From Octopus sinensis (lineage: Eukaryota), in the NCBI RefSeq assembly GCF_006345805.1, contig NC_043006.1, positions 104,036,001 to 104,100,000 of the forward strand: 64,000 nt of DNA. Direction: 5' to 3'. Below are positions 1-64,000 of the stretch, piece by piece. The notes beneath the pieces are model-generated. The model saw only the letters and a program-made list of their open reading frames with translations, made no database searches and was not told the DNA's origin. Positions within the stretch are counted from its first letter, which is position 1. The number at the start of each line of letters is the position of its first letter. The position numbers and the translations under genes are program-made.

Positions 1-460
1 GTGGTAGTAAAAGAGGTGGAGGATAAGGGGGAGAAACGGTTGAGGGAGGAATAAGAGGCGGAGATAGAAGCAAATGAGGAGGAGGAGGAGGAGGAGGAGG
101 AGTGAAGAGAGAAGTGAGGAAGAAGACTTATAGAAGAACGAGTAGGAAGTAATTGAGGGGGAGGAAGATGAGGAGAAGGAGGAGGATACCAGTAAGTGAG
201 AAGGAGAGAAATGAAGAATTTTCGATTAATGAATAACTGACTTAAAGTATTCCATTTAAAAGACGTAAGTGAATGAAAATGGTAAAGAAACGACAATGAA
301 TGAACCAATGAATCAATGGAGATAAGAATGAATGTATACTAAGAAGGAATAGGTGAATGAAAGAGTGAAGGAATGAATGAACGAACAACGTTTGTTATTA
401 TGAATGAATGAGAATAAAATATACAAATGACAAGAGTGAATGAATTTATGAATGAATGTT
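1..460. repeat. Purine-rich (GAG/GA)n low-complexity tract grading into degenerate (TGAA)n
   Basis: gaggaggaggag runs at 77-102 and repeated gaatgaatgaa at about 270-460. Confidence 0.85.
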
Positions 461-649
461 TGAATGTGTGTCTACACAGGCATAGATACTACATATATGA
501 ATAAATATGTGTGTATTTATGTATGTGTGTGTATTGAGAGAGAGATATATATATATACAAACACATATATATGTATACATGCACACATATGTATACTTGT
601 ATGTGTGTATGCATATGTATGCGAGTGCATGTATAGATATATATATATG

Positions 650-1062
650 TATGTATGTAAGTAAGTAAGTATGTATGTATGTATGCATGTATGTATGTAA
701 ATATGTATGTATGTATGTATGTGTGTATATATGTATGTATGTATGTGTGTATGTATGTATGTATGTATGTATGTATGTATGTATGTGTGTATGTATGTAT
801 GTATGTATGTATGTATGTGTGTATGCATGTATGTATGTATGTATGTGTGTATGTATGTATGTGTGTATGTATGTATGTATGTATGTGTGTATGTATGTAT
901 GTATGTATGTATGTATGTATGTATGTGTGTATGTATGTATGTATGTATGTATGTATGTGTATGTATGTATGTATGTATGTATGTATGTATGTATGTATGT
1001 ATGTATGTATGTATGTGCGTATGTATGTATGTATGTATGTATGTATGTATGCATGTATGTAT
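650..1062. repeat. (TATG)n microsatellite
   Basis: About 400 bp of gtat/gtgt repeats; source of the HTYI/MYVC pseudo-ORFs. Confidence 0.97.
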
Positions 1063-1153
1063 ACACGCTCCATTATGAATGGAAAAAGGAAAGCAGGGCA
1101 GCGAAATTTGAGGAGAAATATAATGTAAACAAGGAAGGAATGAAAATATATAT

Positions 1154-1253
1154 NNNNNNNNNNNNNNNNNNNNNNNNNNNNNNNNNNNNNNNNNNNNNNN
1201 NNNNNNNNNNNNNNNNNNNNNNNNNNNNNNNNNNNNNNNNNNNNNNNNNNNNN
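1154..1253. other. Assembly gap (100 N)
   Basis: Run of exactly 100 n, a typical placeholder for a gap of unknown size. Confidence 0.99.
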
Positions 1254-2400
1254 AAAACAAAGCGTTAATCATATTGTATGGAGATGAATGTCTCTCTTGA
1301 TGCTTGTTGGTACCTTGCAAACCATTTTGCAAATGGACCAAATTGAGGACTCAGTTTGCTTGAGTGCCGGGGATAATTTATTATGTGTTTTCTTGAGTGG
1401 ACAGCAAGATCACAAAACCAGAAGGACAGCTATGGTTTCCATTTAGAGCAGCAGCGTTTTGCCAGCTTGCCTTCAAACTTGTACGATGTTAGAATCGACT
1501 TTGCTCAAATTTTTGAACTGAGAAGAAGTAGGACTGGCGCCAGTTTCAGCGTTCTGATGCTTATAGTTTTAGTAGATTCATTTACTGAGTCCACGACAGT
1601 GACTCTCTTTCAATTTTGACGAATTTTCTGAAGGACAACACAACGATATCTATTCTTACTATTTTGAGTTTTATTACCTGATATTCTTGAACGCACGGCC
1701 AGAGAAGAAAATCTCCTTCGGTTCTCTCATTCTTGCTTGCTAAAGTTTCTCTTTCATCATAAAAACCACTAAATAGAGTAAATCCTGCCAATTGCTCATT
1801 TTTAGAAGGATTATGGACTCGGTTCAGAATATGATTATTTCGGTACGTGCCAACGGGTTCTCAACATAAGTCCGAAAGTCTGGTTACGGTCAGACTTAGA
1901 ACGAAGGCCCGCATGCAGATTTCATCAATATATGCGTACCTCCGACAGGGTAGCGGCTCAAATCTACCGAGAGGCAAAATGCGTTTTTGGATATCCATCC
2001 CGCTTCACTGGGATACTCGCTTGTTGTCCAGAGGGACCGGATTGAGAATTTTTCTGGCCATTGCAAGGGAGCCAGTCAGTCAGAAACAGCAGTGCTGCTG
2101 CTGCTGCTTATGCTGTTGTTGCAGTCGGCGGTGCCAGTGTTTCCGTCGTTCACACGGCGAAGACGGGAGAGGTGGTGTTGCTGTTGTGGTGGAGGTGTTG
2201 GTAATGGCAGCGGCGGCGGCGACAGTGATTGTCGAAGGAATGTTGTTTTCGGTAGGAGTGGAAGTGTTGCTGATCGACAAAAGGGTGTCGGTGGGGACAG
2301 AAAAAAACCCAAAAATTTGAAGCAAAAAAAAAAAAAAAAACGGCCGTCACTAAACACCATAGTGTAGTGATGGTAGCGACAGGTGCAGTCTTTAACTACC
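1254..2400 (-). other. Possible non-coding first exon / 5' UTR of a gene extending left of the gap
   Basis: About 1.1 kb of repeat-free, CpG-richer sequence with short (GCC)/(CAG)/(CAA) runs and a T17 tract on the minus strand; only short unrecognisable ORFs. Inference only. Confidence 0.3.
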
Positions 2401-2553
2401 GAATAAATTGCTTTTAGTAGTTAGTTTCAACAGTAACCTAATTTCTATTGATTCAAACATATAATATATAATATATATATATTATATATATATATATATA
2501 TTATATATATATATATGTGTGTATGTGTGTGTGTGTGTGTATGTGTGTGTATT

Positions 2554-2922
2554 ACGGCACTCCGTCGGTTACGACGACAAGAGTCGCTGTTGATCCAATC
2601 AACGGAACAGCCTGCTCGTTAAATTAACGTGCAAGTGGCTGAGCACTCCACAGACACGTGTACCCATAACGTAGTTCTTGGGGGAGCGTCAGTGTGACAA
2701 GGCCGGCCCTACGAAATACTGGTACAACAGAAACAGAAAGAAAGAGTGAGAGAAATTTGTGGTGAAAGAGTAGAGCAGGGTTTGCCACCACTCCTTGCCG
2801 GATCCGCGTGGAGCTTCATGTGTTTTCGCTCAATAAACACTCACAACGCCCGGTCTGGGAATCGAAACCGCAATCCGATGACCGCGAGTCCGCTGCCCTA
2901 ACCACTGGGCCACTGCACCTCC
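2554..2922 (-). mobile_element. tRNA-derived SINE, family C
   Basis: Minus-strand head GGAGGTGCAGTGGCCCAGTGGTTAGGGCAGCGG with B box GTTTCGATTCC; body shared with 17270-17545 and 62520-62810. Confidence 0.85.
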
Positions 2923-2979
2923 ACACACAAACGCACACACACACACGCACATACACACACGCACACACACATATATATA

Positions 2980-3190
2980 TAGGGTATCCCAAAAGTAGGG
3001 CTACAGTTATCATGTAGGCACTTACTACATCTTTTAAAACGTTTTATTTCATTTAAATTTCTATCTTACAATTAACTAAATTAGCACAGAATAATGGTTT
3101 AATTTTTTTTATATAATTAAGATCTAAACTATTAATATATGAATGTGAAGGGGAAGTTGAACAACTGTAAACCTACTTTTGGCCACCCTG
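2980..3190. mobile_element. Tc1/mariner-type MITE
   Basis: Left TAGGGTATCCCAAAAGTAGGGCTACAGTT matches the reverse complement of the right end (CAGGGTGGCCAAAAGTAGGTTTACAGTT); TA flanks. Confidence 0.8.
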
Positions 3191-3294
3191 TATATACATA
3201 CATACATACACACACACACTATAATATATATATATATATCTATATATATATTATATATATATATATAGACATACACTATATATATATAGATTCT

Positions 3295-3668
3295 TTACAT
3301 TCTTTCTTTCACTTGTTTCACAGTCATTTGACTGCGGTCATGCTGGAGCACCGCCTTTAGTCGAGCAAATCGACTCCAGGATATCATTCTTTGTAAGCCT
3401 AGTACTTATTGTATCGGTTCTTTGTGCCAAACCGCTAAGTTACTGGGGCATAAACACACCAGCATCGGTTGTTAAGCGATGTTGGGGAGACAAACACACA
3501 CACACACACATATGTATACGGCGGTCTTCTTTCAGTTTCCGTCCACCAAATCCACTCACAAGGCTTTGGTCGCCCGGAAGCTATAGTAGAAGACACTTGC
3601 TCAAGATGCACGTACTGGTACTGACTCGGAAACATGTGGTTGGTAAGCAAGCTACTTACCATATAGCC
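3295..3668 (-). mobile_element. tRNA-derived SINE, family A (internal microsatellite)
   Basis: Matches the family A consensus seen at 7183-7614, 25366-25855 and 61547-61960. Confidence 0.9.
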
Positions 3669-3671
3669 ATA

Positions 3672-3903
3672 TCGTAGCTATTATGCATAAGAGTCGTAAG
3701 TCAGAAAATGAAAAAGAAAGAATATTTTCTCCATTCCATAGCGAAATAATTGTACAACACTTTAACAATTTTTGATATCTTGGCATCTGAAGCAGCTGGA
3801 GATACGATAGTCTGACCAAAAGATACGGATATTGCAAGCAAAAATAAATATTTAAAAAAAGAAATTTTTTTGGACATACGACTGTTTAACATAATAGCAA
3901 CGA
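3672..3903. mobile_element. TIR-bounded MITE, copy 1
   Basis: Imperfect ~30-bp TIR (TCGTAGCTATTATGCATAAGAGTCGTAAGTC vs reverse complement of right end TCGTTGCTATTATGTTAAACAGTCGTATGTC); core shared with 7621-7986. Confidence 0.75.
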
Positions 3904-5789
3904 TGTATATTGTTGTCGTTGTCGTGGTCGTCGTAATTTCTGTTTGTTCATCTGCCTTGCGGGTGTTTACCGTTCTTTAAATATCTCCGCCATTCCCTGT
4001 TTCTGTCTACATCCAGCGGACATATCCAATGACTTATCGACATGTGAGATCCATTGTTTGTCGGTGTCCAACAGTCCCCTTGTTTGTGTCTCTATGTGGC
4101 TACATAGAAGAAGTTCCTATCAGTAGCAGTTAGAAATAGCAACCGAAACACTTTTCAGCTTCACATAGTGATCTTAAGAAAATCATTATAAATGCTACAG
4201 ACATAAGTACATCGACCCCAGTGTCCAACTGGTACTTATTTTAGTGACCTCGAAAAGTTGAAAGGCAAAATGACCCCCAGCGAAATTTGAACCCGAACAT
4301 AAAGACGGACGAAATGCATCAACAGCAAGTAACAAGATGCAGGGTGGTTGTGCGGTCACGAATATAGCTTGGCAACCCTATTGCTCTGTGTTCGATCTTA
4401 CAGCAAGGCACATTGGAATTTAAGAGATATAAGCACGCCACCATCGTTGCCAAGCGATGGTGAGGGGGACAAATGGCGAGTGGAGACTATTGTGCACAAG
4501 AAAATGTGTTTCATCACACGAGTTTCCATACAGAATCTTGCAAGCGAAATTCTAAAGCGAAACACGGTATGTGCGGGTCAGCCAGGGTCCCACCATCCAA
4601 CTGGTCAAACTGTTGCTGGAAGGCTGACCGGTGATCAAGGTGGACTGATTTATAGGTCACATGCAGCCTTTAGTAGCCTTATGAAACATCATTAGCAATG
4701 GGGAGACCAAACGCGAGACGCTTCTTAGAGGGAAACATAAATATATATATGTATGTATGTATGTGTGTGTATGTGTGTATGTGTGTGTGTATGTGTGTAT
4801 GTCTTTCACCGTTCTATATTGGTAAAGGATATAAACTCCAGCAACGAAGTCCAAAGTTATAATTGTTCTACATCAAGTGACATACACTTCCTTGCTAATT
4901 GCACTGGGGAATATTGTTAGCCATTATTACGCCCAGTGGAAGTCCCTAAGCATTTTGGCCAAAAGAAAAAAGAGAAGAATTATGAATGGCTTATATAATT
5001 TTTGGAGGTTTCACTTTCAGTATGGTTTGTGGTTGTCACGACTCATTATGTTGAAATGTACGTCAACTAAAAGGGATATCTCTTCTAAGTGCACCAGCTA
5101 GACTTTATATAAATATCCTTTGTTGCTGATGAACTTTGTAAACAGCTGTCGTTGTTATGTACTCGCAAATCAACTCTGGACCGACAGAGTTACTCGTAAA
5201 AGTATGCCATACTCAACATAACCCTCTTTAATGTTTTACGACAAGGATTATTACATCATGCGCACACATGTACACAAGCTTACGTACACCTTCAAACACT
5301 CACACACAAATACACACACACACACACACATACACACACGCGCGTACTCCCACATATACATGCAAACATATGAATGCATTTATGTAAACACAAACATAAG
5401 CACACACACGCGCGAAACGCTTCGCCCGGTTTCCGAACCGGGCTATGCATTAAATCCTTAAGCAAAAGGCTTCATTCCATATTGCTCCAGTCCATTCAGA
5501 GAAACCAGGAAACCGGCTATATGTTTCTGTATGACTCGGAAAGGACCCTTATTCTATGGACAACGATATCTAGTGGATTCTATAATCCATTGTTTCCTTT
5601 ATTTCTTAACACAACAGTGTTATCTCGAGGGATATTTACCTACTATTTCTAGTTGTTCCAACGAGCACATAGAGGCTCACCTTTTTGCCGCTCTGCATCA
5701 TCACACTCTATATTGGTTTCAAATTTTGGCACAAGGCCAGCAATTTTGATGGGAGGGGTTTAAGTCGATTACATTGAATCCAGTGTTCA

Positions 5790-6455
5790 ATTGGCGGTGA
5801 GATGGCAGAAACGTTAGCACGCCGGGCGAAATGCGTAGCCGTATTTCGTCTGCCGTTACGTTCTGAGTTCATATTCCGCCGAGGTCGACTTTGCCTTTCA
5901 TCCTTTCGGGGTCGATTAAATAAGTACCTTTCATCCTTCGGGGTCGATTAAATAAGTACCTTTCATCCTTCGGGGTCGATTAAATAAGTACCTTTCATCC
6001 TTCGGGGTCGATTAAATAAGTATCGCACTGGGGTACATATAATCGACTTAATCCGTTTGTCTGTCCTTGTTTGTCCTCTCTGTGTTTAGCCTCTTGTGGG
6101 TAGTAAAGAAATAGGTATTTATTTTATCGACCCCGAAAGGATAAGAAGCAAAGTCGACTCCAGCAGCATCTGAACTCAGAACTTAAAGACAGACGAAGTG
6201 TCGCCAAGCAATTTGCCCGGTGTGCTAACGATTCTGCCAGCTCACTAATCTAATATATCCTTTAATACGATTGGTTTCAAATCTTGGTACAAAGTGAGCA
6301 ATTTCGGTGGTGAGGTTTAAGTCGATTACATCGGTCCCAGTAATTTAACTGGTACTTATTTCATCGAACCTGAAAGGCATCTAAATTCAGAAGGTAAAGA
6401 CGGACGAAATGCCGCTAAGCATTTTGCCCGTCGTGCTAACGATTCCGCCAAGCTC
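5790..6455. mobile_element. Cluster of SINE family B copies with an internal 32-bp tandem amplification
   Basis: Head GGCGGTGAGATGGCAGAAACGTTAG with B-box-like GAGTTCA(A/T)ATTCC; four copies of CCTTTCATCCTTCGGGGTCGATTAAATAAGTA at 5894-6022; minus-strand copies at about 6120-6245 and 6270-6455. Confidence 0.85.
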
Positions 6456-7017
6456 ACCACCAAGTTCACCGCCGCCACCATAATCTATAAAACTACATTA
6501 TATTATCATTATCCTACATGCCACTCGCGCCAGACTTAATCATTCACGTTGTGACAGGTGCAGTAAATATGACATTAGGTAGCAAAAGGCTTCCGCATTG
6601 GCTCCAATGTGGTTTATCTGCTAAGTGGTGTTTGTAAGCGAAGCCGTCCTCACAAAGGCTGCTGCTATCGTGATACGGCGTGGGATTGTACGCAAACATT
6701 GAAACACACGCTGTAGACTTCGTACGGTTACATGACGTAATTGGAGACTTAATACTCCTTGCTACTCATGAGCTATCAAGCAAGAAGCTAAAGGAGATAT
6801 TAATTCGAAAGAGAGAACTGAGCAGCTGTTCTCAAAACAGATAAGCAAACAAATAAATACACAAAACATGATGACAACGCTCGATGTTGCCAGGTATTTA
6901 TTTACATAGATACACACACACACACACACATGCAAATACAGATACACAAACACATATTTATATACACACATACATACGTGAATGCATACATAATTACAAA
7001 GACATGTACATCCATTC

Positions 7018-7051
<34 letters not shown>

Positions 7052-7126
7052 ATATATATATATTATATATATACACGTGTATGACAGTGTGTACACCGCA
7101 TACGTTAGGGTGTACAAGCATTTATA

Positions 7127-7165
<39 letters not shown>

Positions 7166-7182
7166 GAATATATATATATATA

Positions 7183-7397
7183 CTCCTTACTCTTTTTACT
7201 CTTTTACTTGTTTCGGCTATTTGACTGCGGCCATGCTGGAGCACCGCCTTTAGTCGAGCAAATCGACCCCAGGACTTATTCTTTTTAAGCCTAGTACTTA
7301 TTCTATCGGTATCTTTTGCCGAACCGCTAGGTTACGGGGAGGTAAACACACCAGCATCGGTTGTCAAGCGATATTGGGGGACAAACACAGACACACA

Positions 7398-7473
<76 letters not shown>

Positions 7474-7614
7474 CGGCGGGCTTCTTTCAGTTTCCGTCTA
7501 CCAAATCCAGTCATAAGGCTTTGGTCGGCTATAGTAGAAGCCACTTGCCCGGAACTGAACCCGGAACTATGTGGTTGGTAAGCAAGCTATTTACTACATA
7601 GCCGGTCCTGCGCC
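7183..7614 (-). mobile_element. tRNA-derived SINE, family A, near full length
   Basis: Head GGCGCAGG...GGCTATGTAGTAAATAGCTTGCTTACC, internal (TA)n(TG)n, tail GACTAAAGGCGGTGCTCCAGCATGGCCGCAGTCAAAT...GTAAAAGAG. Confidence 0.93.
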
Positions 7615-7620
7615 TATATA

Positions 7621-7983
7621 TCATTGCTATTATGTAAAAGTGTCGTAAGTCCAAAATTTTGCCTTTTTAGAAAAATAATTTCACCATTCCATTTCTTTTT
7701 ACATTAGCACCAGTTTCAGCTTAACAATAATAATTTGTTGGAGGCATAAAAATCGTAACTCCATGCATGTATGATGTATTCAGTCAGAAATATATTTGCA
7801 AAAGTGTTGTGTGCGGGACTTACTGCAATTTTGAAAAATACTAAACCGTTGTATTACACTTTGACACTTTTCATATCTTGGCATTTGAAGCAGCTGGAGA
7901 AACGATAGTCTGACCAAAATTAAATACTGGAAAAAAAACACATTTGACCAAATTTGGACATACGGCAGTTTCAAATAATAGCA

Positions 7984-7986
<3 letters not shown>
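7621..7986. mobile_element. TIR-bounded MITE, copy 2 (same family as 3672-3903)
   Basis: TIR TTGCTATTATGTAAAAGTGTCGTAAGTCCAAAA vs TTGCTATTATTTGAAACTGCCGTATGTCCAAAT; shared core ATATCTTGGCAT(C/T)TGAAGCAGCTGGAGA(T/A)ACGATAGTCTGACCAAAA. Confidence 0.75.
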
Positions 7987-8040
<54 letters not shown>

Positions 8041-8041
8041 G

Positions 8042-8097
<56 letters not shown>

Positions 8098-8254
8098 TGT
8101 GTGTGTGTGTATGTATGTGTATATATATGCATGCAGACGAAAAAGAAAACACGTATACTTATGCAAACACGCGTACCCATACAGAAGTACGCACCGAGCG
8201 CACGCGGGCGCGCACACACACAAACACACAGATACACTTCTAAATACACAAACA

Positions 8255-8570
8255 TACGTTTGGTTGTGGGTTTTATGTCGGAGTTATCCCAGTTACCTGA
8301 GTTACCTTCTCCTAGAAGGATGCCCTAACGAAGGCTAGGAGTCCTTCACTCCCAATGGTTTAACCCCGCGATCGGGTATTCAGTCCGATTATTTCTATGT
8401 CTCCGCGCATGATACATCCTTAAGGCATTTATTCGATGGCCGATGACTCTCAAGAGTTCCTCCGCCCTTTGACGGGTTTTGTTTTTCATCCCGCAGGGTG
8501 TCCAATAAACACCCTCCTCACCAAGCAAGCTTGGTGGGGTTGCCGGTTTACTCGCCGATGACCCAACATA
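8255..8570 (-). mobile_element. Dispersed repeat resembling an RTE-type LINE 5' region
   Basis: GGCAACCCCACCAAGCTTGCTTGG...GTCAAAGGGCGGAGGAACTC is shared with 50265-50380 (+); the AGGGCATCC...GGAGAAGGTAACTC segment resembles RTE 5' UTRs as I recall them. Confidence 0.55.
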
Positions 8571-8606
8571 CATACATACATACAAACATATACTGGCAAA
8601 CATATG

Positions 8607-8637
<31 letters not shown>

Positions 8638-8639
<2 letters not shown>

Positions 8640-9175
8640 TTGCATATACACACAGATACTTACATGCACATATATAAATATACGTCTCCATGCCTAAGTA
8701 TGTGATAATACACACACGCCGAGGTCGACCTTGCCTTTCATCTTTTCGATGTCGATAAGTTAAATACCAAACGCGTACTGGAATCGATCTAATCCGCTGG
8801 CTCTCTCCCCCAAAACTTCTGGCCTTGTCCCTAGAGTAGAAAAGAATACACACACATATATACATTAATCACGTTTAACACACACATTTACCGTGGCTAG
8901 TTTAAGGGAGAAGAACAGAAAAAAAGAAAGAAAAGCAAAAAGAACCGGATAAATGGGGGTGGGGTCGAAAGGATGACAAGATGGATGAAAGAAGAGAAAA
9001 TAAAGAAAGCGTTTTAATTTTTATAAAGTCCAGTCTATAAAAAATGTAAGGAGATGGAAAATAAAATTAAAAGGAGAAAAAGAAAGAGGAAGATGAGTTG
9101 TAATAAAGTAATCGTGTGTATATACACATGTCCATATATGCACACATATAGACGGAAACTGAAAGAAGCCCGTTG

Positions 9176-9206
<31 letters not shown>

Positions 9207-9785
9207 ATGTATGTGTATATATATATATATACTTGCATATACACACAGATACTTACATGCACATATATAAATATACGTCTCCATGCCTAAGTATGTGATA
9301 ATACACACACGCCGAGGTCGACCTTGCCTTTCATCTTTTCGATGTCGATAAGTTAAATACCAAACGCGTACTGGAATCGATCTAATCCGCTGGCTCTCTC
9401 CCCCAAAACTTCTGGCCTTGTCCCTAGAGTAGAAAAGAATACACACACATATATACATTAATCACGTTTAACACACACATTTACCGTGGCTAGTTTAAGG
9501 GAGAAGAACAGAAAAAAAGAAAGAAAAGCAAAAAGAACCGGATAAATGGGGGTGGGGTCGAAAGGATGACAAGATGGATGAAAGAAGAGAAAATAAAGAA
9601 AGCGTTTTAATTTTTATAAAGTCCAGTCTATAAAAAATGTAAGGAGATGGAAAATAAAATTAAAAGGAGAAAAAGAAAGAGGAAGATGAGTTGTAATAAA
9701 GTAATCGTGTGTATATACACATGTCCATATATGCACACATATAGACGGAAACTGAAAGAAGCCCGTTGTATATATATATATATAT
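8638..9785. repeat. 593-bp direct tandem duplication (about two units)
   Basis: ACTTGCATATACACACAG starts at 8638 and 9231; units look identical outside the microsatellite junction. Confidence 0.92.
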
Positions 9786-9858
9786 ATGTGACCGCGTGTG
9801 TATCGTTGGCGATTTTTTTCCCTCCGTCTTCCCTTCCTTGGATCTTTCCTTTCTCTAT

Positions 9859-9893
9859 GTTTCTGACGAAGAGCTCCGCTCGAAACGTTAAAT
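9859..9893 (+). ncRNA. Minimal hammerhead ribozyme motif (Penelope-type)
   Basis: GTTT-CTGACGA-A-GAGC(TCC)GCTC-GAAA-CGT-T-AAAT: stem I gttt/aaat, stem II 4 bp, loopless palindromic ACGT stem III, GUU site. Confidence 0.6.
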
Positions 9894-10010
9894 CTTCCTT
9901 CTTTCTTTCCTTTCCTGAGCGTCCAATAACACTATACTTGTTCCACGTCCTCACGTTGTTGTGTTTTTTCTTTGTGTTTTCATGTTTGGATTAACTATAT
10001 ATATACATAT

Positions 10011-10075
<65 letters not shown>

Positions 10076-10931
10076 TGTATTTATGTGTGTATGTATGTGT
10101 GCGCATGCTGGTTTGTTTAAGTCACCACAGCTTAAAGGTTCCGCAAAAGGGAACGATAGAATTACTGGGGCCGATCATTCGAGTAAAAATTCTTGAAGGT
10201 GCCCCAGCATGGCCGCAATCAGACGACTAAAACAAATAAAAGATAAAAGATAAAAATACATATACATAATCGCGGACGCACACACACGCACACTCACTCA
10301 CTCACACACACACTCACTCACTCACACACACATGTATCTGTTGAGGCATGCAAGAAGAGCGAGAAAAATATTTTGATGCCTGAGACTTTAACTCAGGAAT
10401 TCGCCAAGGTACAGCAGCACAGAATAGCGAAGTCTGTAATTCTAGCGTTAGGTATTTCCCATTTTTGTTTCTTCCTTTACATCATTCACTGATTCGCTTC
10501 GTGTTCTTCGGGTTTGAACATTTTAAGTAAAACATTATCTCGTATCAACTTACACGACTACATGTTATGTATGTAGTATGTTGTTGATATTAGTGGAATG
10601 AACTGGTCAAAGAAATGGTTCGAAGACATTTGCTTCCTCTCTTTCTTTTCGATTATTTTTTTAAAAGGTTTGTTTTTCTTTGTGTCGGTTTTTGTAGCGT
10701 GCAATGGAGGGTCATTTTCCAGCACAGTCAGGCTTTTCTTTCTCTTTTTCAGTTTGTCCACTTGAGAATTTTGAAATAAATACACGCTCGAAGATAGTAA
10801 TGTAACGTTCTGAATTAATTTTGCTATCATCTAAGAAATTAGATGTCATATTGTTCCCGATAACTCTTGAAGACCCCAGAACATTTTGCCCCCACTATAT
10901 CTAACTGTTAGTTGTAACCGGTTGATACTGA

Positions 10932-11026
<95 letters not shown>

Positions 11027-11679
11027 CGCACTCACATACGTGTCTGTGTGGTTGCGTGTCGATTTTTAGTTACATGGGCACTTTACATTACTTAATAAGT
11101 GATTACTTTGTAGATTGATAGCCGTGTCTGTAAGAGGTGCTTACTAAGATAGCCGTACGGTTCTCTGAACGCATACTTCTCATTTTGTTTCCACAATGGT
11201 AGTTTACGGCTGTTCTTGTGCTAATTTAGAAGTACTTTCTTTCTCTGCTAATGAGTTAAATAGTTTTTTTCTCAACAAATCTTTGAGTTCATTCAGGAGC
11301 CAATATCGACCAAGATGCAATTCGACTGTGTCTCTGCCCCACCTTTACTTTGCTAACATAGACTACTATTGAGTTAAGACCAGTAAAAATGCATTCCATT
11401 TTTCTTGCTTGGAGCAATTTTTTGCTGGGCGAGACTAAACTGAAATTGACCCTCCTTAAAAATATCAGACACTTGGCATGTCTTAATCAAAAGAAAAAAT
11501 AATAAATATTTATCATAGTAACGTAAAGAATTAGGAAGAATTTTATGATAAAATCCTGGTGGGCGTCTAGTTTTTTCGTTCGTTTTTCAATTTTTTCTCA
11601 CAGTATATCTCTTTCATTTCACTTATATATGTTTGTATACGCGTGTGCGCGAATGCTTGTAAAATGAAGATTACTTTTA

Positions 11680-12499
11680 AGATGGCAACTTGGCAGAATC
11701 ATTAGCAGCTGGACAAGATGCTTAGAGGAATTTCATCCGTCTTTACGTTCTGAGCTTACATTCCACCAAGGTCGGCTGTGTTTTTCATCCTTTCGTGGTC
11801 GGTAAAATGAGTACCAGTCAAACATTGAGGTCGATGCAATCGACTTCTCCTTCCCTTCAAAAACTGCTAGCCCTGTGCCACACTTTGAAACGATTAAGTT
11901 AAAGTCTGTCAGACGGTGAACTGGCTGAATGGTTAGTACGCTTGACAAAATGTTCAGTTGTATTTCTTTCGGCTTTACGTCCTGAGTTCAAATTCCGCCG
12001 AAATCGACTTCGCCTTTCATCCTTTCGGGTTGATTAATCTAAGTACAAATTGAACACTGGGTTCGATGTGATTTCACGCCTTGTGTCAATAATCTTTTCT
12101 ATTATAGGCACAAGGCCTGAAATTTAGAGGAAGGGGATAGTCGATGACATCGACCCCAGAACTAAACTGGTATCTAATTTATCGAACCCGAAAGGATGAA
12201 AGGCGAAGTCGACCTTGGTGGAATTTGAACTCAGAACGTAACGGCAGACGAAATACCTATTTCTTTACTACCCACAAGGGGCTAAACACAGAGAGGACAA
12301 ACAATGACAGACAAACGGATTAACTCGATTATATCGACCCCAGTGCGTAACTGGTACTTAAGTTATCGACCCCGAAAGGATGAAAGGCAAAGTCGACCTC
12401 GACGGAATTTGAACTCACAACGTAACGGCAGATGAAATACTGCTAAGCATTTCGCCCGGCGTGCAAACGTTTCTGCCAGCTCGCCGCCTTCCTTGTGTC

Positions 12500-12545
<46 letters not shown>

Positions 12546-12960
12546 TAATTTCTAGGAAGGAGACGATCTGGCAAAATCATTAGCACGCCGGACAATATGG
12601 TTAGCAGCATTTCTTCCAACTTTATATCTTGAGTTCAAAAATATTACCGAGGTCAGCTTTACCTTTCATCTTTTCAGGGTCGATAAAATAAGTATCAGTT
12701 GAAAACTTGAGGTTGATTCAATCGACTATCCCCCTCCCCAGAAATTTCAGGGCTTGTGCTTATGATGGCGGAGAGCTAGCAGAATCGTTAACATGCTAGG
12801 CATTCGTTTTTTTTTTTTACTTCTTTTTGTTCTGAGATCAAATGTCGCCGAGGTCGACTTCATCTTTCATTGAGTCATCGATTGAAATCAGCAGGAATCA
12901 ACCACTGCGCTCGATGTAATCGACTTATCTCTTCCCTCTCAAAATTGCTGGACAAAATGC
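11680..12960. mobile_element. Cluster of about six SINE family B units in both orientations, including a minus-strand dimer
   Basis: Repeated GGCAGAATCGTTAG heads and GAGTTCAAATTCCGCCGAGGTCGAC bodies at about 11680, 11910, 12130-12490 (-), 12565 and 12765. Confidence 0.85.
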
Positions 12961-13339
12961 GAAAAGAATTTGAAATTAGTTTAAAGTTACATTCACTGTA
13001 AAGGTCGAGTTTATTAAGACTTCAAATTTTGCCTAATCGTTTATTCAAACCGGTAATTATCTTACTTTACTGCCTGGCATATTTATGTAGGAAAAAAGAG
13101 CATTATCATTAGTAAGGAGTATCTATGCAATGAAACAAAAGTTACACTGAAAGACATTTCGTATATTATTTAAGGTTAAAATTTAATGAACTAGTTTAAA
13201 GGACAGAAAGCACATCCTTTCGAGAGTGATAAAATAAGTACCAGTTGAGCAGTGGTGGACGATGTAATCAACTTGTCCACTTCCTGAAAATTGCTGGCTT
13301 TCTGCCAGAATTTGAAACCAATATCCTCCATATCCATCG

Positions 13340-13990
13340 ATGAATTTGATACGGAGATAAGCACAGGGAAACAAAATTGTACAAACGGAATCAGTACCAA
13401 CATAAGTGTCAGTGGTGTAGAGATATTTTGAGGTGAAAGGAAGCGACCAAGGTTCCAAGCCTGAAGTGATATCCTGCATTGCCAAAACAACAGCAGCAAT
13501 GACCAAAGACAGAAATATCTCAATGAATTCCAAAATTAGACTCAATATTCCTGCGCGTGTATAAGTGATGAACACTGACTGCAGAAATAGAAAGAAGAAT
13601 TCAGGCTACAGTGATGAAATGTCTGAGGAGACTTTTAGGAATATCATACAGAGATTGTGTCACAAATGAGAAAGTGAAAAGAAGAATAAGGCAGGCAACA
13701 GGGCCCTATTACGAACTTTGTTACCACAGTAAAGAAACGCAAGCTCAGGTAGTTTGTACATGTCACCCACTCATCAGGGATGACCAAAAATAATCCTTCA
13801 TGGAACAGTCAAAGGTAGCAGACGCAGAGGCAAACAGAGAAGGAGGTGGGAAAGCAACATCTGTGAGTGGACAGACCTAAAGATGAGAGACGCAGTGCGA
13901 AAGACAGAAGACAGAGAAAGATGTAGGGATCTGGTCGCAAGGTCATCAGTGGTGCCCTACAGCCAGCCAGACTACGGGACATGTAATATA
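13340..13990 (+). pseudogene. RTE-clade LINE, degenerate 3' fragment of the RT ORF
   Basis: Broken frames read GSKPEVISCIAKTTAAM, TLTAEIERRIQATVMKCLRRLLGISYRD and ILHGTVKGSRRRGKQRRRWESNI, typical of RTE ORF C-termini. Confidence 0.85.
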
Positions 13991-14110
13991 ATATATAATC
14001 AAGCATAAGCAGGCATGGCTGTGTGGTTAAGAAGTTCGCTTTACAGCCATGTTGTTTCGGGTTCAGTCTCACTACGTGGCACCTTCGGGAAGCGTCTTCT
14101 CCAACTCTGG

Positions 14111-15047
14111 GGTAATCTGAAATCGATTTCATTCTAAATTTCAGATTAACCCTATCAAATTCTTCCTCGAATATTCGTTACCCACGCGACAAATAAAAGA
14201 ATTAATAGTATTTTTACAGTTAATATCATCATTATAATATTTTTTTTCTGTAACTTTATAATTACAATAACTTCTAAGAGGTGAAGCTTTTCAATACAAA
14301 GGTTGCTTTCAAGGGAGATAACGTCTGAGATCATTTTTGCATGTGTTAGTGTTTTCTGTGCATGCATGAGTTGTGTATGTGTGGGTTCATTTTGTTTTGT
14401 ATATATTTCGTATGCATTTAAAGTGTATAGGTGTTTTTTGTATAATAAATATTTTGTTTGGTTTAAAGTGTATTAATATAATTTGCTTTGCATATAAATA
14501 TATTTCTTTTCTATTTAATGAGTATTGATAAATATAGTTTGTTTTGGATGATAAACATTTTGATCACGTTTGAAATGAATGCATTTGTACTTACATGTTA
14601 TCTTTAAAGGACTCAAACTGAAATTGCAGATTTAAATGCTTAGAAAGTAAAACAAACTAAAGCTTCCAAATGCCAACAAAATACATACTTATACATTTTA
14701 AATACAAACAAAATATATTTATGGAGGAAAATGTACTGCGGTTGAAAATCCTCTAATCCAAATTTTCTCATAAAAAATTTTAAAATTAAATAAAATACCA
14801 ATATTTTTGTTTTAAAAAAAATCGCTCTCAGAATCTCAGATGTTCAAAGTGATTTTTTTTAAAGGTATCTTAAAAATTTTAGGAGATGTTTAAAAGTCCA
14901 ATATACTTTTTTATTTTCACGCTTAAAGATTAGCTTACAATCCCGAATGTTACACGAGTTTTATGGTAAGCGCTAGAATCTATCAATTTAGGGGAAACCA
15001 AACATGGGTTAGATGTAGGGGAAATTTGACATCGATTTCAGATAACC
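14111..15047. mobile_element. ~937-bp non-autonomous DNA element with ~21-bp TIR, splitting a family A SINE
   Basis: GGTAATCTGAAATCGATTTCA vs reverse complement of right end GGTTATCTGAAATCGATGTCA; SINE head at 14010-14100 resumes at about 15075. Confidence 0.65.
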
Positions 15048-15561
15048 AGAAGACAACTGGAAATAAAGGGCTTCACACCAGACCAACCAATGCCTTGCGA
15101 ATGAATTTGGTAGACGGAAACTGTGAAGAAGCCCACCGTACACACACAGACACACACACACACATATATATATATAATATATATCTTTTATCTCTTACTC
15201 ATTTCAGTTATCAGACTGTGACCATGCTGGAGCACCGCTTTGAAAGCTTCTAATCGAACGAAACGACCCCAGTACTTTTTTAAGCCTGGTACTTTTGCCG
15301 AACTGTTAAACACGAGATCCACCAGTTGTCAAGTGGTGGTGGGGGACAAACACAGACAGAAACACATGCGCGCGCACACGCACACACACTCATATAAATA
15401 CATACATATATCACAGGATTCTTTCAGTTTCCGTCTACCAAATTTACTCGCAAGATTTAGTCTGCTCGAGGTTACGTAGAAGACACTTGTCCAGGATTCC
15501 ATGTTTGTTGGACTGAACCTAGAACCATGTAGCTAGAGAGCAAACGTCGTGTCACACAGTC

Positions 15562-15601
<40 letters not shown>

Positions 15602-15732
15602 ATGTATGTATCTATATATATATATGTATGTATGTATATATATATATATGTGTGTGTGGGTGTGTATGTATGTATTTTATATATATATGTAAATATATAT
15701 ATGTATATATATATATATATATTAATATTATA

Positions 15733-16138
15733 TAGAGGGCATTATTACACATAAATGCAGCACGTCAAAACTACCAAAATAAACATATCGTACCGAATGC
15801 AAGTCTCGAAGCTGTTACTGAAATGCAATTCGAAAAAGCCCGCCATTTACATAGATGTATAAGGGGTGACAGTTCTATATGCTACGGTGGATGCGATGGT
15901 AGTTCGCCTGGTATGTTGATTTTGTTCATTCATTATAAATCTTGAATCATGCTTGCACCGATGAGTAAAGAGCGCAACCAATGCGCTGATTACGAAATCA
16001 CTGGTGATCTGCAGCTAAATTCTGTTTTTAAATGACTTGCTTCGAGACTTGCATTTGGTATGATATATTTATTTTGGTAGTTTTGATTTTAAGAGTCCCT
16101 CATAGCGTGCGGTATTTAAGTGTAATAATGCCCTCTAT
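15733..16138. mobile_element. Foldback/MITE with ~90-bp imperfect TIRs
   Basis: TAGAGGGCATTATTACAC...TCAAAACTACCAAAATAAA...ATGCAAGTCTCGAAGC is mirrored at the right end; sits within TA repeats. Confidence 0.85.
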
Positions 16139-16891
16139 ATAATATAAATAAATATATTCAAGTGGAAAAAATTTACAGATTTTTTCTCTTATGAGTTTTT
16201 TCACGCTAACTACTTCATAATTTCTTATGAAGATTTTATCTTATTTTTAAATTATATATATATATATATATATACATAGCTGTGAGTAAGAGTGAGAGAG
16301 AGAGTGTGTGTGTGAGATGTGTGTGGTGTGTGTGTGCGTGTGTGTGTGTGTGTGTATGTATCTATGTTTGACCCCCACCACCGCTCCATAACTTGTGTTG
16401 GTTTATTTACGTTTCAGTAATTTTGCCGTTCAGCAATGGACTCCGATAAAATAAGTAGCACATTTGACAAATGAATGACGGGTGGAGGTGAGAGGTGAGT
16501 TATCCTGCTAAACACTTAAAGGTGCTGCTCCAGCATGGCCACTGTACAATAACTAAGACTTAGAAAGGAAGGATAAAAGATATTAGCTAAGAATCATCCT
16601 TAAGTGAAACATAATACGAGAATTGACAATGTCAAATATACTGTGTTCTTCTACTTGTTTCGGTCGTTTGACTGCGGCCATGCTGGAGTACCGTCTTAAA
16701 GGAGTTTTTTTTTAGTCGAACAGATCGGCCCCAGCACTTATTTCCTAAGCCTACTACTTATTCTATCGGGCTGTTTTGCCGAACCGCTAAAGTACAGGGG
16801 ACATAAACACACCAACGTCGGTAGTCAAGCTGTTTTAGAGGGGGACAAGCACAAACACACACACACACACAAACACAAACACACACGCACA

Positions 16892-17124
16892 TAGGGTTGG
16901 CCAAAATTCACCCGACAGTAAATCAAAATTCGATAAGTACTGTTTGTAATTCCGTATTGATTCGAATGGGAAAATGCATCGCCGAAGAAGGACTTCAGTT
17001 GGAACAATTTCCATGATGCTTCATATTTAGATGCGTTTATTAAATTCATTCATTTGTTAAACATAAATAAATCTTAGAATTAAATGGTTTTGATTTACTG
17101 TCAGGTGACTTTTGGCAAACTCTG
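16892..17124. mobile_element. Tc1/mariner-type MITE, inside the microsatellite of a family A SINE
   Basis: ~38-bp TIR AGGGTTGGCCAAAA(T/G)TCACC(C/T)GACAGTAAATCAAAA; same family as 30224-30410. Confidence 0.88.
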
Positions 17125-17269
17125 TATTTATATATGTACGTCGGGCTTATTTCAGTTTTTACCTGAACCTATTGTAGAAAACACTTGTCCAAGGTACCAC
17201 GCAGTGGGACCGAAACTATACTAGCTGGAAACCTTGGGAAGTAACAGTATAACGTTATACGTTTCTGCC

Positions 17270-17545
17270 TGCATATAACGAGTACTCCGTCGTTGATCGT
17301 GAAATTAAGGTGCAAGTGGCTCAGCACAGACATGTGGACCCTTAACGTAGTTCTCATAGAGATTCATTGAGCGTGACACAAATTGTGAAAGGGCCGGCCT
17401 TTTGAATTACAGGTACAGTTGAATGAAATGGAGCAACGTGAAATAAAGTGTTTTGTTCAAGGAGATAACGCACCGCCGGGAATCGAACTCTGGACTTTAC
17501 AATCGTGAGCCAGTTACAATAACTAATAAACCACGTGCTTTCACT
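17270..17545 (-). mobile_element. tRNA-derived SINE, family C
   Basis: Shares GTGCAAGTGGCT...ACCCTTAACGTAGTTCTC and GGAGCAACGTGAAATAAAGTG with 2554-2922 and 62520-62810. Confidence 0.8.
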
Positions 17546-17615
17546 GATTATATATTAGTAACAGTAAGTTCCTGAAAATAAGTTAGTAGTTAAGAGGACA
17601 GTGGCTAGTAAACCA

Positions 17616-18048
17616 GGATCTTTTCCGTCTGAACGGCAGCTTTTAACATAATTTCTAGGTAACTAAACACTTTTAAACTTCGTATACTGGTAGAATGTGT
17701 TTATAAAACATCTTTTTCTCTTGGCTTTATTGAGAAAATTCTATAGTTTGTAAGATATTTGTTGTTTTCTTTCTTCAATTTCTGCAATTACAACCAATCA
17801 AATACGTCTATTGAGGTAAAAAAACATTCTGTGCCGTATGAATATATCCCTCGTTTAAGAAACAGATTGGGTTTATTTACATTTGTAAAGAAAAAAAGAT
17901 GCCCTTCCCCCACCCCTAACCCTAACCCTAACTAACCCTAACCCTAAAACAAAATGAAATGCAATAGATCGATTCTAGGGTCATAATTATGGGTGACAAT
18001 TTCATATGACACCGCTAGAAAAAACTGCCGTTCAAACCGAAAAGACCC
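17616..18048. mobile_element. MITE with 8-bp TSD and internal (CCCTAA)n, copy 1
   Basis: ~29-bp TIR GGATCTTTTC(C/G)GT(C/T)TGAACGGCAG; TSD GTAAACCA at 17608-17615 and 18049-18056; telomeric block 17914-17947. Confidence 0.92.
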
Positions 18049-18959
18049 GTAAACCATAGTGGATTAGTATTTTTGTGTTGTATAGGAATAGTCCTTAATA
18101 ATGTCTTTAATACAACATATTTATAGTACGCTTATGAGGAAAGATGGAAGGATGTGGTAAGGAAGTTGGGAGTGAGTGTCCCTACTTAACTCATCCATGG
18201 TAAAAAGAAAAGTGGAACTTAACAAAAGGTAAAATGAAGTAATATCAACATTTTTGAAAAAACATTACTTAAGTCAATTTTTAATATATTTTCATAAGAA
18301 AAACTCTCGCCAAATAACCCCTTTAAAATGTTTGTAGTGTCCTGTACTGTCCTCCCTTGTATGTTTGATTGTAATAATCGTAATAAAGACTAAAACCCAC
18401 GTGCCTTCAAACATACATACATACACAACATACATACGTACGTACGTACACGTACACACAGACATATGTGATCGTGTGTAAGAGTACACGAAGAGACAGG
18501 TATCAGATAATCTCTTCGGATTTTTGTTTTGGGCTTGAAGACTAATTTGGTTTTGATGGGAAACAAAAGAGACAGTAAGACTCAGTATGTCAGTAAGTAG
18601 TTTATATACAATAATGGCAACGAGGAATTGTTACTGCAATGTAAGGAAGGAATGGGGAATTGGAAATAGAAGGAAACAATAACGACAACAACAGTAGAAA
18701 CAACGATAAGAACCACAACGATGACGGAGACAAGAGCAGACGACGAAGACAACAAGAACAAAAACAGCCGTGGCAACAGCATCGGTAACAGTAGCAGTAA
18801 TAGTAGCAGTAATAGTAGCAGTAATAGTAGCAGTAATAGTAGCACGGACAGCGACGAAGAGCGAGATAACTTGTCGCTGGAATCTGTAAAACTATATAAC
18901 ATTGAAACGCACTTATAAAATACTAATACTACTACTAATAAAATGATACAACAACATCA

Positions 18960-18996
18960 ATACTGATGATGATAATGATGATGATAACGATGATAA

Positions 18997-19059
<63 letters not shown>

Positions 19060-19377
19060 TAATAATAATAATAATAATAACAATAATAATAATAATAATA
19101 ATAATAACAATAATAATAATAATACCTAATAATGATGATGAGATAATGATGATTGATGATAATGATAATAATAATAATATAATAATAATAATAATAATCA
19201 TAATAATAATGATAATAATAATAATACTAATAATGATGATGATAATAATGATGATGATAATAATGATGATGATAATAATAATATAATAATCATATAATAA
19301 TAATAATAATAATAATAAGAATAATAACAATAATAATCATACATAATCTGATGATGATAATAATGATGATGATAATG

Positions 19378-19429
<52 letters not shown>

Positions 19430-19488
19430 TAATAATAATAATACTAATAATGATGATGATAATAATGATGATGATAATAATGATGATG

Positions 19489-19528
<40 letters not shown>

Positions 19529-19545
19529 CAACAACAACAACGACA
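18960..19545. repeat. (ATA/ATG)n trinucleotide array
   Basis: About 580 bp of aat/gat repeats giving poly-I and poly-L pseudo-ORFs. Confidence 0.97.
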
Positions 19546-20330
19546 ACCAGAGATATGATTAAAAGATAAGAATATAAGTTGTTGGTTTTCATGTGCTTTA
19601 CAATAATACAGAAGATTTCTGGCAAAGACAGATGTAAACTAATTTTAAAAGACAAAAATATGAGAAGATAACAACAGAAAAGTAATATAAGCGTAGCTTT
19701 TGAGGTTTCTCTTATTCTTTATCTTGTTTTATGCTTGTTTTAGTTCGCTATATTTCTAAGCTAGAGATGAACATTCTGGAATTATCTTCGAAAATATAAT
19801 TACTTCGACCTTAATTCCAATGAAAATTGTGTCTCTGTCGTAGCATTTGCAATTCCTAGGAATTATCGAGGAAAAAAAATAAAGGTAACATGAAATTTAT
19901 TTAAAAATAGTTTAATGTCTGCTTGAAAATAAACTTTTAACATATTTTATATCAAAGATTGGACTCCACCGTCGGTTTCGACACATGTTTGTATTAATTG
20001 TCATGCATTGGCTGAATATACCTCACACACGTGCGCCCTTAACATAATTATAAAGTAGAATCAGTAGGGCGCTTGAATTATATGTAAAAATCTATCTGAT
20101 GACCATTCATGCAGCAGTTTCCGTCAATACAATTTCCCCCAGAAGGTTTGGATTGGCCAGAGGCTGTAATAAAGACTCTTGCCTAAGATATCACGTCGTG
20201 GAATCGAAGCCAAGAACTTAAGGTTTTAAAGCAAACCTTTTACTACTCATCCATCATCTATCAATATATACATATAGACATATATGCGTATTTATAGCTT
20301 ATATATATATATATATATAATATAATTTAT

Positions 20331-20372
<42 letters not shown>

Positions 20373-20409
20373 ATATATATAAATATATATATACATATAA
20401 TATCATATA

Positions 20410-20444
<35 letters not shown>

Positions 20445-20680
20445 ATTATTCCAAATTAATTAATTTCACCCTTCAGTTACGGATAACCATATTTTATCTC
20501 AGTAGATGACCACAGCATCTTGTTTTGGCTACACGCGGGTGGGAAGGGCTGGTGACACAATCGTTCATTCACACATTGATTTGGTGATACGGTTGCGGAT
20601 TCTAGCTCGCTCTGATACTGAGTTGAGTTGTGCCTTCTAGTATCTCAAAATTCAATATATAATCATTATGATTATAGTAT

Positions 20681-20784
20681 TCTACGCTGAAGAGAAAGAA
20701 GTTTCGGTAAGATAGAATTATTAATATTTAATATTTAATTCTTATGCTTTCCTAAAAACTGATTTCGAAACGTACGTCCGTAGA
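20681..20784 (+). ncRNA. Type I hammerhead ribozyme motif with extended stem II
   Basis: TCTACG-CTGAAGA-GAAA...TTTC-GAAA-CGTACGT-C-CGTAGA: 6-bp stem I, intact core, palindromic ACGTACGT stem III, GUC site after 20778. Confidence 0.8.
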
Positions 20785-21068
20785 TAACTTAAAAATGTAT
20801 GATAGATTGCCGTCAATTCATTCTCTCTTACCTTTTGTGTCTGCCTTCAATGCTGTTTTTACTGAGATCTCCCTTTTAGTAGAAGAATAGCTATAACTCT
20901 TTGACTGCATTCTAAATTGTATGTGGTAAGGCAATTCGTTGCTAAACCCTTTATTGCTTAGTATATATATATATATATATATAGATACTTATATATAATA
21001 TACACATATATATATTACATATATATACATATATTATACATATATATATATATTATATATAATATATA

Positions 21069-21114
<46 letters not shown>

Positions 21115-21249
21115 GAATATATATCAGTGGCTCCGAACGGGGAGGATCCGCAAAGTGAGTATTGGGGTTCTGTGAACTAATTCAAAATTTCTATATGCAT
21201 ATATACATACATATATGTATATGTATATGTATGATATATATTATTTATA

Positions 21250-21280
<31 letters not shown>

Positions 21281-21486
21281 AATAATAAATGGATGATGAA
21301 TTATCCTTTGTTGACTGTTTAACATGGAAAATTCAATAAACAGTTACCAGGGTAGTAAAATTCACGCAAGTAACACGGATGAAGCGACCTATTCAAAGGT
21401 AGAAACTCCGGGTTAATGTGCAGTAATTTGTTTATTATAAGTAAATAAATGGAGTTGAACAAAGATGTTATTAAAATTCTTTTACT

Positions 21487-21596
21487 TTCGATATATGCTT
21501 CGAAGACAACATGGTATTATTCCTTTGGAATAATTGCATTTTACACCGTTTATTCCTTTGGAATAATACCATGTTTTCTTCGAAACATATGTCGAA
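21487..21596. repeat. 110-bp nested inverted repeat
   Basis: 37-bp arms with 3 mismatches enclosing a further GGAATAA/TTATTCC stem. Confidence 0.85.
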
Positions 21597-21659
21597 ATTC
21601 TAATAACAACTTCGTTCATCTCCATTTATTTATTTACACACACACAGACACACACAGAC

Positions 21660-21705
<46 letters not shown>

Positions 21706-21805
21706 ATATATATGTATGCTTGTGTGGATATATATATATATATAAATACATATATATATGTATGCATGTTGGATATTATATATATATATATATGTATGCA
21801 TGCTG

Positions 21806-21837
<32 letters not shown>

Positions 21838-21877
21838 TCTATATTATATATATATAATATTATATGTTATATATAAT

Positions 21878-21908
<31 letters not shown>

Positions 21909-21922
21909 GTGTCTATGTTATG

Positions 21923-21979
<57 letters not shown>

Positions 21980-22391
21980 TATAGATATGAATGAGAAAGA
22001 AAATGAAGAAAACTGATAAAATTGACTTACATATGTCATTTATTTAAAGACATTCCATTCTTACAGACAAATTCCTGCCTAAGGCTGTTTCCATATCCAA
22101 TCAATTCAATTACAGAAATAAAATTCAATTCGAATTTCCATATTCGATACCAGTCAATTGGGCAGTTCCTCAGGGAGTATTTCAAAAGGAAGTCACACAT
22201 TTCTACATGTAGGATAACCTACGAAACAACAAAGATGTTGTGTTTTTTCTGAACGCAAGCGTTCCTTAGAAAAATTTTCCAGCATATATATATTATACAT
22301 ATATAGAGTTAATATATATATATATCTATAATATATATATATATATATGTATATTATATATATATATAGTTATATATATTATATATATATG

Positions 22392-22443
<52 letters not shown>

Positions 22444-22718
22444 ATATATATATATATAACATTATAATATATAATATGATATAGGGTAAAAAATTATAAA
22501 TTTATAATTAATAAATTTCACAAGTATTTCAGTATGGAAAAGAACCATATTCGGGAAAAACTATACAAAATGAGGAGTAGATAGACAGCCGACAACTGAT
22601 GAAGGGTCGTTTCTTCATCAGTTGTCCTGTTTTCGATTTTTCCTCGTTGTTTGCGTATTTATCTCCTTTGTTTACGCATTCATGTTGTTTCACAGTTGGT
22701 GACGTCCGTACCTACATA

Positions 22719-22786
<68 letters not shown>

Positions 22787-22884
22787 TGTGTGTGTGTGTG
22801 TATTAAGTATGTATGTGTGTGTGTATGTAAGTATGTATGTGTATGTGTGTATGTACGTATTATATATGTATATAGATATACGTA

Positions 22885-23265
22885 TATTCTTTCACTTATT
22901 TCAGTCATTTGACTGTGGCCATGCTGGGTCTCTGCCTTTTAGTCGAACAAATCGAGCCCAGAACTTATTGTGTGTAAGCTTAATACTTATTCTATCGACT
23001 AGTTTTGCCGAACTACTAAGTTATGGGGGGTGTAAATACTCCAACATCTGGTGTCAAATGATAGTGGGGAAAAAGATAGACACACACACATATAATATAT
23101 ATATATATATATACGACGTGTTTCTTTCAGTTTCCGTCTACCAAATCCAATGATAAGGCTTCGGTTGGTCCGAGACTATAGTAGAAGATACAAACCCAAG
23201 TGGGACTGAACCCAGAACCATGTGGTTGGGAAGCAACCTTCTTACCATACAGCTACTCCTGCGCC
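22885..23265 (-). mobile_element. SINE family A
   Basis: Full head-to-tail match to the family consensus, ending CAGCTACTCCTGCGCC on the + strand. Confidence 0.88.
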
Positions 23266-23399
23266 TCCACACACCCCCACACACACACATTAGCTGTTTG
23301 GGCTAAAGTGGATGATTTTTTTTGTTTTCTTTTATCTGGAAGAGCTTGATGTATTGGCGAACAAACAATAGTGTTAGAGAGCACAAATGTTAAATTAAA

Positions 23400-23975
23400 G
23401 CTGTAGTTGAGAAAAAGGTAGCCAACATGGAGGACAGGAAGCTACCGGTATATTGGACAAGAGCTGGCTATATCAATGATGATTCATGCTGGGTATCAAA
23501 ACGCCGACATAGTGACTGCTTCTCATTTCTCTGTGTGGACTATAAAAGCTTTAAGATGTGACTTGAACAGCTGCAACTGAGACTACGAAGCCGTGGCCAG
23601 CAGAAAAAGGGTACAGCAGACATTCGTAAATCACCCTACTACTGATGACCTGAACCTTACGCTTAATTCAAACAGCTATGTGAAGCTACTGGGAGACTAT
23701 GATCAATCCTTGGATGGAGAGAGTTACTGCTGGAAGACCATGTGTGTGGCAGCAGGATTTCTCTCCTTGCCATACACAGGAAAGTGTCTGAAGTGGTCCA
23801 TGGATAACTATATGTGTGCAGGGCGTGGTTGAGAAAGATACCATCTGGTCTGCCTGCAACAGCAAGAACGAGCTGGTGGCCAAGTTCAAGGAGGTGTTCG
23901 AAGATCTTCCCATCGTTATGGAGCGTATATTCTGGATATGCTGGGGACATTTCACGCCCACCACAGATCCGTAAA
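23400..23975 (+). pseudogene. Tc1/mariner superfamily transposase remnant (C-terminal half)
   Basis: Broken frames read LNSNSYVKLL, WMERVTAGRPCVWQQDFSPCHT and VVEKDTIWSACNSKNELVAKFKEVFEDLP; WQQD-x-x-P-x-H is the second catalytic Asp motif. Confidence 0.82.
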
Positions 23976-25365
23976 TCATTCGTAAGCTTAGTGAATGATG
24001 TAATTAGGAAGGAAAATAAGGAACTAATCTTTCTATCCCTTGTCATGCAATGACACACTTTTACATTCCGCATCAAGACATGTACAGAGTAAGTGATGAC
24101 ATTGTGAGAGAATAACGAAAATAAAGGTCGAAGGCGAGCTGCATTTCATATTCCTCTCTAAGAATTACACTCTTTCTTTCTAAACATCTATTCTCTCTGT
24201 TAGCAAACTAGCTTCTAAATTCAATAAATAATCGAATTCATTCCGTCTTCCTGTCTTAGTGTTTCTTATATAAATCTTAGTCTTTCTTATTCGCTTCTAC
24301 GCTACCCTCTAATAAACACAACACATTTCTGATGAGAGCTTGTATCTATAGAACTTGGTGAAATTCCTTAACTGAAACTAATCTTTTGTTGTAGTATCAT
24401 GATATAATCTGGTGGTAATTTGTTTGTTAATCAATAAATCAGAAGTAAAGATTTAATCACGTCGAATTTGTCTAGTTTGTATGCTTATTTTTCGGTAATA
24501 CTCATGTGAGGCAAGTAAGTACAGCACAGTAGATCTGTGAGTTCTGTGACAATAATAATCAAACGCATTTTTCAACATTAAATGTTTCATCATGGCTTCA
24601 AGGAAAATTAATAATCTAAAGACATATTGCATCTGCTACCAGTGCAAAATTATGATTCCAAGAAATCCTGGTTTAACAAGCAAACATTTAATGGCAGATT
24701 TTCCTCGAATGATGTTCTTACAATGTTTGAATATCTGAAACGTGTCCTCAGGTTTTCTGCTGAGGATGTGAAAATGTTTTGAACGTTCACCAAAGCAACT
24801 GCATACTCATACGGAAATCAATTTATCAGTAACTTTATATCGGAAATTAAGCAGCGTATTTTATCCACCTGTGGTTACCTTCATGTTCTTCTAACCAATG
24901 TATCAAGATAGCTTACAGTAGACTACACAAACTTAGATATTTGGCCGAAATTCGCGTGTTATATTTGAAGACGGTCTTAGCGAAAATACGCGAGGACAAG
25001 AGCTGACGCGAACATCAACATCTGCAATTTAAAGACTTCGATATTTACTTTAGCAGCTGAATGAAAGGCACGAAAAGCTACCACACAAACCATCGAAATC
25101 TTCTGTATAACTTAGCAGTAGAGTTAAATCATGAATGACTCTAAGCAAGAAATTTCCATTGTGTACGATAGAAGTTAAGGAAAGCAGATATTAAAGAAGA
25201 CAAGGACAGCTACCAAGTGTTAACGGGAGAGGAAATAACAGATGGAGTTCATCATCTCATGAAACAGACTCCTATACTAGAAACCATTGCAGTGATCCTT
25301 TTTGCTGCGATATTTCAGGGTCTAAACTCATAGATTACCTATCGTATTGTATTGGTTAGCTAGCA

Positions 25366-25855
<490 letters not shown>

Positions 25856-26313
25856 TATATTTAGACGAAAAATGTTTGGAATTGTACTAAAGTTTGGAAA
25901 ATAATTTAATCTCACCTCCTCTACCTAAGAATTGTAGTCATTTTTGATAAATCTCACTTATTGATATCTTCCATTTCAGTGTGCAATCTGTCACCCATTT
26001 ATCATTTTGTGTAGGTATATAGAAATTTAGGCAGTTACACGGACATGCAGAACCATATAATCCTTACTACTATAGGCACAAGGCCTGAAATAGTCGACTA
26101 CATCAAATCTAGTACCCGACTGGTACTTATTTCATCGATGCTGAAAAGATGGAAGGCAAAGTCGAAACCAGCGGAATTTGAACTCAGAACGTAAAGACAG
26201 ACGAAAAGTATTTTACCCGGCGTGCTAACGATTCTGCCAGCTCACCTGCACACATGCTGTTTTGTGTGTTCCGTATTAACGTCTCTCTAATGTGTCGCTT
26301 GATAAAAATCTCT

Positions 26314-26724
26314 GGATCTTTTCGGTTTGAACGGCAGTTTTTAAACTAATTTCTTGGTAACTAAACACTTTTAAACTTCGTATACTGGTAGAATGTGTTT
26401 ATAAAACATCTTTCTCTCTTGGCTTTTTTGAGAAAATTCTATAGCTTGTAAGATATCTGTTGTTTTTTTCTTCAATTTCTGCAATTTCAACCAATCAATG
26501 ACATCCATTGAGGTAAACAATGAATATGTCCCTCGTTTAATAAAAAGATTGGGTTTATTTACATTTGAGCAGAAAATATGATGCCCTTCCCCCACCCCTA
26601 ACCCTAACTCTAACTAACCCTAAAACAGATCAAAATGCAACAGATCGATACTAGGGTCATAATTATGGGTGACAATTTCATATGACACCGCTAGAAAAAA
26701 CTGCCGTTCAAACCGAAAAGATCC
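26314..26724. mobile_element. MITE with 8-bp TSD and internal (CCCTAA)n, copy 2
   Basis: TIR GGATCTTTTCGGTTTGAACGGCAGTTTTT; perfect TSD AAATCTCT at 26306-26313 and 26725-26732; telomeric block 26596-26623. Confidence 0.94.
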
Positions 26725-27532
26725 AAATCTCTTAGCGGTCTACAAAGGTATTTCCCTAATTGTAATGGTCATCAATGGCACAGCTACCGGTAAAATTATA
26801 AAATTGACGAGTGTTTCTTACGCCTTCTGCACCATTCTAATTCTTTCCTGACTATCATCATTTTTACAAGGATTATCTCTGTTAAACAAACTTACCGCAG
26901 ATAAATAAGTTTATCAAACTCGATATTGTATTATGTTAACGTGAAATAATATGTCTCACTCACTTTCTCTTATTTATTCTATACATCGTATCGAGTACAA
27001 GTATCCACACATTTTACTGTAAATTATTTATTGTACTTGCTTTAAATGTAGAAAGTATATTTCGCTTTAATCTAGGGTTGTTTTCATTTAAAAGCTTATG
27101 AAACTTTTGTTGATATTTTTTCGTATTCCTTTTTCCCTTAAAACAATAAATTAATGTTTAATAGATTTTTTTAAAGGTATCTTAAGTACTTAAGCACTTT
27201 ATACACGTTGGTTAGTTCCACTTCTTTATCCTGTGTCTGTAAATCCTAATGGTTCTGCGTGAGTCATGTTTCTTTGTTTTATTAAATCTTTCAATTTATT
27301 ATTATTTTTTTTGCGTTTTGCTTTGTATCACATGTTTTCACTGCTAGATTCATTTCGTTGAAAATAACCTTTATACAAGATCTCTTACAGATAATTGATG
27401 CATTGTTTACGATATATCTATGACCACTAATAAAAATATTTCGTGGAAAAGATGTCTGCTATTTGATAACTTCATCACGTTTCACATCTTGATTGAATTT
27501 AGTTTTAAAGTAATTATTTTTCTTGTCATTCG

Positions 27533-27597
<65 letters not shown>

Positions 27598-28054
27598 TTA
27601 TTTTATTTTATTTGTTTTTATTTTTTTTGCTGATGTTTCTTTGTAGAAAGTTTTATATCAAAGTTAGATGTGTGTGTATTTATTAGTGAATGTCGTAAAA
27701 ACCTGTTTTACACATTTCATTACATACAGGAAGACAGATATTATCTTTATATTTGACTTTGACAGAGAGTAGATACTACAAAGATATAATGTGTGTACTC
27801 CTTCCTGAAATACATTAACGGTATAATGAATTCCATCTGGGAATCGAAACCGAGTTATTGAGTTAAAGATTTCATCACATCAAATCGTCCGCGCGTAGAG
27901 ACAGAGTAGAGACACTTCACTAATGGGTGTGTGTGGCGTGTGTGAGTGTGTGAGTGTGTGTGTGTGTGAGTGTGTAAGATATAGTAAAAGACGTCTTTTA
28001 GCGGTTCCAGTCATTAGGTCGCAGCCAAAGTGGCGCTTCGCCTCAAACGCTCAG

Positions 28055-28335
28055 AAGAAGAAGAAGAAGAAGAAAAGAAGAAGAAGAAGAAGAAGAAGAA
28101 GAAGAAGAAAAAGAAGAAGAACAACAACAACAACAACAAGACGAACAAGACGAACTAGAAGACGACGACGACGACGACGACGACGATGATGATGATGATG
28201 ATGATGATGATGACGACGATGATGATGACGACGATGGTGATGATGATGACGATGGTGATGATGATGACGATGATGATGATGATGATGATGATGAGGAGGA
28301 GGATGATGATGACAATGATGATGGCGACGACGACG
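28055..28335. repeat. Compound trinucleotide array (AGA)n(ACA)n(CGA)n(TGA)n
   Basis: Direct reading of the sequence. Confidence 0.95.
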
Positions 28336-28929
28336 ACTGTGCAGCTAGTCCTATTTAAATACATATATCTACTTCATTATGTGAAGGCACGTGTAGATTT
28401 AATGGTTAAGGCGCCCGGTTGATGAATCATTGGATTGTTACCACTTTCCACCTCTTCTGACAATCACCCTGTGTTAACTATCCTCATTTCTCATACTATT
28501 CTTTAAGTCCTTCATATTTAATTTTTTTTCCTATTTTATACCCATTCTAAAACATCGGAAAACGACTTTTTCTTACGTTTCAATGATTTTGAAAATCCAC
28601 TCACCTTTTAGTAAACTAATACCGATTAAACCGAGTTCTAAAGTCATACATGATATCGAATCCAATACTTTGAATGCTGTTTTAATTCATCAGATCTACA
28701 AGAGGAAAGGCCCTAGGAAGATTAGATAAGTGGAGTATAAAAAACATTATCTGGAAAGGAAGACAGAGCAATAAATGAACTTATATAGATTGGGTACAAA
28801 AAGGAAAACAAAAGGAAACTGCGTAACAGAGTGCATAAAAGAGTGTTAGCAGTAAAGGTGGGATGTAGTAGGTTTGTGGTTAGAGCTGATGAGCCGAAAC
28901 TCGCTGGGTTAGTGGTGAGGTCCACTGTA

Positions 28930-29814
28930 CGAGGTGGTATCAAAAGGTTCCCGGATTAGTTATGTTTATTTAAAAAATAACTTATTTGCCCAAGTTTTGA
29001 TACCATCTCCTTCGAAAAAGTCACCTTGCGCAGCGATATACACCGGTTCCAGCCTTCCTGCCGCTTTTGGAATCCGGCCTGAAAGTCGTTTTTTGTAAGC
29101 GAGTCGAAAACATTCTGCGATACGCTCTGGATCTCGACAAAGGTGTTAAAACGGCGACCTTTGAACTGCATTTTCAGCTTGAGGTGGAGATAGAAGTCCT
29201 CAAGAGCGAAATCTGGCGAATAAGGCAGATACAGAAGCGATAGTACGTTGTTCTTGGCGAAAAGCTCACGAGTGAAGAGAGCCCGGTGAAGAATCTAATT
29301 CTTCATGCTCTATAGATTCGGTCGCTTTCGCCGAATGCCCTCCCTCAAATGCTTCAATACTTCACAGAAAAACTCTCTATTGACTGTCTGGCATCGAATT
29401 CTCGATGCACAATATCACACTTCCAGGATGACGCTTGTAGCAGGCCTTCCAGAGCGCTCATCATTTTCTAGATAGTGCGTTATTAACTAGCTGTCCTCCT
29501 GTTTTCGATGCTTCTGTGCCACTCGAAACTTTGCGTACGACCCATTGTCTCGTCGCCGTAAGCTTGCTGAAGCATCCTCAATGTCCCTGTTGCAGACGTC
29601 CCGAGTTTATCGCAAAATTTAACGTTGGCTCTTTGTTCTGGTCCATGACAAAATTGCAGACTACAGCATACATGCGATTTACAAAAACACAAATTTCACA
29701 ATAGCGATGTCACTCGGCACACTCCCTCATGAAGATCACTGCTAGCTCTCAATGCGTACTCTTTTGGCGCGTTACAGACTTTAGTCCGAGAACCTTTTGA
29801 TTGATACCATTTCG
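28930..29814 (-). mobile_element. Internally deleted mariner element (Mos1/SETMAR-like transposase remnants)
   Basis: TIRs CGAGGTGGTATCAAAAGGTTCCCGGA vs CGAAATGGTATCAATCAAAAGGTTCTCGGA with TA TSD; EQRANVKFCDKLGTSATGTLRMLQQAYG (HTH), ERSGRP, PYSPDFALEDFYLHLKLKMQFKGRRF. Confidence 0.93.
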
Positions 29815-30152
29815 TATCCTGAAAAGCTAGAATCGAATTTGAGAAGATCGGTTAAGCAGTAAATTATAAACTGGAAAGGGAAACAGTAAATGCTTTGTCA
29901 TAAATATGGCAAATGTGTTGAGAAAAAAACGTATAACAAAGAAATAAATTTTCTTTTGCAATTTAGCTTGTTTGAAGACCAGAGCGCTTGGAGATATATA
30001 CTAATATGGCTTGAGGGGATTGGAGATACAAATGTGTTCTACAAAGCTTTCTGTGCCTTCCACCCATTAACACCAAGCAGAAACATGGGTGTTGGCTCTT
30101 CTTTAGTTACATTCTTGTGTTGTCCCTTTCAATCTTGCTAGAAAACGACAGG

Positions 30153-30215
<63 letters not shown>

Positions 30216-30223
30216 TACATACA

Positions 30224-30410
30224 CAGGGTTGGCCAAAAGTCACCTGACAATGAATCAAAAACCATTTAATTCCAAAGTTTATATGGAACACCATGGAAAT
30301 TGTTCGAAACTGAAGTCCTTGACACCATTTTTCCAAACGAATAAATAAAACTGAATATTAAGTATTTATGGAATTTTGATTTACTGTCGGATGACTTTTG
30401 GCCAACCCTA
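30224..30410. mobile_element. Tc1/mariner-type MITE (family of 16892-17124)
   Basis: CAGGGTTGGCCAAAAGTCACCTGACA ... TGTCGGATGACTTTTGGCCAACCCTA. Confidence 0.88.
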
Positions 30411-30572
30411 TATATATACATATATAAATATACATACACACACATATATATATGTATATATTTTTACGATCCCTTTTGATCGAAAACCACCCCCCCTTTT
30501 TTTTACCCCCAAAAGAAAAGCTCTACCTTGTAATTTGTTCTGTCTGTGTGCAGCCCTGTGTGGCTAATAAAG

Positions 30573-30651
<79 letters not shown>

Positions 30652-33329
30652 TAGATATTAAGTAATAGTTGTTACTACCTCAATGTGGTTGTTCCGTACA
30701 GAACAGTGTAACTACTTTTTTTAACCCCAGGAGGATACCTCCTCCCGTTGGTTAACGACACAACATCTGTGTCCGTTATATTGCAAACAAGGGAACGAAC
30801 AACTATCCAACGTTGACACGACCAGTAGACTATCTGGTCTCAGGGTCTTACATGGCAGTCGTTCGTCCCACTTCGCAATATATAAATAAATAAGCGACAT
30901 TCATTGATTAGATTCCTAGGGTGGAAAAAGGGTGCATTGTGTGTTGTGCAATGTATGTTATTTCTTGTTACTCCAGTTCATTCAGCTGAAATGAAGTCCA
31001 TCAGGATGTTGGAGCATCCCCATTGTTCTTCCATCTGTCACATCGTGTGTTTTTTTATTATTTCCGATACTTAGAAGGTAAATTTAGGAATTTTTATGCA
31101 CGTCTTTCAGTAGATCACCTTCCAACCGAATATTCTGTATCTTTGTACTAAGCTGTATAGCTTGTGTGGCAGTGTTACAGTTCATAATAACCAGTAACAG
31201 TACGTTAGAGCTATTTAGTTAACAGAGTTCAGAAGTTAGAAAGTAAAGTTACCCCCTAAAGTGTTGAACAAAGGACACATAGAAAACATAGATAAATTTG
31301 CCGGACGCTTTATCAATTTTTTAAAACCATTCACCATTTAGTAAAACAAATAATGGTTTCTAAATTAGGTACAAGGTCAGCAGTATAGAAAAGTTAGGGT
31401 TTGTCGATTACACTGATTCCAGCCCTTGACTGGTGCTTCATTATATCGTCTCTGGAAAGCTGAAAGGTAAAGTTGACGAGGATTTGAATTGAGAATGTAA
31501 AGAGCAGGAATAAATATCGAAAAACGCTTTTTCTTACGTTCCAAAGATTTTGAAAATCCACACACCTTTTGGTAAACTAATAACGATTAATCTGTATTCT
31601 ACAGTCATACGATTTGGATAGGTTAGGATACAGAAGATGATATCGAATCCAATACTTTGCTATATTAATCCATCAGTCCTACTAGAGGAAAGGCAAAGTT
31701 TTTCCCCCGTGTTATTTAAACTGACACAGCTAAATCCCACAAAGCTTTTTATCGCTATCACGATTTTATCACGATCAGATTCCGTCAAAATAATTTTACC
31801 GGGTTAATCCATGGTTATCGTAAAAAACAAATTGTCCACGGTACTGTATAATGGGATTGAAATTGAACGCATGATTCCACCCAATCTAAAATAAAATATT
31901 AAATAAAATACCCGTGTTATATGGGGTCAATATAGATTTTACCACATTAATCACCATTCATTCATTATTACTTTAGATACGTTGGTTTGCTCTTTAAACT
32001 ATGCATGTGTCAATGTATCTCTGTTTCATTCGGTCCTTCATTTGTTTCATGCTGGGGCACTAGGATGTGGAGTTTCATCTCAACCGAATGGACTCTTGTA
32101 TTTATCTTTGAAGGTCTGATGCTCATACAGTCGGTTGCTTTTTACTGAGTCTCTAATTTACGGGGACGTAAATAAACCATAGCTGTTTGTCACATGGTGA
32201 GGCGCAAAACATTATTGTATTTGCACACACATACACACTCTCGGTCATACACGCACTCGCTCACACACACACATATACATATACATACACAGCAGCTTCT
32301 TTTCAGTTTCCATTTGACAAATTCATTCAATGTCCGGGTTTATAGAAGAAGAAACTAGTTCAAGGTGCCACGCAGTAGGACTGAACCTGAAACTAAGGGA
32401 TTAGAAAGCAAAATTTTAACTTCCATACATATGCCTGCATCTATCACTGTTTCATTCATTTATTCCTTTTAGAATTTATCATTAATTTTGGCACCACGCG
32501 TATTGCACCAACACATATCCCAAGAAACATTTAAAATACGACAAACTACAATGTTTTACGCTTTATATTTTAGCGAGTAATCAATAAATTTAACCCTCCC
32601 CCCACACACACAGACACACACATACACATACACACATAAACACACACAGACACACACACGGAGATCAGCAACAAAGATCAAGAACAAAAACCTGATGGAC
32701 GTTGAATCTTGAACAGATTCTGATACTGCGGAACTGAAACGAAATCCATCAATCAAACTAAAAGCTTGGATAGCAATACAAAGCTTCTAAGTTTTGTTTT
32801 TCTTCTTTTCTTGATACTTTGGATCGGAAGAAAGATGTTAGTGGTGCCAGCTATTCTAATATTTCAGAATAAACAGTGAATAAACTATTTAACCCTGCAT
32901 CTGGATTCGTGCGAGATAGTTATCGAAACAATAAATTATCTGGTGTATCTAGAGCTGTAGTCGAAGCGTTACATTATATTCCATCATATTTGATTTCTTA
33001 GAAACAACCTTTTAATGAAGAAGGTCATTGTCTGCGACAGCAGTCTATTTTCCAAGAATATTTCCATAATCTAAAATTGTCTTTCTCCGAAACTGATTGG
33101 AGCAATTTTCTCCAATTAGTTTCGGTGGAAGACCAGATGAAGGGGCACATAACCGACTGACCGATCTGCTTAAAATAACAACCAAATTTCCCTCAACTTA
33201 AATCCTTCTATCTTAAGCATCCATCACAGTCATTTTTTGCTATCTTGTGGCTTGTTTGCCTTAATAAACCTGAGAGCTATTCAAGCAGAGGGTAACCCTG
33301 AGCGCTATTCAAGCAGAGAAGCAGAGGGT

Positions 33330-33457
33330 CGTCGGACGCTTTCTGTCTTCTCCCATCCTCACCATCTTTTATCATTATCATTCGCCTCATCAATGTCTTG
33401 TCCAGCCCGCAAAGCTACTCATCTTTGTACTGTCTTTATAGCAAATGAAATGAATAA
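33330..33457 (+). mobile_element. 128-bp 5'-truncated retroposon, the 3' end of the family at 41620-42944
   Basis: 11-bp TSD AAGCAGAGGGT (33319-33329 and 33458-33468); CTTGTCCAGCCCGCA..GCTACT...TTTATAGC..AAATGAAAT(G)AATAAA is homologous to 41620-41720 (-). Confidence 0.8.
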
Positions 33458-33809
33458 AAGCAGAGGGTAACCGCCTGGTAGGGCCGCCGATCTTGAATAG
33501 GTCAACATATAGAGGTCAGATTAATATGGAGCATCTTTTCCCAGAGATAAAAATGGGTTTACGTAAAAAGCACAGAAGCATAGATGACAACCCAAAACCA
33601 ACCAGACCTGGTAGAGGAGGCCCTCCGTGAGGGAAACATATGACGTAACATCTGAAAGAAGGCTGTAAGTTTGCAGCGCTTTAAAGACAGAGATCGAACT
33701 GGTGAGAAACAAAAAGACATCCCAGGGTCGAGGAGAGCAGGGAAAAGTCGTCGATGGCCAATGCTTCTTAGCGGGGGATGAGACTAAGTAAGTAAACACA
33801 AACATATTT

Positions 33810-34330
33810 GTTTTAAATTTTGGCACAAGGCCAGCAGGTTTGAGGGAGAAGTATTTCGATTACATCGACGTCAGTGTTCAACTGGTACTTATTTTGTCGA
33901 TCTTCAAATTGTGAAAGGCAAGGTCGGCTTCAGCGGAATCTGAAATGGGAACGTAAAGATGGACGAAATGCTGCCAAGCATTGTTCGCGATCCAGTAATG
34001 ATTCTACCAGCACCCTTCCTTTATAAACATAAACAGATTTATTTGAAATTTTGGCACAAGGCAAACAATTTCGGGGAGGAGTTAAGTCGATTGCTTAGAC
34101 CCCAGAACTCAACAAGTACTTGTTTTATCAAGAAGCATGCAGATTTGGGATAGGAATTAATAAGTCGATTACATCGACACCTGTGCTCAACTGGTATCTA
34201 TTTTATCAATCCCGAAAGAATGAAAGGTGAAGTCGAAACCGGAAGAATTTGAACTCAGAATGTAAAGACGGACGAAATGCCGCTAAATATTTTGTCCGGT
34301 GCAGCAACGATTCTGCCAGCTCGCCACCTT
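33810..34330 (-). mobile_element. Cluster of SINE family B copies
   Basis: Repeated TCGATTACATCGAC...AACTGGTAC...GAACTCAGAA...CTGCCAGCTCGCC segments. Confidence 0.85.
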
Positions 34331-34483
34331 AGTAAACATAAGAATATTAAGAATTGGGATGAATGATACATTGAATAACGAAGTTTCAAATAAGTCTTGG
34401 CGGTATGCCTTTAATGAAGGGCCAGCTCAAATAGGACTGAAATGAGGCTAAACAACAGTGATATATATATATATGTAATATTA

Positions 34484-35507
34484 CAGTGTAGAATGTGCTC
34501 TGAGAAGGGAGAAAGTATAAGCCATATTGTTAGTAAGTGCTGTAAGCTCGCATAACGCGAATACAAAAGGAGACTCGACAATGTGGCCAGATATGTCCAC
34601 TGGCTGTTGTGCGGTAAAGCAAACCTCGAGAGAGCAGAATAAGGGTATGAACACAAGCCAGAGGGAGTAATGGAAAAGGAACATTACCAATACTCTGGGT
34701 TTATATCATACAGTTCGACCAAGTCATAGAGGCGAGAGGGCAAGATATCGTGGTCATCCATAAAGATGAAAAAGAAGCAAATGTAATAGATGTTGCAATA
34801 CCAGGGGATTAGTGGGTGAAATATAAGGAAACAAAAAGGAGTGAGAAATACCTGCCACTGCGGGACGAGATAGGAAAGTTATGGAGTATGAGGAGAGTAA
34901 TGGTGATACCGGAGGTAATTGGAGCATTAAGAACAGTTTCCAGGGGCTTTGGAAGACGTATTAAGAATGTTGGATCTGCTGTCAGTCTCGGAGTGATGCA
35001 GGAGACGGCATTGTTGGGCACGGCTGGCATTCTAAGGAGAGTATTGTCTCTTTGAGTCACAGGAGAAAGCGCACTACTTGAAACCTTTGGCTGGCATTCT
35101 AAGGAGAGTATTGTCTCTTTGAGTCACAGGAGAGGGGCGCACTACTTGAAACCTTTGGCTGGCATTCTAAGGAGAGTATTGTCTCTTTGAGTCACTGGAG
35201 AGGGGCGCACTACTTGAAACCTTTGGCTGGCATTCTAAGGAGAGTATTGTCTCTTTGAGTCACTGGAGAGGGGCGCACTACTTGAAACCTTGGCTGGCAT
35301 TCTAAGGAGAGTATTGTCTCTTTGAGTCACTGGAGAGGGGCGCACTACTTGAAACCTTTGGCTGGCATTCTAAGGAGAGTATTGTCTCTTTGAGTCACTG
35401 GAGAGGGGCGCACTATTTGAAACCTTTGGTGATGTGTTATTGCCTGCTTTCAAGTAAAGAACAACCGCAAATAGAACAGCGAAAATCAAAACAACAACAA
35501 CAACAGC

Positions 35508-35590
<83 letters not shown>
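34484..35590 (+). pseudogene. 3' end of an RLE-type non-LTR retrotransposon (R4/Dong/NeSL-like)
   Basis: CCHC knuckle CRMCSEKGESISHIVSKC, REYKRRLDNVA, endonuclease motif DIVVIHKD...IDVAIPGD, terminal ALLGTAGILRRVL*; followed by (CAA)n(TAA)n; several stops and frameshifts. Confidence 0.9.
35022..35429 (+). repeat. Six tandem copies of a 67-68-bp unit spanning the retrotransposon stop codon
   Basis: GGCTGGCATTCTAAGGAGAG... starts at 35022, 35089, 35157, 35225, 35292 and 35360. Confidence 0.97.
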
Positions 35591-35591
<1 letters not shown>

Positions 35592-35797
35592 TTCTTTAAT
35601 CTTTTATCTTTTACTTGTTTCAGTCATTAGATCACTGATTTGAAGAATTTTTAGTCGAATGAATCGATCCCTATACTTTTGTTTTAAAACCTGGTACTTA
35701 TTCTATCGCTCACTTTACCGAACTGCTAAGTTACGGGGATGTAAACACACCAACACCTGTTGTCAAGCAATAGTGGGGGACAAACATCGACAGAAAG

Positions 35798-35836
<39 letters not shown>

Positions 35837-36403
35837 CACGATGGGCTTCATTCAGTTTCCGTCTATCCACTCACCAGACTTTGCTCGATCGGAGATTATA
35901 ACAGAAGGCGCTTACGCAGTGTGCCATATTACATATAAACGCTAGTTCCAAATAGTGATACGCGGTATCAGTATCAACTTGTTATCAGAATGGTTTAAAT
36001 CTAAGACTGGTTGACCTCTCAGCACTCCTTTCGTTATTAAGTCTTTTTATATAAAGTTATTGAAGAATTAGACGAATAACTAATATTTGTCAAATGAAAT
36101 GAAAATTCTTTTGCTTTCACTTAACCCTTTGAACTTCATTAATATAGTTTAATTAACCATATCTAATTTTCATAATTAAAGAACGAAATATAGCTAATAA
36201 TATTAAGCTCGAAACAGCAATTCAGTGCAATACACTCAAAACTGTTAAAAACCTAGGAAAACAATTTCTTTCCTTACGTTGAAGATAAATAAATATATAA
36301 TATTATACATTTAATAGTGTTCTATTATGCAGAAAATGGTTTTATTAGGATAATTCTGTGCCATTTACAGCTATTTGTAGCCTAGGAAAGGCCGGGAATT
36401 TTG

Positions 36404-36465
<62 letters not shown>

Positions 36466-36485
36466 TCACACACGCACACACACAT

Positions 36486-36540
<55 letters not shown>

Positions 36541-36544
36541 ACGG

Positions 36545-36637
36545 TAGATAGATAAACAGATAGATAGATAGAGAGACAGACGGACGGACTGTCAGACAGA
36601 CAACCAAACAGACAGACAGACAGACAGATAGATAGAC

Positions 36638-36696
<59 letters not shown>

Positions 36697-36727
36697 TAGA
36701 TAGATCGATAGATAGATAGATAGATAT

Positions 36728-36764
<37 letters not shown>

Positions 36765-36775
36765 TATATATATAT

Positions 36776-36856
<81 letters not shown>

Positions 36857-36872
36857 GATATAGATAGATAGA
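36545..36872. repeat. (TAGA/CAGA)n microsatellite
   Basis: Direct reading. Confidence 0.96.
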
Positions 36873-37088
36873 TGAGATATTTTCTTTCAAAAGCAATTAA
36901 TGTAGTTCACTCAAAAACTGAAGAATCTGAAAAATAAAAGAAAGGACATAACACAGAATAATGAAAACCTAACAATGGTGTTGCCATTGTGTGCAAAGCA
37001 GCTGGGAAAAGTTTTAACAAAATCAATTCTCAGAGAACCGAGAAATCCAAAATTTCACTCCTATGCTTTTAGCGTAGATCTGAGTGTT

Positions 37089-37148
<60 letters not shown>

Positions 37149-37459
37149 GTGTGTGTGTGTGTGTGTGTGGTGTGTGTGTGTGTGTATATGTATGTATGTA
37201 TGTAAGCATATGTACGACAAGCTTCTTTCAGTTACCCTATACCAAATTTGTTCACAAGGTCAGTCCGAAGCTATAGCAGAAGACACTTGCCCAAGATGGC
37301 ATACCGTGGGATCGATCTCGGAGCAAACTTCTTACCACACAGCTTCACCGGGGCCAAAGGTCACGAATGTGTTGCGATATTTAATAACTATTTTTCTGAA
37401 AATTAATTTCTTTTCTTATTTTCGTTACACATTTTGTAGAGAAGATCTTCGAGATTAAC

Positions 37460-37815
37460 TATGGAAAAGATCCCGACCGAACAACAAACACAAACGGTTA
37501 AATTTTACTATCAAAAGCAAGGGTCGATAATTCTAATTCAACGAGCATATCGTCGATATTACGATGTCAGGGATTATCCAAACGAATTAGACGTTTGATT
37601 GGTCCTTTTGAGGGACAGGGGTTAGTAAGCGACCTTCCAGAAACTGGCAGACCCTACTCTGTTAGAAAGAACTCATTGTCAGTCGTGTAAGGGAGAGTGT
37701 TGAAGAAGACTTGAACACATCAACAGGACAGGATGGAGTCTCCTGGACGTCGCTCCGACTTATCCTGAAAACCTTGAGCCTTTTCCTATATAAAATTCAG
37801 TTGGTGCATGTGGTT
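37460..37815 (+). pseudogene. Tc1/mariner (DD37D/DD41D-like) transposase N-terminal remnant
   Basis: MEKIPTEQQTQTVKFYYQKQGSIILIQRAYRR, PETGRP, VRESVEED and LILKTLSLFLYKIQLVH in broken frames. Confidence 0.75.
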
Positions 37816-38328
37816 GTGTCATATTTCCAGTTTGAGAATAACCTTTCCCTACATCGCACGTATCTGGGTCTCATCGAAAAAATAAATAGGTCAACGCGTA
37901 CAGCACATCCATTTCTGCAAAACATAGTAAATCATACTGCCCTTTAAAAGACATTTAGGGATACGTTAACAAATACATGCTACCCTCTGTTTAAGACGAT
38001 AGAAAAAATTCGAGTTGATGCAGTGATGACGTGAAACCCCACTTCATCGATTTGAAAGCTAAGAATTTGAAAAGGAAGGGGTTTATTTGGTTAAAATTTA
38101 GAGAAGTAAAAAGTCGGTAGTTATTAAATAAACCCTTAGTTAATGAGTCACAAGGGGATTTCGAACTCAGAACATGGTGCCAAGTAATGAGGCATGGAGG
38201 AACGTGATCCAGGATTTGTGTCAAAACACAGTTTGACAAAAAGTGCAGAATAAAAGAAATAGATATGAATAGATTTGCTTGCATACCTGTGTGGCCCGGA
38301 TGACAGGTAAATATGTATGCGAGTGAGA

Positions 38329-38400
<72 letters not shown>

Positions 38401-38681
38401 TTGAATGTATATATGTGTGCGAGATTTTGCGAGTGTGTGCATGTATGCGTGTGTGCATGTATGTGTGTGTGCGTTTGCTTGTGGTGTGTGCACGTGTGTG
38501 TGTGTGTGTACTGCTTAGTAGGCACCTGTCTCGTGTAATGTGTGTGCCGTGTGTGCTTATGTGCATTGTTAAGAATGAATGTAGGTCGGTGTTGAAAATC
38601 AACCGGTATTTCCCAGAAAAACACAGACACTCATATATACATATATTCATATATATATGTGTGTGTATATAGATATATATG

Positions 38682-38747
<66 letters not shown>

Positions 38748-38843
38748 CATATATACATATATATATACATATATATATACATATATATATATATTATATA
38801 TATATACATATATATATATATATACACACACACATATACATAT

Positions 38844-38907
<64 letters not shown>

Positions 38908-39659
38908 TGCATGTTTGAGCATGTATGTGCGTATACCTGATTTAAGCTGAGTGTGTATTTTAGTTTCTGTTTAGCTGTGTGTATATGTTTGCGCATTAAG
39001 AAAGAAAGCAATAAAGAAATAAAGCAAGAGAGAAAGGAAGGAATGAAGAAAGCAAGGCAGGCCGACCCCCGTCTGTTTAACTATGTGTGAATGTTTATGA
39101 TGTTTAAAGAGGGTGGCTTAAACTAAAACGTATATTTATTGCACAGCTCTAATGCTTTGAATAATGGCGTGCTATACTCATGCGAATGTTATGTAATTAT
39201 TACAGTGAATCCAGGTCAAAATGTTCAGCTAAGCATTCACCAACGACTGACTAACAACCGAATGTGAAGTTAACAACGTTTTAAGAGAATATAACTACTG
39301 CATAATTGATTAATGCGTATATTATATAAATATACATGCGATACATATGTGTATGTGTGTGTGTGCATTTGTATGTGTGTGTTTGTATGTATATACTTAT
39401 CTATGGATATAGATATTGGTCTCAAATTTCGGCATGAGGTCTCTAATTTCGGTGGAGGGAGTAAGTCGGTTTCATCGACTCCAGTTCTTAACCGACATTT
39501 ATTTTTCGACTACGAAAGGATAACAAATAAAAAAATCGACCCCAGTGGAATTTGAACTCAGAACGTAAAGACGGACGAAATGCTGCTAAGCATTTTGCCC
39601 GGCCACCTTATGATTCTCCCACCTCGCCGCCTTTAGATGGATATAGATATTGGTGTATA

Positions 39660-39800
39660 TCTATAATAATAAATGCGAAATTCTGCATGTCTGTCTGTCC
39701 GTCCGTCCAGGACCCCCGTATCTCATTCTATATTTGCTTTACATAAACATGTTATACCTATTTGGAATCAGGACGATCCCGGGATTGAAAGCCTGCCCTT
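39660..39800 (+). mobile_element. Probable 5' terminus of a non-autonomous Helitron
   Basis: A|TCTATAATAATAAATGCG followed by (GTCT/GTCC)n, similar to the 53554 terminus; no 3' CTAG end located. Confidence 0.45.
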
Positions 39801-40063
39801 CATTTGGTCATTGAACATCTAGCGTTGGGGTCAGGTCTGGATGAGGATTTGTTATTTGCTAACAGTTGAAAATTCAAATTTTAAACGAACTCCAAAAACT
39901 GAATTTAAAGTAATACTATATTGGTAGTGTAATACTAATAAAGGCTTTATTACTATTGTCCTCATTATCTTTGGACTTCAGGCCCAATTAACACTCTGCA
40001 AAAGCTAACTTAAAAGTCTGCACGGTGTGTGGCTTTTATGCTAGTATTTATACATACCGGGTG

Positions 40064-40400
40064 GGCAAAAAATCACAGTGGGATTGTCGTCTTTGCTGTG
40101 TGGGCTGTGGCCCCGCCTGGTTGGAACCACATTCCAGGTTTATCTCAAATAGCTGAGAGTAAGAAATTTTCGATCATAGACCGATATTCATCTCCTGTAA
40201 TAGTGATAGAGTTCTCATAGTCATCTCCGAAAAAATAAGGTCCTACCAATTCTTCTAATATCATTCCACACCAGAGCGTACTATTAAGAAGATGCAATTC
40301 CCTTTGGTAAATTGCCCTTGGATTTTCCGAACCTCAAATCCTGCAGTTTTCTTCATAAATGAAGCCATTAAACTGTAAATGAGCTTCATCTGTACTTACT
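40064..40400 (-). pseudogene. Tc1/mariner (DD37D/DD41D-like) transposase catalytic-region remnant with one terminal repeat
   Basis: WCGMILEELVGPYF...TITGDEYRSMIENFL and MWFQPGGATAHTAK (consensus WFQQDGATAHT); ends TTTTTTGCCCACCCGG|TA. Confidence 0.8.
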
Positions 40401-41042
40401 TACAAGTTGAGAAAAAATGTACGTACGCCGCTATAAGCATATATAAATCCCCAAAATGGAACATACGACAATGAAAACATCCGGACAGATAGACAATGCG
40501 AAGACGGACAGAAAAAAAACAATAAAAAGAAGGACAGAGAAGATGAACATATATGTGTGTGTGTGTGCGTGCGTGGATAGAGAGATATATTAGATAGCTA
40601 AGATAGGAATGTATGAATGTATGCAAGTATATGTGTGTTTGTTTGTGTATCTGTACTTGATAACTGGTGTTGTTTTGTTTATGTTCTCATGAACTAGCTG
40701 CTCGGTCAACGAAGTCGACAGAATATGTGCCAGAGTTAATATGATAATAAAAAAAAAGAAAATGCACCAGTAAGACCGAAATGCAACAATTGAAACAAGT
40801 TAAAGAATATTCTTTTATTTGCTTCAGTCATTTGACTACGGCCATGCTGGAGCACCGCCTTTAATCGAACAAATCGACCACAGGACTTATTCTTTGTAAA
40901 ACTAGTACTTATTCTATTTGTCTCTTTTGCTAAACCGCTAAATTACGAGGACGCAAACACACTACTAACATCGGCTTTCAAGCGAAGGTGGGGCGACAAA
41001 CCAGACACATGAATAGATACATGCCTATATATATATATATAT

Positions 41043-41102
<60 letters not shown>

Positions 41103-41148
41103 GTAGATTGATAGATAGATAGATAGATAGATTGATAGATAGATAGAG

Positions 41149-41212
<64 letters not shown>

Positions 41213-41245
41213 GGATTGTTTGATAGACAGATAGATAGATAGATT

Positions 41246-41292
<47 letters not shown>

Positions 41293-41325
41293 GGATTGTT
41301 TGATAGACAGATAGATAGATAGATT

Positions 41326-41373
<48 letters not shown>

Positions 41374-41417
41374 TAGATAGATAGATAGATAGATAGATAT
41401 GTATATATATTTATGTA

Positions 41418-41459
<42 letters not shown>

Positions 41460-41911
41460 CATATATATCCACACACACATACGACCAGTTTCTTTCAGTT
41501 TCCGTCTACCAAATCCACTCACAAGGCTTTGGTCGACCCATGGCTATAGCAGAAGACAATTTCTGAAGATGCCACGCAGTGGGACTGAACTCGGAACCAT
41601 GTGATTGATAAGGAAGCTAATTTATTTCATTTAATTGGCTATAAAATCTGTACATAAAGGAAGTAGCTGCGGGCTGGACAAGGACGCGATGATGATGGAA
41701 TGAAAGAAATGGTTGGTGGAAGAATCAAATTGTTGCATTCTCGAAAACAGTGTTCTCTTTTTTTCATTTTAAACAAAGCAAAATGAGGTATTGAACCTCT
41801 TACCTCAGTTCAATAATAATTGACGGAATCGTCTTTACCAATTGAGGCGCTGGACCTCTTACTAAGGTATACAAACAATATAGATATTGAAAATTGAGGC
41901 ACTAAGGCCTC

Positions 41912-42225
41912 TTATCTTTTCTCTTCGACCAGGCTACATGCCTCCTGCAGGCAATCCTGTAGTTCCACGTCGGTGCCCCAAAAGGCAAACCTATACTGGT
42001 CCTTCGGAAAGGAGTCCATCCCCCTAAACATTTCAACGTCCGTTAGGACTTCCGCAGTAACCTGCGGAGGCCAATCCGGGTCTTCAGTCCAGGTCATAGT
42101 CCTCTCCCTCCGGCCTTCTAGCTTCTTTATGAAGCTCTGTATAGCCCCTCTCTTATGAAAGAAGATCACAAAATCATCCGTCATCGCAGTGGTAGGGGCC
42201 ACTGTCTCCTCCGTCGGTGGCACCT
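41912..42225 (-). CDS. ORF-b of the cassette, ~104 codons open (91 aa from the first ATG), unknown product
   Basis: VPPTEETVAPTTAMTDDFVIFFHKRG...QEACSLVEEKR*; overlaps ORF-a in the +1 frame; follows an acceptor-like TTTATTTCCAG. Confidence 0.45.
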
Positions 42226-42413
42226 CTGGAAATAAACTTAGTGGTTGGCAGATATTCTGCCAACTCTTTCAATTTCAGTTTTGGGAAAGATCGTGCTGGT
42301 GTCAAGTGACTTAAAATAGTTCTCAACTCCACCGTTCTCTCATTTAAGTTTTTTAACCATTGCTTGGGTGGGATAATTTCCCACTCCAACGTAGTGTTCA
42401 CCTTCTTCGCCAT
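42174..42413 (-). CDS. ORF-a of the cassette, 79 aa, unknown product (MAKKVNTTLEWEIIPP...)
   Basis: ATG in CAAACATGGCG context 43 nt after the acceptor; non-repetitive composition; no family recognised. Confidence 0.45.
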   Translation of the reverse strand: MAKKVNTTLEWEIIPPKQWLKNLNERTVELRTILSHLTPARSFPKLKLKELAEYLPTTKFISRGATDGGDSGPYHCDDG

Positions 42414-43199
42414 GTTTGAAGAAAAAAGTCCAATAAACAGTTCAAAATAAAAAAGTCTAAACAAATTCCAAAAATAGTTTGAAAGACGACAAAGAAGAGC
42501 AGAAAGACAGAACAGAGAAAAAGAAAGAAGGAAGACAGTTCAAATCACAGCAACACACAATATCCGGACACCCGGTAACCCTGGCCGACAGATACTCCAA
42601 AAAGGCACTCCCAAAAGCACCAGGAACGCAAAAATCATCTGCCACGAATTGGTAGAACTTTCCAAAATATTTCACAATTTTTCGGAGGCGAGATACGCCC
42701 CCCCCCCCCAAGCAACAATTCTCATAATTAATTGAGACAGCGCATCTTAGGCAGCGCATCTTAGGCAGCCTCGGAACGCAGCAGCAATTTCTTGTTCGCG
42801 AACAAATGAACAACAAACAACAGACCCCCCCACTGACCCCCCCCCAAAAAAAAAACAAATGTCTTACCTTATAGTTGCGCCTTCAAATTCCTTCACTTCA
42901 AGAGCGCTACGAGAGCAACATCTTGACAATATCAGTGTAGCAGTAAGCTACTTACTACACAGCCACTCCTGCGACTATGAAGAAGAGCACTATAGGTAAT
43001 GCAGTCCAAGATAGATAAGTCACGACGAGAAACATTTTCACAATAATCGCCTCCTAAAATTTAAATGAATTTTCTCAACAACCCCAGGACTTCGACTCGA
43101 TCGTTTACTCAGGCGGCCGATTTCATAAATAAACAACAAAACACATGTTTATCTGGTTTATTATTATTATTTTTTTTACTTGATAACTCTATATTAACG

Positions 43200-43890
43200 G
43201 AAAAATTACAGTTTAATTTCTTTATTTATTTCCGTCTTTGGACAGCAGCAATGGAAAGTTTTAGTCGAAGAAATCGACTCCAGTACTTAGTTTATTTAAG
43301 GCTAGTTAATTATTCTAACAATCTCTTTTGCCGAACTGCTAAGTTTCAGGGACGTAAAGAAACCAGCACCGGTTGTCAAGCGGTATAGGGACAGACAGAA
43401 ACACACACATACTCACATACACGCATACACACACAAACAGTGTATATATACACTGGGTGTTTCCGTCTACCATATTCATCCAAAAGGCTTTGGTCGGCCC
43501 GAGGCAATAGTAGAAGACACTCGCACAAGGTGCCGAGTGGAGGGACTGAACCACGGATCATTTGAGAGGGAAGCCACACAGCCACACACACACATATGTA
43601 TGTGTGTGTATGTATGTATGTATGTATGTATGTATGTATGTATGTATGTGTGTATGTACGTATGTGTGTATGTGTGTATGTATGTAAGTATGTATGTATA
43701 TATATATGTATGTATACAATATATACGTGTATGTATGTATGTTTACCACAGTTACTGTCTATCAAATTCACTCACAAATCATTGGTCGGGCCGGGGCTAT
43801 AGTACAAAGCACTTGCTCAAGTTACTACCCAGAGGGACTGAATCCGGAATCACATGGTTGAGAAGCAGGCTTCATATCCACACACCTACC
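43200..43890 (-). mobile_element. Two SINE family A copies in tandem (one near full length, one 5' half)
   Basis: Family A segments at 43200-43580 and 43740-43890 separated by (TATG)n. Confidence 0.82.
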
Positions 43891-44492
43891 CCTGCAACTG
43901 TTAATTACGTACATATTGCAACGTATCGGTTTATAAAACTGAACATAGCTCACAGACTTCAGATAATATCTCTGGACTTTTAGCGATCCGAGATCCAAAG
44001 GTTGGGAACACCTAGCGTAAGTAACTACAGCTGGTATGTATTTGTTCTAAGATCAGCTCAACGGGGCCTGATCAGAACCGCAACAAAGCAAAAACACAAA
44101 CTGCAATACGGGTCCTAATACATCACATTCCAAACCTTTTTAAACATCTTAGCAGCTCTCAGTTATATCTCAACAAAACCAGCAGCAACAACAGTCTGGT
44201 ATTAAGTTCTTATGGTTGAAAATTTGACGATTTATATACTCGGTTTTTGCGATTTATCGGTTATATTGATTATATTCTGCTAAGCAACAAAAGTATTGAC
44301 GTCTAAATCTAAAGAACTGTCTGCAATTACGGTTAGTCGCCAGTTATATATTCTCTTAAACTCGTCTATGTGCATATTATACACAGCATAGGGTTAGCTA
44401 AAATGGACAGCAATTTGAGAAATTAATATATTATCATTCATATATATGTATATTACATTATATTATATTATCATATGTATATATATATATGT

Positions 44493-44625
<133 letters not shown>

Positions 44626-44647
44626 TATATGTATGTATGTATGTATA

Positions 44648-44688
<41 letters not shown>

Positions 44689-45033
44689 TATACATTCATA
44701 TGTGTGCATGTTTGTTTGTATGTATGTATTTGTGTGTATGTATTGAGTGATATAATTTCATATTTATACAAGGCGTAATGTAAGAGTTGTAAATTATATT
44801 AAGCTATATTTTACATAGTACAAACATTATCAAATATAGAAGGCAATTTGTCGTTTAGATATATGTAGATATATGTATTATATAATATCTTATAAAGCGG
44901 TGATGCTATTTCCCTGAGTTGTGCGTGGTTATCGTACGGAACAAAACCCGTGGTAAAACTCAGAGTAATGCTATCAAGTATTGACAAAACACACACACAC
45001 ACAAACACATGTATGTATATATATATACACACA

Positions 45034-45101
<68 letters not shown>

Positions 45102-45859
45102 AGTGTGTGTGTGTGTGGTGTGTGTAACAAAATGACTTCCCTCAGACACAACATAATTTGCTTCAACACACGAATTCACACAAATAATCTTGCAAACCAA
45201 ATACAGAAACGAAATGTGTGTGTGTGTGTGTAGCGCTAAGTTTGACGAAAATAAACAGAAAGATGTTGTAAGAAACAAACATAGAGTTGGTATTAGTTTG
45301 ACGCTCTGGAAATGGTGGAGGAAAGAAATGGAAATATCTTTAAGATTTCGGGTATTCACCCTCCTTCCTAAAGATAGGACAGGCGTGGAGAGACAGAATA
45401 TTGGGCAAATTGAAATGTACATGTATCCAATCGTATGAGTATTTACATATAAATTCAAATTTTCTATTTTCCCTGTTTTATACACCTCCATATTACATAT
45501 ACCCCCCACATACATACACTTACATACAGACACACACACAGACACAACTCACACACACTTATAAATAGACACATATTTATATAAACGTTTGCATATATAA
45601 TCGTCTGTGCATTTCATAGGTTAACACACAAAGCACCAATAGTCCGATCAGTTCTCACCAGTAATTTGTTTTGTTTTGTAATATGTCAATCCGATTCGGT
45701 AACGAACCTCAGCGCGGCATGAATATAAATTCCAGAGAATTCAAGTTTCGATGCTAAACAACTTTGACACGTAGTTATGATAAGCCTGCTCCAGTTTGTA
45801 TCATTTCCATGACAACTGGAGCATCTAGAGTTGCATACATCAGATTCAGATTTATAGCA

Positions 45860-46560
45860 AAAAAAGTAGGTTTTGGGGAGGGGGTAAGTCGGTTAAATCG
45901 AACCAATTACACAACTGGAACTTATTTTATCGACCCCGAGACGATGGAAGCCAAAGTAGACTACGGTAGTACTTGAACTCAGAACGTAAAGACGGACGAA
46001 ATACCTATTTATTTACTACCCACAAGTAGCTAAACACAGAAGGGACAAACAAGGACACAAAAACGGATTAAGTCGATTATATCGAACCCAGTGCGTAACT
46101 GGTACTTATTTAATCGATCTTGAACTCAGAACGTAAAGACGGACGAAATACCTATTTATTTACTACCCACAAGTAGCTAAACACAGAAGGGACAAGCAAG
46201 GACAGAAAAACGGATTAAGTCGATTATATCGACCCCAGTGCGTAACTGGTACTTATTTAATCGATCACGAAAGGATGAAAGGCAAAGTCGACCTCGGCGG
46301 AATTTGAACTCAGAACGTAACGGCAGACGAAATACCTATTTCTTTACTGCCCACAAGGGGCTAAACTCAGAGAGGACAAACATGGACAGACAAAAGGATT
46401 AAGTCGATTATATCGACCCCAGTGCGTAAGTGGTACTTAATTTATCGACCCCGTAAAGTTGAAAGGTAATGTCGACCTCGGCGAAATTTGAACTCAGAAC
46501 GTAACGGCAGACGAAATACCGCTAAGCATTTCGCTTGGGGTGTTAACGATTCTGCCCACA
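45860..46560 (-). mobile_element. SINE family B tandem multimer (about four units)
   Basis: AACTCAGAACGTAA at 45976, 46123, 46307 and 46491 (periods 147, 184, 184). Confidence 0.92.
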
Positions 46561-47122
46561 CGCTTGCTTATATAGTAGCATAAGTTATTGCATAATATAC
46601 CAAAACTGATGAGATCGAATTCAGGTAAAACAATTGTAAATTAGTGTATTAAAAAGACATGCTATTTCCATTCTTCTTGTTTGCAATTGTAAAACTCTAT
46701 GGCTATTTGTGGCTTTTCAGGCATGTATTTGATAAAACAAACAATCCTTGGATTACTGTCTTGTCTTCTGATAGCTAATACCCTTGGATGAGCTTGGTAT
46801 GGTAAACGGGTATACTCCACGGTTAATACGCAAATAACTTCATGTATGCATATAGCTATCGGCAATTGTAAGACTTATGTAGCTTTATACCTAAATATAA
46901 ACGTAGAAAAAAATCGTATGTATAAAAACTAAAACACAGAAAAATGTATAGGTGTATGGATGTCTATGTATACATGTATGTATGTATGTGTGTATGTATG
47001 TATGTATGTATGTATGTATGTATGTATGTATGTATGTATATATATGTATATATATTATTAGGTATACATTTACACACAAGCGCACACACATCTATATGCA
47101 TGTATGCGTATGTATATATGTT

Positions 47123-47161
<39 letters not shown>

Positions 47162-47234
47162 CTGTTTGTGTGTGTGTGTGTTTTACTTTGTTTTTTGTAT
47201 TCGGCGTAACGATCCCACATGACACAAGCTACAC

Positions 47235-47265
<31 letters not shown>

Positions 47266-48332
47266 AACACACACACACACACACATGTATGTTTGTATGT
47301 ATGTATGTATGTATGTATGTATGTATATATGCATTCGTACACAGACACGTATACGCACAGATACACACATATATGCAGACTGGGCGAGCGATAGAAATTG
47401 ACATATATGAAATAAATTATTATTTCAGACAATTCAAGGACAAACTGATGAAATACAAATCAGAAAAAAGATAACAACAACATCAAAAACAAAAACAAGA
47501 AAATATGTTACCAGAAAGAATGGAAAGAAAACTAAAGAACGAAAAAAATATCAGACAGACACAAAAACATCTCAAACAGAAAAAGCCTCGCCTTGCCACA
47601 AGTACACAAGTCAGAGGATATCCATAGATAGACACATATACATGACAAAACATTGAACAGAGTGAAAAGTAAATAAAATGGTCAAGAATTCACATGGTAA
47701 AACCAGTCTGTTATTCCATGAATCTGTCTGTGTTTGCATAATCTACAGCTGAATATATAAATGTGTGCTAGAAGGTCTGCTGTATAAAATACTAGTCAAC
47801 AACTGTACTCTCTGTTTTATTACGTCGCATATGGCGCACGCCATTTTGTTTTTTCCTTTTTCTCTCGTTTTCCATTAATGCTTTTGCTGAAAGTCTTCAG
47901 ACATCTCAAAATTTGAAGAGAACAATATTATGAGAGCGCAATATTATGTATAAATGCAAATACTTATGTATGTATGTAGATAGATAGACAGAAAAATAGG
48001 CAGGCAAATAGATCGATATATGTGGGTGTATGTGTATGTGTGTGTGTGTGTATGTTTGTGCGTATGTATGTAAATATCCATATAAATGTGTGTGTGTGAG
48101 TGTGTACATATACATAAACATATACATACATACATATACATCACCTTCGAAATGTAGAGTAGATGAAACCATAGTGACTGAAGAAGGGTCTTTTTCTTTG
48201 TGTTAATTGTCCTGTACTCTATTTTTTTGTTGTTTAAAAAAATGTCCAGTTCCTTTGGTTTGTGTCTATGTTTTCGTTTCTCATTGTGTTCGACGTCTTT
48301 TTGGTGTCCTGTACTCATATATGCGTGTATAT

Positions 48333-49849
48333 GTTAGTTAGTTAGTTAGTTATTTGGCTCAAAAGCAAATAGCAAGGCCATGTAGGGGGACATGGAGTTA
48401 AGTACAGGGTGGTGTTCATGTAAAGAGTTCAGGCCACTTGAGGTCCAGGGAGGCTTTGAACAAAGCGGTCGTCGGCATCTTCACTATCTCGTCTGGCAGC
48501 TTGTTCCACGGATCCGCAACCCGGACGGAGAAAGCTCCTCTCCTTCGATTGAGATGAAATCGTCGCAGGTAGAGCTTTTCGGAATGACCCCGCAGCCGAC
48601 GCTCCGGAGCAGGAGTAAAGAACAGCTCTTTCGAGAGGTTACACTTCCCGCTTATGATGTTGTGGGCGAGAATGAGATCACCACGGCGGCGGCGTTTTTC
48701 AAGAGAATAAAGGTCGAGCGTCCTCAGCCTTTCTTCGTAGGACAAATTTTTGAGACCATGAACAATGCGGGTAGCCAGCCTCTGGACTCTTTCGAGATGC
48801 TGTATGTCATTGAGGAGATAAGGAGAAGAGGCTTGAATCCCATACTCCAATATGGGTCTCACCAGCGTGACATAGAGTGGTAGGAATATGGCTGCTGTGA
48901 GCATTCCGAATGACCGTCGAATCAAAAACAGAATTCCGCGCGCTTTGTTGGCAGCATGGACGCACTGGGCCGAAGGCGAAAAGGAGGAATCCACCAAGAT
49001 ACCCAGGTACTTTACCTGATCGGTCCTCTCCAGCAGCAGATGACCCGGCTCGAAATCAAGTTGAGTTGCAGGAGTAGAGCCGACAGGCAGATGACAGCAC
49101 TTTGACACGTTCAGACACAGGTCCCAATCGTTAGACCACTTCCAAATTTGGTGGAGGCATCGACGAAGATCCTCAATACTACCGCGAGGAGCGACCAGTT
49201 TGATATCGTCGGCAAATAGAAGGGTGTGTTGCGTGAGGTCGTCGGGCAAGTCATTCATGAAGACTAAGAACAATAAGGGCCCAAGCACTGAACCTTGAGG
49301 CACGCCACTGCTCGCACTGGAGACGTCGGACCGCGAACCATTAACTTGAACTTGGAAGGAGCGATCTGAGAGGAAGGCACCAACCCATCGTACAATATCC
49401 GGATGGAAACTATATGCTTGAAGCTTGACAAGTAGTAGGCGGTGGTTTACCGAGTCAAAAGCTTTGGCAAAGTCCAATAAAACGATGTCAACAGCATCAC
49501 TATCATCGAGGATGCGCGTCACCAATTCTTCCATTACTAGTAAGATGGTCAAGCATGATCTCTTCGGCACGAAGCCGTGTTGGGAATCAGTGATCGAGGC
49601 TGTGCTTAGGAGGTGGAGCATCATACTTTTCTTAAGGATGGTTTCGAACATCTTGCTGATTATTGATGTAAGGGAAACCGGTCGGTAGTTAAGCGGGTCT
49701 TCGCGGCTCCCTTTCTTGAAAATTGGGCAGATTATCGCTGTTCTCCAGTCTGCAGGTATAACACCCGTCGCCAATGACATATTGAATAGTCGTGTTAAGG
49801 GCTCGCAGATGACCGGAGCCAACGCTTTGATAACCCGTGGGTGTACATG
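48333..49849 (-). mobile_element. 5'-truncated CR1-like LINE with (TAAC)n tail
   Basis: Open RT frame, short 3' UTR and TAACTAACTAACTAAC tail at 48333-48352; no clear TSD. Confidence 0.93.
48416..49849 (-). CDS. Reverse transcriptase ORF (5'-truncated, ~477 uninterrupted codons), CR1-like
   Basis: PIFKKG, NYRPVSLTS, QHGF, DFAKAFDSV, GVPQGSVLGPLLF, LFADDIKL, KYLG, LERVQRLATR. The track's first 13 aa come from flanking microsatellite. Confidence 0.9.
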   Translation of the reverse strand, partial: HVHPRVIKALAPVICEPLTRLFNMSLATGVIPADWRTAIICPIFKKGSREDPLNYRPVSLTSIISKMFETILKKSMMLHLLSTASITDSQHGFVPKRSCLTILLVMEELVTRILDDSDAVDIVLLDFAKAFDSVNHRLLLVKLQAYSFHPDIVRWVGAFLSDRSFQVQVNGSRSDVSSASSGVPQGSVLGPLLFLVFMNDLPDDLTQHTLLFADDIKLVAPRGSIEDLRRCLHQIWKWSNDWDLCLNVSKCCHLPVGSTPATQLDFEPGHLLLERTDQVKYLGILVDSSFSPSAQCVHAANKARGILFLIRRSFGMLTAAIFLPLYVTLVRPILEYGIQASSPYLLNDIQHLERVQRLATRIVHGLKNLSYEERLRTLDLYSLEKRRRRGDLILAHNIISGKCNLSKELFFTPAPERRLRGHSEKLYLRRFHLNRRRGAFSVRVADPWNKLPDEIVKMPTTALFKASLDLKWPELFT

Positions 49850-50184
49850 TAGAGGTAGGTACGTACATATATGTTTATATATATGCATATGTTTTATTTT
49901 ATTTATTAATATATATATATATTCTTTTACTCTTTTACTTGTTTCAGGTCATTTGACCGTGGCCTTAATCGAGCAAATCGACCCCGGGACTTATTCTTTG
50001 TAAGCCTAGTACTTATTCTATCGGCGTAGGTATTTTCTTTTTCGCTGATCTTTATCTTTATGTTAACATCCTCTGTGCAACTGATTTCCAAAACTGTACA
50101 CAGATTCTCTTTTCTATCCCAAATTACTGTTATGTATGTATGTATGTATGTATGTATGTATGTATGTATATATGTATGTATGTA

Positions 50185-50530
50185 TGTATGTTAAGTCGCT
50201 CTTGGGCGCTACTTGTAAAATGTAACCCAGTGCAGCCTGTCACATGGTCGGTTCGTCAGCGACTAAACTGGCAACCCCATCAAGCTTGCTTGGAGAGGAA
50301 GGTTATAGTTGGACGAAAAATAAGATCTGTCAAAGGGCGGAAGAGCTCATGAGTAGTCAACGACCATCCAATAATATGTGTACATGTGTATCTAGGCATG
50401 CATGTATGTACGGAGATGTGGAAGTATTTTGGTCGGTATCCAGGCGGCACGCGGTTGGCTCACTGGGAGTGGGAGGCCCTTCTACTGTTATCAAAACATC
50501 TCAGAGTAGGAAACTCTGAAAGAAAATCTG
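50185..50530 (+). mobile_element. Second RTE-5'-like dispersed repeat fragment
   Basis: AAACTGGCAACCCCATCAAGCTTGCTTGG...GTCAAAGGGCGGAAGAGCTC is homologous to 8255-8570. Confidence 0.55.
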
Positions 50531-51007
50531 CGACACTGACAATATTCGATGATGTAAACCAGTTCTTCTTTTCGAGTTTTTGTTGTCCTCGTTCAGAAAG
50601 TGGGATTGAATTTGTTCAAATCTTACTCCACTATAAAAAAAAACCATCGAACGCAGACATCGCTTGAGAAAAATGGTAAGACCTATCACAAAAATAGCTG
50701 GTCGTAGCCTTCGCCTGTGCAGGACTTTCGATCAGGCTATGGCAATACTCGAACACGAGTTTGCAGCTATTATGCATGAATGATCGTGTGCGCACATTTG
50801 GTTTTACAACGAAAGAATAGTATGTAATACGCATTTCAGCGTATATATACTAACCGTCTGTTATTTATCATTGGTACAAAAATTACTTAAGGGCATAGAG
50901 ATTCGTCCCAGGACATTTATAAAATTGCAGTAAATTTATCTCGTACTACGTTATACTTTAAAATCGCACCTACAGACATATACACGTTCAATAGGTGGGA
51001 TAAATAT

Positions 51008-51345
51008 ATATCCTTAAATTCTTAAAAATGCTTCAGCCCGAAGGCTGCGGCCATGCTGGGGCACCACCGCTGAATGAGATACACTAGTTTGTGAATCCAC
51101 CTCTGATACGTGGCACTTGGTCAACAAGGGAGTTCGATGCCGCTGCCCGCATCTGTGTCTCCTGCCGAGAGGTAGGTTCATCTGGGACCCCCGACAAGAA
51201 GTGATCCAGTTTAGTTTTAAAGAAACCCACATCCACACCATGCAAGTCTCTCAGGCATTTAGAGAGGACGTTGAAGAGCTGTGGTCTTCTGAAACCCAAG
51301 CTGTTGCAGTATCTGATCCTGTATCTTGATGGTGATGCTGGAATC
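51008..51345 (-). pseudogene. 3' end of a CR1/L2-group LINE
   Basis: YCNSLGFRRPQLFNVLSKCLRDLHG..FKTKLDHFLSGVPDEP...RAAASNSLVDQ*, then GGTGCCCCAGCATGGCCGCAGCCTTCGGGCTGAA and a TTTAAG(A/G)A repeat tail. Confidence 0.82.
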
Positions 51346-52572
51346 ATATATGTATGTAATAAATAACGTATGCATGTGTATATATACATGGGTGCGTGTG
51401 CTTGTGTGTATGCGTGTGCATTTGTGTGTTTGTGCTTGTGTGTGTGTTGTATGTGTATGTATTTACGTATATACGAATATATCATTTGTAGCCAGTGGTT
51501 CAAATATAGAGGAAGGAGATGGCCTTTTAACATAAAAGCATTCCAAAGTTTACGTTTAAATGATGATGAAAGGAATGTCACGATGCCGTTATTTTTATCT
51601 TGTTGATAACTTCACCTTGCTTTAATCCTAGATAATAATGACACTCGTGTCACGAGACCGTGGTTTTAGATCAAGTTATTGCTTTTACATTACTGCGATA
51701 CTACAAATATCACGATACATGCATTGAAGACCGAAAATCCGGTTGAAGTCAACAGTGGCAGATAAATATTACGCTGTCTGTGCATGATGAGTAGTAAGTA
51801 ATTGAGCCAAGTATTTGAGGTCAAACTAGATATCTCTCGAAAAGTGCACCATAGATTCAGACAAAACTCAAACCTCTTTCAGTGTTTATTACATAATTGT
51901 TCTTCTACAGCCTAGCAGTCAGGAAACTGATTTAATAAGGCAAGCATTCTCCTTACGTTACTCTGTATTTATGTAACGATGTTTAGGAATTTTGATCAGA
52001 AATATTTGGGAAAAATGTTCTTCGTTACATTTAACACAAGAAAATCCGTAGCGCACGCAGTTGATTAACGTTTATTTTACCACTAATTATAAAGTACAAT
52101 TTAGTTCATTCCTGTTCAGTCCATTCACAATTCACTTTTGTTCCACTAAAATGCCACCATGTTTCATTGTTTTTTAATGAATCATCAAGAATTCTTGTGT
52201 TCAAAAGAAGCGCGAGTATCACGGTTTCAAAATTTTGCACATGGCCAACAGGTTTGGGAGAAGGATTGAGTCGATTACATCGATCACAGTGGTACTAATT
52301 TTATCGATCTCGAAAGGTTGAAAGTCAAAGTTGACCTCGTTGGAATTTGAACTCACGATGTAAAGGTGAACGAAATGTCACTAAGCATTTTGCCCGATGT
52401 GATAACCATTCTGCCAACTCGGTGCCTTGAAAGCGCGTAATATTTTATTTTTAATGTCTTCAACGAGAGGCTCTGACCAACTGTTGAACCGCCTTTAGTG
52501 GGGTTGCTTTTCATTCATCACCAAATCCCTGATCGTCTGGAATTATTGCTGGTGAAGTAACGATTTGGGTTA

Positions 52573-52624
<52 letters not shown>

Positions 52625-52948
52625 GCACATATATAGGCCCAAGCGTGACTATGTGGAGGCGCAGGTGTGGCAGTGTGGTAAGAAGCTTATTCACCACTAA
52701 ATGGTTCCGTGTTAAGTCCCATTGCGTGGGACTTTAGTAAGTTTTCAAGAAGCTCATTGTGTGTGTGTATTTGTGTTTGTTTGTTTGTGCGTGTGTGTAT
52801 TTGTGTTTGTGAGTGTTTAATATTGAATACCATATTCCTTATAATAGCATATAACCAGTCAGATAGTTACCATTGTTTTCGCGTATACTGTTACACTTAG
52901 CAATACGACGCCTCTGTTTCGAAAGACCCTGGTTAGTGTGTATGTATG

Positions 52949-53028
<80 letters not shown>

Positions 53029-53201
53029 ACGTATGTATGTATGCAGGAGTAGCTGTGTGGTAAGTAGCTTGCTTACCAACCACATGGTACCGGGTTCAGT
53101 CCTACTGCATGGCCCCTTGGGTAAATGTCGTCTACTCTAGCCTCGGGTCGACAAAGCCTTGTGAGTGGATTTGGTGGACGGAACCTGAAAGAAGTCCGTC
53201 G

Positions 53202-53264
<63 letters not shown>

Positions 53265-53348
53265 TTATTATTATTATAAATATTATTATAATAAATATTA
53301 CTATAATATATATATATATATATATAAATGTGTGTGTGTGTGTGTGTG

Positions 53349-53450
53349 TACAGGGGTTGGACAAAATAATGGAAACAGCTTAAAATTTCAAACAAATTTA
53401 TCTTGTACTAGGATTTATCTCAAAAATAATTATTTTATTGTTTAGTTCTA
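53349..53450. mobile_element. Single Tc1/mariner-like terminus
   Basis: TA|CAGGGGTTGGACAAAATAATGGAAAC; partner end not found. Confidence 0.55.
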
Positions 53451-53553
53451 TAATATTCAAAATCAAGAATATTACTTGTAGTTAATCTATAGATCTAGTT
53501 TTGTATTGTTGTGAAAACATTTTCATCATATCAAACACAATGATTTTGAAATA

Positions 53554-53988
53554 TCTACTATAATAATATTCTTGTGCATTTGTCCGTCACAACATACGAA
53601 TGAGAAAGGAAGAGGTGATAGATGAATAAGGAAGGAAAGGGTGATGGTAAATTGGTAATGGGATGATGGAAGTTCTATGGTATAAAAAGAAATCAAACAG
53701 CGTTTCAACTCTGCGTGAGTATATGTGTGTGTTTGTAAGAGGGAGTCATGTTAATGTTTGTGTTTGTGTGTGTGTGCAAGGGAAGTGGGATGGTGAACAT
53801 TTAACGCTGAAAAGAAAAATCAAACAGTGTTTCAACTCTGTGTGGACATATTTTGTGTATGTGTTTGCGTGTTCAAGGGAAGGATGTGAATGTTTGCATC
53901 TGTGATTACTATGTACCTTATTTTGTACCTTATTTATATATAAAATACTACAATTAGCCTTTGTTTTTGACGCCACGGGGTCAGCTAG
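53554..53988 (+). mobile_element. Non-autonomous Helitron
   Basis: A|TCTACTATAATAA 5' end, subterminal hairpin TGAC..GTCA, CTAG|T 3' end, AT target site. Confidence 0.7.
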
Positions 53989-54311
53989 TTACAGTAACAA
54001 AGGCGGCGAACTGGCAAAGTCGTTAGCACAATGCACAACATACTGAACGGCATCAATCTTTACGTACCGAGTTCAAATTCTGCCGAGGTCGATTTTTCTT
54101 TTCGAAGTCGATAAGTTGCAGTTAAACAATGCGATCGATGTAATCGATTAGACCCTTCCCCAAAAATTTCAAACCATGCGCTCCTTTAGAAGAAAGGTTT
54201 ATAATTAATGCTTTGTGGCATTTCGTCCGTCCTTATATTCTGAGTTAAAATTCCATCGAGGTCGACTTTGCCTTTTTCCTTTCGCGGTTGATAAATTAAG
54301 TACCAGTAAAA

Positions 54312-54369
54312 CACGCAGTTAGCCGCGCTCTTCATCGACGGACGAGTCGAGTGATCCCCCATCCAGGGT
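54312..54369 (-). pseudogene. 5.8S rRNA 5' fragment (~58 nt)
   Basis: GGATCACTCGACTCGTCCGTCGATGAAGAGCGCGGCTAACTGCGTG aligns with the conserved metazoan 5.8S start GGATCACTCGGCTCGTGCGTCGATGAAGAACGCAGCTAGCTGCG. Confidence 0.88.
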
Positions 54370-54654
54370 TTCGGTATTTGCTCTTACTGACGATCACGTA
54401 CTGAAAAGCAGCGACGCGGCGCGATGCTTCGCGCCGCAAGGGAGAAACGGAAAAGAAAACGAATCGAAACGGAAACCGAGCCACGGCGGCGGCAACAGCG
54501 GAAGAGCGGGCAACGGCCGGAGGCGGACGCGGGGGAAGAAGGAAGACTAAGAGAGAGCGAAGATCGTGGAGTCGCAAAGCGTGCAGCGCCGTAGCCGAGC
54601 GCACTGGTTGTCGGGTGGGCGCCGGCTGGATGAGACTTGCGCGGTCGGCAGCTA
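54370..54654 (-). other. Putative ITS1 fragment
   Basis: GC- and CpG-rich stretch directly 5' of the 5.8S fragment, contrasting with AT-rich surroundings; identity inferred from position. Confidence 0.72.
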
Positions 54655-55391
54655 GATGTAACCGACTACTCCTCTCCCTTCAAATAGGAGGCCTTGTGCT
54701 TTCAGTAGAAAGCATTATTATTATTATTATTATTAGCAGTAGTATTATTATTAAGGCAGCGAGATGGCAGAATCGTTAACACACTAGACAAAATGCTTAG
54801 TAATATTTCGCCCGTCGCTACGTTCTGAGTTCAAATCCCGCCGAGGTCGACTTTCTCTTTCATCTTTTCGGAGTCGATATATTAAGTACCAGTTACGCAC
54901 TGGGGAGGAGGTAACTGACTTTCCTCCCTACAAAATTTAGGCCTCGTGCCTTTAGGAGAGAGGATTAATATTATAAGGCGGTGAGCTGGCAGAATCGTTA
55001 GCACACTGGATGAAATGCTTAGTAGAATTTCGGCCGTCGCCAAGTTCTGGGTTCAAATTCCGCTGAGGTAAACTATGCCGTGTATCCTTTCGGGGTCGAT
55101 AAAATAAGTATCAGTTGAACACTTGGGCCGATGTAATCGACTTATCTCCTACCAAGAAATTACTGACCTTGTACCAAAATTTTGAAACCGTTATTATATT
55201 CATTAAATCTAATTGACATTCATTAAACCAAGTTTGAGGAATATTTAACTTTAAAAAAATCCCTCGATTATGCCAAAAATTTTTTAAGAAGAGCTTACAG
55301 CCCTAAACCAAGTTTTAATAATGACCGCATCACGTACATTCATTGATCCTTTGTTCCAAATATGATATTTGCCACTCACGAATATTCTAAA

Positions 55392-55784
55392 CTAGCAGTA
55401 TCGCCCGGCGTTGCTCGGGTTTGTTTCGACCCTTTAGAATTGGAATTTTTAAAAAGTAAAAATTTCGCATTATGTAGCTTGTTATTCTCTTTAAGTGAAC
55501 ATTTTTCTGGTTTAAATACACCGAAAAACCGCGACACAGCTGTCAAAAAATCGTAAAAAATAGGGATTTTCATAGAAAAAAAGCACCGTTTTGATGTAAA
55601 TAATTTTTGGTATTTAACATGATCCAATTTGAATTTTTTCTTCTACGGAAGGAAAAGCAAGCCTTCTTCTATCACACTCTTAATTTTGGTCAACTTGCGC
55701 CGCAGGGTCTCAGAAGAGATAGTGTTAGTTGAAGGCTACTAAACCTGCCATACACAGACAACTTCAGCTTTATATATAGAGAGA
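55392..55784 (-). mobile_element. Non-autonomous Helitron
   Basis: Minus strand A|TCTCTCTATATATAAAGCTGAAG ... CCCG-AGCAACGC-CGGG hairpin ... CTAG|T. Confidence 0.85.
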
Positions 55785-55984
55785 TTATTATTGCATCAGT
55801 CCATACTGATAATCACATTGTTGTCTAGGCTGAGATTACAAAACAATTGTATTAATATTAATCATAACTCAATAAAAAGAGAGTCGAGCAATACTATTGT
55901 TTGTGAGTTTGATAAGCGTTAAATGCTTGACGTTAGCTAATATTTATAATTAGAGCTTAAATCCCTTAACCTATCGCAGACATA

Positions 55985-56207
55985 GGCCACCTCTTCATCC
56001 TCCACCTCAGCTGATCTTCCACCTCCCCTCCCCCTCCTCCATCTCTTCCTCCTCCTTCCATTTCCATCCCTCCTCCCCTTGACCATCTCCTCCCCTCCTC
56101 CATCTTCTATTCCTTCCATTTCCACTCCTCCTCCCCATCGCAATCACCTCCCCATCTCTTTCCTTCCCTTCTTTTCCCTCACTTCCTACACCACCTCATC
56201 CTCCAAG

Positions 56208-56258
<51 letters not shown>

Positions 56259-56323
56259 AACTACTGCTGCTGCTACTACTACTACTACTACTACTATTAC
56301 GACGACGATGACAGCCACCAACC

Positions 56324-56362
<39 letters not shown>

Positions 56363-56365
56363 TCA
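55985..56365. repeat. Pyrimidine-rich (CCT)n-like tract followed by (TAC)n
   Basis: Direct reading. Confidence 0.9.
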
Positions 56366-57847
56366 CCACTGCTTCTGTATATTGGCAAGGCTTCCCTTCG
56401 TACAGATTACACATTTGATAAAGCCTCCTCGATGAAACCTCGAAGTGACAATCAATCATATTTATACTTGTTTTCCTAAAATATTTTTTCAGTGACTTAG
56501 TAGCATTTCGTCGGTCTTTTATGTTATGTGTTCAAATTCTGCCGAGGTCGTCAGTGCCTTCCATTGTTTCATGGTCTATAAAATAAGGGCCACTTGAATT
56601 CTGGGGCGATGTAATCACCTAGTTCCCTCCCCACAAAATTCAGGCCTTGTGCCTATAGGGGAACGAATTATCATCATTACATGTGCAGATATGTAGACGT
56701 ATATGGTGGGAATAGATGACTACATAATTAGTGCTCAAGCAGATCGAATTCTTAAACTGCCGTTACTTTATCGGGTTAAAAGCACTACAGAAGCAGATGA
56801 GTCGTCTAGAAGAGAGATAAAGTTCCATCAGATACAAAAAGGGAGAGACGGACAAACATTTATAAGATTTATAAGAAATGCATTTATACGAGTTGTTACC
56901 CTTTCTTTACGGCTGTTTCAAGCATGTGATGAATAATTAACAGTATAGTGTATAATATGCAAATAGATGCATATTATGAGACAAAATAATTTTTAAAAAT
57001 GTAATTACAGGGTTTGATTAGTTTCACTAAACCTGCCAAGACAGTGCCCCAGCATGGCTACAGTTCAGTGACGAAAACAAAAGATAAATGGGCGTTCATA
57101 TTAAAAAAAAACAGACAAACACCAGCTGTAAACTATAACAACAGTAGCAGCAGCGTGGCATAAATCGAAGAAGCTAAGGCCATCATCCATTTGTTGCTGT
57201 TTTCCTTCTCTTGTTACAAAAAAGTTAAATGCATTGTGGGATTGATAAGTGTAGTCGTTAGCAAGACATTAGGGTTAGGGTTATATGCAGATATGCGCAT
57301 GGGTTTAAGTACATAAGTATGCGGACATATATAATAGTGCATATATACACATATATGTACGTGTGTGCGAGCGTGCGTATATCTATATCCATATCTTTCT
57401 TTCTCTCTCTGATTCTTCAGCGCCCTCTATCACATTAGCTAGTACAACAAACACCTCCGTCTATTTTTAGAAACTTGACCCTTAAATCTTCGCTTCCTGT
57501 TTGAGATTTACTACTCATTTTAGTGCACCCATCCCTCCACCTTAGTACCTTTCAAACATAACACCCTACCGCCCACCCCTCATACATATTCCTTCCTTAC
57601 ATTCTTATCTCTTCCTATCTCCCTCTCCTCTCGCAACCCCTCATATCTTGACCACCATCAAACACTCCTTTTTCATTTTCCTTCCTCTTTCTTTCATTCT
57701 TTCTTTCTTCCTTTCTTCTTTCTGCATCTAGTCCTTTTGACCTTTTCCCCCAAATTCATCTAAGCAGCAACTTCCAGGATCTGACCTCACAGCCCAAAGA
57801 GTTAAAGCAGATATCGTAAAATATCTGGTGTGACGTTGTTACGGTCC

Positions 57848-58290
<443 letters not shown>

Positions 58291-58390
58291 CTAATTTGTC
58301 TGACAGTTAGTCCGTCTGATTGTCTGTCTGTCTGTCTGTCTTTCCCTCTCTCTCTCTCTCTGTATATATATATATATATTCTGTATATAT

Positions 58391-58453
<63 letters not shown>

Positions 58454-59199
58454 ATCTATGTATGTATGTAAGTGTGTCTGTGTGTCTGTGTTTTTCCCTT
58501 AAAACCGCTCGACAACTGGCGTTATTATGTTTGCATCCCCGTAACTTAGCGATTCTGCGAAGGACAGATATAATAAGAACGAAGCTTAAAAAATAAACCC
58601 CGGGGCTGATTCACTTGACTAAAAAATTTTAAGCGGTGCCCAAGCATGGCCGCAGTCCAATAACTAAAACAAGTAAAAGATATGCACATACCATGTATAT
58701 ACATACATATATATGTGTGTGTACTTGTATGTGTGTTTGTGTGTGCATGTGTGTGTGTGTGTGTGTGTATGTGTGTGAGTGTGTGTGTGTGTGTGTGTTT
58801 TCTGCTAAAAATTTCGACTGTAGATTCCAAAACCAGAATAGTCTGGAAAGATTGATAATCAGGTGAGTATCCGATATATGATGGAAAAAAGAAAAATATA
58901 AAACGTGATGTTGAAAAAGAAAAATGAACAAAAATCTATGGTTATAATAGACTGACTGAAGTATTAGGTATATTGGAAAATAGATTGCATGGACTGATAA
59001 ATGGCTGGATTTAATGGTTAAAAAATGCTGACCAGTGTTGGATAATGTCCGTCGGATTGTTACAAAATATTATCATGTCCGTCCCTACGTATAATATGAC
59101 TTAAAATAGAGATATCTCAAAGGAAATGTTTGATGTAGCGAAACAGTTTTCACTGATCTGTGTAATAAAGATGATATCTTCTTTGAGTAAGCAATCAGT

Positions 59200-60534
59200 T
59201 TCAGTTATTCAGGAAATCGTGAGCTTTCGCGTTAGTTCGAACAAAATGTGAAATTCTGAAGTTGTGACAATCCATGTTGATTTCTAAATCGTTTATCAAA
59301 CAGGTCTTTTGAAGGGTGGTTTGAGTAAAGGTTCGTTCCATCCTCGGTCCATTATCTGCCCGTCTATTGGAATATCTGAGAACAACATTGTACAATTTCT
59401 CCTTCATTTTTTGAAGGACGTTGGGTGTAGTGTAACGGTGATTTGCTTGCCACTTTTATCATACCAAGTGACAGTGAAAAGGTTCCTCCACCATTGGCTT
59501 CTGGTCAAAAGTATTTCGAAATTCAGTAAACAAATGACTAATACAAGTAGTAGTGTATACTAATGATACAGACAATAGAGGCAGGAATAACAGTAGTTGT
59601 ACTAGTAGTAGCAGCAGTAATTCTTTACATAACACCGCAATAATCTCTTGATCAATTACGTTGTCCTACTATACACTCAAAGTTCATCTCTATTTTCTTT
59701 GGTTTCTATTTTAGGGTTCTATATTATCTATTTTACCAAACATGTACCACCTTGCGCGCAGTTCTCAAGAACTTTGGAATGATATGAATTTTAGCCAGAT
59801 GCTTGCCAATTTCTTTTTATTCAGCATAGCAGCATTACAACCTTTGACATATCAGCCTAAATTCCTGCTAGTTGAATAACTAACCATAACACAGATCCTA
59901 TTTAAAATCTTACCATAATGATGTCCTATGGGAAAATGGTTATCTATCTTAATAGGGAATTCTCTTGCTATATTTGTGTGTGTTATTACTTTTTGACTAA
60001 AAATTGAATTGATTGTGCCAAAATATCTTACTTTCAGGTATTCCTACACTATACTCTCAGTACCTTTTACGTATTTAACCAAATCGGAGAATCCACTATT
60101 TCTGAATGCTTCAGAATATCGACTGCTCGTTTATTAAAGAGTTTGAACGGAAAATAGATGTTTACTAACGTTGCCAACTAAGTACATCAAGATACTGGAT
60201 GACTGATTTGTGATTCCGTATATGTAATCTAATTTCTCACCCGGTTTGTGATGATGTAGTGTAACACTATTATCTATAAAATTGGGCACTATAATGTCTA
60301 GAAAATTACGGCGATAGGGTTAGTATCTACGATTATTCTAAGCCCTGAAATACCCAAATCGGATTCTACTTAAATTTATCTAACTTATGACCATTAGAAT
60401 TTCTCAATAGAACGAGGCCATGATCGTGATATAAGCAACAAACCATTGGAGAAATTTTCATTTTCAATAAATCTAGAGTACATAAGTCTATAATTTCATT
60501 CTTCTGAGCATCATAGTACACACACACACACACA

Positions 60535-60581
<47 letters not shown>

Positions 60582-61450
60582 CACACACACACACAACATA
60601 TATATGTCATCCCTTATAGTCACCATCTCTACTTTCCGTTACTCAAATTTCATTATTGAAAAACATATTTGGTTTTATTTTATTCATAATCCCATTAATG
60701 CCTGACTCACAAGTATGGCTGATTGTTTTCACGAAATGTAGGTCTTTCATTAAGAAGGGATTAGTTATTGAAGGAGAATAGTTTGCAATATCAAACTGCC
60801 TGAACCTACAGCTGTTCTATTTTCATCTTGCAAAATCCTCCTGGTACTTACAAAATGTTGCACTATAAATTCAATGAAACATCTTTCACCCTAAGAATAT
60901 TTTTCTAATATTATTTTACTAATTAAACTTAACTATGGCTCTCGTTGATTCACTGTCTACGCTTGTTTTCACTCAAAGTTTAATTTATGGTTATAAAAAG
61001 AGACCGGGATATATATTTGCTATATAATTTGATAAAGGAACCTTTTATATATGCTAATTTCTAAGCTGTACAAATTTTTAGTTTTATAGTAGGAAAAGAG
61101 CACTCTACATTGAGTAGAGAAGTAGAATTTCCGAGTGACCTATCTTAAGAGCTGTTGTTACGGAACTAGATTGTTTTAAAGATATTTAAAAGGACTCCTT
61201 CAAAATTTACTATATCTTTGTTGCACATTGAGCTCTTGTGTTTTCCGAAGGCAAATATCGTCTTTATAACCTCCAGTCTTTCAATTTACGAAGAGCTGGA
61301 CGTGCCATTCAAAGATCTTATAAAGTCGACCTTTTTCTCCATCAGACATTTCATACGATACTTCGAAAGTATGATGCTTTATTTTTTTGCCGAAAACTCA
61401 TACCGTTACTTATCCATTATCAGTAATATCTATCAGTCCTCTTAAGATGC
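59200..61450 (-). pseudogene. Heavily decayed Penelope-like element (RT region; GIY-YIG region too eroded to confirm)
   Basis: Motifs in the expected order on the minus strand: NFEGVLLNIFKTI*FRN, ISKIILEK, QFDIANYSPSIT (60799-60764), CLYHDHGLVLLRNSNGHKLDKFK (YRDDGL-like), GLRIIVDTN..NFLDI; a (CA)n tract interrupts at 60507-60600. Confidence 0.72.
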
Positions 61451-61546
61451 CCTACATTCAGCAAACAAACAGGATTATTCGTGTCTTGTGTACATGAAGC
61501 TAAGTATATTTTGTGTAAATACCAGCCTCTTTCATTTTTAAGCTTT

Positions 61547-61960
61547 TTCTCTTTTACTCTTTTACTTGTTTCAGCCATTTGACTGCGACCATGCTGGAGC
61601 ACCGCCTTTAGTCGAGCAAATCGATCCCAATACTTATTCTTTGTAAGCCTAGTACTTACTCTATCGGTCGCTTTTGCCGAACCGCTAGGTTACGGGGACG
61701 TAAACACACCATCATCGGTTGTGAAGCGATGTTGGGGGGTACAAACACAAACACACAAACACACACACACACATATATATATAAATATACATATATACGA
61801 GGGGTTTCTTTTAGTTTCCGTCTACCAAATCCACTCACAAGGCTTTGGTCGGCCCGAGGCTATAGTAGAAGACAATTGCCTAAGGTGCCACGTAGTGGGA
61901 CCGAACCCGGAACCATGTGGTTGGTAAGCAAGCTACTTGCTACACAGCCACTCCTGCGTC
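61547..61960 (-). mobile_element. SINE family A, complete and close to consensus
   Basis: Head GACGCAGGAGTGGCTGTGTAGCAAGTAGC, B box GGTTCGGTCCC, tail GCAGTCAAATGGCTGAAACAAG(TAAAAGAG)n. Confidence 0.94.
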
Positions 61961-62519
61961 TAAAGCGAAGTCGACCTCGGCAGAATTTGAACTCAAAGAA
62001 TAAGTGAAACATCGTTAGACGTTTCGCCCGGCGCGCTAACGTTACTGCCAGCTCGCGTGGTTCGGGGAAAAAAAATTTGTCTTCTAAGTATTTTCAATAA
62101 AATCACTTAAAGGACAAAGTATTTTCGTAAGAGAACAATATTCAAAGTACTCTTCCTTATATCTCATCTAAAAGCTGAATGCATTGGTAAGTAAGAAAAA
62201 AAAAGGGGGCGGGGTGAAGCATTTCCACAAGAACCAAAAGTGACCCGAAAAAGGGGATCTTGAAATAGGTGTTCTTATAAGTAAGCCTATACATAAAGAC
62301 ATGCGTTTAATAAACAGAAAGATATGCAATTTTCGAATAATATTTCATAATATATTCAAATATCAGGTAATTAAGGAGAGAGATAAAAAAGGAGTAAAGG
62401 AATAGGGGGAGGAGAAGGGAGAAGAAGGGGACGAGAAGAAAAAAGAAGATAAGAGTTAAGCTGAAAAAGAAGAAAGGATAAGCAAAAAAAAAGGAATCGA
62501 GTGGAAGAAGAGAACATAT

Positions 62520-62810
62520 GGGAGCACTCCGTCGGTTGCGACGATGAGGGGGTCCCGGCTGATACGATCAACGGAACAGCTTGCTCGTGAAATTAACGTA
62601 CAAGTGGCTGAGCACTCCACAGATACGTGTACCGTTAACGTAGTTCTCGGGGAGATTCAGCGTGACACAGAGTGGGACAAGTCTGGCCCTTTGAAATACA
62701 GGTAATACTTATTTTTGCTAGCTGAGTGGACTGGAGTAACGTGAAATAAAATGCCTTGCTGAATGACACAATGCGTCACCGTGAATTGAACTCATGACCT
62801 TACGATCGTG
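62520..62810 (-). mobile_element. SINE family C (head truncated)
   Basis: GCACTCCGTCGGTT...CAACGGAACAGC...GTGGCTGAGCACTCCACAGA matches 2554-2922. Confidence 0.85.
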
Positions 62811-62825
62811 TCTTCATAATACACG

Positions 62826-62948
62826 CGCACACACATACGCACCCACACACATACGCACCCACACACATACGCACCCACACACATACGCACCCACACACAT
62901 ACGCACCCACACACATACGCACCCACACACATACGCACCCACACACAT
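62826..62948. repeat. 16-bp minisatellite (ACGCACCCACACACAT) x about 7
   Basis: Direct reading. Confidence 0.93.
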
Positions 62949-62989
62949 ATATATAATTGCATCTGAGAAGTGAAATGTATATCATGCGT

Positions 62990-63241
62990 TCTTTTACACT
63001 TTTACTTGCTTCAGTCATTTGGCTGCGGCCATGCTGGAGCACCGCCTTTAGTCGAGGAAATCGACCCCAGGACTTATTCTTTGCAAGCCTAGTACTTATT
63101 CTATCGGTCTCTTTTGTCGAACCGCTAAGTCACAGGGACGTAAACATGCCAGCATCGGTTGTCAAGCGACGTTGGGGGACAAACACAGACACACAAACAT
63201 ATACATACACACATACATAATACATATATACATACATATAT

Positions 63242-63282
<41 letters not shown>

Positions 63283-63437
63283 CGACCGGCTTTTTTCCGT
63301 CTCCGTCAACAAAATACACTCACAAGGCTTTGGTCAGCCCGATGCTATAGTAGAAGACACTTGCCCAAGGTATCACGCAGTAGGACTGAACCCGGAACCA
63401 TGTGGCTGGTAAGCAAGCTACTTACCACACAGCCACT
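62990..63437 (-). mobile_element. SINE family A, near complete
   Basis: Same consensus as 61547-61960. Confidence 0.93.
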
Positions 63438-64000
63438 ATATATATGTATATATATATATATATATATGCACACACATACACGTGGGTGTATGTGTGTGTG
63501 TTTATGTCCGGTCACGTGTGACTAACTGTATGTGGGTTCAGTCCTTGTACCTTCATTGGAGATTCTACATTTACATGGAGCAACTACAGCAGAACTTACA
63601 CGAAGAAACTGCCTACCACTTCAACCAACCAACCAACCAACCAACCAACCAACCAAACAAACAAACAACCAACAAACAAACCAATAAACCAACCAACCTA
63701 CCACCAAACCGATCGACCGACCCGCCCCTCCCATGAAACTGATCTAAAATTACCAAAACTACACGCAATACCATTGTCTCAAAACGCAATATCACACAAA
63801 TTTCGGTCTCGATCGTTTGAGAATAGTGCTATGAGTCACTAACGATATATATATATGTATATATACACATATATATAGCGAAAGAATAGGAACTGGTGTC
63901 GTATAAGACATACCCGAGGAGAAGAAAGAAACCGAAAAAAAGAATGAAAGAAAATAAAGAGAAATATTTTAGCCCACATAACATAGCACACCTTCATTAT

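What the first reader, a model, noticed from the sequence alone, without database searches (positions are those of the whole stretch)
41620..42944. Unclassified 1.3-kb gene-like retroposon inserted in a SINE head
Seen: removing 41620-42944 and one AAGCTA restores the SINE A head, so the boundaries and 6-bp TSD are exact. On the minus strand the insert has a 77-nt leader, a GT-AG intron-like segment (42867-42457) with G-runs and a long pyrimidine tract, an ATG in strong context, two overlapping ORFs (79 aa; ~104 codons), three repeated hairpins and an AAATGAAATAAAT end. It has no TIR, LTR, RT or tRNA head. A second copy of its 3' end lies at 33330. Inference: a non-autonomous TPRT-mobilised element carrying its own small protein(s), possibly ORF1-like or virus-derived cargo. 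Retaining an intron is unusual for a retroposed RNA. I do not recognise the protein.
Basis: partly seen in the sequence, partly recalled or inferred. Interest (0 to 1): 0.84.

Follow-up and report, generated by a model that had tools for sequence, protein, structure and literature searches.

The report
Half-LINE parasite that targets SINE heads
This is a broken copy of an abundant jumping-gene family that carries a single gene for a predicted RNA-binding protein, lands mostly at one exact spot inside another repeat (a SINE), and likely borrows its copying enzyme from a full-length LINE that uses the same spot; each trait has precedents, but the combination appears undescribed.

Summary
The insert is real, but it is not a 1.3-kb unit with two small genes. 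It is a dead copy of a 2.0–2.5-kb family. It lost ~690 nt at 42221–42223 and has two frameshifts.

Young relatives carry one intact 412–425-aa ORF1: predicted tandem RRMs, a CCHC knuckle and an unknown C-terminal domain. They have no ORF2. ORF1 is under purifying selection (shared variants pN/pS 0.18, private 1.23).

41 of 55 3' ends sit at one nucleotide of a SINE head, with duplications up to ~15 bp; the window's is 9 bp. A 5.4-kb autonomous Tx1-type LINE (EN, RT, zf-RVT) uses the same site and shares a covarying 3' hairpin, so it is the likely helper.

The 5' donor motif is conserved. Splicing is unshown: no spliced copy among 111.

Verdict: a HAL1-like, ORF1-only, SINE-targeting Tx1 satellite, a new variant of a known kind. 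The scan noted a SINE-targeting LINE fragment before in another genome (e1-7395153). Repbase could not be checked.

The parts
42945..42953 (-). 5' copy of the target-site duplication (9 bp) in the SINE head
   Evidence: L001: dup 9
42954..42973 (-). 5' part of the host SINE head, with an A-box-like motif (box consensus recalled)
   Evidence: blastn of a natural empty SINE head
42868..42944 (-). 5' leader; lacks ~20 nt that start full-length relatives (slight 5' truncation, inferred to be joined at a TT microhomology)
   Evidence: alignment to L005
42457..42867 (-). Candidate 5' UTR intron: conserved donor-like motif, U-rich tract, AG; splicing not shown
   Evidence: donor conservation; no splice evidence
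42221..42413 (-).
42221..42223 (-). Junction of a ~690-nt internal deletion (3-nt microhomology) that removed most of RRM1, RRM2, the CCHC knuckle and the linker; seen in no other scored copy
41912..42220 (-).
41623..41911 (-). 3' UTR ending in GAAATA, no poly(A)
41637..41649 (-). Terminal 4-bp hairpin shared with the autonomous LINE; covaries across the family and is decayed in this copy
41614..41622 (-). 3' copy of the target-site duplication (8 of 9 matching)
41545..41613 (-). Rest of the host SINE head, with a B-box-like motif (recalled consensus)
33319..33457 (+). 5'-truncated copy of another subfamily, outside a SINE, at a target-like site with an 8-bp duplication (33311-33318, 33458-33465)

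Best explanation
The insert is a deleted, frameshifted copy of an ORF1-only retroposon family whose copies sit mostly at one nucleotide of a SINE head, and which is likely mobilised in trans by a 5.4-kb Tx1-type LINE found at the same site. Shown: family structure, one intact ORF in young copies, no ORF2, selection on ORF1, target site, duplications, an autonomous LINE with the same target and 3' tail, and covariation of the tail hairpin. Inferred mechanism: (1) A master copy is transcribed by Pol II from its own 5' end. (2) It makes its own ORF1p (predicted RRM-RRM-CCHC, a basic stretch and a C-terminal domain), which coats its RNA in cis. (3) The 3' hairpin plus GAAATA end recruits the helper's ORF2p. 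(4) The helper's APE endonuclease nicks the SINE head at a fixed position between its A- and B-box-like motifs and primes reverse transcription. (5) Second-strand joining up to ~15 nt away gives the duplication; shorter duplications go with 5' truncation at microhomologies. Insertion re-creates the target, so tandem stacks form. It would also split the SINE's internal promoter, so the family uses a very abundant, dispensable landing pad. The window copy then lost ~690 nt and is dead. The conserved donor ~90-130 nt from the 5' end most likely acts in transcription or occasional splicing, with unspliced RNA as the template that gets copied.
For: Relatives split at query 722-724 with ~650-730 extra nt, 691 in the closest copy. 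8 of the 20 8-kb loci have an intact 412-425-aa ORF. An ORF2 hit occurs in 1 of 50 ORF1 loci, 5 kb away in a separate element. zf-CCHC is weak, E 0.008, below Pfam's cut-off. The domain model has pLDDT 83.6 and its top Foldseek hits are multi-RRM proteins (E 5e-4 to 1e-3). ORF1 matches the LINE's ORF1 at 30%, E 1e-14, and 28%, E 2e-5. dN/dS is 0.15-0.35 in the domain, 62 copies. Target: 41 of 55 3' ends at the SINE site, 6 with the duplication motif only, 8 off-target. There are 495 exact 3' junctions against 0 for the control pattern; 6 of 30 inspected carry LINE-type tails. Autonomous LINE: target motif before 20 of 21 5' ends and after all 19 3' ends detected of 21; Pfam EN, RT, zf-RVT. Hairpin: 88.7% of cells paired, 20 double changes against 3.9 shuffled, 0 of 500 shuffles as high. 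5'-truncated copies with their own duplication lie in SINE heads (L067, L066, L084, L087; L114).
Against: No mobilisation assay; trans-mobilisation rests on shared target and tail. The two ORF1s are only ~20-30% identical and form separate sides of the tree (100/100, 27 rows, midpoint root, no outgroup), so the parent LINE of the ORF1-only lineage was not found and may be another lineage. Only 50 of the 150 scored ORF1 hits (of 9365 first-look candidates) were inspected, 30 of them with just ~1.5 kb of flank. Copies were picked partly by protein similarity, which lowers dN/dS. The C-terminal domain shows weak contrast (shared 0.44, private 0.60). The hairpin was chosen by eye from these related sequences. 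Foldseek TM-scores were low (~0.27). Tx1 placement was not tested against reference Tx1 sequences.
Confidence: 0.85

Rival explanations
1. The ORF1-only family is mobilised by a different, unsampled autonomous LINE lineage that carries its own type of ORF1. The sampled LINE merely shares target and tail.
For: ORF1s only ~20-30% identical and on separate sides of the tree. The C-terminal domains do not align (hhalign probability 0.1%). Most of 9365 first-look candidates were not inspected.
Against: No ORF2 follows this ORF1 type in any of 20 loci with ~6 kb of downstream flank. All LINE-type tails among 30 junction loci belong to the sampled lineage. Some 5' ends are shared between LINE and ORF1-only subfamilies (L111/L058, L190/L050).
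Confidence: 0.07
2. The insert entered one master SINE once, and the SINE-plus-insert composite then spread as a unit (hitchhiking), so the common site is inherited, not targeted.
For: Most copies have SINE on both sides. Subfamilies tend to go with one SINE variant.
Against: 5'-truncated copies of 41-511 nt sit in SINE heads with their own duplications. Five non-modal letters are shared by both duplication copies. Many unrelated 5' ends and the autonomous LINE use the same nucleotide. Tandem stacks of different families share one duplication (L029, L055, L169, L177). Off-target copies start with target-like letters.
Confidence: 0.03
3. One reading: a 1.3-kb gene-like retroposon with two small proteins, possibly viral or host cargo, with a retained intron.
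For: Leader, GT-AG segment and two open frames are present in the window. The C-terminal domain has no known relative.
Against: No other scored copy has the 1.3-kb form. The frames arise from two small losses and one deletion in a single ORF. The N-terminal part is LINE ORF1.
Confidence: 0.03

Closest known systems
ORF1-present non-autonomous LINEs: HAL1 (L1 clade, mammals), HeT-A (Jockey clade), Ag-Sponge (CR1 clade), as listed in PMC5786205 and PMC5753468 (passages read; the HAL1 paper PMC2923044 was not held)
   Same: Encodes only ORF1p, keeps LINE-like 5' and 3' ends, depends on an autonomous partner.
   Different: The partner here is Tx1-type and sequence-specific. The target is a SINE head. 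ORF1 is deeply diverged from the partner's (~20-30%) and has an extra conserved C-terminal domain. No poly(A) tail. The passages I read list no Tx1-derived example.
Tx1-clade elements that target other transposons: Xenopus Tx1 in Tx1D; crocodilian Tx1-Mar with its non-autonomous SINEU in Mariner-N4_AMi (PMC4494074, passages read)
   Same: Autonomous LINE and non-autonomous dependants share a target inside another mobile element, with ~15-bp duplications, tandem stacking and the same hitchhiking test.
   Different: The target is a SINE, not a DNA transposon, LTR element, snRNA gene or microsatellite. The dependant is a protein-coding half-LINE, not an snRNA-headed SINE.
Stringent-type LINE/SINE pairs with a 3' stem-loop (PMC3747384, passages read)
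   Same: Shared 3' tail with compensatory changes in a stem.
   Different: Here the stem is 4 bp and is shared between a LINE and an ORF1-only element; its function is untested.
Human L1 5' UTR splice donor G98U99 and SpIREs (PMC5860796; abstract, sections 7 and 10 read)
   Same: A conserved donor ~100 nt from the 5' end of an element whose copies are nearly all unspliced.
   Different: In L1 about 2% of full-length copies are spliced and the donor is kept as part of a RUNX3 site. Here no spliced copy was seen in 111, and the donor persists across unrelated 5' ends.

Membership tests
ORF1-present non-autonomous LINE (HAL1-like) | Encodes ORF1p only, no ORF2/RT inside the unit | tested here: met
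   intact 412-425-aa ORF in 8 of 20 loci; ORF2 hit in 1 of 50 loci, outside the unit
ORF1-present non-autonomous LINE (HAL1-like) | ORF is homologous to a LINE ORF1 | tested here: met
   (30%, E 1e-14; 28%, E 2e-5); tandem-RRM fold
ORF1-present non-autonomous LINE (HAL1-like) | Amplified as its own family with TPRT hallmarks (duplications, 5' truncations, fixed 3' end) | tested here: met
ORF1-present non-autonomous LINE (HAL1-like) | 3' end shared with an autonomous partner | tested here: met
ORF1-present non-autonomous LINE (HAL1-like) | Mobilised in trans by the partner's ORF2p | not testable with these tools
   needs a retrotransposition assay
HAL1 in the strict sense | Derived from mammalian L1 | tested here: not met
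   ORF1 has a CCHC knuckle and named homologues are octopod proteins; works like HAL1, is not a member
Tx1 clade (autonomous partner) | ORF2 with APE endonuclease, RT and C-terminal zinc domain; ORF1 with CCHC knuckle | tested here: met
   closest solved structure is human L1 ORF2p, E 5e-57, against R2, E 1e-20
Tx1 clade (autonomous partner) | Sequence-specific insertion | tested here: met
   20 of 21 5' ends, 19 of 19 detected 3' ends
Tx1 clade (autonomous partner) | RT phylogeny groups with reference Tx1 elements | not tested
   no named Tx1 reference among 120 listed homologues; 'Tx1-type' rests on architecture and targeting
Spliceosomal 5' UTR intron | Conserved donor | tested here: met
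   24 of 27 UTRs with at least 7/9 match in the first 135 nt; shuffle mean 9.7, max 18; 4 of 69 downstream windows; 9 of 11 older LINE 5' ends (no control); sequences are related
Spliceosomal 5' UTR intron | Conserved acceptor | tested here: inconclusive
   an AG 26-58 nt before the ATG in 21 of 26 ORF1-only UTRs, often AAG/GAG; none within 80 nt in 4
Spliceosomal 5' UTR intron | Spliced RNA or spliced genomic copies | tested here: inconclusive
   0 of 71 and 0 of 40 copies; none; joint table cut and swamped by empty SINE sites
Processed retrogene | Intron-free copy of a host mRNA with poly(A) | tested here: not met
   no poly(A); fixed GAAATA end; LINE ORF1
tRNA-derived SINE (the host repeat) | tRNA-related head | tested here: inconclusive
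   no tRNA among 9 Rfam matches at E<=10; A/B-box-like motifs by eye, consensus recalled

The most novel reading that the evidence does not exclude
A three-tier parasite system: a Tx1-type LINE lineage specialised on killing copies of the genome's most abundant SINE, plus a long-lived ORF1-only satellite that has evolved its own C-terminal domain to hijack the helper's ORF2p, and that uses a conserved 5' UTR intron to split its RNA into a spliced messenger for ORF1p and an unspliced template that alone gets copied.
Probability: 0.22. Interest if true: 0.78.

Novelty: new variant of a known kind. Interest (0 to 1): 0.55.

Why it matters
It adds a Tx1-type case to the short list of ORF1-only elements (HAL1, HeT-A, Ag-Sponge). 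It also gives direct selection evidence that a non-autonomous element must keep its own ORF1p, which bears on the open question of why half-LINEs exist. The helper has young, near-intact copies (95-98% alike) with tight specificity for a SINE head that occurs about once per 4 kb in this window. That makes endonuclease specificity, 3' hairpin recognition and the role of a promoter-proximal splice donor testable in one natural system. It also warns that gene models such as P0001 (100% match to one family copy) are transposon ORF1s. The window copy itself is a dead fragment.

Tried and rejected
Pfam on broken copies and on the window ORFs: nothing useful.

RNA test: the look-up of sequencing runs listed no holder on record as RNA. 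I laid 3 guessed-RNA runs and 1 run of unknown kind on a young copy. Including the SINE flanks swamped the joint table with empty-site joints (15 shown, 507 hidden), so there is no verdict on splicing. Some listed contigs cross the donor or acceptor unspliced, but DNA content cannot be excluded.

Spliced-copy patterns: one search had a wrong pattern and is discarded. Searches gave 2 and 7 matches: 6 point-mutated donors and 3 unrelated chance hits. 0 of 111 does not exclude an L1-like rate of ~2%.

Deletion as a splicing product: rejected, because the junction is a GTG microhomology with no AG.

Full-length fold: pLDDT 40.9, only RRM1 usable.

C-terminal domain: no hit in the Atlas (83), in the longer-protein search (88, weak evidence), in PDB sequences (two vinculin hits at E 0.4-0.9, chance) or in Pfam, and no match to the LINE's ORF1 tail (85).

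Representative library: 834 hits. Of 155 proteins classed, only P0001 and P0002 are ORF1-only type, so I have no evidence for the family in other species.

The repeat finder on the whole window returned only microsatellites.

Literature: 7 searches listed no paper describing this family or a SINE-targeting Tx1. An octopus LINE paper (PMC9115989) has 0 occurrences of 'Tx1'. Repbase, Dfam and subscription papers were not available, and no supplements were read.

Full report
Observation. The stretch 41623-42944 (minus strand) interrupts a SINE head, whose two halves match a natural empty SINE at 42973-42942 and 41622-41545. The duplication is 9 bp with one mismatch, not an exact 6 bp.

The window copy is a deletion derivative. 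A DNA search of the own genome gave 61 matches from 40 scored of 1191 candidates. Only the window copy was continuous; relatives (69-85% identical) split at query 722-724. They carry about 650-730 more bases there, 691 in the closest copy. Alignment to a natural full-length copy shows a ~20-nt 5' truncation, a 1-nt and a 2-nt loss early in the ORF, and the large deletion at a 3-nt microhomology.

The family. A protein search gave 150 scored matches of 9365 first-look candidates. I inspected 50 of them, 20 as 8-kb stretches chosen for long open frames. Eight of these 20 hold an intact ORF of 412-425 aa. Duplication-bounded units span about 1.9-2.6 kb. An ORF2 hit was found in 1 of the 50 loci, 5 kb downstream in a separate element.

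The protein. Pfam finds only a weak zf-CCHC (E 0.008). A model from 27 natural stretches has pLDDT 83.6, and its top Foldseek hits are multi-RRM proteins (E 5e-4 to 1e-3, TM ~0.27). The full-length model was poor. After a low-complexity, basic linker comes a conserved ~90-aa C-terminal domain with no relative found. Over 62 distinct copies, pairwise dN/dS in the RRM-RRM-CCHC part is 0.15-0.35. Variants shared by three or more copies have pN/pS 0.18 and private ones 1.23. That pattern is expected if masters were selected and copies decayed. The C-terminal domain gives 0.40-0.62 pairwise, with a weak shared/private contrast (0.44 against 0.60). Copies were partly chosen by protein similarity, so the absolute values are biased low.

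Target. Of 55 distinct 3' ends found in loci retrieved by element sequence, 41 are followed by the same SINE-head sequence. Six have the duplication motif only (tandem or degenerate) and 8 are off-target. The exact junction occurs 495 times against 0 for the control. The window holds 16 SINE heads in 64 kb, so a random insertion would hit this nucleotide about once in 10,000. Duplications in 52 two-ended cases peak at 14-16 bp, with shorter values from truncation or decay; a few rows are false pairings. Hitchhiking is unlikely. Truncated copies of 41-511 nt have their own duplication inside SINE heads, five private letters occur on both sides, and different families stack at one site. The SINE's tRNA origin was not shown.

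Partner. Six of 30 junction loci had a different, LINE-type tail. Extending them gave a 5.4-kb element with ORF1 (zf-CCHC) and ORF2 (EN, RT, zf-RVT). Its ORF2 is closest to L1 among solved structures. Young copies are 95-98% alike. The target motif precedes 20 of 21 5' ends and follows all 19 detected 3' ends. Older subfamilies use the same site. Its ORF1 matches the family's at 30% (E 1e-14) and 28% (E 2e-5). In a tree of 27 stretches (from 96, thinned at 90% identity), the 17 ORF1-only rows and 10 LINE-type rows separate with 100/100 support; the root is only the midpoint. Both kinds end in the same ~40 nt with a 4-bp hairpin. In 45 tails, 88.7% of cells pair and 20 change on both sides, against 3.9 in shuffles. 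The hairpin was picked by eye and the tails are related. I call the partner Tx1-type from architecture and targeting; RT phylogeny against references was not possible.

Intron. A donor-like motif lies in the first 135 nt of 24 of 27 5' UTRs (shuffle mean 9.7; 4 of 69 downstream windows) and in 9 of 11 older LINE 5' ends, despite unrelated 5' sequences. The acceptor is not fixed (21 of 26). No spliced copy was seen among 71 LINE and 40 ORF1-only copies, nor. The read test was uninformative. Human L1 keeps a donor at +98 for promoter function, and ~2% of its full-length copies are spliced (PMC5860796, sections 7 and 10). So retention is not anomalous and splicing remains open.

Mechanism and comparison. 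The best reading is an ORF1-only satellite that makes its own RNA chaperone and borrows ORF2p through a shared 3' hairpin, inheriting the helper's SINE target; these steps are inferred. ORF1-only LINE derivatives (HAL1, HeT-A, Ag-Sponge; PMC5786205, PMC5753468, passages) are known, and so are Tx1 elements with dependants that target other transposons (PMC4494074, passages). Seven paper searches showed no description of this family, of an ORF1-only Tx1 derivative or of SINE targeting by Tx1, but Repbase was not available. Two earlier scan notes describe Tx1-like targeting of a SINE and of a Penelope tail in other genomes; I did not test them. There were no notes for this genome.

Verdict: new variant of a known kind, interest 0.55.

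Noticed in passing
L066, L084 and window 33319-33457: Three short copies (~140-150 nt) begin at nearly the same internal, target-like motif of the 3' UTR. This may be a truncation hot spot guided by microhomology, or a short SINE-like sub-family.
   Followed up: partly
L111, L161, L162, L163, L167, L171, L172 (5' ends): A subset of young LINE copies has the same extra T in the 5' duplication whatever the 3' copy reads. This suggests that part of the 'duplication' is carried on the element's RNA.
   Followed up: no
L111/L058 and L190/L050 5' ends: LINE and ORF1-only subfamilies share their first ~20-30 nt, hinting at 5'-end exchange between helper and satellite.
   Followed up: no
L029, L051, L053, L055, L158, L161, L167, L169, L177, L187: Tandem stacks of LINE and ORF1-only copies separated by one target duplication.
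   Followed up: partly
L132:3-1155: A diverged LINE-type ORF1 (long branch) followed ~550 nt later by a LINE-type tail: an internally deleted copy or a second ORF1-only lineage.
   Followed up: no
L192 (G000:C28:4512331-4513173): One family copy equals the annotated protein P0001, which has three accession numbers for one sequence; its transcript models might show 5' UTR splicing.
   Followed up: partly
L173 and related LINE 5' UTRs, ~55-65 nt before the ATG: A conserved AG directly followed by a GC-closed hairpin in several LINE subfamilies; a possible acceptor or translation element.
   Followed up: no
L092:oriented 4292-7796: A separate LINE of another lineage (ORF2 ~51-55% to the partner) lies downstream; its target was not examined.
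   Followed up: no
L009 3' flank: An off-target copy sits just upstream of a different tRNA-like repeat head.
   Followed up: no
window 1-64000: Dense microsatellites and 16 heads of the host SINE; 15 show no insert of this family.
   Followed up: partly
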